Of a stretch of DNA of 64,000 bases, positions 1-64,000 are shown piece after piece. Every line of letters starts with the position of its first letter. Position 1 is the first letter of the stretch. The notes under the pieces were generated by a model. That model was not told where the DNA came from, did no database searches, and worked only from the letters and a program-made list of their open reading frames with translations. The position numbers were made by a program, and so were the translations under genes. The stretch comes from Fistulifera solaris (taxonomy: Eukaryota). The stretch lies in NCBI GenBank assembly GCA_030295235.1, contig AP026123.1, positions 620,001-684,000 on the forward strand, in the 5' to 3' direction.

Positions 1-808
1 TGCTGAAGATGGGACTGCCGCGAGGAGCCGTTGAAAATGCGATGACTCGGGATGGCGCCGACTTGTCGCTCCTTGACTTGGATCCCGAAAAGAGTCTCGC
101 GTCTCAGAGACCGACACAGACTGTATCCTCGGCCTCGGACCCTCCCTTGAAAGACGATGAATGTTTTACAAAATATTACAAGATGCTGAAGATGGGACTG
201 CCGCGAGGAGCCGTTGAAAATGCGATGACTCGGGATGGCGCCGACTTGTCGCTCCTTGACTTGGATCCCGAAAAGAGTCTCGCGTCTCAGAGACCGACAC
301 AGACTGTATCCTCGGCCTCGGACCCTCCCTTGAAAGACGATGAATGTTTTACGAAATATTACAAGATGCTGAAGATGGGACTGCCGCGAGGAGCCGTTGA
401 AAATGCGATGACTCGGGATGGCGCCGACTTGTCGCTCCTTGACTTGGATCCCGAAAAGAGTCTCGCGTCTCAGAGACCGACACAGACTGTATCCTCGGCC
501 TCGGACCCTCCCTTGAAAGACGATGAATGTTTTACGAAATATTACAAGATGCTGAAGATGGGACTGCCGCGAGGAGCCGTTGAAAATGCGATGACTCGGG
601 ATGGCGCCGACTTGTCGCTCCTTGACTTGGATCCCGAAAAGAGTCTCGCGTCTCAGAGACCGACACAGACTGTATCCTCGGCCTCGGACCCTCCCTTGAA
701 AGACGATGAATGTTTTACGAAATATTACAAGATGCTGAAGATGGGACTGCCGCGAGGAGCCGTTGAAAATGCGATGACTCGGGATGGCGCCGACTTGTCG
801 CTCCTTGA
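1..808 (+). repeat. Coding tandem repeat, 183 bp (61 aa) x ~4.4, nearly identical
   Basis: tgctgaagatgggactg recurs at 1, 184, 367, 550, 733; the only difference seen among full units is aca/acg. Confidence 0.97.
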
Positions 809-3063
809 CATGGACCCAGATAGAAGCCTCATCTCTCAACTAACAAGCATCTCGAACAAAGATGTTGGGGTTCAACAAGATATTTTAGACAAGGCCGAGT
901 TTGTTCAGCTGAAAGCCCAGGACATGGCCTCTCAGAAAGGTTCTTCTTCTCGTCTTCCTGCAGAGCCACGACAGAACGCAGCGAAAAAGAATGTGAGACG
1001 AAAAAAGATATTTTGGAATCCAATAAATCCTGGGGAATTGAGAGAGGATTCTTTGTGGTCGCTGGTGAAAGGAAAAGTTCAGATGGATAGTTTAAAATAT
1101 GATGTTCGAGAATTCGAAGATCTTTTCACCGAGTCGCCTGATACAGCAAAAGCCAAAATGATCAAAACAGAAAAGAGGGTAGAAACGAAGAAAAGCGTCC
1201 AGGTTATTGATGGGAAACGATCCATGAACGGAGGCATTATTCTTAAGCGATTAAGGATTGAGTACAAGGCACTTGCTGAGATGGTCGAATCAATGTAAGT
1301 CAAGATGATGATGGATGCTGTCGTTGAAAAGAAATCTTTCTCATGGCAACCTTTACGCCTCAGGGAAATTGGAGCCCTAGACGCTACATCGATCAAAGCG
1401 CTGAAAGAGTACCTCCCGACTGTTGACGAAAGAAACCAGCTTCAATCCTACTTAAAAGCGGCTGGTGATTCCAAGGATATACGAGAAAAGCTCTACGGTG
1501 ATCTTAGTGACTGTGAGAAGTACATGATTTGCATGATGGATATAGCTAAAGCCGATGACCACTTTGATTGCATGTTATTCCGGGTGCAATTTCGATCCAG
1601 ATTCGACGAGCTTATTGATTGCCTTAGAACGGTAGACAAAGCTTGTGATGAAGTCAGGTCTTCTGAAAAGTTTCGACAAATTATGGCAATTATACTAACC
1701 GTGGTCAATCAGATCAATACGGGCGGCGAAGGAAAGGGTCAGGCTATGGGTTTTAATCTTGAAACACTGTTGAAACTTAACGAGGTACGTCTTTGTTGTC
1801 TTGTCATTGGGCATTTTTGCAAATCTCACTTTTCTACTCAAAACAGGCGAAGGCTTTCGATAAAAAGACAAGCGTTCTTCAATATCTCATCAAAGTGGTC
1901 AAACGAAACGACGAGTCGCTAATTGAATTTCACAAAGACCTTCCACATACCAACGACTCAGTTAACATCATCTTGGATTCTCTATGTTCAGATATCAAAG
2001 CGTTAAAGGATGATCTTGAAAAGTATTTAAAACATCACAAGAGCAAGCAGACGAATTGTTGGATCTTGGGATAACATCTAAACTCTCTCTTTCAGAACTG
2101 AAGGAACAGAAAACGAACGTTCGTTCTCTATCTGGTGTTTCACAATTCAACCAAGTCGATCATTTAACGGGTAGAACACCGATGGAAAGGTTTTGTCTGC
2201 ATGCAAAAGCATCAATCGACGAGGCTTATGAGCTGACTTCGCAAGTCCAGGTCAAGTTTAGAAGCCTTTGCAATACTTTGGAGAGGACGAAAAGATGGCT
2301 AGTAATGAATTCTTTGGGACTCTAAAACGGTTCATCTCTGATTTTAACAACGCAAACCAGATTGTACAGAAAGAGGAGAAGATGCGGGTAAGTTCATTGG
2401 ATTACGTGTATCTGATATAATGTTGAAGCATTGCTAATATTGATGAAGCTGCGAGAGATGAAAAGACAAGAGAGCATGAAACAGACAGACCGACGGATCA
2501 GCTTGGAGAAACAAAACAAACAAGTACCCGAATCGATAGAAGTTGTCAAGTCTAGTCCCATGAGCTCAGCATCAGCGATCTCTGCATTCTTTGCAGCAAA
2601 GAGGGGAATGGATTCGGACCTTAAAGATCGGCTTCCCGGTTCGGATGCCGCCACCGGTGGCGTTAGTCTCGTCGACATATCATCGGCAGTTTACTCCAGC
2701 TCAACTTTAGGAGGGGCACAAGTGCCAGTCGGTACTGATAAAGACCAAGGTATTGATGCAGAAGCGGACAAAAGTGAGGTTTGTAAACTGGGAAAATTGT
2801 CTCCGCATGCAGCAGTTGCCAAATCCGCGTCTTCTACATCGACGAAACAAAGCTCACTTCCAGGAGGAGACCAAACCGATACGGTTGTTGCTGCCATCGG
2901 CGCTAGCAATACCAAGTTACCATTCGTTCATTGTTGCGACTCGTTACCCGCAATCATGTGCACTGATAAGGAGAAAGAAAAAGAACTTTCTGGTGCGTCC
3001 AGTGTTTGCGAAGTGAGCAAGGATGGAGGCGACGACGGAGATTCTAAAATTCCCAGCGCATAG
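1..3063 (+). CDS. Formin (FH2 domain) with N-terminal tandem CCDC53/WASH-like repeats; 5' end lies outside the window
   Basis: FH2 motifs RRKKIFWNPI, VQVIDGKRSMNGGIIL, VVNQINTGG...AMGFNLETLLKL, AKAFDKKTSVLQYL, YFGEDEK. Introns 1295-1363 and 1785-1846 restore frame. 1-nt homopolymer slips near 2020 and 2268. Splicing after ~2388 and the 3' end are uncertain. Confidence 0.85.
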
Positions 3064-3189
3064 GCTATCTCTGTTTTTTGCAGCATAGACAACACATTTA
3101 TTTGACGCGAAAGACCAAAAGTCTAAGTTACTTATCAGTGGTGTCGGTGTTGATGATGCCGCACGTGCCTCGTGGGCAAGAGGACGGTA

Positions 3190-3391
3190 TCTGAAAATTT
3201 TCGCCTGATGAGGATGTCATCGGTAACGTTTCACCGTCGTCGAGCACTGCATTCTTTTCGATATTCTTTGTTCAAAGGAACTTTGACGTTGGTGATAGTT
3301 TCGAGTTGATCGCTTCCTCCGTCGATTGTTGTGTCTTCACGAGTAACATCCGATTTTGTCGGTGGCTCAGCACTCGTTCCGATATCCCACG
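3190..3391 (-). pseudogene. Inverted, diverged partial copy of the 5' part of the HSA gene (about 12431-12630)
   Basis: Translates to AEPPTKSDVTREDTTIDGGSDQLET versus AEPPTKSDVTRQDTTIDEGNDQVET; the DNA aligns with substitutions and an indel. Confidence 0.85.
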
Positions 3392-4053
3392 GATGAGTTG
3401 GGTAGCGTTGACTAGCAAATGTAGGATTTTGGTGTCTAATCACTTCTAAATAGACCCAATATGATTGAAAATCGCTTTAAAGGCGTCGCTACTTGCACCG
3501 TTGTCGTTGTGGGTTGATATTTGCGCTTCGGCGACCACATCCATGAGCAAATCCATCTTTTATATAAAGGATAAAACACTTCCAGGACCGTGCGAGATTT
3601 CGCCAACCTCTCTGCGTTACTATCTGCATCAGGACTGCAGAATGTGTTAGAAGGAGATTCTGAAATGCCCGCGAAAGGTCGCTCAATGGCACGAAATGAA
3701 GGTGAAAAGCAATGGGTCGAAAAAATCCTGTGCTATGCCCTTGCATTTTTGGCCAAAAAAAGCACGGTTTGACCACAGTAGGTTTGTAAAGTAAGAGAAT
3801 TCTAGTATAAGCTTTAGCTGTCATTAAAAATTCGGAACGGTACTCGTAAGAAAGACTGTGTCGCAGTGTGCTTGAAAAATGTCGTAGAGGACGCACGGAC
3901 AGACTGGACCCACTTTGAGACTCGTGACTCATATAGTGAAAAACATTACACTGACTGATAATGTAGATCAACTTATGCGGGACCGGTTTTCTGTAAAAAT
4001 AAGACGCCGTATTAAAGACGCATTCATCAAAATGATCTTCCATTTTCACAAGA

Positions 4054-6832
4054 ATGCCTTTAGCATACAAAGAGATTCGGCAAATTGATAGGGAGGAAGA
4101 GCTCGACGGACACCAAACTTCGATCGGAAGCTTGGAAGGCGCTTCGTCGCCTCTTGAGATTGAAAACGATGAAACATATTACGACTTCGCTGAACAAGCT
4201 CTCACTTGGAAAGATCCATGGTTTTTCACGGCGCCTTTGATATTACTGCTGGAATTACCTCTGCTTAGTGGTAACGCGCTTGTTTTTTATCATTTAACGG
4301 GTCGAGTGTGGGCTGCAACGCTACCAATACTACACCTCTTGCTGGCCTTCCTTTCTATTCGCTGCTCTGTGGTCGATGCACCTAATCGTGAGATAAACAG
4401 CACGAGACTGGTGATATCCCTCTCTCTTTTGGCTGACATACTTCTCGCTGGCTTTTTGTACCCTTTCTTGTACCACACTATAAAGGAGGCATTTTTCATT
4501 GAACCAGATGGTACGGATGTCATCGAATGGTCCAACTACAAGCGACTATTTGAGGTTTTCGCCTTCAATTCCTGGGTCTTCTTCATTCTACGAACAATAG
4601 TAGCCGCAATTGGCTGTCTAGCTCGTCTTCAAATCGAACGGCCGTATCTTGTTGTACAATGTATCAAGCCGCCAATCTGCTCACTGCCTTCGGAAAAGGA
4701 ATACAGAATGCGGTCCTCCGTGCAGCGAATCTCGTTTGCAGGTATCATTATCGCAACATTTTTTTCATCGTGGTGCATCTTCTCTGTGGCTGTGCACTTT
4801 CTACCTCCCTTTTCGCTTCGACAGAACGCGTACGCAAACGAGTTTTGCGACCCGATAGATGAAACGGAATGCATTTTGCCTTTCCCGTCTTTTCTTTCAT
4901 TTACGGCCGGATGAAACGTCCGAAACGGGTTGGCGAGTAAATTTACAAGAGGCATCGCTTCCACTGTTACGAGGTGGAATTTCAATGCATGCCGAATTTT
5001 ACAACGAACTTGATGGATTTTCAACGATGGGTCCAATTCTCTTTTACATAGATGGTCTCAAGGAAGCACATGAAGCAGGGGCAAAACAATTGAAAGGCCA
5101 AAGGGAGATTGCAAAGTCGGTAACGCAAGAGTCGGTAACCTTTTTAGTTGACGTAAAAGCTGCAGCGTTGGTCCCACACAGCGCGGAGATTGACTACCTG
5201 GATCCAAAGCATCCCATGGTTTTGCTATTTCCAGCAAGGCCACTGAAGCATAATACTCATTATGCTGTAGCAGTTGTGAATGCAACGAATGGCAAGGGCG
5301 ACTTACTCGCTCGTAGTAGTGCGATGGAGGATCTCTTTAAGGAGAAACCAAGAAAGGAGCCAAATGGTTCGAATATACCGGATCAAGGACGGATGTATCG
5401 ATACAGAAGCGAAGTAATCCCAGCGTTACAGAGAGCAGCGGTATGGCTGAATCTCTCAGATAATCCAGCAGAACTTCAGCTTTTGTTCGATTTCCCCACT
5501 ATAAGCGAAACTTCCCAGTTGTCACCCGCGCGAGCAGTTCGCGACGGTACAATCGCTACAATTTCAAAAAATAGAGATTGGAAATGGAGTGAACACGTCA
5601 GGACGAACCGCATCGAGGAATATAATTGTGATGAACCAGAAAATGTTCTTGCACGCACAGTTCATGCCGAGATGGATGTTCCGTGGTTTTTACAACACTT
5701 TGGTCCCGGTCGTCGCGAAGCTTTTCTCGATCCCCATGCTTTAGATGAAGGCCGTACATCGTCTCTTGGCATTGCAAAGTTTTTAATTCACATCCCTTGC
5801 TCAGCTCGCTCTGCAGCTCTTGGGCATAATCAGTCAAGACCCATACGCAGTTTCATGGAGTACGGTCATGGGCTATTTTTTAGTCGTTCCGAGGCTTCAG
5901 ATGATTTTTTACTCCGAATGGCCCATGACGAAGGATATGTTATTATGGCAATGGACTGGCGTGGCATGTCCGTGTTCGATCTGTTGGTTGTGATCAAGAC
6001 TTTGATATCGAAGCCAAGCCAGTTCCAATCGGTTCGAGACAATTTAATACAGGGATATGCGAACAAAATAGCTCTGCAACACTTTGCAAGGAATGGAATG
6101 ACGGCGATGGATTGGTTCGACTTTGCTGGGAGTGACGCTGTCCTGCGATCCGTCCCTTTCGTAGATGACGAATCGTTATCCTTTGTATTTTACGGCATTT
6201 CACAAGGCGGAATATTGGGTGCAGGCTATTGTAGCTTAGCAGGGACAACAGCTTTAATCGATCGAGCCATTCTTGGTGTCCCGGGTACGCCTTTTGCTCT
6301 GATAATGACTCGATCTTTAGACTTCCAAGGCTATGATAAATTGCTTTTGATGAATTTTGTGACTAACAGACACGTCCGGATCTTTTTAACGATCATACAA
6401 ATGGGATGGGACGCCACCGAAGGTGCTGGTTTCCTCGCGCCACCTATCCGAGAACCTTATCCGCGCTTGCTTCTACAGGCAGGGCTAGGAGACGTTATCG
6501 TACCAGCTCTTGCAGCCGAGGCTCTTGCCAGAGCTTTCAACGCCATTCTACTGCCAGCTAGTCCGCGTGACGTTTACGGCTTGGAGCATGGACAAGCGGC
6601 GTCCTCGGCTTCACTTGGACCGAATGTCACGTTCACTGAGCTTCTGTTCACGAACGATTACTCCTCTTTACCATTCGACAACACTTTCGCTGTCGACAAC
6701 CCGATTCATGATTGTGTTCGAAGAGACAAAGCTTTGATTGCACAGATAACAGAATTTATTAACACAGGGCGCATAATCGACCCCTGTGAGCCGGACAACT
6801 GCATTCGAGAGAAAGATAGTTGTTGGGACTAG
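4054..6832 (+). CDS. Multi-TM N-terminus fused to a bacterial-type alpha/beta-hydrolase-fold (lipase-like) domain
   Basis: Two ORFs join by a 1-nt slip near 4890 (CDPIDETECILPFPS|FFHLRP). About 5 hydrophobic segments; GHG, MDWRGM, nucleophile elbow YGISQGG, GDVIV and C-terminal H (PIHDCVRR). Confidence 0.65.
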
Positions 6833-6955
6833 TCCTAAATCAATTTAGGTATCATAATTCATAATGAGCAAAATTTCAATGCACGCCATAGTTGATGCAT
6901 GGGCTGGAACGCTCCGATTTTCTACTTAAGATAGGTTTGTATAACAGAAAATAAC

Positions 6956-8411
6956 TTACTCTTGCTTTTGACGCTTGCTAGCTCCGCCCCTCGTAACATC
7001 CCCGGGCTCGATCGCGACAGACGTATGCAGAAATTCCGCGGCCTCGGCAGAAGCCTTGACTTTCACTGCGCTACGTGGTAACATTTCGGCTTCATACGCC
7101 TCGATAGCTTTCCGGATTAGTTCCGCTTTGTCGGTACTCCCACTTGCCGCACGATATATTGATTTCGTCAGCGACAAAGCATCTAACAATGCCTGATTCG
7201 CGCCTTGTCCTTTGAAAGGGCTCATGGGATGAGCGGCATCGCCAATGAGGGTGACGACTCGATCTCCAACATTCTCGAGACTATCATTATCGCCCACAAG
7301 TTGCGTTGAGGGAGCAAGTATTGCGCGATCATAAACTGGGTAACCAGAAACCAAATGAGAGGGCGTAGACTTTAGAATGAATTCAATTGGATTGTGCCAA
7401 TTGGAACATCGTCTGCGGGCCTCCTCCAAAAGAGCTTCATTTCCTTTCTGGGCGAGATCTAGTGATTCGGACTCACTAAAAGGGGAAACTGAGCTGCCAC
7501 ATATACGCGGTGCTTGAATATGGCATCATATACAAACGAGTGGTACCGTCTGCAGTTTGAAATACTGTCTTTCCATCTAACAACTCACTGTGCGAGCGAT
7601 CTATCTCCTGCAGCTCGCATATACCGAGCATTACGAAACAATTCAAGTACCGCAAATTATCTCCAATCAATTGTTCTCGAACTTGACTTCTGATTCCATC
7701 AGCACCAACAACCAAGTCAGCCGTGTGACGAACCATTTCTCCACTTTTGACGTTCAAAAAAGTCAGCAGTACTTGTTTGTTTTCAAGTTTCTCATAGTTG
7801 AGAAGTCGGTGATTCCAGTGAATACGATCGCAATGAATGTTTTGAATGTCTTCCTGCCCACTGGCAACTTGCAGCAGCTGCCGCCGCAGCGACTGCCGAG
7901 CGATGTGTATGTTTTGCCGACGCGGCTCTTTCTTTCCTTCTTCCGACGTAGTTCCCTCGCCATCTTCTTGCTTCCAATGCCGCATGCCCCACTGACCAAC
8001 TACAGTGCCATCGGCTGTATGCACAATATGTTTCGTGGAAGTGATACCATCTTCTAAATTCCAAATGCCGAATCCTTTCAAAGCTTTACTTGCTTGCTGC
8101 ATAGTCAGTCCGTAGCCTTGCGCTCGATCGATGAAATGGGCATCACGTTCAAAGACATCATAAGGAATCCCTCGATGGCGACAAGCAGCTGCTACAGCCC
8201 AGCCGGCTAATCCTCCTCCTACAATAGCGACTTTTGGGAAACGATCATCGGATGGCACCCTTTCGGCGGACGGAACGAGTCCAGAAGCGGAACACGAGAT
8301 GCACGGTTCGATACGCTCCGACAATCCTTTTTTGCGAGCTTTCCGACTGGATGGCTTTTTCAACAATCCCTCTCCATGACACGCGTTACACACTTTCCAT
8401 TCGAGCTGCAT
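6956..8411 (-). CDS. FAD-dependent monooxygenase with N-terminal CxxCxGxG...CxxC zinc-finger-like module
   Basis: IVGGGLAG, DLVVGADGIRS, LIGDAAHPMSPFKGQGANQALLDA; 1-nt slip near 7480; start taken at MQLEWKVC. Confidence 0.85.
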
Positions 8412-8518
8412 TGTCGTGCTCAACGATTTTTTCTGCAGCGATCCCCAACACACAAAGAATGTCGGATGGCGGGCGCTTCGAAACGTACTCCACCAAGGCA
8501 ACCAAAATACTGCGCTTT

Positions 8519-8872
8519 TCATTTAGTGTTCCGCCGAACGACCCTTTGATACTTCCCCGAAGCACTTCGCTCCAGTGCTAACGAGTTCTTCACCGTAGTT
8601 GCTAATGGTAAATCGTTGGGAAAGTGAATGTATCGAATGGTCGATCCTCGAATGTGCACAGTTTGCAGAGACATCGATAACCCGAGCCCTAGCGATGATT
8701 CAACATCCTCCAACATCAAATTCATGTCTCCATCGCTTGCGGACAAATTGCCCCGGATTATTTTCCCATTTTTGAGTTCAACCGATAATTGAACTCCTCT
8801 AAAATGACGCAAGAGCGTAGCCAGTGATTTGGGCTGTTTCTTTTTTAGATTGCCGTCGACGGGGGGTGTCAT
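8519..8872 (-). CDS. LSM10: Sm/LSm-fold protein, LSm10-like (U7 snRNP type)
   Basis: SLATLLRHFRG, VELKNG...G...DGDMNLML, VHIRGSTIRYIHFPND followed by a helical tail. No SmD1/D3 RG tail. Confidence 0.6.
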   Translation of the reverse strand: MTPPVDGNLKKKQPKSLATLLRHFRGVQLSVELKNGKIIRGNLSASDGDMNLMLEDVESSLGLGLSMSLQTVHIRGSTIRYIHFPNDLPLATTVKNSLALERSASGKYQRVVRRNTK

Positions 8873-9306
8873 GGTGGATGCTGGAAAAACAATGCGAGGT
8901 TCCGCCGCAGCGAAAACGACGACGCCTCGAAATGGGCGTGTCGTACCAGCATGTCGTAGGGCACTTTTAATTTTAGAGTAAAACTTCTCGTTTCTACCAT
9001 TTACCTTTAACCCGGGACTTGACTCTCCTATAGAATGTATTTGTAGTGTTGCGCGCCAAAACGAGACAACAGTATTGGCTATAGTGACTCCAGCCCGGCA
9101 CTCAAATTCAGTACGGTACGTCACTCGAATTCAAATGCCACCACTCACTTTCTCCTCCTCTGCGCACCTGGATGATCGTCGACCTTCTCTTCTCAGTCCT
9201 CCAATCACTTCATTCATTTTCATTCATTCATCGCCCCCTCACTCATTCGCTGCTCCTTCAAGTCAGCGGACCTCGCAAGGCAAGTCCTCCGAAGGGAAGG
9301 AAGAAG

Positions 9307-9879
9307 ATGTCGATCCATCTTTGTCAACACAATAGTGACAAAGTCTCGTTGGATGATTCATCGGCTTCCTTGTCTTCGAGCCCAAGCTTGCACCAACTGG
9401 AAACCGCGATCCACCAAAGTGACACCTTTCGTGACACGTCGTTACAAAAAGGGGAACGACCCTCCAAGAATCAAAACAAGGAAGCATTGCACAGAAGATG
9501 CTCGTCTTCGAGTCTTACGAGAATATCATCTTCTTATGCCGATGCATCTATTCCGGCCTTTGTGTACATTCCCATTGCATTCTCACCAAGTTCCCCATCG
9601 ATCAACGATGAAGCATCTTCATCCTCTGAAGAAGACTTGGATATAATACGTTTGAGCCACGAGTTTCATCACTGGCAAGCTTTTCCGAACATGTCCGATG
9701 TGAAACGCAACACGACATGGGGCATCATCACCGCGACCGTCAACGATGTGGTTGCGGAAGAGCAGCTGCAGCTGGTCAAGATGGACTACTTTTCACCATC
9801 TGAAGCCAGTCCGATACGGCAGCCCAAGCCGCCTCTGTCTCATTGTTCGCTCTCCACTTCTTCGCTCCTCGTGGTGTAA
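9307..9879 (+). CDS. Hypothetical Ser-rich low-complexity protein
   Basis: 190-codon ORF from ATG 9307; no recognisable domain. Confidence 0.4.
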   Translation: MSIHLCQHNSDKVSLDDSSASLSSSPSLHQLETAIHQSDTFRDTSLQKGERPSKNQNKEALHRRCSSSSLTRISSSYADASIPAFVYIPIAFSPSSPSINDEASSSSEEDLDIIRLSHEFHHWQAFPNMSDVKRNTTWGIITATVNDVVAEEQLQLVKMDYFSPSEASPIRQPKPPLSHCSLSTSSLLVV

Positions 9880-10051
9880 CATCACAAAGAGACGAAAAGT
9901 CCCCACCGCCCGCTAGCGAGGACAATACTCCAAAAATAGCTACTTGGAGATAGTTTTTTATTTATGTAGTCGCAAGAATTAGTTTGTAATTGTGAGAAAT
10001 AATCAGTATTTATTTGTTAAAAGAAAGGTTAAGCAAAACGTTCATTTCCGT

Positions 10052-11636
10052 TTACATTTCTACATTCACTTTGAGTTTCGGCTGCACTCTTAGCAATGGT
10101 GGTCGAACACCACCAAATTGAGAAACTACTTGCGGGTCATCGGCATCGTTGTGAACGCCGAATGTAATGCTGTTCCCACCGGGAAGATCATAGCCCACAA
10201 AGCCTTGTAGACTGCCGAACCCATCGGGGCGGAGCATGGCTACCAGATCCAAAGCTATATCCACCGATCTCTTCCCCGGTTTCTTTTCCTTGCTCACGGT
10301 CTTTTCACTTGATTGAGGCGCAAAATCTTCGCGGAGGGCGAATCAGGAAAGGCCATGACCGCGTCATTCAGGTAGGCAATAATGCCGCGAATGACATTCT
10401 CTTTGGTGAGACCCAGAGACGGAACTTCGACTTTTTCCAACGTCGTTTCGACGATCAAACTTTGTTGTCGTAAAGCTTGAGCACCCGTTTCTATCTGCGT
10501 TTCAGCATCTGACAGAGCTGTCTTCAGCAATTGCTTCTCCAATCGTTTCAAAGCCGCCGCTCGAATCGATTCAACCGACTCTTCAAAGACAGAAGTGATT
10601 CCTCCGTCCATCAATTCGATCAGTTGCTGACGAATCTTTCGTCGATAGGTGGCAACCGACGCCCATCCGGCGACTGCCCGAGTTTGACCGTCCCATTCGG
10701 CCAGGACGGAATCACGGAGTTCCGCAGCAGTCTCTCCCAAATCATTCACACTCAAACCACGAGCCGTTCGGCGTTTCCAAACGAGTAGCTGAGCCTGTAT
10801 ACGACGCGTCAATTGACTGGCTACAGTACCCAATGTCAAATAGGCGCTGGCTACATTCGGAGGATCCAACGCAAGTTCCGTTACGCCGGATTGACGGATT
10901 TCTTCATTCGCCCGCAACAAAGCTTCAGATAGAGGCTTTCCAACCTGGTTATCTTTGTTGTTTCCGGCTAGAGCCAGGATCTGTTACAAGACGATCGGCG
11001 AGTTAGGCTAATCGATTCAAAACACAACGTCAACAAATGCATAACGCTTACCTTTGCTGCATCCGCGGACGAGGAAGCTGCAACTACCTGGAGGTCAAAA
11101 GCTTCATTAAAACGCATGCCATTGTTTTGCTCTACAGCAACAGTATCATACAGTGATTTCACTTGCTGTTTTAACAATTCCTGATCGACCTCTTCCTCAT
11201 CGGCCGATGAAACAACAAGGACGAGGCTGTTTTTTCGCGGACTCGATGCCCGAAAGATTGCAGTCAAAGTACGCGCATGTCTCGAATTGTCCACACCCGC
11301 TAGGATATCACCGTTCGTGATACCCTCTACAATGATTGTCGGGGCCGTCTGTGCGCACAACGCCAGAGCTATCCGATCGGCAGTCGAAGTACTCTGTAGC
11401 GTCGCTCCTCGGCATAGCATTTGATTCGTCGCCGAATCATAGCTCAAGATATCATCGAACGTTTTTCCCAGAAATAAGGAGGGAGTCCCGGGAGAGGGGA
11501 TGATAGCTACCAACGAGTCGGAAGAAACCGATGCAGGGATCGAACCTAATTTTAGTGTCCCACTCGGATCCAAAATTGGTGATGCACCCGCCGCTAGAGA
11601 CACGGAAAGGAAAGCCGACAAATACCGTACCAGCAT
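10052..11636 (-). CDS. Signal-peptide-bearing hypothetical protein, possibly a degenerate RHD3/Sey1-like protein
   Basis: Signal peptide MLVRYLSAFLSVSLAAGA; intron 10981-11051 joins the ORFs in frame; 1-nt slip near 10300; C-terminus PPLLRVQPKLKVNVEM. The family assignment is a weak recollection. Confidence 0.55.
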
Positions 11637-12357
11637 GTTGTTATGTTACAGACAAAACAAGACAGCGAGAAAACTTCTGTTGAACTCTTTTACTTTGACC
11701 ACCTTATGATGGAGTATTTGTGCGGCTCTTGCCTGTTTTTGTGTCATCAAGCAAGAAAAGCAAAACGCAAAATCTGTTTGTCTTTGTCGGCTGTCGGCGC
11801 CCGCAACCCGCAAAAACTTCCACCTGGCGCCGACCGTCTGTCATGCATCACATACAGGTAGTGTCGTTTGGCCTAGACTAGTAGTACAGTATGAGCTGTT
11901 ATGTAGATTACTTTTTTCACCTAAATATGGAGTATTCAGTACACATACATTGTAAATTGTAGGTTATCTTTCAGTGCCGCTAATGATTTCGTCTTTGTGC
12001 AAATTTGCGATAGACAATAATTATGAAACCTCAAATAAGAAAGCAATGCTGATCTGTATCCTTTTCGATGTAGTATTGGAGGAAAGCGATGTTCGATGCT
12101 TCTGTTTCGTTTCTGGGGGTCGGAGACTACGTTTTAGTGTAGTCGACCATTGTGAAATATTTCCTCACTGCGGCACGCTCGGACGCGACAGCAGACAGCA
12201 GCGACGACGAGCAGCATCGTCCATGGCGCGGCGCTTTGTATCCTGGATTAAAAATCCATGAAGATACGCTCCATTTTGCGACGAACTGCTCCTCTTCGTA
12301 ATAAAAAGTCACCATTTTTATCAATTATAATCATTGAACGTAATTGACATCTCCGCC

Positions 12358-15300
12358 ATGCCAGTTCCGAGGAACAAACGCAAACGCGTCGAGAATCCGG
12401 TCGACAGCACCTCTGCACCGTCTCGCCGTCGTCGGGATAGTGGAACGGGTGCTGAGCCGCCGACAAAATCGGATGTTACTCGTCAAGACACAACAATCGA
12501 CGAAGGAAACGATCAAGTCGAAACTTCGGCCGACATCAAGGTTCCTTTGCACCAAGAAGATACCGAAAAGAATGCAGAGCTCGACGAGGGTGAAACTTTG
12601 CCGATGGCATCTCCATCGGCCGAGGGGGCATCGAATAAAGCTCGACTTCGTGCCATGCTGGTTCATAGAAAGTTGCTGCTGACGCGATTACAAACGATGA
12701 AACAAGCAGCACAAACAAGATTGAATGATCTTCCACCAACAAATCAAACGTCAGATGAAGAAGTTGCATCATTTCGAGAACTCTTACGACACGCGTCAAC
12801 TATTGCTCGACAGCAGGCGAAATCCGAGACTCAACAAGAACGAACCTCCGTTTCTCTGCGACGGGGATCTTCGGTGGGAAAAAGAATGAACGCGGCTTTA
12901 TCAACCCTATCATCTGTAGACCCCGGAACTGCTGCTCAGCCCGTACCTACAGGAGACAAATCATCGTCAGCAGTAGGCAGGCCACCATCGGCGGCTCACA
13001 AATCCTTAGCCGTCAAACGATCTGCAACGCCCCAGCCCCAACAACGTCCTGCATCAGCACCTACTCTAGTAAACAACAATAAATTACAACAACAGCGAAT
13101 GCCGCCGCTCAAAGGACATCAGCAACGTACAATGCCCTCGATCTCAATGAATAACGCTACGTCACAGAATATCGTCTGCGCGGAAACCGCTGCACTGAGG
13201 GAACAAAAAGCCGCTATTCAAGCGAAATTGAATGCTTTGTATGAGAGAAGAGGGCAGACGTTTCCTCCGACAAAACGCTTTCACAAAGGCAGGGAGTTGA
13301 AACTAGAATTACCCCCGCGTCGACAAACTGCGTGGGATGTGTTGTTACAAGAAATGCGATGGATGGCTACTGATTTTCGAGAAGAACGTAAATGGAAGCG
13401 TGCGACAACTCGATTGCTCAGCTCCGCCGTTGTGAAGAAAGAAACCAGCGCCAAAGAATTGCCAGCCAAGAAAGTTGAAAAGAGGTGCGCGCCCCTAAAC
13501 CTCTAATAAAAGATTTTTCGAATGTTTACGATGACGCAATGGACGTTGAAACGACAAAGAACGTTGCGAGACAGCTGTCGACAATGATTTCTGAGAAGAT
13601 TGCCTTTCTTCTTGAGGAACCGAAACTCACAAAAGACACGGCCGAGGAAACAAATTTGGATAATGCTACCAGTGAAACGGAGCATCTCATACACGACAAA
13701 AATATCATGCATGAAAAGATTTCCGCTCTTTTCGAGAGCGTTCAAACCACAACATGGGAAGAGGAGCTAGACTTGGGTGAAGGGCAGCAGTACGGATTGC
13801 AAATGTCTGAACAACAATCTGCTACCATTCTTAGAATAGAGTCCGGATGGGATAAGTTAAATGTCGGGAGTGTGCTTCATGGAAGTCGTTGCAGCGGTAA
13901 AACTATACTTGTCTCTTCTCTTCTGTGGCGACGCCGAGATCTCGGTCCGCAGCTTTTACTTTGTCCGGCTTCAAGGTTAATTCGCTGGGGACACGAGCTT
14001 CGACGTTTCACCGGCCTAAGGCCGTTCGTCCTGGACAAAAATGTAGGAATTGATACTCTTGGAAAAAACGATGTACTTCTTTGTAATCACATGACTCTGG
14101 GTCGCTTGAACAAGTCTAGCAGGGCCAAGCACTTCGTTTCCTTGATAATCGATTGCCGTCATGCTTTCGGCTTTGGGAGATCGGAAGCTACGCAAGCTTC
14201 TTTTGTCCCTCATCGATCACATCGTCAAATTGGTGGGATGCCGCCAATGAATTGGTAACCACCAACAGAGATGTTTGATCATCGAAAACGAGTCGAACAC
14301 TGGTGAGCTACCAACGTATGCTCGCGGCCTGCCTCCAAAACAGACACTTGAAATTTTGGCGATGCGCACAATGTTGCTCATGGGTGTGCCCCTTTCGACC
14401 CTTTCGTCTGAGCGACTGGGAGCTAAAAGCCTTCTTTCTTGGGCCAGGAAACATGTGAAGGAGGGACCAACGAAACCAGCGTCTCTGTTCAAGGCAGTGA
14501 AAGATGTATTACTGTTTTCTGTGAAGCCGTTACTTCTTAATTTATCATCGCCCCCTAAACTTGATCGGTCCTGTTTATCAAATAGCGGTAAAGAGCCATG
14601 GATCATTATTCCGATTCAAATGACAGCATTACAGCAAAAAGCATATGTCCATTGCTGCCAGGAAAATCAAGTTTGTCTTTCACAGAGATTTTGGGATTAT
14701 CGCTCGATTTCAGACTCATTACTGCGACTGCGAAGGTGCTGCTCATTCGTTGACAACGATACTCTATCGTCTACGCTGACGCTTTATAAGACAATGAATG
14801 GCTTTCCGAAAGTGAAGACGTCACAATATAGCAACCCCTCTTGGTTGTCTTTCGATGCCGCTAGTTGCCTGCTCAAAGCGTCGGGCAAGCTTCAAGCTCT
14901 TCTATCGATACTTTCTGAACAATCCTCAGTATCATTGACAAACGAGAGTTCGGTGGAACTCTTGCTGAAAACAAAAACACTCTTGACTTACCTTCTTGTG
15001 TCATTCCGAAAGCTAAGAGAATAGCTGTTGTTGCGGCATTACCGGAATTGTTGCTCATGACCTCGATTCTCCTTCACTGTGTGGGTCTGAGCCATCGGTT
15101 GCTCTTGGAACCCACGTCCATGCCAGACGAGTTAGTCTTCGACAATTGGAAAGAAAACCAACTTGCGCTTTGTGATTTCAACTCAGACAGAGTAATACCA
15201 GATATTGTCGTTTGTTCGATTGAATCGATATCGGGTGATCACGGGGGTTTGAGTACCGAGTTAGCTGACCTTTTCGTCTGCCTCGACGAAGATTGGAGCG

Positions 15301-18223
15301 GTCGTTCTGAAGTGTTGCTTCAACAGGTTGTTAATCGCTCGTCGCAGAGACGTTCTCGTCAAGGCATGGCACCATGCAACTTCCTGCGCTTGATATCCAA
15401 AAACACATGTGAATCTACTTTTCTTTTGGATCCTTACAAGCTACGTTCAGGTCGACAGCACCGAATATTTTCTTCAAAACTAAATCCTATTGGGTGGTTT
15501 GATACGCCTGTTATTCTTGAAGAATCCAATAAGGAAGGAGAGGATACAAGAGAGAAAGCCGTTTCATCCAGTCTCTTTGGATTCCCAGCGGATAATGTGC
15601 TGTCATTCCGCGACTCTCTACTATCTGAAATTTTTGCCACCGAACTACCCCCATTACTGTCGCATAATGGAGATGTAATGTTTCTACCGTCGTCGAAACA
15701 AGATAATGAACTGGCATTAGAGTCTTCGTTAATATACTCAATGATCGAAAGCGAGTGGTTGGCGAAAGCGACAACGACGGTGAGACGTGCTTCGATCCAG
15801 ACAACAAAAACAATCCAGGAAAGTTTTTCAGTTCCTGCGCACTTTGATTCAGAATCTGCTTTCTTCTTTTGGAAGACTACGAAAGCATCTGTTTATTCTT
15901 ACATACAGCGACTTGCCGTCATCACTGAGGCAGCCACGTTCGGATCATCAGAAGGATTGACTCTTGCTAGACCATCTTCATTGGCCGGTTCTGCCAACAA
16001 GGATGAACGCATTTCCAAGGGGACGCAAAACAAAGAGTCATTCTCCGAAACATTGGAACCGGATGCATCGGCATCATCTCTTCTCTTTACAACTTCAATG
16101 ACACCAGGAATGAAGGCCGCAAGGAACGCCGTCAACGTTTCAACCTTTACGCCGGTTCGTTTGGCAAAGTGTTTTCGGCGTCGGATCTCTTTACCCCAGG
16201 TCAAGGGGGAGGAACCAATAACGTACACTCCTCCTCTATTCCCACGCATCGTTGAGTCCTCGATTCTTGCCGAGAGTGACTCGGAGTTCATCATATCGTC
16301 ATCGGCAACAGATACTTCTATTAAGGCTTCGCTAAACGGAGATCATCGTGATGCAAAGAGATTACGTTTGGATCATGAGTTTGAAAATTCAGAAGATGTT
16401 TTATTTGACATTGCGCTGGATCTCGAAGATATCAATAAAGATGATAGCCATTCCCAGTCATTAGCAGTGCCAAGCTTAGTTGAAGACTTCGGAATGGCCG
16501 GTGCGGGTGCCGTTCCTCTACCACGGGATTCTGCTCTTGCTGCTGCTTACACTGCAGTGGTGCCCATGTCGCACTCATACTATAAAGAAGCCACGGATTG
16601 TTTTATCGGCAATGATGTATCCGAAATCGAGACAGGAAGTCGCTCTTTTGTAGATGAATCGACGATGAAGTCGGTCATTTTATTTGTGTCGAGAAAGCGT
16701 CCGCGCGGACAGGTGGTGCGACCGGTGACTTCTCAGTCAGGTAAAGCGTATCGTGTGCCCTTACCCGGTTCCTCAGGAACCCCTTCATTCTCGGCTGTCG
16801 GGAAAAGCGTCAATGGTGTTATACACGAGCACAATGGTAATATGACGGGCAAACAGCTGAAGAAAAGAAAGGCAATGGGTTCCAGCGACCACACGATGAC
16901 AGTCTCATCTGCATTTACGCGACTACCTTATAACGAGACAGCACTTCTTGGGGCGACCTTTGGCCAAATGGGCGGACAAGCGATTGTCAAAACCAAAGAT
17001 TCATTGAAGAAGAATTTGCTGATTTCCTTACGCCAATCATCGAGCGGTTCAACGTTGTTCGAATCGACAGGCTTTCGCCTCGCCTCAATCGAAGTAAAAA
17101 ATCGTGTCGGTATCAGGTTGATGTCGCACTCCTGGACGTCTAATTCTGCGTTGGAAGTTGGGCCGGGATTGCCTCTTCATGTCGTGAGACCAGACAGGGA
17201 CCGTCACCCTATTTCTTTCGAAATCGACAGGTCACTATGGACTAGTATTATCAAGAATTTAGGATCAAGCAATGACGAAACAGGAAAAGAATCATTGGAA
17301 ATCGCGGCGAAGCAAAAGGAATCTTTCCACCAGTCTCCCTCTATACCTTGTCGAATGAACTTCGGACCATTCCAAGCAGGATTTCTTGCGTCTCCCACTG
17401 GTATGACTTACATTTCAACGACCAAAAATCGCGTGGGAATTTCGTTACCTATGGGAGTGAAAGTGTCGTCGAATTTCGATAGCAGTATCAACGATGTGGA
17501 CTGGACGCCGAGCCACGACGAACATCTCATCCATGCCGTACAGAAATTCGGTTGTAACTGGAACATGGTTGCGAAATCACAAGCGAATTTCAATGAATTT
17601 CGATACGTTTATGATAGCCAGTCTGCTTCTCGGGGAATCTCTCGTAACTGTCGCGAACGCTGGCAGGCATTGTTAAAAATTGATCCGCTCTTGAATGCGA
17701 ATGGTAACCAGCGGCACAAATCTTTTGTCACAAGATCGATCTACCGGCAGGTGATGATGTAGGCCAACACATTGAGCGTCCCTCTTTTGCCGCTTGTAAC
17801 CGAAAAGATCAAACAATTGTTATCTTTGTCCCAGGAACAGCGCTGTTGGGTAAGCAATCGGATGATGCCGAGAACAGTGCAAGGAAAGATACAATGGAAA
17901 TAGAAGCAGTTAGACCAAAACGAACTTTCAAAGCATTCAACAAGTCGAAACCGTTAGCTATGAAGCAGAAAGTTCCAATTCCAGGTGTCGCAACGGAGAA
18001 GCCATCCATCGGGCCAAGTCACCCCTCTCATGCTCAGTCCGTTGACGAGGCCGTGACGGCATTGGGAGCCAGTGGAAGGTCCGAAATGTGGCCGCTCCAA
18101 TTTCTAGTAGCGAATGCTAAACGCGCACCATCAGGAGATAACAACAAAGCGACTAATAATGTTTCTGTAAACAGCCGAACCCACACTCAAGCACCGGCAG
18201 GTCAACCCAAAACTGGAGCATAG
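12358..18223 (+). CDS. EP400/Eaf1-like chromatin protein: HSA domain, degenerate Snf2 ATPase, SANT/Myb domain
   Basis: HSA: PPRRQTAWDVLLQEMRWMATDFREERKWK. Snf2 remnants: GSRCSGKT, PQLLLCPAS...WGHELRRF, LIIDCRH, MTALQQKAY, LLRLRRCC, ASGKLQAL, DEDWS. SANT: WTPSHDEHLIHAVQKFGCNWNMVA...CRERW. Five consecutive ORFs joined by apparent frameshifts. Confidence 0.75.
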
Positions 18224-19756
18224 CTTGAGCACCTATGGGTAGAGGAAACGCAGATTTGTACATTAGAACATAACTATAGAAACAATTTTGAGATGTACAT
18301 GGAACGGGGTGCTAACTTTCATTGCTTCGTTATTCGGAGGCCTAGATGAATGCCACATAAATATTCGGAGCATCGAATCTTTAACAAACAACTTACATTT
18401 CGAATTCGAATTGGCGTCCATTCCCCAATAAATATTGAATAACATAACAGAGACGCACTCGCTTGAGCAGTCCAAGATGAAATGCTTCTTCAGTCTACGC
18501 CGACGCTCCCAATTGAAACGGCATCAGTATCCTAATCAAATTATTATTTGCGGAATATATTGGAAGCTCTCTCCAAGGCGGCCAGTGAAGTCATGAAATA
18601 GGGAACAGATTCGAATCTCCTTGCATATACGACAATGTCGTTTAATGACAACGAACGAAGGAAGCGTTTACTACCACAGCTTTTAAAGCAGTAGAGGGGT
18701 CGACAGTGATCAATCACAGACCAATTGCTGTGATCCATTGTAATGACGAAAGCGCGTATTCGATTTGAACGTGTTAAGTTCCTCAGACCTTAACTTCGTC
18801 ATCACTTAGCAACTCCAGCAATTGACAGAAAAGTCGTGTCATTCAGTGCCGCCACAGTTCCCAACAAAATGGCATCTGCATTTTGAATTTTCTGCATGAA
18901 AAGGGTTATAACTATAAGAGCAACATGCACAGGCAATGTGCTGCACTCCATGATGTATCCATTCGGGCGACGAAAAACCCATTTAAGAAAAGTTTTACCG
19001 CTCGAGATTGGTTGACTGGGAGTTTTGTCGCCATATCAGCTGCGATATGATATGGGTGTTTGCACATGTCCTTAGAAAGTGGAGCGAGTCAAACCAAAGG
19101 TAGAAACGACCAGTTCCGAGATCACGGACACCAACAACGAAACGAGGCGAAGTCGGTGATGTGTTGAATTGATAATTATAACGTCACTCCCTTTCCGCAA
19201 GTTGGGAGATGATTTTGGATGAAGCGGGTTGAAGCCTGAGTGAAAACTAGATTATACGGATGGTCAATACATATATTAAACGATTCAGTCGAATGAAAAT
19301 AGTAAGACAATCTTTCGGGCCGTCTTCTTCAGAAATAAGATCGAAACCTTCGACATGTCGACATGGCGACGGCGACGCGGAGGAAGAATCATCATCTGTC
19401 GTGCACAGCTGAAGCCGACAAGGGCCTACCTGGCGACTGCGACAAAGCCATCGCTTTAGAATCAAGTGATCACTTGAATAACACCAAGAGAAACGAAAGA
19501 GACGACAATTATGATACACAATCGGATCACCTTTTTTGCGTTTTCCTTTCAAAACAAATTCCTGTATTTTCGGTCTATACAAAGAAAGTACATATTACGC
19601 TATACTCTTTTCATTGCTTACCAGTAATACGTATAATACTAAACCCGTATCGTATTCTACCGCAGCAGCACGGGTGTAGCCGCTGTGCCGCGGTGCAGCG
19701 CGCGGTACAGTATATTTGCCGCACTTTTTTCTCTTGAAACAAGGTCTTGCAACAAA

Positions 19757-22700
19757 ATGATAAACTCTATCAAAACAAACAAAACTTTCGCGAGCTTCGT
19801 GCTCTTTACTTGCATCCTTACGTCTCCTGTCGGCCGGATTGGCTGTTTCTTCGCTCCGGCGGAGATTCAGTTTGCTCTGGAGATTGTACGTTTGCTGCGC
19901 AACAGCGCAAGTGTTCAGTCGCTTTCGGAGTCGGTGTGTGTTCTCTCCTGCGTCTGTTTGCTTGTTCTGTCGTTCTTGTCGGTTCTTCGCATCATTTTTG
20001 TGCCTGCTTGCGTTGCAGGGCTTGTGTTGATGCGTTTCTGCGCTCGGACCGTCGCAGAAATGGCTCTTCTGGCGCTGAAGAGTTTTTGCTCGACCATTTG
20101 GCTGCTGTTTGGTCGTCGTGCGGCTGTTTGCTTCGTTCTTCTTAACGCAAACGGTTGTGTGTATCGTGAAGATGTTCTCTTGCAAAAGGACACGGAGTTT
20201 TCAGTTCGTTTGGAGACTCTACGTCTCACGATGTTTCGTCCTGTAGCTCCGGTACTTGATGCTACGGGGAAACAATTTGATTTGAAGCGAAACCACCGTG
20301 TCATTTTTCAGGTGTCTTTCGTCTTCGTCCTCTTTATTATGGTGATTGCATTTGTTGCAGCTTGTGGAGATGCCAGATGGATCGGTACTTCCGCAGTTGG
20401 CTTGTATTTGTTATTTGCTGAGCTTCGTCGGTCGTCCGCAGCAACAGCAATTCATAATTATTTGCGATTGGGCGACTTCGAGACGTCCAGCTCTTTTGCT
20501 CTCGATCCCATTCGCCATGTGTGTGAATTTTCAAACAAGCGTGTCGTTTGGAACGCACATTTCCGATGCTTGTTGAAGGAAAGAGGTCTTCTTCGCGTTC
20601 GTTTCGCCCCCGATGATAATTTGCTGTCGTTTTGTTTCATCGAACGGATCGGGCAACTGAGTGCTCGTGAATACCTCACTGATCCTCGTCATTGTCGTCG
20701 TCGCATTGGGGCGATGCCTTTTGCTCCAATAAAGACGAAACCGGCTGCTGAGTCTTCTATAAGTTCCGCGTCGACAGTTCTTGCTTCGGTCAGAGTGAAA
20801 TTGTTCAAGGAGACGATCGATAAGGAAGATGTTGATGCGGACGATGCTGTGCCAATGGACTGGTCACCGACGCCTAATAAAGTGGCTGAACCGGAGGTGG
20901 ATGCGATAGCCGGGTCGATTGTTGAGATTCCGGTTCCGGTTGCTATGGAGTTAGATGCGATGACGACTTCGGATGATCCGGTTGTTATGGACGCGGTTGT
21001 AGCATTTGATCGAATGTCGGTCGTTGTTGCTCTTGGGAAGCGCAAGCGCGATTTGGAAGATGATTTTGATACTTTTTCTCCGGTGAGGAATTTGAAGCGG
21101 CGAAAGTTATGCCAGCATCCTGTCCCGGTGGTGGATTCGGTCAACATGGAATTAGATGGGGAGAAGGCGAGTTTGGATGATCCTGTTGACATGGGGGTGG
21201 ATGTGATGCCGAGTTTCGATGATGTGATTGACATGGAGGTGGATGCAATGGCGTCTTCAGATAAAGTGGCTGAACCGGAGGTGGATGCGATAGCCGGGTC
21301 GATTGTTGAGATTCCGGTTCCGGTTGCTATGGAGTTAGATGCGATGACGACTTCGGATGATCCGGTTGTTATGGACGTGGTTGAAGCATTTGATCGAATG
21401 GCGATCGTTGTTGCTCTTGGGAAGCGCAAGCGCAATAAGGAAGATGAGGATAAGGCGAGTTTGGATGATCCTGTTGACATGGGGGTGGATGTGATGCCGA
21501 GTTTCGATGAGGTGATTGACATGGAGGTGGATGCAATGGCGTCTTCAGATAAAGTGGCTGAACCGGAGGTGGATGCGATAGCGGGGTCGAGTGTTGAGAT
21601 TCCGGTTCCGGTTGCTATGGAGTTAGATGCGATGACGACTTCGGATGATCCGGTTGTTATGGACGCGGTTGTAGCATTTGATCGAATGTCGATCGTTGTT
21701 GCTCTTGGGAAGCGCAAGCGCGATTTGGAAGATGATTTTGATACTTTTTCTCCGGTGAGGAATTTGAAGCGGCGAAAGTTATGCCAGCATCCTGTCCCGG
21801 TGGTGGATTCGGTCAACATGGAATTAGATGGTGAGAAGGCGAGTTTGGATGATCCTGTTGACATGGGGGTGGATGTGATGCCGAGTTTCGATGAGGTGAT
21901 TGACATGGAGGTGGATGCAATGGCGTCTTCAGATAAAGTGGCTGAACCGGAGGTGGATGCGATAGCGGGGTCGAGTGTTGAGATTCCGGTTCCGGTTGCT
22001 ATGGAGTTAGATGCGATGACGACTTCGGATGATCCGGTTGTTATGGACGCGGTTGTAGCATTTGATCGAATGTCGATCGTTGTTGCTCTTGGGAAGCGCA
22101 AGCGCGATTTGGAAGATGATTTTGATACTTTTTCTCCGGTGAGGAATTTGAAGCGGCGAAAGTTATGCCAGCATCCTGTCCCGGTGGTGGATTCGGTCAA
22201 CATGGAATTAGATGGTGAGAAGGCGAGTTTGGATGATCCTGTTGACATGGGGGTGGATGTGATGCCGAGTTTCGATGATGTGATTGACATGGAGGTGGAT
22301 GCAATGGCGTCTTCAGATAAAGTGGCTGAACCGGAGGTGGATGCGATAGCCGGGTCGATTGTTGAGATTCCGGTTCCGGTTGCTATGGAGTTAGATGCGA
22401 TGCCGACTTCGGATGATCCGGTTGTTATGGACGTGGTTGAAGCATTTGATCGAATGGCGATCGTTGTTGCTCTTGAGAAGCGCAAGCGCGATTTGGAAGA
22501 TGCTTTTGTTAATGCCTCTCTGGTGAGGAATTTGAAGCGGCGAAAGTTATGCCAGGATCCTGTCCCGGTGGTGGATTCGGTCAACATGGAGTTAGATGAG
22601 GATAAGGCGAGTTTGGATGATCCTGTTGACATGGGGGTGGATGCGATGCTGAGTTCAGTTCATGCCATGCCGAGTTCAAAGAAAAGTTGTAGTCCTCGCC

Positions 22701-22807
22701 TCCTCCGTACCCGTCCTTACCTGGAGCGGAAGTGCAAGGTTGTTGTTTGCTTGCGCATGCGCCCGTACTTTGCTCGGCAATGCAAAAGAATGTTCGGGTT
22801 TTGGTAG
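19757..22807 (+). CDS. Orphan protein: hydrophobic N-terminal third plus acidic 128-aa tandem repeats carrying basic NLS-like motifs
   Basis: Uninterrupted ORF of >1000 codons, first ATG at 19757; repeats contain LGKRKR and LKRRKL; no intron needed. Confidence 0.55.
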   Translation: MINSIKTNKTFASFVLFTCILTSPVGRIGCFFAPAEIQFALEIVRLLRNSASVQSLSESVCVLSCVCLLVLSFLSVLRIIFVPACVAGLVLMRFCARTVAEMALLALKSFCSTIWLLFGRRAAVCFVLLNANGCVYREDVLLQKDTEFSVRLETLRLTMFRPVAPVLDATGKQFDLKRNHRVIFQVSFVFVLFIMVIAFVAACGDARWIGTSAVGLYLLFAELRRSSAATAIHNYLRLGDFETSSSFALDPIRHVCEFSNKRVVWNAHFRCLLKERGLLRVRFAPDDNLLSFCFIERIGQLSAREYLTDPRHCRRRIGAMPFAPIKTKPAAESSISSASTVLASVRVKLFKETIDKEDVDADDAVPMDWSPTPNKVAEPEVDAIAGSIVEIPVPVAMELDAMTTSDDPVVMDAVVAFDRMSVVVALGKRKRDLEDDFDTFSPVRNLKRRKLCQHPVPVVDSVNMELDGEKASLDDPVDMGVDVMPSFDDVIDMEVDAMASSDKVAEPEVDAIAGSIVEIPVPVAMELDAMTTSDDPVVMDVVEAFDRMAIVVALGKRKRNKEDEDKASLDDPVDMGVDVMPSFDEVIDMEVDAMASSDKVAEPEVDAIAGSSVEIPVPVAMELDAMTTSDDPVVMDAVVAFDRMSIVVALGKRKRDLEDDFDTFSPVRNLKRRKLCQHPVPVVDSVNMELDGEKASLDDPVDMGVDVMPSFDEVIDMEVDAMASSDKVAEPEVDAIAGSSVEIPVPVAMELDAMTTSDDPVVMDAVVAFDRMSIVVALGKRKRDLEDDFDTFSPVRNLKRRKLCQHPVPVVDSVNMELDGEKASLDDPVDMGVDVMPSFDDVIDMEVDAMASSDKVAEPEVDAIAGSIVEIPVPVAMELDAMPTSDDPVVMDVVEAFDRMAIVVALEKRKRDLEDAFVNASLVRNLKRRKLCQDPVPVVDSVNMELDEDKASLDDPVDMGVDAMLSSVHAMPSSKKSCSPRLLRTRPYLERKCKVVVCLRMRPYFARQCKRMFGFW
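20878..22655 (+). repeat. Coding tandem repeat of 384 bp (one unit 288 bp), five units
   Basis: agtggctgaaccggagg at 20881, 21265, 21553, 21937, 22321; all spacings are multiples of 3. Confidence 0.95.
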
Positions 22808-23002
22808 TGTAGAATGATTTATTGATGTTGGGCCAGAAAAGCGGAGGATGAGAGAATGTCACGAGGAGGTGCTGGATTTTCGTTCACGTTGAACTCGACG
22901 GTAGAGTAACTGGCAGGGACGGTGACAAGGTACGTTCACTCTTGAATCCAAATCTTTTCTGTGTTTTTCTTTCAAGACCCAATCAATTGGCCAGGCGTGG
23001 CA

Positions 23003-23590
23003 AGCCAACTCTCGCGTTGCGATGAAGTTAGGGCCCCATTCTCTCGTTAAGACGCCAGATGCGCCGTCTGCGAGTGTGATTTATGTGTTGAATCACTCGT
23101 AGCTCGGTGACTTGGTGCAGTGAGACTCGAAAATGGTGTTCTTTCTTCTAGCTCCGCGTGCAACAGTTGGGCTCCTTTTGATTTTGGGATCTAGGCGAGG
23201 GCGAGCCAACTCTCGCGTTGCGATGAAGTTAGGGCCCCATTCTCTCGTTAAGACTCCAGATGCGCCGTCTGCGAGTGTGATTTATGTGTTGAATCACTCG
23301 TAGCTCGGTGACTTGGTGCAGTGAGACTCAAAATGGTGTTCTTTCTTCTAGCTCCGCGTGCAACAGTTGGGCTCCTTTTGATTTTGGGATCTAGGCGAGG
23401 GCGAGCCAACTCTCGCGTTGCGATGAAGTTAGGGCCCCATTCTCTCGTTAAGACGCCAGATGCGCCGTCTGCGAGTGTGATTTATGTGTTGAATCACTCG
23501 TAGCTCGGTGACTTGGTGCAGTGAGACTCGAAAATGGTGTTCTTTCTTCTAGCTCCGCGTGCAATAGTTGAGCTCCTTTTGGTTTCGGGA
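23003..23590. repeat. Non-coding tandem repeat, 200-201 bp x ~2.9
   Basis: agccaactctcgcgttgcg at 23003, 23204, 23404. Confidence 0.95.
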
Positions 23591-24233
23591 CCGGCGTTCT
23601 ATCTATTTTGTTTAGAATAAGAAGTAGTAGACTAGATTTTTTTTTAAAAAAAATTTTTCTAGTTTGTAGTTTGCTCCATGTTTGGACCTGGTATACATAG
23701 ATCACAGCGTTGGTGACTTCTCGAGTCATCCAATTGATCGAACACAATTCACGTCGCACCCGGTAATCGCTAATTCGGGAGCACTGGCAATCGACCCTGC
23801 GCGAATTTGATTTCCGCTCAAATAATTATGCTTTCTTGTTTTCGAAAAGTTAGTCACCATTAGATCATCTTCAGAGAACCATGTCAGCACTTGTGCATTG
23901 CAGGCAGCTACCAGGTACAGAGGTTAAATAATACAGATTGCCCGTATTCAAGTTACGACCGAACGCAACCATAATACGTCCATGATCTTCTCCCATTTCG
24001 TACGGACGCGGGCACGTTTGGACTTATTCTCGATTCCCGTTCATATCTCTTTCTTTTCGTCTTTTGTTGTTTTATTTCAGCTCATACCGTGGCCAAGCTG
24101 TCTAGAGAAGGTGCAGTGACTAGATTTGCACGCCGCAACTTCCTTCTCGAGAACAAGTACCAAGCGTGCTATATCTTGCATTGTAACGAAGCTGTCATGC
24201 GACCATGGTGAACGTGAACACTTTTTTTTTCAA

Positions 24234-24686
24234 TCACAGTCTTGATTCGAGCGCCTTCTCTTCGTCGGCTATCTTTACCAATCCCCATCCACTGAATCGA
24301 TTGTACTCCACTAACCGCAAGGAATATCCCCCAAACAGACCCTCTTTAGCCGCAAGCTCACATACCTGCCGTTGGAAAGATAGGCTGATCAAGATGATCC
24401 CACGTTTCGACTTGATATGCATCACAACATCTAGTACAGGAGTCCTTTCCAACACGATCATAGCAGCTGCTACGTCAAAACAGAACGATTATGTCCTCCG
24501 AGGCAATGAAGTAGAATGTTCCCACCCTTCCTGTAAGAAATTCCTGCATTCTTCCCGATGCAAACCAAGCATATCGTAATGTTCTTCGTCGACACCCTTG
24601 ACATGAAAATGTCGAATGTTTTCACGAGCCAGTAATCCCTGAATCATCAGCTGCACTTTTTCGTCCATCATGTAATTTGTACTCAC
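24234..24686 (-). pseudogene. Probable decayed coding sequence of unknown family
   Basis: Two ORFs (24489-24686 and 24234-24461) in the same frame, separated by an in-frame TAA; globular-looking translation. Confidence 0.35.
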
Positions 24687-25454
24687 GACGTGTGTAATGT
24701 CGGCTACCCAGGTCAGTTCTCGTTCACGGGCACTTTTTGACTTTCAGGTTTGTCAACGCATCGGAGAGGTAAATAAGCCATGGTCTCTCTGGTCAGCCTC
24801 ACGTGTTACTATGTTGTTCATTCACCGCTCGAACCCATGCCTACAGGGTTTCATCCTCTTCCAAATTTAATCAAGTCTTTTTGAAGGTTCCTTTGATCGT
24901 TATACCTTGTAAAATATGTACCAGTAATGCGAGGGGTTTATTGTGTGTTGTTGTTGGTGCGCGTTTTATTTACTCCGTATTTTCTTTGCGTCTTTTCAAC
25001 TTTTCGATCGATCGTTATTACTGCACTTTGACGGATGGGTGGACAGATTTTCCAGTCCCGCCATGATTCTCAAATTCTCTGTTTTTTGCTTTCCCATCAA
25101 ATCGTTGCACTTTCTTGTTCTTTTGACGTATCGTTGTCGATGCGATGTTGCCTATTGTGTGTTGACATAGCTTGTCCATGTTGGAGAAAGCGAAGATGGC
25201 ATTGGTGCACACAATACCTGGTAACAGAGCAGAAAAAAATGGTGTGATCGAAAATCGGTCAACATCTATAAGGTTAAAGGATCGACGTTGGGAACACTTT
25301 TCGTCCCTTCGCGATCGCGAGCGATGGAAGTTTGTTATTGCCTATTGCCTCGGTTATTCGTCGGATGACGAAACATCCAGAATGACCATGAAATAAAGAT
25401 GTACGAAAGCTTCTTTTCCCTTTCTATACGAAACAATACGGAAAGAAAGTAACA

Positions 25455-26738
25455 ATGCGATGGCTGAACGAAGAAGTACCGGGAGCAACATGGACCATGT
25501 CGATTGCCAATTGCCATTCTCATTCGTTAGTCGGGAAAGTGCAAATCGACGGGAGTGATGTGCTGTTGTTGATCGATACAAAAGCGACCGATGTATTCCT
25601 GGCGGATCATGTAAGTACACTCAGCAAGTCCCTGTTGAGACGGATGACAGTGTGACTCAACCTTGCTTTACGCGACAGAGTTTATCGTCGTCACATTCGG
25701 TTCCGATCGGCTTGGACAGTCAAATCGAAGCCTTCGATCAAGTCTATCAACAATATACTGGAGATGTCCCATTACCCTGCAACGCCAATGGAATATTAGG
25801 ACTCGGACGAAGCGCAACGACCTCCACCAATGAAACCAGCGTTCTCGGTCATCTGTCTTCCCTCTTGAAACACAACATGTTTGCCATCTACGCCACCACG
25901 ACAGATGACACGAATGCCAACGATAATGTCCTGTCAACGTCTTCTAAAATTGTATGGGGCGGATATGATAATCGTCATTATCAGGATTGTTTGGAATGGA
26001 ATAGTGTGGGTCAATGGGAAGAGGAACAATTGTTCCAAGGCGGTTGGGATGTGGTGTTGCAAGGGGCGTTTTGTCGGTGGAGTCGATTTACCGGACAGCC
26101 AAGAGGCGCTCATTGATACAACGACCTACAATATCCAATGTCCTTCAACAGCGTTGGAAAGAATCATTGAGGTCAACAAATTGGTGTGTTACAAACACAG
26201 TGACGACGCAATGGTAGCGGTGGATTGCGTTTCGGGGGAATATAATGTCTTGGCACTCGCCGATTGTGGTGCCCATTTCGAAAGCTTGGGATTTTACATG
26301 GACGGACACACCTACTACATGAGCAAAGACAATTTAATGTACGAAATAACGGGCTCATCTCACGAAAAGATCTGCGCGCTCCGACTGGAACCTTCCAACA
26401 CGACCGAGAGTTGGGTGCTGGGGACCATTTTCATGACGCGCTATTATACCGTGTTTGATTTTGCTCGCAATCGCATCGGATTCGCCGTGCGCAGTGAAGG
26501 CCGCAACAAAGAACGGTGTCCCGACGACTGGTCCGAGGATATTCGTTACGATGGAAAGCCCATTCCGGTTCCGACGGCTCCACCGACTGCAGCTCCCACG
26601 TCGGCACCCACCATTCTTCTTCCACCCAGCAATGAACCAGGGCCCTCGATGGTGCCAATCATTGCTTCAGCTCTACTGATTCTGTTGTGCTTTGGCTTGT
26701 TTCGAGGGGGGAAGTCGACGGCGGCGGCGGATCCATGA
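25455..26738 (+). CDS. Pepsin-like (A1) aspartic protease homologue with atypical catalytic motifs, Pro/Thr linker and C-terminal TM
   Basis: LLIDTKATDVF, NGILGLG, ALIDTTTYNI, WVLGTIFMTRYYTVFDFARNRIGFA, PTAPPTAAPTSAPT. Intron 25611-25678; slip near 26068; start uncertain. Confidence 0.75.
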
Positions 26739-26909
26739 ATCGAACAATCAATATTCGCTGGCGTCCCGTCACGAAGATGCCGAAGCGCCTGGTCTCGAAT
26801 TGATGTGAGTAGGAGTAGGTCATAGGTAGACTAGCAATAGAATGGTTTAAAGATTTTTCTTAGAAGAAATCGTCCGGATTTTCCTTCTTGTGTTCCTCCC
26901 CCCGATTCG
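26510..26909 (+). repeat. Direct repeat, copy 1 (~400 bp)
   Basis: Aligns to about 29190-29582 from agaacggtgtcccgacg to cgattcg with scattered substitutions and small indels. Confidence 0.95.
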
Positions 26910-29060
26910 AATGCGTTTCGAATGAAGATGATAGTTAGTTCATATTTCATACTCCGGAGTATATTGGTATTTGAATGGTATATGATTATACACTGCGCTT
27001 TTTGGTTTGAGGACCACTTTCGTTTTCTTCTTTGATAGTGACTGAAATTTAGTCGCGATCGCGTAGAACCAACACTTTACCATCATAGTAAAAATGGCAG
27101 TCGACGATACGGATGCTTTTCGACGCAAATAGTTGCGTTTCGAATGAAGATGACAGTTAGTTCATATTTCATATATTGGTATTTGAATGGTATTTGATTT
27201 TACACTTCGCGCTTTTGTTTGTGAACAACTTTGGTGCTCTCGTTGCTTTGGGGGCGTTTTAAAAGTGACTGAAATTTAGTCGCGATCGCGTAGAACCAAC
27301 ACTTTACTGTTATAGTGAAAATGGCAGTCGACGATACGGATGCTTTTCGACGCAAATAGTTGCGTTTCGAATGAAGATGACATTTAGTTCATATTTCATA
27401 TATTGGTATTTGAATGGTATTTGATTATACACTTCGCGCTTTTGTTTGTGAACAACTTTGGTGCTCTCATTGCTTCGGTGGCGTTTCAAATGACTGAAAT
27501 TTAGTCGCGATCGCGTACAACCAACACTTTACTGTTATAGTGAAAATGGCAGTCGACGATACGGATGCTTTTCGACGCAAATAGTTGCGTTTCGAATGAA
27601 GATAGTATTTGAAAGGTGTTTGATTATACACTTCACGCTTTTGTTTGTGAACAACTTTGGTGTTCTCATTGCGTCGGTGGCGTTTTAAAAGTGACTGAAA
27701 TTTAGTCGCGATCGCGTAGAACCAACACTTTACCATCATAGTAAAAATGGCAGTCGACGATACGGATGCTTTTCGACGCAAATAGTTGCGTTTCGAATGA
27801 AGATGACATTTAGTTCATATTTCATATATTGGTATTTGAATGGTATTTGATTATACACTTCGCGCTTTTGTTTGTGAACAACTTTGGTGCTCTCATTGCT
27901 TAATTTGTCGCGATCGCGTAGAACCAACACTTTACCATGATAGTGAAATTTCAGTCGACGACACGGATGCTTTTCGACGCAAATAGTTGCGTTTCGAATG
28001 AAGATGATAGTTAGTTCATATTTCATACTCCGGAGTATATTGGTATCTGAATGGTATTTGATTATACACTTCACGCTTTTGTTTGTGAACAACTTTGGTG
28101 CTCTCATTGCTTTGGGGGCGTTTTAAAAGTGACTGAAATTTAGTCGCGATCGCGTAGAACCAACACTTTACCATGATAGTGAAAATGGCAGTCGACGATA
28201 CGGATGCTTTTCGACGCAAATAGTTGCGTTTCGAATGAAGATGACATTTAGTTCATATTTCATATATTGGTATTTGAATGGTATTTGATTTTACACTTCG
28301 CGCTTTTGTTTGTGAACAACTTTGGTGCTCTCATTGCTTCGGTGGTGTTTTAAAAGTGACTGAAATTTAGTCGCGATCGCGTAGAACCAACACTTTACCA
28401 TCATAGTAAAAATGGCAGTCGACGATACGGATGCTTTTCGACGCAAATAGTTGCGTTTCGAATGAAGATGACAGTTAGTTCATATTTCATATATTGGTAT
28501 CTGAATGGCATTTGATTATACACTTCACGCTTTTGCTTGTGAACAACTTTGGTGCTCTCATTGCTTCAGTGGTGTTTTAAAAGTGACTGAAATTTAGTCG
28601 CGATCGCGTAGAACCAACACTTTACTGTTATAGTGAAAATGGCAGTCGACGATACGGATGCTTTTCGAACGCAAATAGTTGCGTTTCGACTAAAAATGAT
28701 AGTTGGTTCATATTTCATGGTATTTGATTATACACTTCACGCTTTTGTTTGTGAACAACTTTGGTGCTCTCATTGCTTTGGGGGCGTTTCAAAAGTGACT
28801 GAAATTTAGTCGCGATCGCGTAGAACCAACACTTTACCATCATAGTAAAAATGGCAATCGACGATACGGATGCTTTTCGACGCAAATACTTGTAGTTGCG
28901 TTTCGAAAGAAGATAGTATTTGAAAGGTTTTTGATTTTATACAATTCGCGATTTTGTTTGTGAACAAAGATCTTTGGTGCTCTCATTGCTTCGGTGGCGT
29001 TTTAAGTGACTTTTTTTTTTTATGTCGCGATCGCGTACAACCAACACTTTACCATCATAC
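26910..29060. repeat. AT-rich satellite, consensus 227 bp, ~9.5 units
   Basis: tcgcgatcgcgta at 27053, 27280, 27505, 27706, 27908, 28144, 28371, 28598, 28810, 29025 (spacings 201-236). Confidence 0.97.
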
Positions 29061-29189
29061 TTTGTAGTAGCGGGCAGCGCTCTTCCAACAATTCTCAATT
29101 ATTATAAAATGTTATTATGCTAAAACGTTGGAGAGAGCTGCCGTTGCCACGGACTTCTAAACTTTTTTGCTTCGTAAGCCGTAAGCGAA

Positions 29190-29582
29190 AGAACGGTGTC
29201 CCGACGACTGGTCCGAGGATATTCGTTACGATGGAAAGCCCATTCCGGTTCCGACGGCTCCACCGACTGCAGCTCCCATGTCGGCACCCACCATTCTTCT
29301 TCAACCCAACAATGAGCAAGGGCCTTCGATGGTACCAATTATTGCTTCAGCTCTAGTGATTCCGTTGTGCTTTGGCTTGTTTCGAGGGGGGGAGTCGACG
29401 GCCGCGGCGGATTAATGAATCGAACAACCAATATTCATTGACGTCCCGTCACGAAGATGCCGAAGCGCCTGGACTAGAATTGATGTGAATTAGGAGAAGT
29501 AGACTAGCAATAGAATGGTTTAAAGATTTTTCTTAGAAAAAATCGTCCGGATTTTCCTTCTTGTGTTCCTCTACTCGATTCG
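29190..29582 (+). repeat. Direct repeat, copy 2
   Basis: Second copy of 26510-26909; carries a detached protease 3' end and the intact 3' end of the TMEM70-like gene. Confidence 0.95.
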
Positions 29583-30201
29583 GATCGACGAGTTGTAATT
29601 GTTTCCTCAGTGTTGCATTATGAACATACTCTGGATGTACATACAACTGCTTCCCTTTCGCAACAAAATTACACAACGGATGCAATCCTTTGTAGGGAAC
29701 TACATCCGTTTCCGGATCAAAGACAGTTTCCACACTGGTCAAGAATAGGCTACGTGAGACCGCCTTGAGCAAGCAATCGGATTCTTTCATTTCGTTCGGT
29801 AGGGCCATTGAATTGATTTCATCAGTGGCAACCCCTGCTTTCTTTTTATGATGACATTTCCGCACGGGAATCTTTTCTATCTTGTACACGTAGGGCGAAA
29901 AGACAAAATGAATGGCGGCGGTCGAGACCACGGAACCGGCGACGAATGTCATACCGAATGCCAGAATGCCCACTTCGACGTCGGGTATTCCTCGTATGGC
30001 ACAAAACGCGGGCAGACCGACACTTCCGGTGAAAGCCGATAACACCGAAACGGCCCTCAATCGTGTGACAATCCCTCCCATGGGCGATTCGTACAACACA
30101 GTGGAGGCTTCATCGGTAGCAAAGTTGCGACACGGCCATGATGTTACACGAAATGACGCTGACGGCCAAATCATCCGCGCTGGCACTAACTTGAAAGACA
30201 T
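29533..30201 (-). CDS. TMEM70/TMEM186-like mitochondrial membrane protein
   Basis: Presequence-like start MSFKLVPARMIW; YESPMGGIVTRLRAVS, two TM helices, STAAIHFVFSPYVYKI. Confidence 0.65.
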   Translation of the reverse strand: MSFKLVPARMIWPSASFRVTSWPCRNFATDEASTVLYESPMGGIVTRLRAVSVLSAFTGSVGLPAFCAIRGIPDVEVGILAFGMTFVAGSVVSTAAIHFVFSPYVYKIEKIPVRKCHHKKKAGVATDEINSMALPNEMKESDCLLKAVSRSLFLTSVETVFDPETDVVPYKGLHPLCNFVAKGKQLYVHPEYVHNATLRKQLQLVDPNRVEEHKKENPDDFF

Positions 30202-30585
30202 CGTCGCTTTATAAAGATTAGCGAAAAAAAAACAAAAGTCTAAATAATACACAGCAGCAAAATAAATGTTGTGGGTGTGTCGCCGTTTAAAAAAAAAAAA
30301 GCGGGGAGGGGGGAATTCGTGATAGAATCCAGTCGGATTAACTCGGGTGCCGGCAGTACAAGTCGCCTCGTTGCTAGGGCAAGTTAGACTACAGACCGAA
30401 CAAGATAGCGGAGTACCGTACCGAGTTGAGAAGTGAAAGTGGCACACATGTCTTCTAACCTGTCGATGAGTAGCGTAGCAGCAGCAATTGATTTCGCTAA
30501 TCTACAATGGTGCACGCAGCAATTGTCAACGAATTTATGACAAAAATATACATAGTACCCCTTATTTCTGTGTCGTGACTTATGA

Positions 30586-32206
30586 CTATGGCTCATAGCG
30601 TCCCGGCCCCATCGCCATGGAGTTCCCACAACTCTTTAAGTCAACAACTACGGCAGAGAAATTATCCGTCGATCCGCATGACTTTGCGTGTTCACATAGA
30701 TTGCGAGCCGCCCATTTGAAGCGATCGGTATCGATCATCAGCTTTCCATGCTCCATTGCACAAGACGATGCTATCACTACGTGAGCGGCCTCCTCATTGT
30801 CCAGCACATCCCAGATTCCGTCCGACGATACAATGAGGAACAAATCATCCTTTCCAATGTCATATTCACAAATCTCCGGATCCGCAATCACGTAAGGCTT
30901 CAGACTGGCATCGCCAATAGAGCGCGATACAGACAACAAGCCCTCCTGAACGAATTTTTAATGCGTAGAAAAGAGGGTGAGAAGAGATAGTAGAAGGAAT
31001 ACAACCGAATATAAGATCGTGACGGTGCTTTTGTGGAGCAGCGTAAAAACCAGACTTACCACTCTCCATCGTCCCCAATGAATAACTCTACCCCCGAGCT
31101 CTGTAATCCGCCGTGTTTCATCCGGTAAACCGGGCTTGTGATCGCGACTCAGTCTTACAATCGAACCATCCCGCCGAACAATAATAGCCCGGGAATCTCC
31201 CGCATTCGCGCATACGACGCGTCGCCCTCCCACAAGCGTCACAGCACACGCCGTACTTCCATCTGGTTGACCTGTTCTCACAAAGTCATCATCAACTGAT
31301 AGAAAAGTATTCTTCATGGCGTAACCCAGATCATACGGATAAGATTTGTCATTCCGAAGATAGGCCGTCATCCAATCGGCACAAAACTGACTGGCCTTGT
31401 CTCCCCCGTGACCATCAAAGATCCCCAAGAACGTCAGTGGCATAGTCAGCCGCTGCGTCCGCTTTCTTCCGTATGTCACTTCCACATCCTGTGAATTTGA
31501 CTTGACATCCACAGCAGGACTTACTTCGACCTGCACGGCATCGAGATTCTCAACGCAATACCTGTTTCCGAAAAAGCAACGAATGAGAAGAGGGCTCGAT
31601 GTTGGATTCTATCAATGAAAGACAAAAAACTTACCGATCTTCCATGTAAGGTCGTCCTCCCTCATCACTCCAGTGACTAACGTTAAGATGTATCCCATTA
31701 GGACGCAATTCCCGTCGTTCCATTACCGAAGGACCGACCGGTTGTTTCTCTGCCCCATCCGTAATAGATGATCTCAACGAATATCTCACTCGAGTCAGAT
31801 GAGCCGGAAGCGAAGCTGGAGTGTGTCCGAAAATATCACCCATTTCCGAAGCTAAAGGAGACGGCGGAGATGTCAATTCTGATTCTACTTCTTGAGATCG
31901 ACTATTTCGCAAAAACTTTGGCACCCCTAAACACGATTTTGTCGAGATCCCTTTGAATTTCATACAGTGGTCGCGATAACTCTCTCCCGGATCCGATTCG
32001 TACGGATCTTCCTCCGCAGCAGGCGCACTGCGACTCCGGCGTCGCGTAGTGTCGTCGTTCCGTTCCTTATTCTTTCGTGCTAGCCGCTTCTTTCGCAGCT
32101 CCCATCCGTTTGATTTACTTGCCGTTGTTGATTCTTCCAGTGACTGATTTTCCTCCACAGTTTCCATCGTCGCTTCTCCGCTTCGTGATCGAAAGAATGG
32201 CGCCAT
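30586..32206 (-). CDS. PP2C/PPM protein phosphatase
   Basis: GGRPYMEDR, GIFDGHGG, ANAGDSRA, DHKP, VSRSIGD, SSDGIWD, GSTDN; introns 31562-31634 and 30946-31059. Confidence 0.95.
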
Positions 32207-33460
32207 GGTAATGAAGAATGTAGTTCGAAACGTTTACAACTTTTCGTGTACCTGGTGGGAGTTGTCGCTAGTTTTCCTTAAGACAGATTTGTATGTGATT
32301 GCCGTTGAAAGATCCGCAACTGCGGTACCGACACAAGTTGCTTCAAGGATACTCTAACAACGTCAACAGCGGTGAAAGGTTCACGGATATTCTCTTTGAA
32401 ACTCGCTCTCTTGCTGTAATCGTAATTTCAGAATCTTAAAGTAAAACCTTTACGAACACGGCTTTATTGTTGAGTGGAAGATGTCCGCTGTCTCGCAGTA
32501 AAGTTTCAAACGAAACAAAGCGTAATACTAATATTTCAAATTGAAACGATCAATGATATCGACAACGGAATATTGCTTCCTAACGGGCTCAACACGTGCT
32601 GCAGTTGCATTTCTTCGGTTTCAGTCGCAGTCCGTTTCATCGCGTGGTTGGCCCCAAACAAACTCTCGTCTCGCTTCTCGTTCGTGCTTTCTTGCAGCGC
32701 TGGATTTCTTCCACCGTTTTCACTATCCAAAAAATATGTTATGCGCTATGATCCTATACAGCCTTGTATAAAGAATACTGCGATACTATCACTTTTAGCT
32801 TGGCTGCTTATTCTAACTATCGCTAAGTGAGACATGCGTTCTCTAAACAGCGAACGTTACTTAGGTGGCACGGTTTCGCCATTCCCAACACTCCCAACAA
32901 AACTCGTTCCACTTCGTCTTGCGGCATTACGGCTATACCACTTAAAGTAGTCTGGTGCGGACAAAGAATTTTGCCAAGAAAGGAATTCTCTTCGTGTTTT
33001 ACAAATAAGAAAATCAAAGAAGCGTAAAAAATAATGTCATAATGACGATTTCTGTTTAAAATATACAAAACTGGAGACTCTTGTTATATTTCTGCTTTCT
33101 GAGCACGTAACCAGTATGGACATACGGACATACGTTACTGGTAAAAGTCGAAGGAAAGCATTTTCATGATTTTCCTCTTTTTCTTTTCCTTGACGATGGC
33201 CTACTTTCTGTATCAGAGTTCTATTCCTCGTTAACCGAAAAATTGCAAACGGAATTTCGTCCACAACACACACACGCCACATGCCACCGACCGCCGACGC
33301 CGACCAAGAAAAGGAGGAATGACCTAAGCGCACCGAAGGCCAAAAGACATCTTCTGCACCAACATTGACCAACAAAGTTCAAGAAAGGTATTCAAAAAAG
33401 CTTATTGTTGACCAAAAAAGGAAAGCGTTTACTTCCAAAATTGACAGCACGATCAGAAGA

Positions 33461-34201
33461 ATGCCAAGTACTTGTAGTGCAACTCAATTGCAATATCAAG
33501 TGCTGCTAGCTGCAGCAGCCCAAGATGGAGCGCTGGCGGAAGTTAAATTTCTAATCAACAACGAGAAAGTCGACATCAATGGAGGAGATGTTTTTGATGA
33601 GACTCCTTTGCATTGGGCCGTTTCGTCTCAAAATGCATCCGTCGTTCAATTTTTACTAGAAAACGGTGCCGATGTCAATCGGCCTCATCTCAAAACCCGA
33701 GAAACACCGCTGCACCGAGCGTGTTCCGCAGGAAGCTTAGAAGCAGTTCGTCTGCTCTTTCAATTTGGCGCCGATGGTGTATGCCTTGACAAAGTACGAC
33801 GATCACCCTTACAATCTGCAATTCAAAAGTGCCAATGGCACATCGCTCAATACTTTATTGAGGATCAACCAAAAATATTATCTTCCTGTCCGGAATTGTG
33901 CCTGCGGATCACTCAATTCGGTCAGATATCGTTGCTGAAACAATTTTTGAAAAAGGAAGCGGCAGACACATTGGCTTTTTGTTGGGCAATCCGACATCAG
34001 GCGATAGAACTAGTTACGGTATTTTTGCGCAGCAACGCTTCGTTAGTACACCGAGACCACCGTATAGGGGAAACCGCTTTGACGATGGCTTGTAAACAGC
34101 GCTTTCCGGATGCATTACATGCTATGCTCCGATCTCGCCCAGACGTTTGGCCGGATGTTGCTACTTTGTTATCGGGCAAGGGAGCAACAGACATCAGTTA
34201 G
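33461..34201 (+). CDS. Ankyrin repeat protein
   Basis: ETPLHWAV...LLENGADVN, ETPLHRAC, SPLQSAI, ETALTMAC. Confidence 0.9.
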   Translation: MPSTCSATQLQYQVLLAAAAQDGALAEVKFLINNEKVDINGGDVFDETPLHWAVSSQNASVVQFLLENGADVNRPHLKTRETPLHRACSAGSLEAVRLLFQFGADGVCLDKVRRSPLQSAIQKCQWHIAQYFIEDQPKILSSCPELCLRITQFGQISLLKQFLKKEAADTLAFCWAIRHQAIELVTVFLRSNASLVHRDHRIGETALTMACKQRFPDALHAMLRSRPDVWPDVATLLSGKGATDIS

Positions 34202-34272
34202 ACCTTAAATTTTACGCTAAAATATTGGTCTTTTTTTCAACGTCAAGTCGCGCAATAACTTTGCAACCAAAT

Positions 34273-35903
34273 TTACGGCAACCCTCCTAGAATCGTCTGT
34301 ACGGGTCCAATCCCTCCAGCATTCTCTTCCAAGGACTTTTTCCAGTTCGTCACAATGTCTTCTTCGTGCTCACGCTGACCCATGAGTTCCATGTCCATCG
34401 CATTCATTACATCCTTCATTGTGATGGTTTCCTCGTTACCCTCGTCATCGCCTTCTTCTTCATCAGCTAGCTCATAGTCTTCGACCGAGAAATACGGATC
34501 AGGTAGATGGTCCAAGAAGTCGAGATCTTCAGGAACAGTTGCTTTAAGTGTGGCTTGTAAGATGTTGAGAAACACAACTGGATTGACACTAGGACTGTCG
34601 GCTGCTGGAATCCCATCAAACTCGCTCGGGGTTCGTAAAAATGACTCGACTTGATGCTCTAGAACATTTTCGTTCACATTGAAGTTTTGTTCGTCAGAGA
34701 TCTCCATCCAAGATTCATCCTCGTCAACGTCCGATCGCCTTGGCAGTCCATCCCAACCAGGCTGATCGACTCCTTTTTCAGGATTGAACGTAATAATGCT
34801 GCTCCGTACTGAATCTTTGTACACTGCTCGTCAAGCTTCAAAAAGGAGTCAAGGTCGACGGCCGCGCGATTTGGTCCGGCTTGAAAGGCTTCTAAAAACC
34901 ATGACACATCACTCCCCGTCCTAGCTAGTAAAGCAGGCCATCGCTGTAAGAGAGCGGATTCCGATGGAGAAGAAGAAGTGGAAATCAAATGTTGCAGACC
35001 CGCCACTATACGAACCCCCAGGGCAACGCCGTTCCGTAAATGCGGCGTTGCATCATTCGCCGCTTGTCGCATCAGGCGATTCAATTCGGGAGTGCGAAAA
35101 GGAACTTGTTCCGAATCGGGCCACGTTCGACTCACCGCAGTCCGTAGTGCAGCGTATTGGGTTCGCCCCAACGAACACGTCGTCCATACCCAATCCACTT
35201 GGTCCGCCGACAAATGAGGATTCCGCGACAACGATTGTTCGATGAACGCAGCAGCTGCTTCGTTTCCCATTTGAGGAAGCGTTTGCAGTAAGTATGCGAT
35301 TTGTCGAGGGACAGCAACAGCCGTGCGTTGAAGCGTAGGAGCAGACGACGCCACTTTCGCTTGGATTGCTTTACGAAATGCATCCGAAACAACTTCCAAG
35401 CGCTTCTCATTTATAGCTAACAAAGCTTGGTCAATGGTAAAACAATCGTTCGGCGGAGGTATCAGAATAATGTTCCCGTTCTGTATCCAGCATCGATTCC
35501 TACAATACTCCACTTCATCGTCCGATTGTGCATGGACCCAATCGGGCAAATGATAGGCAGCCTCGGTCAATAACAAATCACCGTCTTCCCAAAATTTCAC
35601 CACAATGTTGTCGTCCCCGGCATTCAAAAATAACCCAACAAGATACCAGCAGTCTCGAACATCACAGTAACATAAATTGGCTCGCAAGTGAGGTATTCTA
35701 TCCTCGCTGACATGTACATCAAAGCAAGGACGATGCCACCACGGATAGTCGTCGAGCTTCGCATTCCAGTCAACAGCCAATTGTGCCAAGGCAACAAAGT
35801 CGTGCGGATTCCGGTAATCCTTGCGATGACAATAAATTTCAACGAGTAGCTCACTCTGGGGTGACGTCTGTGCTGCTAAGGCTTCTTCTAGCAAGGTTGC
35901 CAT
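34273..35903 (-). CDS. ECD: Ecdysoneless (SGT1/ECD family) protein
   Basis: DGDLLLTEAAYHLPDWV, RNRCWIQNGNIILIPP, DEDESWM, MNAMDMEL, SLEENAGGIGPV; frameshift near 34810. Confidence 0.85.
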
Positions 35904-36566
35904 GGTTTCATGTTTGGTAAATAATAACGACTAAACAAACAAAAACGCGCTTTATTCATTGGTAAAAACATCTCATTTTTTACTCCTTACAATCACAACT
36001 ATAGCCCAAAATGTGGACGACTTTTAGTATAGTCCGAAGTGTAAGCTTCACACGAAGCAACATTTTCTCTTGCTAGCTACCTCACCTTCACTCTTTCGGC
36101 AATCTTGTTAGCCTACATTGGTATAAAATAATACCTGGTACGATACAATCATTACGTAGCACTCGCAACACACGTAACGACTAGTAACGTCGATGAAACA
36201 TGTGAAACGTTGTCTTCCGTTTTTTACTATATCCCTTGAGTGTTGTCCGTTTTCGACAAGACTGCAATTGAGCATGAATCAATATTCCTTCCCAGACTGC
36301 TACCTCTAGCCTTTACTCCTTCCCCTAGCTTTCACCGAGACACATCAATCATCAACATCATTTGTTATACATGCTACAATTCGAAATTAGGATCGTTGTC
36401 TTCCCTAGTTCTACTATAGCCTAATGGAACTTCTGCATGTAATTGCCTGGCTACTGGTAGTCCTCAGCGCAAGAAGGCTAATAATGTATGTGGACTTAGC
36501 GCGCTCATCGGCTATAACGAGGAAATTAGGCAGTGTTTAATGCATACTCTCTATAGATTGCGAATG

Positions 36567-36857
36567 CTAACACAATTCCCCTTTAGCATGCACCAGTCGT
36601 TTTTGAGGATAGAAATTGTCAAAGGGGCGAAATCTATTACCAGCAAAGTCGTGGCGGCAAGAATTTTTCACTTGTTGCCTAACTTCGTTGCTTACTGGGG
36701 CTTCTGACCCGCTGCAATATCGTTCATTTTCTGTTTCATTTCGATCTTGATCTACGTGTAAGGACGCTGCAATCGCAGCCAACAGTTGGGCTTCTTCCTC
36801 TTCGTGAGTACGAGGAGATAAGTGAAACAACATTCTGTTTGCCGATTGAGAAGTCAT
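36567..36857 (-). CDS. Small protein with a ubiquitin-interacting motif
   Basis: EEEEAQLLAAIAASL matches the UIM consensus. Confidence 0.45.
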   Translation of the reverse strand: MTSQSANRMLFHLSPRTHEEEEAQLLAAIAASLHVDQDRNETENERYCSGSEAPVSNEVRQQVKNSCRHDFAGNRFRPFDNFYPQKRLVHAKGELC

Positions 36858-37220
36858 TGATGTTTGTGTTTCTTTTAAGGAAGAAAGAACCGGTCGTCTT
36901 GTTCTTTGTCACAATTTTGTGACCAAAAAGTGTTGGAAGAATGAAAAAATGATGTGAAACGAGTGCGAAGTGCGAAGCACGATTCATTCGCGAATTCGCG
37001 GAAGGTGTTCGCAAAATGACAGGTTCCGTGTTCCATGTCCATCTCGCGCTTCATCACGTTCCGCGAGATGCGAACGGAGAAACCGCTCGGTGTAGACGTA
37101 CGAAACAGACGAATGAAGCATGAAAGAAAGGAACTGCGCTGTCCTCGTCCCTAGCCAATTTCCCAAAGCCTAGGAAGACTATAAGTAAGATCAGACAGGT
37201 AGATTAGTCTTTTATTGTCA

Positions 37221-38905
37221 TTACTTTTGCTTAGGACCAATCATATCCTCGGCAACAACCCATTCGTCGAATTGTTCAGCCGTCAAAAATCCAAGCTCAA
37301 TAGCAGTATCTTTGAGCGTTGCTCCTCTTCATGGGCTGTCATGGCTATTTTCGCGGCATTTTTGTATCCAATGTGAGGGTTCAATGCCGTAACTAGCATC
37401 AGACTTCCGTGCAAGAGTTCTTTAATCCGACCTTCGTTTGCTTCAATACCACTAATGCAGCGTACTGCGAAACTTTCCGAAGCTTGTCCGAGCAAGGTAG
37501 CGGATTGCAACAAGTTAGATATCATGACTGGCTTGTACACATTCAGCTCCAGCGCTGGACCTTGCGATCCAGCAAAAGTAATCGCTGCATGGTTTCCGAT
37601 GACTTGGGCACAAACCATTGTAAGGGCTTCACATTGTGTCTGATTGTGTTGAAAAGGTGAGAATGAAAATGCGTTTCAGCTCGCATGATCGTTTCATGTA
37701 AAAATACTTACAGGATTAACTTTTCCGGGCATGATGCTGGATCCTGGTTCATTTGCTGGAAGAGAGAGTTCACCCAGCCCGCAACGCGGCCCTGATCCTA
37801 GCCATCGCACATCACAAGCAATCTTATGCAAGCTGGCAGCAACAGTATTGAGTGCAGCGGAAGCGTGGATCAAACTATCGTGAGCCGCAAGAGCTTCAAA
37901 TTTGTTGGGCGCCGTGACAAAGTCCATTTTCGTCTCTTCCGCAATCGCCTTGGCAATAGCAACATCATATCCCATGACCGTGTTCAAACCAGTACCGACA
38001 GCAGTTCCGCCGAGTGCCAAGCGGTTCAGAGCAGGAATTGACGCCTCAATGCGCTCGATGCCGTATTCCACTTGCTGCAGATATCCGCTGAATTCTTGTC
38101 CTAACGTTAATGGTGTCGCGTCTTGACTGTGAGTCCTTCCAATCTTGATAATGTTCTCAAATTTCTTCACTTTATCTGCAAGAGCATCGCGGAGAACTTT
38201 CAAGCCCGGGATAGTGACAGTAGTCAAACATCGAACAGCTGCAATGTGCATAGCGGTGGGAAAGGAGTCGTTGGAGGATTGTCCCATGTTCACATCGTCA
38301 TTCGGGCTCACGTAAGCCTTCTTTTCTTCTTCCGTCAATCCTGTCTTGTCAAACGGCAAACCGAGAATCTGATTTGCTCGATTAGCAATCACCTCATTGA
38401 CATTCATGTTGGTCTGCGTACCCGATCCTGTCTGGTAGACGACCAGCGGAAATTGTTTATCATGCTGACCGGAAATGATTTCTTCCGCAGCTTGCTGCAT
38501 AGCAGTCGCTTTCTTTTCGGAGAGCTTTCCGATTTGAGCGTGATACTTCGCGCAGCATTTCTTAATCAAAGCTTGTGCATAAATGACATCGAGCGGCATT
38601 TGACAATTGGAGAATGGGAAGTTTTCGATGCTTCTCTGCGTTTGAGCGCCCCAAAGATTCCCGGCCTCTACTTTGAGTTCTCCCAGAGTATCGCTTTCAA
38701 TACGAGCCGGAATATCTTCTACGACAGTCATCTTGAGCTGCGTGGATGAAAAGAAGGAAGAAGAGAGGCTTACAGTCTTTGAAAAGGTTTTAGGAGCTCG
38801 AAAGCAACCAATGGCAAACGATTGTTTGCAATGGCTCAAAACTCGTCCTCTCATCGTCGTATCGTGCCACGTGAAAAATGTCGCAAATGCAAAACTGCGT
38901 TGCAT
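37221..38905 (-). CDS. FUM1: Fumarate hydratase class II with organellar presequence
   Basis: [50 protein letters not shown]. Intron 37640-37711; slip near 37325; start could be 38905 or 38854. Confidence 0.97.
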
Positions 38906-39220
38906 TTTTTCAGCCAGTCACAGAAAGATCGGTCACGAGTACCTGGTAGAGAATAGAGAACGATGAGGAAAACGCGACCATGAAACTGCAAAAACTTCAC
39001 GGTACTCGTAGCCAATCATTTTGCATGTTGAAAACCGCAAACGACTGATGTCATTCCTTTGGAATTCCGGCGGAGTGCGGTGCACTTGCTGTCGCCACAT
39101 TTCCGAACGCCAAACGAAAAAAATAATGTCCGCACAAAAGTCGTCAAACACGAAGCTTCTCTTTCTTATTATTTTGCCCATCCAACGCAAACTTCACCAT
39201 TTCAAATAATCAAAATCAAC

Positions 39221-40609
39221 ATGCTCGCACGAACATCATTATTTCGTTTCGGAAAGGCCAGTTTCCCACGGTCCTTCTCAACGGCGTCCATCGAGACGCA
39301 AAGTCAGACGGAACACTGCATTCAGCTAGAGGAACAGTACGGTGCCTTCAATTACGCGCCCCTTCCGGTTGTCCTCAATAAGGGTCGAAACACCAAAGTA
39401 TGGGACGTCGAAGGCAACGAATACTTTGATTTTTTGAGCGCTTACTCGGCCGTGAATCAAGGTCATTGTCATCCGAAAATTCTGGAGGCACTTTATGAGC
39501 AGGCGTCCAAGTTGTGTCTGACGAGCCGTGCCTTTCACAACGACTGCTTGGGAGAGTATTCCGAATACATCACCAAGTACTTTGGTTACGACCGTGTTTT
39601 ACCCGCCAATACGGGTGTGGAGGGCGGGGAGACAGCCGTCAAACTAGCTCGTCGATGGGGTTATGCGGTCAAGGGGATTGCACCCAACAAAGCTCGAGTG
39701 CTGTTTGCCAACCAAAACTTTTGGGGAAGAACTCTAGCTGCTATTTCGAGCTCCAATGATCCGACGGCGTTCCGTGGTTTTGGACCTTATATGCCGGGCT
39801 TTTCAAATATCCCATTCAACGATTTGGGCTCGCTCGAGAGTGAATTCGAAAAGGATGTAAGTAGTTATAGACGATGAGTAGGAAGCTTATGTTGAGTCGG
39901 CAGAAAACTCATCGGTGTCTTGCAAAATTTAGGCTGAGAATATTGCTGCATTCATGGTCGAACCGATCCAAGGAGAAGCTGGTGTTGTTGTTCCCACGGA
40001 TGGATACATGAAAAGGTGAAGCAGCTCTGCGAAAAGTACAACGTTCTCTTAATCGCTGACGAAGTTCAGGTAGGAATTGGACGCACTGGCTACGAGCTGG
40101 CTGTGCAACACGATGACTGCAAACCTGATATGATTGTCTTGGGAAAAGCTTTGTCGGGTGGTGTTTTACCGGTGTCGGCTGTTTTGGCTTCCGATGAAGT
40201 CATGTTGCAATTAAAACCAGGCGAGCATGGTTCTACCTACGGTGGAAATCCGCTGGCGTGTAAAGTCGCAACGGCTGCTTTGCAGGTTCTTAGAGACGAA
40301 AATTTATGCCAGAATTCAACAGCCCGCGGTGAGCAACTCCGAAAGGGGTTGAACAAATTGAAGGGCACAACCGCTATTGCAGAAGTACGAGGACGTGGAC
40401 TGCTCAACGCTATTGTCATTGATGAACCCAAGGGTCACTACGGTGCCGCCGGAAAAGCGTACGAACTTTGCCTGAAAATGAAGGATAATGGCTTATTGGC
40501 AAAACCTACGCACGGCAACATAATTCGTTTCGCTCCTCCTTTAACAATCACAGAAAACGAGGTTGATCAGTGCCTTGACATTATCGAGAAGAGCCTTGGT
40601 GAACTTTAA
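39221..40609 (+). CDS. OAT: Ornithine delta-aminotransferase, mitochondrial
   Basis: [52 protein letters not shown]; intron 39857-39932; slip near 40012. Confidence 0.97.
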
Positions 40610-40974
40610 TCGAATACAGCGATCTTTGAGAACATGGGTTTCGTTCGAAATCATATTTTCTCTTGATAGTACTTTTCTATTCTTGCTTTTTTTATGATAA
40701 GTTTAGCCGGGGAGTCTCATCTGCATTTGCCTAACCTTTAGAGAGCACCTTTCCGACTAGCGTCGGCATGAATCATCCCCTTATCTCGTACGGGGAATAG
40801 TTTAATGCACTACACGTTGATTCTTCACCTCAATAGGATCGTTAAACCATCAGTATCATCTTTCGATACATGCCATAACGAAAATTATCGCCCAAAATGT
40901 GGTTCTCAAAGAAATAGCTATAGGGATTTAGTCGGAAATGTCACCCCTATCAGCAAAATTCGGCGTTTCAGGTC

Positions 40975-42224
40975 ATCCAGAGATTCTGTGCTCGTTCCAG
41001 AAATTCTGGAATCGTTGTGTTGAATCAAACAGAGATTCTGTGGTCGTTCCAGAAATTCTGGAATCGTTGTGTTGGGTCAAACAGAGATTTCGTGGTAGTT
41101 CCAGAAATTCTGGAATCGCTGTGCTGGGTCAAACAGAGATTCTGTGGTCGTTCCAGAAATTCTGGAATCGTTGTGTTGGGTCAAACAGAGATTTTGTGGT
41201 CGTTCCAGAAATTCTGAATCGCTGTGTTGGGTCAAACAGCGATTCTGTGGTCGTTCCAGAAATTCTGGAATCATTGTGTTGGGTCAAACAGAGATTCTGT
41301 GGTCGTTCCAGAAATTCTGAATCGCTGTGTTGGGTGAAACAGCGATTCTGTGGTCGTTCCAGAAATTCTGGAATCGTTGTGTTGGGTCAAACAGAGATTC
41401 TGTGGTCGTTCCAGAAATTCTGGAATCGCTGTGTTGGGTCAAACAGAGATTCTGTGGTCGTTCCAGAAATTCTGGAATCGCTGTGTTGGGTCGCACAGCG
41501 ATTTTGTGGTCGTTCCAGAAATTCTGGAATCATTGTGTTGGGTGAAACAGCGATTCTGTGGTCGTTCCAGAAATTCTGGAATCGGTGTGTTGGGTCAAAC
41601 AGAGATTTTGTGGTCGTTCCAGAAATTCTGAATCGCTGTGTTGGGTCAAACAGAGATTTTGTGGTCGTTTCAGAAATTCTGGAATCGGTGTGTTGGGTCA
41701 AACAGAGATTCTGTGGTCGTTCCAGAAATTCTGGAATCGCTGTGTTGGGTCAAACAGAGATTTTGTGGTCGTTTCAGAAATTCTGGAATCGCTGTGTTGG
41801 GTCAAACAGCGATTCTGTGGTCGCTCCAGAAATTCTGGAATCGTTGTGTTGGGTCAAACAGCGATTCTGTGGTCGCTCCAGAAATTCTGGAATCATTGTT
41901 TTGGGTGAAACAGCGATTCTGTGGTCGTTCCAGAAATTCTGGAATCGCTGTGTTGAATCCAGCAGAGATTCTGTGGTCATTCCTGAATTTCTGGAATCGC
42001 TGTGTTGGGTCAAACAGAGATTCTGTGGTCGTTCCAGAAATTCTGGAATCATTGTTTTGGGTGAAACAGCGATTCTGTGGTCGTTCCAGAAATTCTGGAA
42101 TCGCTGTGTTGAATCCAGCAGAGATTCTGTGGTCATTCCTGAATTTCTGGAATCGCTGTGTTGGGTCAAACAGAGATTCTGTGGTCGTTCCAGAAGTTCT
42201 GGAATCGCTATATTGGGTCAAACA
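40975..42224. repeat. 52-bp minisatellite, ~24 units, each with two dyads
   Basis: Unit gttccagaaattctggaatcgctgtgttgggtcaaacagagattctgtggtc; period 52 (40994, 41046...); 156-bp higher-order block at 41957/42113. Confidence 0.98.
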
Positions 42225-42540
42225 AATACAAGGATTCTGTTCTTTCTAGCAAGATACTGTACAGTGTTCTTGTAAGATTTCCAGAAAATCTGGAGTTGGT
42301 CTTTGTGTCCAGCAGATGTACCCGCGATCCGCGATAGGTTTATTACGTTTAACCTTGATCGGAGACGACATTACTTCATTCCTTGTAACCTTACCGACGA
42401 TGGAGACGACGACGATGATGGTGATTGCGCGTCTCGCTTTTGTTGCAACTTTACACATCTTCAAGCAAAGAGTCATCATTAAACGAATACTCTTATTATT
42501 TTATTTACAATAAGCCAAACACCATCAAAACGAGCATCCA

Positions 42541-43133
42541 ATGGGAAACATTTTTTGCGGCGAAAGGAAGAAAGCACAAAAGCTACTGCTTTCGATAGCA
42601 AAGATATCAACAGCTCCTCGAATGAAATTCCGAGCTCGGCTTTGCACTCGTCTTTTCCTGCTACAAACGGTAATAATGCTCTACAAAATCAACAGCAACA
42701 GAATGAGATACTCAATGATCCTGTAGAGTTAGCGAAACTTCAAGCATCCCGAGAGGAAGAAGCTCGATTACAACTGGTCCTTCAACAAGCCGGCCGAGCC
42801 ATGGTATCGGTTCGGTCGACGCGGGGTAGCACGCCATATTACGATCAAGGCTTTGCCGCTGCCTTGCACCAGCATTTAGAACAAACAACGAAATTTCCTT
42901 CGGTTCCAAACGAATTGCCCCCGCCAAGTCAAACACCCGTATATAACAGTTTATCAAAACCAATGTGGCAAGATATCTTGCTGGGGAAACAAGATAGTGG
43001 GTTGGCTGGTCTAGCCGGAGAGAATCCTCATACTTACATGGATCACGAAGCGGAAGCGTTTCTCGACAAGGTGCAGGTCAAGAAAGAAAGACTGTTTGCA
43101 GGCACAAACCCCATGGTGGAGAATTTGCTGTAA
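42541..43133 (+). CDS. N-acylated small protein, LAMTOR1/Ego1-like
   Basis: MGNIFCG (Gly2, Cys6) joins the downstream ORF via a 1-nt slip near 42563; helix EEEARLQLVLQQAGRAMVSV. Confidence 0.5.
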
Positions 43134-43216
43134 AGTATGTCAATTGTGATTTGTATAGAAAGAGTAGGTCGAGTGGACTTACTTGCTTTATGAATGTTAT
43201 AAAAACTGTCTATTCT

Positions 43217-44107
43217 TTAGAGAGCGTCGATTGTTTCACGTTCATCAATTTGAACGTGTCCTACTAAATTGAACGACACTAGTCGATCCTTCCCTTCGTT
43301 AGTTGCCTCAGTCCATTCCATGTCATCCACCATGATCAAAGATGCTTTCCCCATGGCAGTCCCTTGATGAAATTTGTAACGCCTTCTGGGTGTCACAACA
43401 TCCAGACTCGCCGCGAGAGCTGCCGCGGCAATGCCCGTCGCTGGATCCTCCGGATAACCCGAGGCCCGAGGAAATTGTCGACATTCGTATTCTTCATCAT
43501 TCACTTTGGCGTACAAATACAATCCCGTCGAATGAACTAAAGCATCACAACAACTTTTGAAGTGTTCTGGATTAAGAGGGGCCTTGGCTTGGTGCAAGGC
43601 TTCCACCGAGTGGACGCGGATGAGTGTTTTTGGTCGAGCAATCGATGCGTGACAAAACGATGACGACTGTACGTCCGTCGATTGCAAACCCAATGTATCC
43701 CGAATTAATCGGAACAAAAGAGGTGAATTGGTAACTTTTTGTTGCTGTAATTGTGCTTGCATGTGTAAAGAAACAATCTGATCGGGAACATCTATTTGAG
43801 CTTGATAGGTAGTCTCGCTACTATCTTGGAAACGAACCATCGAGGTCTGCTCCGCCATACAAAAAGCACCTCCCATAGCAGCATGGGCACAAAAGCTTAC
43901 TTCTTCTCCCGTCGGCATATAAAATGCCATTCGCTTCTGGAGTGGATCGATCACCACACTTTCCCAAGCACAAGTCTTGGCGAGTTCCGAGCCGACCAAG
44001 TTTTCGCCCATAAAGACAGTAACTGGATTTCCTCCCGTTCCTTTCCATTGACAAAAGACACGTGCGGAAATTTTGTGAATGAAGCGTGCTGCATTGTTTG
44101 TGGGCAT
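43217..44107 (-). CDS. PhzF-family isomerase/epimerase
   Basis: VF...GGNPVTV, FYMPTGEEVSFCAHA, RQFP...EDPATGIAAAALA, HQGTAMGK. Confidence 0.9.
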   Translation of the reverse strand: MPTNNAARFIHKISARVFCQWKGTGGNPVTVFMGENLVGSELAKTCAWESVVIDPLQKRMAFYMPTGEEVSFCAHAAMGGAFCMAEQTSMVRFQDSSETTYQAQIDVPDQIVSLHMQAQLQQQKVTNSPLLFRLIRDTLGLQSTDVQSSSFCHASIARPKTLIRVHSVEALHQAKAPLNPEHFKSCCDALVHSTGLYLYAKVNDEEYECRQFPRASGYPEDPATGIAAAALAASLDVVTPRRRYKFHQGTAMGKASLIMVDDMEWTEATNEGKDRLVSFNLVGHVQIDERETIDAL

Positions 44108-44279
44108 GCTGCAAGGGATGCTCTCGAGGCACAAGACTACTGACCTGATGTTATTACTATGTGTTTCCTCGCTCTCCCGAATGATGACAACAACATGAGG
44201 AGTCGTCTCATGAGACAATAATAACATCATGAGGACAAGCTGTGGAGTCGCGCGAGACGTGAGACGTGAGACGCGAGAC

Positions 44280-44405
44280 GTTCTGCGTCGTCGGCCGGAA
44301 AATCTGTATGACGTGTCCAGAAAATCTGGACCAGCGTTCTGTGTCGTCTGACGGAAATTCTGTATGATGAAGAGTCGTCCAGAAAATCTGGACCATCATT
44401 CTGCA
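44280..44405. promoter_or_regulatory. Divergent-promoter duplication with two GTCCAGAAAATCTGGAC palindromes
   Basis: Copies at 44315-44331 and 44377-44393; weaker variants at 44295 and 44351; lies between the PhzF-like and DNMT2 starts. Confidence 0.55.
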
Positions 44406-44586
44406 GCCGCTTTTTTTTCGCATTATTGCATTCCAATAACACAATTAAGAAGGATGAAGCAGTGAAAGAAGCATGTCTTTTCGCATTCTGTGCTGTTTAT
44501 TGGTAACTGCTCATTGCTCATCCTTTTTCACACAGATTAGAGTTACGCTGGCATCATTTCGATATTATACGAAACCATTGTTTACC

Positions 44587-45793
44587 ATGAAACGAACTAG
44601 AAACGAGGATGCACCTCCTAAGGATCCGTTGCTATCGTCCCAAAAAACAATCCGCTTTGTGGAGTTTTATGCAGGAGTCGGTGGATGGACTATGGCGCTG
44701 CAACAAGTTGTAGAGCGGGGGCATTCCGACCTATCTGGCTTGCGATTCGAATGCGTCGCTGCCCTCGATCATTCGGATCTTTGCAAAGTTGTGTACGAAC
44801 ACAACCACAAACCCGTCACCTTGTCGAATCGACCGATCCAAAAACTCACGGTCGGCCAAGTAGAAGGGTGGCAGGCCGATTTGTTTGTCATGAGTCCTCC
44901 TTGTCAACCACACAGTCGTCAACATACGCATCAGAAACGAGAATTGCAAGACAAGCGTTCCGAAAGTTTTCTGCACTTGTGTGAGTTACTTCAGTCACTT
45001 TCGACCGTACCTTCCGTCATTTTGCTGGAAAATGTGGTTGGATTTGAACGATCGCAAAGTTTTTCCTTCTTTCAAAAAAGTGTTAAAGGATCGAAATTAT
45101 CGGTGTTGTCATTTCATATTACAACCCAGTCAAGTTGGATTACCCAACGATCGACCTCGTTTCTATTCTGTGGCTGTACAAAACGATTATATCAAGCTAG
45201 AGAAAGATTCTTGGCAAGCCAAGTACTTTACAAAACCGTCTGATGACATTAGTGCGGATGTTATCATTCAAACGGAAATCCCCGAGTTGGGAGTGAAAGC
45301 GATGAACAGCATCACCGAAAAGGATATCCCCAAGCTTCAACACTTCCTTGATAATTCGCCCGATCCGCGTTTGAGCATTCCGGAGAAAGTTCACCAAAAG
45401 CGGGCAGCGTGGTGTCTTGACATTGTCACTCCCGAACAACGACGTACATCGTGTTTCACGTCGGGCTATGGGAAATTTGTTCGCGGCACTGGCAGTGTCT
45501 TATACACGGGAGAAGGAACGTTTGAGCTGGTAGCACCCGAACAGCGCGAATACGATGCTGAGTGGGACAAGGATTTGGATTGGACGAAAGCGCGGTACTT
45601 TTCTGGTTCCGAGTTGGCTCGTCTATTTGACTTCTCAAATGACTTTGCTTTTCCGCGAACCGTATCCGTGGGACAGCAGTGGAAGCTTGTGGGCAATTCA
45701 CTTAATGTGAGAGTCGCGGCTCGACTATTGGAGTTTGCGTTTAGGGTACGCATGGACGCGTTGTTGATAAATGATAACAGCAAAGACTTGTGA
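44587..45793 (+). CDS. DNMT2: DNMT2/TRDMT1 tRNA cytosine-5 methyltransferase
   Basis: EFYAGVGG, MSPPCQP, LLENVVGF, PNDRPRFY, DNMT2-specific CFTSGY, GNSLNV; extra A near 45075. Confidence 0.93.
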
Positions 45794-45935
45794 TGACTAA
45801 ACCCAATCCAAGTTTCATAGGAGCATTCCATGACTTTAAATATAGAACTGATACAACCGAGAACTAGACACAATGTGTCACTATAGCTTTGAGCCAGACA
45901 AAGTGCTATCTTTGTTAAAGTTCGTAATGACTGGA

Positions 45936-48034
45936 TTACAGTGCGTTTTCATCGATTGAGTCTCCATCAATGTTCTCGTCGCTGAGAGGTTCTCCGTCAA
46001 GCTCTTCGCCGATCGATTCCCCGTCAATGTTTTCATCATCCAGAGGCTCCCCATCGACGTCTCTGTTAGTGGCATTGTCTTTCGAGTCCTCTTCTAAGGA
46101 TTCCCCATCGACGTCATCGACATCAACGCGATCATCGTCTACTTCGGAATCTTCTCTTGAGCATTTGTTCGTTACATAATCTTCCCCCCTGACATGGTTT
46201 TTGAATAAAACGGCCCTCTTCGGTGAGAAACCTTTCTTCGGGTAAGCGTTCAATGACATCCCAGTCACCCTTCGGCGCACAGTCCTTCTGTTCATCGCTC
46301 GGTGACGGCTGCAACTCCGCGTCGTCAAGTTCTGAATCTAAAGATCTATCTTTGACATTGTCTTCGTGTTGTGTGAGACTGGATTTCTTCTCTGTAAACT
46401 TTGGTTTTATCTTCTTCCCTTCGAACCTATCCTGTAATTCATCCAAAAACAAGGGACTATAAACGCTCCAATTCGTCCAAGCTGCTAAGATTGAACTAAT
46501 TTCGACGGCAAGCTTATTGCGGGTAAGCCGCCCACCCCATTCCATCCTACCAATTGCCGTGAAGACGTCTGGGGCCATTTTTTCAATTGCGTCACGATAT
46601 CGAAACGCGTTCCGGACTCCAGGCTGTTGCGAATTAAAAAGAATATCAGAAAGAAGAAACAGCTGCGCTGTTTTCTGCTCCATTGCAACGTCCTTCGGCA
46701 CGTTCTCTGAGGGTTTTTCTTTCAACAACTCCTGAAGCATATCGCAGATATGTCGAAATGAGCCGCTTTTTTCGAAACAAAAGGCCATGGCTTGACAAAT
46801 TGAGCCACGTGACGTAGTGAGCTCCTTTCGAAACAGACGTCTGAATTCAGTTAATTCGCGCGGTGTGAGGTCTTGCCCGTCGCTAGTTCCACAGTGTCGT
46901 CGGCGTGCATCTGGAAGTTCCGTGCAAATTGCAGTTGGGACTTCTTTCTTGTCACCATGATGCAGAGGAGGCGGAATCCATACCGGTCCTCCCTCTTCCA
47001 TTACAAAGGGTTCTGTATGCCAAGACTCCCAGGTGTCCCCATGCGCAAAACTCCACACACGCCAAAGATAGTAATTTCGTTCAGTGTCACTCCATGAACA
47101 TTCTTGCTCTCTTCTCAACTTCTGTTCCAGCGGGTGCTCATCGCTAGCCACAGCAAAAGCAGCATTAGAAATTAAATGCTCTCTTTCGCTATCTGAAGGT
47201 ATAAGAACCTCAATAGAACCCGCACCAGCTTTTAGTTTGGTCGGCCTACTAGACATTTCTTCATGATGATTTGGGACATGGCGACCCCACCGCACCATGA
47301 TAAACCTCCCTACTCGAAAGGCATCCGTGTCATTTAGCTCCTTCAAAGCTGCTTCCGCGTCGGCGCGATAGCGAAAACACACGAAACCTGAATGTCTATT
47401 TCGAAATCGCTCTTCGGGGGTTCTAGCCCACATGATTTTGACCGAATGCAACGGACCTTTGGAATCAAAAAGGAGCTCAACAGGCAAAGAGTTAGAAGAG
47501 TCCTCTGAGAATAGGAATCATGATTCAGTCAACTGTACCGACTAGATAGACGTTATCTCACCAAATTGCACAAACACGTCATATACTTGTTCTTCGGTAA
47601 GATGGGGGCGAGATTTCCCACAAACAAATTCGTAGTAATATTCTCCTCCCCAGGTTGAACAAACGAGCCAGATACACGCTGATTCGAAGGTCGTGGGTGC
47701 TTCGATAGCATCGTCGTTTCCGCGTTTAATTCTTGCAATAACGCATCCATTTTGGCTTTCCGGGAGGAGCTTATCGCTCCGTGATGTCGTTTCATCGAAG
47801 AAGTAATTGAAGCCTTCACAGGATCTTTCTTCGTGATCGTTACTGCTCCCGAATCTAATTTGGTAGCTTCGCATGAGGTTGGCATAAATACTTTTGTCGA
47901 ATTAAATGCGTCTTCATCATCAGGCTTGCCCATTCTTGACTTCTTTTTGAGGGTCGCAAAAACTCGTCTTCCTCCGAGGACGATGTGTCGCCACTCTCGG
48001 GAGGCGGGGCGCCTTTACGATGACGGATACTCAT
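45936..48034 (-). CDS. U2SURP: U2 snRNP-associated SURP-motif protein (SR140): RRM, SURP, CID
   Basis: TTNLFVGNLAP, SVKIMWARTPEE, YYLWRVWSF, LFLLSDILFNS, acidic DxDGEPL repeats; intron 47457-47561; several slips. Confidence 0.88.
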
Positions 48035-48163
48035 GATAACCGTGCCAATACCTTTGTTGCGAATTTAACTATACAGAAAGAAGAAATGCGGTAGGCCTGC
48101 AACATCGTAAGCTTTTGACACTCTAACACCTTTTCATGATACGGCAATGCGAATACCAGGTAT

Positions 48164-48690
48164 AACGCTTCGAATAATGCCTACGTAGATTCTGCGTAGG
48201 CCTGGTACGGAAATTTATCGACAGAGGGGGGACCCGGATAAGGTTTTACTCGACCTCATTAATTTGTGCATCTGGATTGCATCAAAGTCATCATCGCCTT
48301 CACCAAGATGATGTATCCGTACCAAGAAGCGATAAATGACAGCAACTCGAACTCGAAACGTGAAAAGGATGATGGACGCAACGCTTCGAGTAATGTCCAC
48401 GTAGCTTCTACGTAGGCCTGGTACGGGAATTTATCGACAGAGGGGGGACCCGGATTGTGTCTTACTTCGACCTCATTAATTTATTTGTGCATCTGGATTG
48501 CATCAAAGTCATCATCGCCTTCACCAAGATGATGTATCCGTACCAACAAGCGATAATTGACAGCAACTCGAACTCGAAACGTAAAAAGGATGATGGATGC
48601 AACGTTTCGAAAATTGTTTACGTAGATTCTACGTAGTCCTGGTAGGGAAATTTATCGACAGAGGGGGACCCGGATTATGTCTTAGTTCGC
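48164..48690. repeat. Tandem repeat, 216-221 bp x ~2.4, in the U2SURP/GMPS divergent intergenic region
   Basis: aacg(c/t)ttcga...tacgtag...atttatcgacagagggg at 48164, 48380, 48601. Confidence 0.92.
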
Positions 48691-48881
48691 GCATCCATCG
48701 CGCGCAATTTTTATGTCTGTGCTTCGTACGACTTTACATTCTGCCAACCAAAAGAAAAGGCGCGGTTTTTGTTGTTGCCAACTGCCAACAACAAAAAACT
48801 TCCTTATTAGTCGCAAAGAACATCGATTTACACAATTTTGTCAGACGACCTGTAGTGTTGCAATTCTAACGATACTACACA

Positions 48882-50583
48882 ATGGCTTCTGAGGACACAC
48901 TTCAACAAGCGGGGAGCCTGGGAAATTTGGACCGGTAAGTTTGTGTGAGCCCGATTCTTCCGTTCGACTTCACCTTCCGATCTCATCTGACTTTGTCGTC
49001 TTGCCTCTTTTGACATCAGTCCGCAAATCTCCATCTTGGACTTTGGTTCGCAATATTCTCACCTTATTGCACGACGCGTCCGTGAACTCAACCTCTATTG
49101 CGAGCTGTATTCGTGCCAGGTCTCAGCGGAAGAGCTCGGAAAGCACGAAATCACAGCCATCATTCTTTCAGGAGGACCGTCTTCCGTGTACGACGAAGGG
49201 GCTCCTCATGTTCGAAAAGAAGTATGGGACTTGATTAGTAGCCGACAGATACCGGTACTCGGAATCTGCTATGGAATGCAGGAGCTTGCTTACACATTTG
49301 GTGGACACGTTCAGCCGGGTCTCAAGCACGAGTATGGAAAGGCTCATGTGCAACGTATTGACCCCAATCACACCTCTCCGTTGCTTCACAATATGCCGGA
49401 TGATTTCGTGATGTGGATGTCGCACGGCGATAAACTCGATAAAACGCCCGAAGGGTTCAAAGCAGTTGCCAAAACGAGCAACGCCGAGTTTGTCATCATG
49501 GAAAATATTGAAAAAAAGATGTGGGGACTGCAGTTTCACCCCGAGGTTACCCACTCGCCCCAGGGCAACATTATTCTCCGCAATTTCTGCATCGACATTG
49601 CAGGTGCTAAACCGAACTGGATCATGACCGATTACGCTGCTGAATTCATCGAGTCGGTGAGGAAGCAAGTGGGGGATGGGCATGTGATTGGTGCCGTAAG
49701 TGGTGGTGTAGATTCCACAGTGGCCGCCGTTCTCATGACTAGAGCTATTGGTGATCGCTTCCATGCCGTCATGGTGGATAATGGTTGCTTGCGTAAAGAC
49801 GAAGCTGTTACTGTCGTCAAACGACTACGGGAAGATTGCCATGTAAATCTGCGATGTGTCGACGCATCGGATCGTTTTTTGGGTCTTTTGAAAGGGGTAA
49901 CTGATCCAGAACAGAAGCGAAAGATCATTGGTCGTACTTTCATTGATGTTTTCCAGGAAGAAGCAGATAAGATTCAAGCAGAAAGTGGCAGATGCGACTA
50001 TCTTCTCCAAGGTACACTTTACCCGGATGTGATTGAAAGCATCTCTTACAAGGGTCCATCGGCGACTATTAAAACACACCACAATGTTGGCGGCTTGCCA
50101 GCAACAATGAAACTCAAACTGATTGAGCCGCTTCGTGAGTTGTTTAAGGACGAAGTGCGCGCTTTGGGTATCGCTTTGGGTATCGAAGAGAATAGTGTTT
50201 GGCGCCATCCGTTCCCCGGTCCGGGATTGGCCATCCGTATTCTTGGCGAAGTGACGGCGGAACGAGTCAAGATTTTGCAAGAAGCAGATGCAATCATGAT
50301 TGAAGAGCTTCATAAGGCGGGGCATTATCGCGCCATTGGACAGGCATTCGTTGTGCTTTTGCCAGTGAAAAGCGTGGGTGTAATGGGAGATGGTCGCACC
50401 TACGAGGACGTCGCCGCAATCCGGTGCGTTGAGACGACTGATTATATGACTGCTGACTTTTATCATTTACCTTACGAGGTGATGGGAGCCATGTCAAGCA
50501 GAATCATCAACGAGGTTCGAGGAATCAACCGCGTCTGCTACGATATCAGTTCGAAACCCCCTGCTACTATTGAATGGGAATAG
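48882..50583 (+). CDS. GMPS: GMP synthase (glutamine-hydrolysing)
   Basis: LDFGSQY, LGICYGMQ, QFHPEV, SGGVDS, QGTLYPDVIES, HPFPGPGL, KPPATIEWE; intron 48935-49019. Confidence 0.98.
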
Positions 50584-50693
50584 TTAAGTAGCGTAAATAA
50601 CACGTATTATGTGTATTCCACTTGGTATGCATAATAAAGCACGACAAAAGTCAAATAACTTCGAACTTTTTCCAAGAAACGTTAGCACCATCT

Positions 50694-51966
50694 TCAGCCA
50701 CCGCGTGTGTTGTTGGGAGGTGCGGACCCGTTGTCATTCGCATTTGATCTACCAACAATTGCGTCTGGCCCCGAACTAATAACTTCTTCCACGACCGTAT
50801 TGAAGGATCGACAAGTTGCAACTGGGCATTGAATGCCGAGAAAGTGCCACTGACAATTGTGTGATTTCACTTCGCAATCGTTGCACATGATAGTGACAAT
50901 ACGTTGCAAATCCGCCGGCATAGGATGTTCCGCAATGTCACGAGCCCTAGCTTCCCACGCGGCAGCCATCGATTGCTGACTGACTACTGTCTTTTTTGCA
51001 GATCGGGCACCGATAATCGAACCCCGCTAGTTTACGGAAGCAGTGAGCATGAATGGCGTGTCCGCAGGGCAAGTCCTGCGGCGATTGTCTAGAGGAAAAC
51101 ATATCTTCTCGACAAACGGGACAATTGTTTTTGTACTTGTCTTTCAAGCATTGATGTGTTTCGAAGACCGTGACGGAAATGCACATGCAGCATTGGTCAC
51201 AGTGACGAAAGGATTCCATACCGCCCACGCGGCAGAAACCACATTGATCACAATGGAAGGGCTTTTTACCCTGTATGCAAATGAGTTAGCAACTACAATT
51301 TCAACATGTGAAAAGTGAAAATGGACCTGCAGTTCTTACCAGTGACATCCATAGATTACAGATTCCACAATGATACTCTCCGAATACCGTGTGACAACTC
51401 GTGCACTGGTTCCTGCAGAAAAAGAGTGAAGAGTTGTCAGAAAATTGCGACTTCTTTTCATTCATACCAATCGGTTGTACTTACGTCGCCGCTTGTCTCA
51501 CGTTACAATTCTTGCAAACGACCTCTCGAATTAAGAAACGATTCAACGGCGGATGGCCCGGAGGACTCAATTCATCATGACATATCCGACAACCGAAGAC
51601 TCGATTACAGCAAGGGGCGACAATGTTGCAATTTCTCTCGTAATGCACACAGGCTGCACTCGCTTCTTGCGCGGGCAAGACCGGAGCCGGAGCGGGAGCC
51701 TGTATCGTGCGATTGCCCGTCATGAGTGACTGAATGCGAAATCGTTTTTCATCCGCACTCAACGAAGTATCCGCCATGACCGCTTGAATCGCACGTCTTC
51801 TCGCTACAGCGGCATCTTCTTCTGCTGGAACAGGAGGAGCCGTGACATCGTCCATATCGTTCCCGTCTTCCATTGCGTCTTCGTCGTCGGAGAGATCATC
51901 GTCGTCGTTGGCGCTGTGGTCGTCCATATCCATATCCTCGTCGCGAAAGTCGTCGTCGTTATCCAT
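50694..51966 (-). CDS. CHY/CTCHY/RING zinc-finger E3 ligase (Pirh2/RCHY1-like), paralogue A
   Basis: CVHYERNCNIVAPCC, CPVCREDMF, CGHAIH, YRCPICKK, IMCNDC; introns 51413-51484 and 51271-51339; extra A near 50995. Confidence 0.93.
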
Positions 51967-52170
51967 CGTTCTTTCGTTAGGAAAGACTGTTATAGCGCAA
52001 ACTGTTTAGGATAATACGGAGTAAGATTTTTTAGTCTTCTTTTAGCAAAGAGGGGCAAATGCGAATAAGAATAAGCGCTTCAAATGAAACGATGACTTTC
52101 CCTTATTTCATCTGCTGCTGCCTTCGAGCGTGACGCAGAACGCGGAGATCAAGGAGGGTCATTATTAATT

Positions 52171-52314
52171 CCCACATTTTCTGGAGACGTGAATACATCA
52201 CGCTCCCACATTTTCTGGACACGTCAAAACCACATTCCCACATTTTCTGGACAGGTGAAAACATAATAACACGCCCACATTTTCTGGACAAATCAGACCC
52301 CCAGATTTTCTGGA
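52171..52314. promoter_or_regulatory. Five spaced copies of CCCA(C/G)ATTTTCTGGA in a divergent promoter
   Basis: Copies start at 52171, 52205, 52237, 52274, 52300, between the CHY-A and PEX6 starts. Confidence 0.6.
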
Positions 52315-52472
52315 GATGTCAAGAACATCACATGCACTGCACCCGTCACGACGATTAATTTCGAGACCAGCAGCAGTTATTGTAATCGTCCTTCTTGTTA
52401 TAATTACGGAGCATAAAATTAACGAATTTCGAAGAACAAAATATAAACGCTTTCCTAGTATGGCCTTTCAAA

Positions 52473-54820
52473 ATGATCCGAGCCAGCAACTTTTGTCGCT
52501 CTAGTGAAGAATTCAAGGTGCAGCTCGTGTTGCACGAAGGAAACTGCGAGTCTCAATCGTCTTTGGTTTCGTGGAGAGTTTTGCGGCGCCTTTCTCGGCC
52601 GACTGGAAGTTGGGTGACGCTGTCATGTGCTGCTACGAAGACATGTATTTATACCAGGCTAGTACTCACGGAGGATGACACAAATCATACATCAGTTGAC
52701 GAGGAGAATCTAGTCGTCCGGGTCAATGTGTTGACCGCCTCCAACTTGTTGTCGGGGATGCCGATTAGCCAGGTTAACAATGTTGAATGCACACTCAAGA
52801 CGCTATCCAATGATGAAGATTTACCCACTGCTGAATGCGTTACGCTACGGATATGGAGTATCCCTGTTCCGCCTCCAAGCTTAATCTATTCGCCTCCAAA
52901 AGAGAATTTCCCGTTGCCTGCTCGCAAAACTCTGCTACAAAAAGATATTTTGATAGCTGTTCGTCAAGGCCATGATATTTGTTTTTACGAAGTGATCGAC
53001 ATAGATCGCAATGAGAATGCCAGTATCATGGCGTACGAGACTTCGTCAAATACCTCCTTTCGGATAGAGATGGCCGAACACAAATTAGCATGCCCGCGTT
53101 TACCGCCATTGACAGCAACGAGCAACCTCTTTACATCAACAATCAGCTCTCTTCCGCCACACCCCGATACTTCCGTAGTGATCGAAGCGCTGTCACTACC
53201 GATACATTATTCCCCACAAGAACGTGTACTGCACGTTTGCGGTGAATTACAAAATGTTACGGAAGCAATTCAAGTTGCAGCAGATCGTTTGGGACGGCGA
53301 CTGGTACCAGTACGAGGACTCGCGTTTCATGCTTATTTTCACGGCCGCGTCAAAAATCCGACGGGCTCCTTGGCAGACAAGTTGATCGGGTTAGAAGTGG
53401 CTTTGGAGCAGGCTTTGTATCACGCACCGGCCGTATTGCTGTTGCAGGATTTGGATAAAGAACTTTCTATACATGATCATGAGTTACAAGAAGACGAAGA
53501 AAGCAGAATCTGGTCGTTAATCATGGACTACTTAAAGCCGTCGTCGAACGCAACACTTCGAAAGGGAAAACGATCCGGTACGCCACCGGTACTTGTCGTG
53601 CTCAGTTCCGAGAAGGTATTAAAGCGGGGCCCGCTGATGCGCAATCTAGTTCACCCGTCTGTTGTTTGCTCAATTCCGGACGCAAATTACATCGAGTATT
53701 TGTGGAAACTGCACATAAAAGACATCCCACCAACTGAGCTATTATGCGAGATTCTGTCGGGACGGACACGGGACCAAATCTGTAGAATTCTGCGAAATAT
53801 ACAGCGCAAATTAAACCGTGACGTTCCCGACTTCGTTGCTTTGCTCCGGGAAATTTGCGAAGAACACGACAATAGAACGAAGCTTTCTAGTATGGCGAAA
53901 ATCCCGAAGGTGCATTGGGAAGATGTTGGTGGACTTTCTCATGTCCGCAGCGAAATCATGGAAGCAATTGAACTCCCTCTACAGCATCCAAACCTGTTCC
54001 CTCCATCCACACGGTCTGGAATTTTGCTCTATGGTCCTCCGGGAACAGGGAAAACGCTCGTAGCCAAAGCCGTTGCTACGGAATGCAAGTTACCGTTTCT
54101 TTCGGTAAAAGGGCCTGAATTACTTGGAAGTTACATTGGAGAAAGCGAAGCGAACGTTCGAGAGGTTTTCGCACAAGCTCGGAGTTGCGCTCGTCAAAAC
54201 AAGCCTCCTGCGTGCATCCTCTTTTTGACGAGCTGGATAGTTTGGCGCCTCGCCGCGGAGAACAAGCCAGTGGGGGAAATGTCATAGATCGCGTTGTCGC
54301 CACCTTTTTCGGCGAGCTTGATAAGGACGCAAAGGATTGCTCGATATTTGTGATGGGAGCGACGAATCGACCCGACTTATTGGATCCGTCTCTTTTGCGT
54401 CCCGGTCGCTTCGACCGTCTAGTGTACTTGGGGATCTTTCCCGAAGATCGGGCACAAATATTAGCTGCGCAGATTAGGAAATTGAACCTTGAGGACGAAC
54501 CGCACGTTCTCGCCGAGTTTGTGGTGGACAAGCTGCCGAATAATTTGACGGGTGCGGACTTATCGACCATTGCGACGGGGGCGCAGCTTTTGGCTACGGA
54601 ACGCCTGTGCGCGGAAGCGGAGAATGAATTCCGGATGCAGCAACCAAATGGTAACAGTGAGCTGACTATGGACCAGTTTCTAGAATCTTGGAGCGAAGAG
54701 CGTCTAGTGCCGACTGTGACACTTGATGATTTAATTCAGGCTTCGGAAAAAGTGATACCCAGCGTAAGTGAAGCTGACTTAAAACGTTATGAACTTTTAA
54801 AGGATCGGTTCCGAAGGTAA
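52473..54820 (+). CDS. PEX6: Peroxisomal AAA+ ATPase PEX6
   Basis: Degenerate D1; D2 with [56 protein letters not shown]; slip near 54225. Confidence 0.9.
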
Positions 54821-55105
54821 AAGGATATTGAAATGCGACTAAGTTAGCCATAATTGCAAATCACATACAAGTGCCGGATAAAATGTTTGTGATCATTCAT
54901 ATCGTCCGTATTTCGCCACGACTGCACTTCAGTCATGAGTCATGAGACATTCCGATTTCGATAACTCAAACTTCCGCCCAAACAAGTGAAGCAAAACCGA
55001 ATCTGTTGACGATCGACTCAGAACGACAGAAACGCATTCTTCTCTTTCATTTATTTCGCTTTAAGAGAGTTGCGACTTGACAGCTTCACATCCAAGCGAG
55101 ACAAG

Positions 55106-56950
55106 ATGCTTACTTTAGGCTTATTGTTGACACTGTTCCCTCTGTTGAGTTCGGGCGCGACAGACTTCATTCCGTGCTCGACCTCGTGCAACGGAGGTGA
55201 TGTGAATTATGAACTCGTGGCGAATGTACGCAGCATGCAGCTGCTGAATTACACCTACCGCGGAAGAACTTACTCTACGGAAGGATCCGATTCGTACTTG
55301 GGACCGACGATGCGTGTGAAACCGGGTCAAACGCTCTGGATCAAGTTGACAAATCAGATGCACGAGCCCGTCGGTCCGACTCGCGTCACGGTCGAGGATT
55401 ACTGGAATATGCTACAAAAACCAGGCGAAAAGATCAAGTATCAATATTACAAAAAAGCAGTCGCCAATGCATCCTTAATGACGGTCGATTTCCCGAACAT
55501 TCCGTCGCACTTTGACGCCACCAATCTGCATCTGCACGGTCTCGACATTGAAGTACACATGTTTGATCCAGTCAATACGCACAATCCCGATGCACCGCAC
55601 ATTGCGATCCATCCCGGCGAATGTTACTGTTACCGTTTCACGATTCCAGAGCATCATCCGGCCGGTATGTACTGGTATCATCCGCATCTCCACGGCTCGT
55701 CGGCGGTGCAAATGTGGGGCGGAATGTTCGGATTGCTGTACGTGGACGGTCCTTTGGAAGACGAACTGGCGGCATATGGTATCACCAACACACAGGAGTT
55801 TGTGATTTGGGATCCGGCGTTCAAAGCAGTGGATAAGCCGACGCACAACATTGAAGTGGATGAGTTTCTTATGGGACAAACCACGCTTTCCAAGATTCAT
55901 CCCTTTTTGGTAAACGGAAAAATGACCCCGAATTTCGACATTGGAGTGAATGAAGTTCTGCATCTACGATCGTTGTGTGCGACGACGGAGAATGAAAATA
56001 CGTTTATTATTTACAGAGAAGGTGAAGAAGATCTTCCCTGGGATGAAGCGTCGTTCCCTTTTTGGGTCATTGGCAGTGACGGAGTCATGTACAAGAAGCC
56101 CGTGCAGAAGAACATCATTGTCATGGCTGGTGGACAGCGCACTGAAATTCTCATTCAACTGGAGGAACCGGGCAAATATGTGATCAGTCAGCAAGGAATT
56201 CAAGGCATGCAGTTCTTCGACATGTACGGACACCCTCATGACCAAATATTGGCAACCATTACGGTGGAAGAACGTCCGGGCGTTCAGACTCCCACTATTC
56301 CCATCTCGGAGATGGTCTTCACGCCAGGATACAAGGAACAAGAATCCATCCAAGCTCATGACATTGTTGCAACAGAGTCGATTGTGTTTTCCATGGGCGC
56401 GAATCGGAATCAGGCTCCCTTTCCGCAATATTATGTGAACGGAAAGCCGTTTGATCCCAACCGCATTGACTTTACGGCGCACCCGGGAGAAGCGCGCGAA
56501 TACATTTTAATCAATGCAAATCACAACGTGCACCCGTTCCACATTCACGTGAATCGATTTCAAGTCAAAGAGATGGGATCCGAGCTGTCCATAGAAAAGT
56601 ATCCCGCTCTCAAAGCGGTCATGGACTTTGAGCCCGACGTTTGGCGTGATACAGTAGTGGTCCCACCCAATGGCAGAACGCGCATTTGGGTACAGTACAA
56701 GAACTACACAGGAAAAACGGTTCTTCACTGTCATTTTTTGGCTCATGAAGACACAGGAATGATGTCAACTGTTTTTATTGGGCCACAAGATTTTGTATTT
56801 CGGTGGAAGGATCATCAACAGGCTTTCATGGGTATAGGAATAGGTTTCCTCGTTGCTTTGCTTCTAGTTTTCGTGTTCCCCAAGAAGGAGCGAGCACCGG
56901 CCTATGAGCCTGTGGCTATGAATCGACTGAAATCCAAAGTTATCGATTGA
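55106..56950 (+). CDS. Three-domain multicopper oxidase with signal peptide and C-terminal TM anchor
   Basis: TNLHLHG, YWYHPHLHG, HPFHIH, HCHFLAHEDTGM all intact; intronless. Confidence 0.93.
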   Translation: MLTLGLLLTLFPLLSSGATDFIPCSTSCNGGDVNYELVANVRSMQLLNYTYRGRTYSTEGSDSYLGPTMRVKPGQTLWIKLTNQMHEPVGPTRVTVEDYWNMLQKPGEKIKYQYYKKAVANASLMTVDFPNIPSHFDATNLHLHGLDIEVHMFDPVNTHNPDAPHIAIHPGECYCYRFTIPEHHPAGMYWYHPHLHGSSAVQMWGGMFGLLYVDGPLEDELAAYGITNTQEFVIWDPAFKAVDKPTHNIEVDEFLMGQTTLSKIHPFLVNGKMTPNFDIGVNEVLHLRSLCATTENENTFIIYREGEEDLPWDEASFPFWVIGSDGVMYKKPVQKNIIVMAGGQRTEILIQLEEPGKYVISQQGIQGMQFFDMYGHPHDQILATITVEERPGVQTPTIPISEMVFTPGYKEQESIQAHDIVATESIVFSMGANRNQAPFPQYYVNGKPFDPNRIDFTAHPGEAREYILINANHNVHPFHIHVNRFQVKEMGSELSIEKYPALKAVMDFEPDVWRDTVVVPPNGRTRIWVQYKNYTGKTVLHCHFLAHEDTGMMSTVFIGPQDFVFRWKDHQQAFMGIGIGFLVALLLVFVFPKKERAPAYEPVAMNRLKSKVID

Positions 56951-57446
56951 CGAGAGTTTATGATTAGCCATGATCTTCCACTTAGTTTGTAATATTAAGA
57001 GACGTGATTGCGACTAAGGCTGCAATTTCATCCGTTTAGCTGCAATGCATCCTCATTTTCTAGTTCCAAAGTATTGGCCATAGCCTACAACTATCTGCAA
57101 AAAAGTACTGTCGTACCTTTCGCACCGAAGAAGGAGAATGGAACATACAAAGCGAAACGAAGAAACAAGGAACAGTGTAGAGAATAGCTGTTAAGTGTAG
57201 AAGGCAGAAATAGCAAGGATGGAAGAATGCCCATTGCTGACCAGTATATATTACAAAGTAGACGGACATTTGCATCTGTACATTAAGATCTAGACTAATT
57301 TCTTCGTTTCCGATTCTGGACCATAGTTCTTTGGCAAAATCTTCAGCACTTTCGCGACCGCAAAGGATTTGGATCGATCACAAAAAAGAAGCTTTTCTTT
57401 GTTATTGTTGTCGAAGTGATCAACCGCTGAGAAGCACAATAGTAGC

Positions 57447-58682
57447 ATGGAGGACGAACGATTTGCTCATGAGGATCAAGATGAGGACGACATGCAGGTT
57501 GTCGATAGTGACGAGGAAGATTCTGACGACGACGATGAAATGGACAACATCGATGATTCCGAAAATCCACCGGGCCCCACTGAAGAAGATGCCGCCCTTG
57601 ATCGAAGGCGGGCGATCCAGCAAGTCATGGCAGATACTTCGATTAGTCCAGATGAGAAACGGTTCCGGATACAGGCTATCATGAGCGGCAATCGTACTGT
57701 AGTTGCACCTGCACCAGCCCCAATTCAGGCCGCCGTCGAGGCGAACGCAACTTGTGTTCACTACGAGAGAAATTGCAACATAATCGCCCCTTGTTGTGGT
57801 CGAATTTTCGGTTGTCGTATCTGTCATGATGAATTGAGTGCACCGGGGCACCCACCTATGAATCGATTCTTAATTCGAGAGGTCGTTTGTAAGAATTGCC
57901 ACACGAGACAACCCGCATCGTAAGTATGAAAAACTGTCGTGTCTTTGATGGACTTGTCATGCCTCAATTTTTCGCTTTATTCTGTGAAGGAACAATTGCA
58001 TTCACTGTCACAGCATTTTCGGTGAATTCCATTGTAATATTTGCAACTTGTGGATGTCAATGGTAAGTATCAAATGAATTATTACTATTGTATGCACGAG
58101 CAGTGTTCTCAATTCCCGTACGTTTAGGGCAAAAAGCCGTTTCACTGCGATCTATGCGGCTTCTGTCGAGTGGGAGGGATTGAAGCCTTCCGTCATTGCA
58201 ATCAATGTTGCATGTGTATCTCAATTAGTGTCTTTGATACACATCATTGCTTCAAAGACAAATACAAGAACAGCTGCCCCGTGTGTCGCGAAGATATGTT
58301 CTCCTCTCGGCAAGCACCTCAAGACTTGCCTTGCGGACACGCCATTCACGCTCATTGCTTCCGTAAGCTTGCTGGGTTTGATTATCGGTGCCCGATCTGC
58401 AAGAAGACGGTGGTCAGTCAGCAATCGATGGCGGCTGCCTGGGAAGCCAGGGCTCGTGACATTGCGGAGCATCCCATGCCGGCTGACTTGCACCGAATCG
58501 TTGATATCATGTGCAACGACTGCGAAGTGAAATCGCACAATTGTCAGTGGCACTTTCTTGGGATCCAGTGCCCTGGATGCTCGTCATTCAATACTGTCGT
58601 TGAGAATGTTGTGGCCTCTGGGCCTGATGCTGCACCGTCGAGGAACGAAGGAGGTGCCCCTAGTAACGCTGGAGGCGCATAG
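57447..58682 (+). CDS. CHY/CTCHY/RING zinc-finger E3 ligase, paralogue B
   Basis: Same motifs as paralogue A; introns 57920-57989 and 58063-58127 at homologous positions. Confidence 0.95.
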
Positions 58683-58911
58683 TCGTGCGATGCTCTTTAA
58701 GAACCGATCTCCGGCGTCCTGACTTCTACTTCATTAACATGGCGCATTTTCCTCACACGGACATTGACCTGAGCTTCATTTTGGCTGCCATGCTTATCAT
58801 TATGAAATGCCACAAGTTTCTGGTCATGAATACAATCCTGTTTGTTACATTGTTGTATAATATGTCAAAATGACTTCATTAGACTTCCTATTACTATGAT
58901 TGAGCTTATAA

Positions 58912-59611
58912 TTATCGTCTTCCGTGACCGGGTTGATTCGTACGTCGACCCGGGGCTCTTCCCAATTGAAACTGTTCATGGAAGGAGAGCCCATCATCGA
59001 GCTGACTAGCCGTGTCTTCTCCCGGCTTGGTCATTTCCTCCACCAATTCTTCCGCCTCCACAATGGCTTTCAGCACTTCGCGCTTGTTGGATTCACACAG
59101 CATTCCTCCGATGAACATTTCGAACAGAATCAATAATGACTTGTGCAGTGAAAAGACCAAGTCCAATTCGCAGACTGCGTTACCAAGTTTCATCTCGAGT
59201 GAGACGCCAAACAGAAAGATAATCGTAGCAGTGTATTCATTATGACTCACCGGAATTGAAATATCCATCCAATGCTTCCACAAACAGATGAATTTGCTCC
59301 AACACAATCAATTCGTTCATCCCTTCGGGGACACCGACCACAAAGTACAGCGAGGCATATCGGCGATACACGAACTTGTAGGTGCCTTTCTCAATAATGT
59401 TGCACATTTTCGGCGCCCGCGGCAAGATATCGGAAGAGATGTCGCGAAGAATGCGTCGTTTATCCGATTCTGAATACGAGGAGAAGAATTCGCTGAGACG
59501 AATTTTGCCTTGACGCGACATGAGCACGATAAAATTCCATCCACACGCCGCCAAATTGGGGCTTGCCGCAATCGCTTCCCCCGTCATGTCTGTCATCGTT
59601 GTAGTCGGCAT
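58912..59611 (-). CDS. Adaptor complex small (sigma) subunit, AP-1 sigma-like
   Basis: SRQGKIRL, VYRRYASLYF, NELIVLEQIHLFVEALDGYFNS|VCELDLVF; intron 59175-59250. Confidence 0.9.
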
Positions 59612-60199
59612 TTTTGAATCGAAAAAGAGGAAAGAGAGAATGAATACAACAATAAACTATCCAACAATACTATTCATTCGTCGCCGTTGAATTTGTGCTT
59701 GCTTTGTCGTGATCGACGCATGTTGCGGTGTTTTGCGTTTAGCGCGTGTTGTTGTGCTTTCCAGTAACAGTGAGATTCCAGTAACAGTGAGACTTATAAA
59801 GAAAGAGCACTGTAAAGAGCACTGTGGCTGGTCATTGAAAATGACTGTAGGCGAAAATGTAGATTACTTTTTTCGATTGTGTCCTACTGCGACACGAATG
59901 AGAACTGAAACGGACGAAAAAAATTGGACCATGGCGAAGAATGCTGTCAACAGATCGACAAAGATACCTCTTGATCATTCATCGCGATGCTTACATTAAC
60001 ATTACCTTAGAAGAACGCCCACAATTTGCCCGCACAGGATGCTGCGTCAAATATCAAGGCGATCAGTAAAATCAAGGCGAAGCTTGTCATCTGTAGCCGA
60101 TAGATGCAGCCTCAATCTAATCACAAGGTACGCGCAGATGCATTTCATGATCGTTCGACCCATTGCCTAGAGCCAAGAATTGTCTCTGAATGTTTCGTT

Positions 60200-61853
60200 A
60201 TGGCAAAATCATTCGACTATAGCCCTTTTCCTCCGATTCCAGATGGTCCCTTTCCTCCGTTGTTTGAATTTGTCTCGGAGAATTGGGCGATAAGTAAGGG
60301 TGGTTACCTGAACGAGAACAATGTGGCCATCATTGACGGCCACACAGGGATGCAGCGCACGTTTGAAGATTACGCTACATCCACTGTCAATATGGCGACT
60401 TGTTTTGTACGTGAATTTGGATTAGAAGAAAACGATACAGTGGCTTTATATTGCCCGAATCACGTCGATTATGCTCCCATTACTCTCAGTGTTGCCCTCG
60501 CGGGCGCGAAATTAACACCCATCAATCCGCTGTGTACGGTGCAAGAGCTACCTGTCATTTTGCAACGCAGCCACGCCACAATCCTCATTGCACACGCGAA
60601 GACACTGCTCGTGGCCTTGGAAGCCGTTAAAGATTGTCCTCGTGTACAGCATGTCATCGTCGTTACCGATGAGAATGTCGACGCAGCCGTACCCTACGGT
60701 GTGATAGATTTAAAACATTTGCGACGATTTGAAAGCGATGAGCCGCTGACTTCAACCCCACATGCTGTTCATCGGAGTACATCGCATCATCCTGTCATAT
60801 TACCGTATTCTTCGGGCACTACGGGCATGCCGAAAGGAGTGTGTTTGACGCATTCGAATATTGTTGCCAATCTCTTGCAATTTGATCAAGTAGAAAGCAT
60901 AGGCTTTCCTCCCGATCACAAACTGATCAGTCCTCTCCCGTTCTTTCACATCTACGCGTTCACCGTTAGCATGTTGTTTCCAGCATGGAAAGGACATACG
61001 GTCATTACTTCCAGTGGCCGTTTCGACTTACTTGAATTCTGTCAGCTAATAGAAACGCATCGACCGCGACGGGCCCATTTGGTACCTCCTATTCTACTGG
61101 GATTGGCGAAACATCCCATTGTCGATAACTATAACTTGTCATCACTGGATATGATTATTAGCGCGGCCGCTCCCCTGAGCAGCGAAACGGAAAAAGGCCG
61201 TCATGGATCGGCTTCCTCATACAAAAGTTAAACAAGGATGGGGTATGTCCGAACTATCACCCATTGGCGCCATGAATTCTGATTTTGCATCGAAGAGTGG
61301 GAGCGTTGGACCGGTCGTTAGTTCTACCATTGCTAAGGTGGTCGATGAGCACGGGAATAGTTTACCACCGCATCAGTCGGGTGAGTTGTACATCAAGGGA
61401 CCGCAAGTAATGATGGGATATTTGAATGATCCGGACAAAACTGCAGAATGTCTGACCGAAACAGGCTGGCTTCGAACCGGTGATCTGGCGCATTATGACG
61501 AGGAGGGTTATCTCTTCATTACTGATCGAGTGAAAGAGTTGATAAAGGTACGAGGCTATCCCGTTGCACCTGCCGAATTGGAAGCGGTACTTTTGAGACA
61601 TCCTGCTGTAGCCGATGCGGCCGTTGTTTCTATTCTTGACGAGGAGTCGGGAGAGTTACCAAGAGCTTTTGTGACTCTGAAAGCGGGTAAAGAAATTTCG
61701 GATAAAGAGTTGTACGAGTTTGTCAAAGAACAAGTAGCACCGTACAAGCGGTTGGATGGAGGTATTACTTTCGTAGACGAGATCCCGAAATCGGCGAGTG
61801 GGAAAATCTTACGACGAATTTTGAGAGACCAGGTGCGACAGGAACAGAAGTAG
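60200..61853 (+). CDS. 4-coumarate:CoA ligase-like acyl-CoA synthetase
   Basis: LPYSSGTTGMPKGV, PFFHIY, QGWGMSE, WLRTGD, ELIKVRG, PKSASGKILRR; extra A near 61195; no PTS1. Confidence 0.92.
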
Positions 61854-62224
61854 AGGCCGAGCTGGAAACGAGAGCATGTAATTTAGCGAGTATAGTTGTA
61901 GACTAATCACTAATCATCGTTAAATAGACCCGTTATTACTTTTTCCTTGACTTGAACCCTTGAACCCTAGCTTTCTTGCATCACATGACACGTGGAAGCC
62001 TCTTGCTTCGTTCGTCGTTGTCGTCCCCGCATCGCACTTCGCACGCGCATCACTGCGTTTTGCAAGCAGCATTATTTTGCAGATCGGAACTCACCGTTGC
62101 TATCTTGCGTTGCAATTGCGAATCATCCTCCGCATCAGCTCCCCTTTGATTATTTACAAGCATCATACACGCAATAACCGACTTTACGCGCCCGTCTACG
62201 AATTTCGGATTTAAAAAGCAAAAA

Positions 62225-62854
62225 ATGATATTCAAACTCGTAACATGCTTCATGCTGTTCTGCACTATTGCAGCGGAAGTCATTGTTCTAACCGACAAGA
62301 CTTTTGAACATCAAACACAAGCTTCCACTGGACAGACAACCGGAAAATGGCTCGTTATGTTTTCAGCCCCCTGGTGTGGACGAACGTGTGCGGAAATGAT
62401 CCCGACGTTGGAACAGCTAGAAAAGAGTGTGGGAGATGGTTCGGTCCTCGTTGCTACCGTTAACACCTTGGAGAACCTGGAGTCAGCGGATCGCTTCGGC
62501 ATTTTGTCCCAACCGACGCTTGTCTTCTTTGCGGATCGTAAGATGTACAAATACCGTGGATTGAAGACGCTGGAGGCCATACAACAGTTCGTCGAGGGTG
62601 GTTACAAAGATGCTGTCGCAATGCAGGTACCAGCACCCCTTAGTTTCTTTGACATTACGAGACGAAAGATTGAACGCCTGTTTGATGACCATAAAGAATT
62701 GCGCTTTCTTCGTGAAGATTTTCAGCACATTGTGGCCGTGCGTAAGAACGCGGCTGTTATACTCATGATTCTAGGAGCCATACTCGGCATGTTCATGACA
62801 TGCACCTTGTCGTGCCTCTTTTCGTCCAAGAAAGGAAAAGTGAAGCAAAACTAG
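62225..62854 (+). CDS. ER membrane thioredoxin-domain (TMX-like) protein with atypical WCGRTC site
   Basis: Signal peptide, LTDKTFEH...WLVMFSAPWCGRTC, C-terminal TM and KVKQN di-lysine motif. Confidence 0.88.
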   Translation: MIFKLVTCFMLFCTIAAEVIVLTDKTFEHQTQASTGQTTGKWLVMFSAPWCGRTCAEMIPTLEQLEKSVGDGSVLVATVNTLENLESADRFGILSQPTLVFFADRKMYKYRGLKTLEAIQQFVEGGYKDAVAMQVPAPLSFFDITRRKIERLFDDHKELRFLREDFQHIVAVRKNAAVILMILGAILGMFMTCTLSCLFSSKKGKVKQN

Positions 62855-62967
62855 ATCATGACGAAGTATTATGATTTCAAACATGGCCTTTAATTCACCT
62901 AAACCTTTATTTATGTGTCATTCGAATTCATCTTTTTGCACATTTAATTCGCATTAGAAATAATCTG

Positions 62968-63707
62968 TCATGAAGAAGCAGCTTTCGCTCGCTGGTCTCT
63001 TTCCTTCATCTTTCCTTCAAATGTAAGCTTTTGCGTTCGAGAAGCAGCACGTCGAATGTCATCGACCGAGGGCAAATCTCCCATATCGTCTTTCAAACCG
63101 GCAACCGTGCGATACTTCGACAATGCCTCGGACATGCCTTCGAGAGCTTCAGTAGCCAATGCCGTGTCTTTCTTGGAAATAGCTTTGAGTAGACGCTTCT
63201 GATTGGACTCAAATTGATCAGCACACGCATACATATCTTTGGTGTACGACACCTTGACATTCGTGCCACCACCGGTCAGCGACGACGTATATAATTTGAG
63301 AGGCAAGATCGTATCATCCGCCACGGTTTTCGCGAAGCTATCTACGGCTTCCCAATCCTGTGATCCCAAGAGATCAGCGACATTGGGGATCATGTTGCTG
63401 CATTTTTGAATGCGAGGCAAGTAGCGTTTCTTGTTGGTGGGGTAGTAGTAATTGGAACGCAAATTGGGTTCGATGACGGACTCGGATTTTTTCTGCGGAA
63501 CGACGGGAGTAACAGGCTTTTTGATTCTTCCTGAACAATCTTGGTCGGATCCGTTCCGAACTCATCCAACAAACCAGCATTGGCCAGCGTAGGCACACAT
63601 GCCGATACTCCAGCCACTTGGCCAAGGAACGACCGACGATTGACCGAATACGCCGTGATGCCAGGCACTGTGACGGCGCCAATGAGAGCAACTGCGCTTA
63701 TCTTCAT
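62968..63707 (-). CDS. Putative thylakoid-lumen protein (bipartite presequence plus Tat signal)
   Basis: MKISAVALIGAVTVPGITA-Y, NRRSFLG, ANA cleavage site; joins the downstream helical ORF through a frameshift near 63500. Confidence 0.7.
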
Positions 63708-64000
63708 TTCTACCTATGTATGAGAAAATAATGGAAGTCTGAAGACAATTCTTTTGTGATGAAGTGAGCGGCCGAGAGTTGAAATGGAAATTTTTCGATG
63801 TTGATGAGAACGCTAACTTTTACGCGAACGAGTGATCGATGACGTAAGACCACGAAGCGATTACTGTACAGCCTACCGACGACGACACACCTTCCGTGAC
63901 TGATAGAAAATTATAGTTGGGGCGCGAATCACTTAGCATCTTTTGCGTAGAAAGTACAGTATAATTCACTTTAACCTAGCACAGATCAAGCAACCAATCG

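What the first reader, a model, noticed from the sequence alone, without database searches (positions are those of the whole stretch)
26510..29582. Satellite-bearing 2.3-kb insert flanked by a ~400-bp target-site-like duplication that rescues two convergent gene ends
Seen: the layout is A - 227-bp satellite x9.5 - hairpin - A'. Segment A spans the 3' end of the pepsin-like gene (+), the short intergenic gap and the 3' end of the TMEM70-like gene (-). The left copy completes the protease and the right copy completes TMEM70-like. The copies have diverged (e.g. GATCCATGA vs GATTAATGA), so this is not a simple assembly overlap. Transposon TSDs are normally 2-20 bp (established), so ~400 bp implies another route. 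Inference: a widely staggered break with fill-in, or integration of a circular/rolling-circle DNA by recombination.
Basis: partly seen in the sequence, partly recalled or inferred. Interest (0 to 1): 0.72.

Follow-up and report, generated by a model that had tools for sequence, protein, structure and literature searches.

The report
Satellite insert with long flanking duplication
In one of the two subgenomes of a hybrid diatom, a 2.3-kb block of satellite DNA was pasted between two tail-to-tail genes and about 400 bases were copied to both sides so that both genes stayed whole; this is probably a DNA-repair footprint that shows how satellite repeats spread, and it recurs at another chromosome.

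Summary
Real. A (26508-26912) and A' (29188-29585), 91% identical, flank a 9.5-unit 227-bp array and a 128-bp tail. The homoeologous chromosome has a single A. Both versions occur in short-read contigs, and a metagenome from another study holds the A-array junction; the tail-A' junction rests on the assembly alone. A shows purifying selection (6 synonymous, 2 non-synonymous changes), A' neutral drift (3, 6): an old in-place duplication, not merged haplotypes. The satellite is a dispersed family (at least 36 arrays); only 2 of 36 have a long unique flanking duplication, other sites show gaps or an inversion. A locus on C21 has two further cases (about 380 and 237 bp; two satellite families) with the same polarity: left copy abutting the array, 110-150-bp filler on the right. 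Best reading: break repair by template switching, a 'cycle of templated insertion', not a transposon with a fixed stagger; staggered nicks with fill-in cannot be excluded. Corrections: long TSDs are known (Dualen, R9), the hairpin is not a family trait, and the quoted 'stop' differences are not stops (assembly +1 errors). An earlier scan note reported a similar 126-bp case on other DNA of this genome.

The parts
25455..26808 (+). Aspartyl protease gene (pepsin family) with C-terminal transmembrane helix and basic tail; start shown is the first in-frame Met of this exon, an upstream exon is not excluded; intron 25611-25678; assembly +1 errors at 26069 (shown) and in the G run 26706-26711 (inferred)
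   Evidence: Pfam Asp; intron joint and 26069 deletion in run contigs; homoeolog alignment; corrected frame
26508..26912 (.). A, left copy of the duplicated target segment: last ~100 codons of the protease (functional), 51-bp gap, dead last ~16 codons of TMEM70-like
26912..29059 (+). Array of ~9.5 units of a dispersed 227-bp satellite (GC about 0.38-0.39); begins abruptly at unit position 98 directly at the end of A; units 89-98% identical to each other
29060..29187 (.). 128-bp non-satellite tail (filler) between the array and A'; no long match elsewhere in the genome; not covered by contigs of the 4 runs laid
29072..29087 (+). Short terminal motif shared with the tails of arrays L042 (C11) and, more loosely, L036 (C3), and with the native flank of array L037 (C1) and its homoeolog C2: probably donor flank carried along
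   Evidence: W and L037 units are sisters, 97/88 support
29070..29147 (.). Imperfect hairpin (arms of about 22 bp, AT-rich loop); the right arm is found only in this copy; read as a fold-back copy of the terminal motif
29188..29585 (.). A', right copy: promoterless, neutrally drifting protease remnant (29188-29488), 44-bp gap, functional end of TMEM70-like
29533..30201 (-). TMEM70-like gene, its stop lying inside A'

Best explanation
A DNA-repair copy-in event (a 'cycle of templated insertion'), not an autonomous element. Inferred steps: a broken end at the end of A (inside the last codons of TMEM70-like) primed on an ectopic array of the 227-bp satellite, probably kin of the C1:849-850 kb array; synthesis copied several units and about 20 bp of donor flank; further switches, including a fold-back, made the 128-bp tail and hairpin; the end then rejoined the home chromosome about 400 bp upstream, so A was replicated twice. 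Shown: the structure, the empty homoeologous site, the age (about half the subgenome divergence), the split of constraint between the copies, recurrence with the same polarity at C21, and mixed target-site outcomes across the family. The allele persisted because the re-copied stretch holds both convergent gene ends (inference). Later unit gain or loss inside the array is likely but not shown.
For: Empty site in C4. Of 8 arrays of this family with both flanks mapped to the homoeolog, 2 have long duplications (this one; L055, about 380 bp), 5 have no overlap and 61 to about 420 bp of homoeolog unaligned (L036, L045, L043, L047, L058), and 1 lies at an inversion (L050). That mix resembles the cycles, bridges and chains of PMC7025897 (passage), not a fixed stagger. 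No excess of short TSDs at 34 arrays (mean longest match 7.1 versus 6.8 in 1,122 mismatched pairs). A second satellite family at C21 shows the same layout (237 bp), so the outcome does not depend on the family. In 3 of 3 clean cases the left copy ends within 7 bp of the array and a 110-150-bp filler lies on the other side. Left junction: a 4-bp TTCG match between target and unit, with an 8-bp repeat 3 bp later (read). Donor-flank motif plus sister relationship to L037. Fold-back inversions of about 5-34 bp at breaks are known in yeast (PMC11724301 abstract).
Against: Sequence alone cannot tell template switching from staggered nicks with fill-in. Array 3' ends cluster in unit phase (17 of 34 at positions 42-86; Rayleigh p 0.007, 0.02 after merging related ends) while 5' ends do not (p 0.89); this polarity suits an element with a defined end better than random repair. 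The fillers have no traced template, and the C21 junctions show no clear microhomology. The unaligned gaps at other sites may be intergenic divergence rather than deletions made at insertion. No single molecule spanning A-array-A' was available, and the tail was not covered in any of 4 runs.
Confidence: 0.5

Rival explanations
1. Two nicks on opposite strands about 400 bp apart were opened into long overhangs, filled in, and joined across a captured linear piece of array DNA by end joining.
For: Gives exactly A-insert-A'. Opposite-strand nicks do make tandem duplications via fill-in and NHEJ (PMC8355091 passages). The fillers and weak microhomology at C21 suit end joining.
Against: The overhang size I saw in the passages was 43 bp, not 240-400 bp. 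It does not explain why the sharp junction and the filler fall on the same sides, relative to unit orientation, in 3 of 3 cases.
Confidence: 0.2
2. Array RNA was reverse-transcribed in trans by a non-LTR retrotransposon that makes very long target-site duplications, as Dualen does; the insert is then a SINE-like or 3'-transduced copy.
For: Dualen-4b insertions are flanked by duplications with a median of 900 bp (PMC9977147 passage). Variable 5' and clustered 3' ends. Donor flank carried at the 3' end. CRE-like LINEs exist in the genome (7 copies).
Against: No poly(A) or LINE-like 3' end at either junction. Unit and tail have no significant match to the 7 LINE loci (best E 0.36). None of the 7 LINE copies shows a long unique flanking duplication. 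Only 2 of 36 arrays have one. No Rfam hit.
Confidence: 0.1
3. A circle holding A, the array and the tail integrated at A by single-crossover homologous recombination.
For: Gives A-insert-A'. Circular intermediates have been proposed for satellite spread (PMC9940879 passage).
Against: The circle itself needs the same two non-homologous junctions first, so it adds steps. Substitutions polarised with C4 follow constraint (A 6 syn/2 non-syn; A' 3/6), not a crossover mosaic.
Confidence: 0.1
4. Two separate events: a 400-bp tandem duplication, then insertion of the array between the copies.
For: Tandem duplications and array insertions each occur on their own in this genome (C21 A68-X138 repeat).
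Against: In 3 of 3 cases the array sits exactly at the duplication junction (0-7 bp from the left copy's end) with no piece of the right copy before it.
Confidence: 0.08
5. Misassembly: two haplotypes of A joined through a satellite array.
For: No listed contig spans the whole stretch, and 29062-29232 has no cover in X1, X2 or X3. The assembly has base errors nearby.
Against: A contig of an independent metagenome (X2) runs from 26762 to 26989 across the A-array junction. A-specific and A'-specific contigs both occur in X1 with no other letters. A' carries a neutral mutation pattern including Leu>Pro in the membrane helix, unlike a working allele. C4 is a third version. The same layout recurs at C21.
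Confidence: 0.05

Closest known systems
Cycles of templated insertions (PCAWG, PMC7025897; passages read)
   Same: Inserted DNA copied from elsewhere, return to the host chromosome with a re-replicated segment (cycle); sister outcomes that leave a gap (bridge) or do not return (chain) match the other arrays of this family.
   Different: Those are somatic cancer events with large templates; here the template is a satellite array, the re-replicated segment is 240-400 bp, and the allele is old and inherited in a diatom.
MSAT-11_cRei 'mobile' satellite of Chlamydomonas reinhardtii (PMC9977147 and PMC9940879; passages read)
   Same: Arrays of a satellite with no TE features appear at new, gene-rich sites; mechanism stated to be unclear.
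   Different: 1.9-kb monomer, caught de novo, gene-disrupting; the passages I saw report no long flanking duplication. Here a 227-bp unit, old insertions, and junction anatomy at base resolution.
Dualen-4b_cRei and R9 non-LTR retrotransposons with long TSDs (PMC9977147 passage)
   Same: Insert flanked by a duplication of hundreds of bases.
   Different: No RT or endonuclease coding, no poly(A), no LINE-like 3' end, and long duplications in only 2 of 36 arrays against more than half of Dualen insertions.
Tandem duplication from opposite-strand nicks (PMC8355091; passages read)
   Same: Duplication of the stretch between the break ends by fill-in.
   Different: Overhangs of tens of bases in the passages seen, and no multi-kilobase captured insert.

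Membership tests
Cycle of templated insertion | Insert is a copy of sequence present elsewhere in the genome | tested here: met
   Unit family in at least 36 arrays; nearest array L037, mean 91.5%
Cycle of templated insertion | Path returns to the host chromosome and re-replicates a host segment | tested here: met
   Single A in C4, two copies around the insert in C3
Cycle of templated insertion | Made in one event by a replicative (copying) process | not testable with these tools
   Old allele; inferred only from the array sitting at the junction in 3 of 3 cases
Cycle of templated insertion | Microhomology or templated filler at the junctions | tested here: inconclusive
   4-bp match at the left junction here; none clear at C21; fillers untraced
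Mobile satellite (MSAT-11-like) | Tandem arrays at dispersed sites that are empty in the related chromosome | tested here: met
   8 of 8 sites with both flanks mapped lack the array in the homoeolog
Mobile satellite (MSAT-11-like) | No TE hallmarks (fixed termini, fixed TSD, coding capacity) | tested here: met
   Variable ends, no short-TSD excess, no long ORF in the insert; 3' ends do cluster, which qualifies this
Mobile satellite (MSAT-11-like) | De novo insertions observed in lines | not testable with these tools
   No mutation-accumulation data
Long-TSD non-LTR retrotransposon (Dualen/R9) or its SINE | RT/endonuclease ORF, or 3' end shared with an autonomous LINE | tested here: not met
   No ORF; best E 0.36 against 7 CRE-like LINE loci
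Long-TSD non-LTR retrotransposon (Dualen/R9) or its SINE | Long TSD at most insertions | tested here: not met
   2 of 36 arrays; 0 of 7 LINE copies with a unique long duplication
Long-TSD non-LTR retrotransposon (Dualen/R9) or its SINE | Fixed 3' end with variable 5' truncation | tested here: inconclusive
   3' ends cluster (p 0.007-0.02), 5' ends uniform (p 0.89), but the 3' tails are not one sequence
Helitron / Replitron (rolling-circle) non-autonomous element | Conserved 3' hairpin and terminus across copies (feature recalled, not from a call) | tested here: not met
   Tail matches only one other locus over its first 48 bases; right hairpin arm unique; 8 of 34 tails fold at z<-2 but are unrelated sequences
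Helitron / Replitron (rolling-circle) non-autonomous element | Rep/Hel partner encoded in the genome | tested here: inconclusive
   PF14214: 0 matches, but the controls did not ring either; Replitron Rep not searched

The most novel reading that the evidence does not exclude
This diatom has a dedicated, polar route that moves satellite arrays of unrelated families: a nuclease or repair complex starts at a preferred phase of the unit, carries a little donor flank, and re-copies 120-400 bp of target. That lets arrays settle in gene-dense DNA without gene loss and, when the filler plus target is amplified (as in the C21 A68-X138 repeat), gives birth to new ~200-bp satellite units.
Probability: 0.15. 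Interest if true: 0.8.

Novelty: new variant of a known kind. Interest (0 to 1): 0.5.

Why it matters
How satellite arrays reach new chromosomal sites is stated to be unclear (PMC9977147, PMC9940879 passages). A hybrid genome gives an empty homoeologous site for each array, so the target-site change can be read directly. Here three events from two satellite families show duplications of 237-405 bp with one polarity, beside gaps and an inversion at other sites, which makes the repair, retrotransposition and circle models testable by a genome-wide census. It also shows a way for a 2.3-kb insert to land inside coding sequence and leave both neighbours intact. The architecture itself has known analogues, so the case is a clean natural example more than a new system.

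Tried and rejected
Hairpin as element terminus: no other full copy. Flanking repeats at L046, L062, L042 and L065 were not counted as target duplications, because they are other repeat families or end far from the array; L062 (185 bp, 70%) stays ambiguous. Short fixed TSD: none above null. Ten further regions for the 219/221-bp family: TRF found arrays of 300 bp or more in 8, none enclosed by a direct repeat. Homoeolog mapping failed for L039 (no match) and gave one flank only for L041 and L037; the L153 array is present in both homoeologs. Rfam: 0 hits. Helitron family search uninformative. Metagenome pattern scans for A and for the unit core: 0 matches each. No RNA holder was on record; run X3 has a spliced contig, so it looks like RNA. 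Its contig joining 26825 to 29499 could be an excised allele, but the two sides share 40 identical bases, so a graph join of two convergent 3' ends is as likely; not used as evidence. The uncovered stretch 29062-29232 proves nothing by the tool's own note. One search used the wrong frame after the G run; its codon counts are superseded. The contig tally had one C3 too many; corrected by hand to 36 arrays, 28 on odd and 1 on even contigs among C1-C26.
Full report
1. Observation. The window is C3:620,001-684,000 of a 51.7-Mb, 62-contig genome. Its contigs come in pairs 82-91% alike (C3/C4, C21/C22, C23/C24, C13/C14, C5/C6, C1/C2), so it is a two-subgenome hybrid. Earlier scan notes call it the diatom Fistulifera solaris; I did not test that. 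A (26508-26912) and A' (29188-29585) align over 405 columns at 91.4%. Between them lie about 9.5 units of a 227-bp satellite (26912-29059) and a 128-bp tail with an imperfect hairpin (29070-29147; z -2.4, 4 of 200 shuffles as good). The left gene is a pepsin-family protease. The right gene is TMEM70-like by Atlas features, with no Pfam hit of its own.

2. It is a real, old, in-place duplication. The homoeolog C4 has one A, continuous with both flanks. Four of 7 listed runs were laid, all as contigs. X1 has one contig specific to A and one specific to A', each with no other letters and one gap. X2, a metagenome of another study, has a contig from 26762 to 26989 across the A-array junction and A'-type contigs. 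Against this: no piece spans the whole stretch, and 29062-29232 is essentially uncovered in all four runs, so the tail-A' junction rests on the assembly. The assembly has an extra base at 26069 (absent in X1, X2, X3) and, by inference, one in the G run at 26706-26711; C4 shows the same apparent +1 there and I had no reads for it. Polarised with C4, changes on the A lineage are 6 synonymous and 2 non-synonymous (p 0.005-0.012 against neutral), and on the A' lineage 3 and 6 (p 0.43-0.55); 3 changes could not be polarised; the direct contrast is not significant (Fisher p 0.15). Of 99 codons, 11 differ synonymously between A and A' and 21 between A and C4, so the event is roughly half as old as the subgenome split.

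3. The satellite is a dispersed family. The unit gave 201 matches (150 listed; 40 of 46 candidates scored), which I grouped into 36 arrays, a lower bound. Among C1-C26, 28 lie on odd and 1 on an even contig (hand count); the query came from C3, which may bias this. All 35 other arrays were fetched with about 4 kb of flank. Long unique direct repeats enclosing the array were found at 2 of 36: this one and L055 on C21. Flank repeats at L046, L062, L042 and L065 were dropped as other repeat families or as too distant. Short TSDs were not above a null at 34 arrays (7.1 versus 6.8). Homoeolog mapping was tried for 11 arrays and gave both flanks for 8: 2 duplications, 5 sites with no overlap and 61 to about 420 bp unaligned, and 1 inversion. 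Array 5' ends are uniform in unit phase (p 0.89, n 34); 3' ends cluster (17 of 34 at positions 42-86; p 0.007, or 0.02 after merging related ends).

4. The layout recurs. At C21 (about 432-435 kb) the homoeolog C22 has one copy of a gene start, whereas C21 has three. A 219-bp-family array is flanked by a 237-bp duplication (69% alike), and a 227-bp-family array by one of about 380 bp (83%). In both, as in the window, the left copy ends within 7 bp of the array and a 110-150-bp non-satellite filler lies on the right. In a survey of 58 fetched sequences (616 kb; 47 arrays of 300 bp or more, chosen around arrays and so not a random sample) these three were the only clean cases. All three left junctions fall in coding sequence.

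5. The tail. Its first 48 bases match one other locus. A 13-16-base motif right after the array end is shared with L042, loosely with L036, and with the native flank of L037 and its array-free homoeolog on C2. The single matches are weak (E 0.007-0.98 among the fetched loci), but W and L037 units are also sisters in a tree of 31 arrays (97/88; most other forks are poorly supported). I read the motif as donor flank. The right hairpin arm is unique to this copy; fold-back inversions of about 5-34 bp at breaks are described in yeast (PMC11724301, abstract only). None of the fillers could be traced in the fetched DNA; the C21 fillers were not searched genome-wide.

6. Mechanism. Mixed target outcomes, independence from satellite family, untraced fillers and the lack of fixed ends point to break repair. 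The A-insert-A' form is what PMC7025897 calls a cycle of templated insertion, beside bridges that leave a gap and chains that do not return (passage). I put template switching at 0.5 and staggered nicks with fill-in and capture at 0.2 (PMC8355091 passages, 43-bp overhangs); sequence cannot separate them. Long duplications do not exclude transposition: more than half of Dualen-4b insertions carry duplications, median 900 bp, and R9 makes 126 bp (PMC9977147 passage). But of 26 RT matches in this genome, 7 are CRE-like LINEs (family name by motif, recalled), none with a long unique duplication or a match to unit or tail, so I give this route 0.1. The 3'-end clustering is the main result that the repair model does not explain. 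'Rescue' follows from geometry: a duplication whose ends lie in two convergent gene ends keeps both genes, so such alleles survive (inference).

7. Literature seen. Passages only: PMC9977147, PMC9940879, PMC8355091, PMC7368036, 10.1101/2021.11.10.468027 (12 of 24 places, none on dispersed nuclear satellites with flanking duplications), PMC7025897, PMC5120786. Abstract and outline: PMC11724301. No supplements were read; those of the Chlamydomonas papers may give MSAT-11 junctions. Searches listed no paper on long target duplications around diatom satellite arrays; one search (satellite DNA, dissemination, target site duplication, extrachromosomal circular) gave one paper, the Chlamydomonas v6 preprint. 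The library lacks most subscription papers.

8. Verdict. It works like a cycle of templated insertion delivering a mobile satellite; it is not shown to be a transposon. New variant of a known kind; interest 0.5. A dedicated polar route for moving satellites is not excluded (0.15).

Noticed in passing
L055 (G000:C21, about 436.2-436.7 kb; oriented 1025-1515): A68-X138-A68-X138-A68 repeat where homoeolog C22 has a single A68: a duplication with filler that was then amplified, a possible birth of a ~206-bp satellite unit. A68 resembles the core of the 227-bp unit by eye.
   Followed up: partly
L050 (G000:C23:850-852 kb): The array sits at an inversion breakpoint relative to C24.
   Followed up: partly
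L061 (G000:C36, about 630 kb): The reversed 3' end of a CRE-like LINE lies within or beside a 227-bp array; the LINE 3' end shares a word of about 15 bases with the satellite minus strand, with no significant BLAST hit.
   Followed up: partly
window 26508-26598 / 29188-29278: The first 91 bp of A and A' are identical (p about 0.04 at the A' lineage rate): gene conversion, polishing or chance.
   Followed up: partly
window 26069 and 26706-26711: Single-base assembly insertions make the protease look frameshifted; the first is shown by three runs.
   Followed up: yes
window 19135-25441: About 6 kb with no match in the fetched C4 homoeolog stretch, holding 288/384-bp and 200-bp tandem arrays.
   Followed up: no
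   Followed up: partly
window 40971-42224 and 48164-48689: A 52-bp array and a 221-bp array of two other dispersed families, neither flanked by a long repeat; pieces of these families often lie next to 227-bp arrays.
   Followed up: partly
window 50788-51822 and 57582-58603: Inverted pair of about 1 kb, 75% identical.
   Followed up: no
window 26825 to 29499: A contig of run X3 joins A to A' across 40 shared bases: an excised allele or a graph join of two convergent transcripts.
   Followed up: partly

What the first reader, a model, noticed from the sequence alone, without database searches (positions are those of the whole stretch)
40975..52314. One palindromic element, TCCAGA-N3-TCTGGA, used as clustered promoter sites and amplified into a satellite
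Seen: the same 15-bp dyad occurs in four non-coding places. It is once upstream of the LAMTOR1-like gene (42280-42294) and twice, plus two weak copies, in the PhzF/DNMT2 divergent promoter (44315, 44377). It is five times with different spacers in the CHY-A/PEX6 divergent promoter (52171-52314, reverse orientation, one arm often CCCACA), and ~24 times as the core of the 52-bp array. The 44.3-kb flanks (ttctgtgtcgt...gaaattctg) also resemble the array unit. At 52.2 kb the motif is kept while spacers differ, which points to selection for protein binding. Inference: a cis-regulatory system of a dimeric DNA-binding factor, with the array acting as a high-avidity sink, enhancer or boundary, or else a family of transposon-derived binding sites. 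The array version contains TTCnnGAA, but the spacing is not a canonical heat-shock element.
Basis: partly seen in the sequence, partly recalled or inferred. Interest (0 to 1): 0.8.

Follow-up and report, generated by a model that had tools for sequence, protein, structure and literature searches.

The report
Transposon-carried palindromic minisatellite in diatom
The repeated palindrome is the core of a short tandem-repeat family scattered between genes throughout this diatom genome and partly carried by rolling-circle transposons, so it looks like mobile repeat DNA rather than a conserved gene switch, although its core is better preserved than the DNA around it.

Summary
The sites are real (37 matches vs 2.7 expected) but not special to this window: two variants match 1,164 and 1,027 times genome-wide, with 0 in controls. 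They are cores of one dispersed minisatellite family (33-35-bp and 52-bp units). The genome has two homeologous sets. Of 13 syntenic gaps holding a cluster, only 1 shares it by descent; the 41-42.3-kb and 44.3-kb sites are missing from the homeolog. About 20 arrays elsewhere are central repeats of a non-autonomous Helentron/HINE-like element with fixed ends, and a broken Rep-helicase copy shares its 5' end. The window's clusters resemble those arrays (75-87%) but lack the ends, as do most arrays. Verdict: mobile repeat, not a conserved promoter system; protein binding is untested. The scan noted this family before on other DNA of this genome, without the transposon link.

The parts
40971..42224 (+). 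52-bp minisatellite array (24 units, two dyads per unit, 20 + 32 bp apart); no element ends; absent from the homeolog
   Evidence: no homeolog alignment over 40761-42329, where the C4 gap is about 310 bp with 0 motifs; 84-87% identical to arrays inside the HINE-like element; no terminus hit
42225..42330 (+). Decayed tail of the same array, containing the 'single' dyad at 42280-42294
   Evidence: linkers match other 52-bp arrays at 80-83% over about 40 bp; missing from the homeolog together with the array
44294..44392 (+). Four-dyad cluster (weak 44294, exact 44316, weak 44350, exact 44378) between the divergent PhzF-like and C5-methylase genes; absent from the homeolog
   Evidence: the one loose hit in the homeologous gap lies in sequence that aligns to non-motif window DNA; 73% over 97 bp to an array on C1
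52171..52314 (-). Five units of the 33-35-bp type between the divergent CHY-RING and AAA-ATPase genes; the only cluster shared with the homeolog (2 copies there)
   Evidence: 75-77% to arrays inside HINE-like copies and 76-81% to other free clusters; an old duplicate with part of the AAA gene lies at C3:814.8-815.5 kb

Best explanation
The dyad is the conserved core of a genome-wide, dispersed minisatellite family, with roughly a thousand clusters (extrapolated). It has 33-35-bp units, 52-bp (20+32) units and higher-order forms. The family moves as cargo. SHOWN: some arrays of both types are the central repeats of a non-autonomous rolling-circle (Helentron/HLE2, HINE-like) element with fixed ends and no target duplication; a broken Rep-helicase element shares its 5' end; one cluster was also copied in a segmental duplication with host DNA; most clusters are present in only one of the two homeologs. 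INFERRED: the window's clusters are end-less older seeds of this family, the 41-42.3-kb seed expanded in place by slippage or unequal exchange, and clusters survive mainly in untranscribed space, which in this compact genome means upstream of genes. INFERRED, weaker: the core is held while linkers drift because a protein (element-encoded or host) or a recombination step recognises it.
For: Abundance: 1,164 and 1,027 exact matches vs 0 in reversed controls. Homeolog contrast: 142 hits in 264 kb of C3 vs 13 in 270 kb of C4. Of 13 syntenic gaps, 11 are one-sided, 1 holds different unit types on the two sides and 1 is shared. Shared termini flank arrays on many contigs: 13 matches to one 3' end, 29 to a looser 3' pattern (1 in control) and 13 to the 5' end. 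In L151 the 34-bp array runs straight into the 3' end. The base before the 5' TCC is A or G in 14 of 15 ends, and T closes 19 of 19 3' ends (the pattern allowed only A or T there). G000:C36:68.9-75.3 kb begins with the same 5' end and carries DUF6570, Helitron_like_N and PIF1 pieces in order. Window units are 75-87% identical to element-borne arrays. The anatomy matches passages on DINE-1/HINE (PMC4067079) and oyster Cg_HINE (PMC7492417).
Against: The window's clusters have no detectable element ends. In the unbiased contiguous sample only one element with ends was found among 15 clusters, so about 20 bounded arrays stand against roughly a thousand free ones. The element also occurs without arrays (L153-L155, L159, L160). 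It carries the two array types in opposite orientation, and in L157 it sits inside a pre-existing array, so it may have captured the repeats rather than produced them. The target is purine|T, not the T|T of typical HLE2. The Rep-helicase copy is broken, each Pfam piece is below its curated cut-off, its 3' end was not fetched, and no second copy was found. The better conservation of the core is not explained by neutral drift.
Confidence: 0.65

Rival explanations
1. Mobile origin plus co-option: the repeats deliver clusters of a real host transcription-factor site (for example a stramenopile HSF with unusual spacing) upstream of genes, and so make one homeolog respond differently. This is compatible with the best explanation and adds function to it.
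For: Core kept better than linkers: 0.90 vs 0.62 in 8 of 9 short-unit clusters, and 14 of 14 element-borne arrays. 64 of 66 resolved clusters lie in gaps with a gene start; short-unit clusters lie a median 237 bp from the nearest coding start. Core spacings peak at 20, 32-34 and 51-52 bp, near whole helical turns. Precedent: Helitron-borne HSE arrays in Caenorhabditis (PMC6927752, passages). Oomycete HSFs bind gapped and ungapped TTC/GAA arrays (PMC11267843, passages).
Against: No three-unit HSE in any of the three loci, and no TTCnnGAA at 44.3 or 52.2 kb. No fixed orientation to the nearest gene (52-bp type 26 same / 15 opposite; short type 5 / 8). Neighbouring genes share no evident function. 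Control repeats also avoid tail-to-tail gaps.
Confidence: 0.2
2. The arrays spread mainly without a transposon (circle reinsertion, repair capture, duplication), with the core acting as a recombination or conversion box. The HINE-like element is only an occasional late passenger vehicle.
For: Most clusters lack ends. The element inserted into an existing array in L157 and carries the two types in opposite orientation. One cluster was duplicated with host coding DNA. One cluster predates the split of the homeologs.
Against: Both unit types occur inside the same element family on many contigs, including near-identical young copies (97-100% over the 700-bp end region). Old ends would be hard to see, because intergenic DNA is diverged (68% of non-exon bases lie in homeolog alignment blocks).
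Confidence: 0.3
3. A conserved cis-regulatory system of these particular genes, with the 52-bp array as a sink, enhancer or boundary.
For: Promoter-side placement and core conservation; the 52.2-kb cluster survives in both homeologs.
Against: The array, the 42280 site and the 44.3-kb cluster are absent from the homeolog, whose genes are intact at 88-91% identity. Only 1 of 13 gaps is shared. Similar large arrays lie on at least 17 contigs.
Confidence: 0.05
4. Iteron-like arrays that mark replication origins or organise chromatin.
For: Clusters recur every few tens of kb. The sites are phased and contain A-tracts.
Against: Eleven-fold density difference between homeologous stretches. The ARS/centromere motifs reported for an allopolyploid diatom are different sequences (10.1101/2021.11.10.468027, passages).
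Confidence: 0.05

Closest known systems
Cg_HINE elements of the Pacific oyster (PMC7492417; abstract and passages seen)
   Same: [quoted passage not shown]
   Different: There most arrays keep their flanks, whereas here only about 20 of roughly a thousand do. Units are 33-52 bp rather than 140-180 bp. No microsatellite was seen in the left flank. The host is a diatom.
DINE-1 / HINE (non-autonomous Helentrons; PMC4067079, passages) and HLE2 (PMC11417382, passages)
   Same: IR nested in the 5' subTIR, 3' subTIR followed by a stem-loop, central repeats, no target duplication, and DUF6570 in the autonomous partner.
   Different: The target is purine|T with a 5' TC, as in HLE1 (A|T), not T|T. The subTIR match is only 9 of 10 bp. 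The partner found is broken and no endonuclease domain was seen in the 7 ORF pieces scanned.
Helitron-borne heat-shock elements of Caenorhabditis (PMC6927752, passages)
   Same: A rolling-circle element scatters tandem copies of a TTC/GAA-rich motif upstream of genes in a lineage-specific way.
   Different: There the sites are canonical HSEs with shown HSF-1 binding and induction. Here no three-unit HSE is present and binding is untested.

Membership tests
HINE / non-autonomous Helentron (carrier element elsewhere in the genome) | 5' subTIR with nested inverted repeat | tested here: met
   15 5' ends with the same hairpin-forming start; 13 genome-wide matches, 0 in control
HINE / non-autonomous Helentron (carrier element elsewhere in the genome) | 3' subTIR of 11-13 bp complementary to the 5' one | tested here: inconclusive
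   9 of 10 bases complementary, read from the ends printed; shorter than the published 11-13 bp
HINE / non-autonomous Helentron (carrier element elsewhere in the genome) | stem-loop between the 3' subTIR and the end | tested here: met
   the same 4-5-bp stem with different loops in 5 of 8 ends folded; weak in L151; absent or different in L158 and L161, which may not be members
HINE / non-autonomous Helentron (carrier element elsewhere in the genome) | no target-site duplication | tested here: met
   flanks differ on the two sides, including three full copies with G before the 5' end. Empty site inferred only from other copies of a repeat into which L099 inserted, not from an orthologous site
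HINE / non-autonomous Helentron (carrier element elsewhere in the genome) | insertion between T and T | tested here: not met
   base before the 5' TCC is A in 10, G in 4 and T in 1 of 15
HINE / non-autonomous Helentron (carrier element elsewhere in the genome) | autonomous Rep-helicase partner with the same ends | tested here: inconclusive
   a broken element with DUF6570, Helitron_like_N and PIF1 pieces (all below curated cut-offs) shares the 5' end; its 3' end was not fetched; no other copy found
HINE / non-autonomous Helentron (the window's own clusters) | element ends around the array | tested here: not met
   no hit of 6 bits or more for either end profile near the three window clusters; no blast hit
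Conserved promoter cis-element | kept at the homeologous promoter | tested here: not met
   1 of 13 syntenic gaps overall; 1 of 3 window loci
Conserved promoter cis-element | specific enrichment upstream of genes | tested here: inconclusive
   2 of 66 in convergent gaps vs 12-17% expected by length (P 0.012-0.0006), but control repeats 0 of 16; home-made gene caller
Conserved promoter cis-element | sequence-specific protein binding and effect on expression | not testable with these tools
   needs pull-down, ChIP or reporter assays
Canonical heat-shock element | three inverted nGAAn units with 2-nt gaps | tested here: not met
   0 in the array, 0 at 44.3 kb and 0 at 52.2 kb; two-unit TTCnnGAA occurs 42 times, in the array only
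CRISPR-like array | unrelated unique spacers | tested here: not met
   spacers share one consensus across clusters; no Rfam match in 40000-53500

The most novel reading that the evidence does not exclude
A rolling-circle element family has scattered about a thousand helically phased arrays of one protein-binding site upstream of genes, with different unit types expanding in the two parental genomes of an allopolyploid diatom. A host factor (for example an HSF with non-canonical spacing) reads them, so that the arrays set homeolog expression bias.
Probability: 0.17. Interest if true: 0.72.

Novelty: new member of a known kind. Interest (0 to 1): 0.4.

Why it matters
It removes an apparent promoter system from the list. 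It also gives what appears to be an unreported case of Helentron-type elements carrying minisatellites in a diatom: the exact motif strings were in 0 papers, and the listings showed no such report. One-sided clusters at otherwise conserved homeologous genes are a built-in natural experiment: existing homeolog-resolved RNA-seq can test directly whether transposon-spread arrays change expression. The unit variants could also serve as subgenome markers.

Tried and rejected
Metagenome scan for two tandem cores: 2 loci, both bacterial low-complexity repeats with a different period, rejected as chance; records of this genome may be left out of that collection. Rfam: 0 matches. Own-genome searches for Helitron_like_N and PIF1 found nothing, yet both domains were later seen in pieces at C36, so those blanks reflect insensitivity. 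No RNA holder was on record; the one run with spliced contigs (X3) did not cover the clusters, which is no evidence either way. Inverted arrays around a transposase: the inverted pair on C1 (L096) flanks two ORFs that read like ordinary host genes by inspection (not scanned). Hairpin covariation: the outer arm positions pair more often than expected (0.81 vs 0.49), but this rests on two or three ancestral site types, and the asymmetric core is conserved too, so hairpin selection or palindrome self-correction was rejected as the main cause; the 52.2-kb cluster does not fold better than shuffles (z -0.7). CpG decay does not explain the linker drift (non-CpG linker positions 0.61-0.64). Other shared ends: all-against-all flank comparison of 75 clusters gave only this element family plus other small repeats. 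Four other 3'-end variants were followed upstream; two were a 1.57-kb array-free subfamily and two showed no matching 5' end. Supplementary figures S7 and S16 of the bioRxiv preprint, which show unnamed repeats, could not be seen and may show this family.
Full report
OBSERVATION. The pattern TCCAGA-N3-TCTGGA with up to 2 mismatches matches the window 37 times, against 2.72 expected. The matches fall in a 52-bp array at 40971-42224 (24.2 copies), at 42280, at 44316 and 44378 with weak copies at 44294 and 44350, and five times on the minus strand at 52171-52314. Each 52-bp unit has two dyads. Among 2,083 cores in 75 clusters, spacings peak at 20, 32-34 and 51-52 bp.

GENOME-WIDE FAMILY. In the 51.7-Mb own genome, the promoter-type variant matches 1,164 times and the array-type variant 1,027 times, with 0 for each pattern read backwards. 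The matches come in clusters with 33-35-bp units, 52-bp units, alternating 68-70-bp dimers and higher-order repeats, all with related linkers. The 52.2-kb spacers are diverged copies of the 33-35-bp unit, and the 42280 site is the decayed tail of the array. The contiguous sample held 15 clusters in 534 kb, which extrapolates to roughly a thousand genome-wide; this is an estimate. A metagenome scan found only two unrelated bacterial repeats.

HOMEOLOG TEST. The window (C3) has a colinear partner on C4 at 82-92% identity in aligned blocks, as in allopolyploid diatoms; locus L012 also carries motifs like those reported for such a diatom's centromeres (passages of 10.1101/2021.11.10.468027). In 264 kb of C3 there are 142 motif hits, and in 270 kb of C4 there are 13. 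Of 13 syntenic gaps holding a cluster, 9 have it only on C3, 2 only on C4, 1 has different unit types on the two sides, and 1 (the 52.2-kb locus, 5 versus 2 copies) is shared. The array, the 42280 site and the 44.3-kb cluster have no counterpart; one loose hit in the 44.3-kb partner gap lies in sequence that aligns with non-motif window DNA. Caveat: only 68% of non-exon bases lie in homeolog alignment blocks, so gain and loss cannot always be told apart; either way the motif is not required at these homeologous promoters. Matches to the 52-bp array and to a 34-bp variant fall mostly on different sets of contigs, which suggests subgenome-specific bursts; only C3 and C4 were shown to be partners.

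A CARRIER. Flanks of large arrays on different contigs share both ends. The element starts with TCCGAAAAG within a hairpin and ends with a near-complementary subterminal repeat, a small stem-loop and CCACAA. The base before the start is A in 10, G in 4 and T in 1 of 15 ends (one false row, L107, was dropped from 16). T follows in 19 of 19 3' ends, where the pattern allowed only A or T. No target duplication is seen. Genome-wide there are 13 matches to one 3' end, 29 to a looser 3' pattern (1 in control) and 13 to the 5' end. Members carry 52-bp arrays in reverse orientation, 34-bp arrays in the same orientation (L151, L152, L156, the C4 copy, and the 3' half in L162), or no array (L153-L155, L159, L160). 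A weak DUF6570 hit (E 0.006) led to C36:68.9-75.3 kb, which begins with the same 5' end and holds frameshifted pieces matching DUF6570, Helitron_like_N, PIF1, Pif1_2B and UvrD_C_2 in order. Four of 7 pieces matched, all below the curated cut-offs. No second copy was found. This anatomy fits DINE-1/HINE elements (PMC4067079, passages) and oyster Cg_HINE (PMC7492417, passages). DUF6570 marks HLE2 (PMC11417382, passages). The purine|T target departs from the T|T rule.

LIMITS OF THE CARRIER MODEL. The window's array is 84-87% identical over 200 bp to element-borne arrays, and the 52.2-kb cluster is 75-77% identical to element-borne short-unit arrays. Yet end profiles find nothing near the three window clusters, and only one element with ends occurs among the 15 clusters of the unbiased sample. 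In L157 the element sits inside an older array. A second route is visible: C3:814.8-815.5 kb is an 85%-identical duplicate of the 5' part of the AAA gene together with a short-unit cluster, absent from the homeolog. So the element is a proven vehicle for a minority of arrays; that it seeded the rest is inference.

WHAT FAVOURS FUNCTION. Taking the middle unit between two cores without requiring it to match, the core is more alike between neighbours than the linkers are: 0.90 versus 0.62 in free short-unit clusters (higher in 8 of 9), 0.86 versus 0.69 in element-borne arrays (14 of 14), and higher in 23 of 31 free long-unit arrays. The 8 exceptions score about 0.35-0.46 on both measures, probably because their period is not 52 bp. 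The flanking cores were selected to match, which inflates the contrast; halving the linker divergence still leaves about a two-fold difference in the short-unit clusters (more if one misassigned cluster is left out) and little more than parity in the element-borne arrays. In the young window array the contrast is small (0.94 versus 0.90). CpG decay does not explain it, and palindrome self-repair cannot, because the asymmetric core is kept too. Placement: of 75 clusters, 9 were unresolved, 32 lie in divergent, 32 in tandem and 2 in convergent gaps, against 12-17% convergent expected by length (P 0.012 to 0.0006). But four other dispersed repeats also had 0 of 16 intergenic gaps convergent (4 exon hits dropped). 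Convergent gaps are short (median 210-298 bp) and probably mostly transcribed (inference). The gene caller was home-made, and 60 of the 75 clusters were picked from match lists. Orientation to the nearest gene is mixed. No three-unit heat-shock element is present, though oomycete HSFs accept varied spacing (PMC11267843, passages), and Helitron-borne HSE arrays are a precedent for co-option (PMC6927752, passages).

VERDICT. This is a real, genome-wide, homeolog-variable minisatellite family with a conserved dyad core, partly carried by a Helentron-type non-autonomous element. It works like the HINE-borne dispersed satellites of oyster and Drosophila. The carrier is close to, but not fully within, the HINE definition, and the window's clusters are end-less relatives. 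A conserved promoter system for these genes is unlikely (0.05); co-opted binding arrays remain possible (about 0.2). The exact motif strings occur in 0 papers of the library, and the listings showed no report of this family; closed supplements of the preprint may show it. Earlier notes of this scan described the repeat family on other pieces of this genome; a word search for the Helentron link found 0 notes. Interest 0.4; new member of a known kind.

Noticed in passing
window 48164-48689: A second dispersed family: a 221-bp repeat with a hairpin-plus-box core; summed contig depth 710-860 against about 30 around it. It lies beside several dyad arrays and is missing from the homeolog here.
   Followed up: partly
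window 26960-29059: An array of 201-227-bp units with a short CG-rich palindrome; unaligned in the homeolog; related pieces occur near other clusters.
   Followed up: no
G000:C36:68.9-75.3 kb (L164): A broken autonomous HLE2-type element (DUF6570, Rep, PIF1 pieces) sharing the 5' end of the carrier family; apparently single-copy.
   Followed up: partly
L159:2867-4436 and L160:2846-4414: A 1.57-kb array-free subfamily of the same element, 99% identical between copies; its 3' end or a one-base variant occurs 7 times.
   Followed up: partly
G000:C4:621092-626953 (L054): A Mutator-like insertion (137-bp inverted ends, 9-bp target duplication) in the homeologous CHY/AAA promoter gap; the family label rests on anatomy only.
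   Followed up: no
G000:C4:597.7-604.6 kb (L051, L052): A broken LTR retrotransposon with 208-bp direct repeats at 98% identity, absent from the window's homeologous place.
   Followed up: no
L024 end, L122, G000:C3:779-780 kb: A short canonical Helitron-like element (hairpin plus CTAG end) inserted in or beside dyad arrays; a small inverted-repeat element likewise at L103, L115, L137 and C3:817.7 kb.
   Followed up: no
G000:C3:814.8-815.5 kb: An old (85%) duplicate of the 5' coding part of the window's AAA-ATPase gene with its repeat cluster, absent from the homeolog.
   Followed up: yes
window 45074, 46184, 47603, 50992: One-base indels against contigs of two or three runs; the frame break in the C5-methylase gene at about 45074 is probably an assembly error.
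   Followed up: no
L012:1040-1120: Sequence resembling two of the centromere/ARS motifs printed in 10.1101/2021.11.10.468027, next to a dyad array; compared by eye only.
   Followed up: no
window 50700-52000 and 57400-58600: Two inverted paralogous CHY zinc-finger genes, about 75% identical across homeologs.
   Followed up: no
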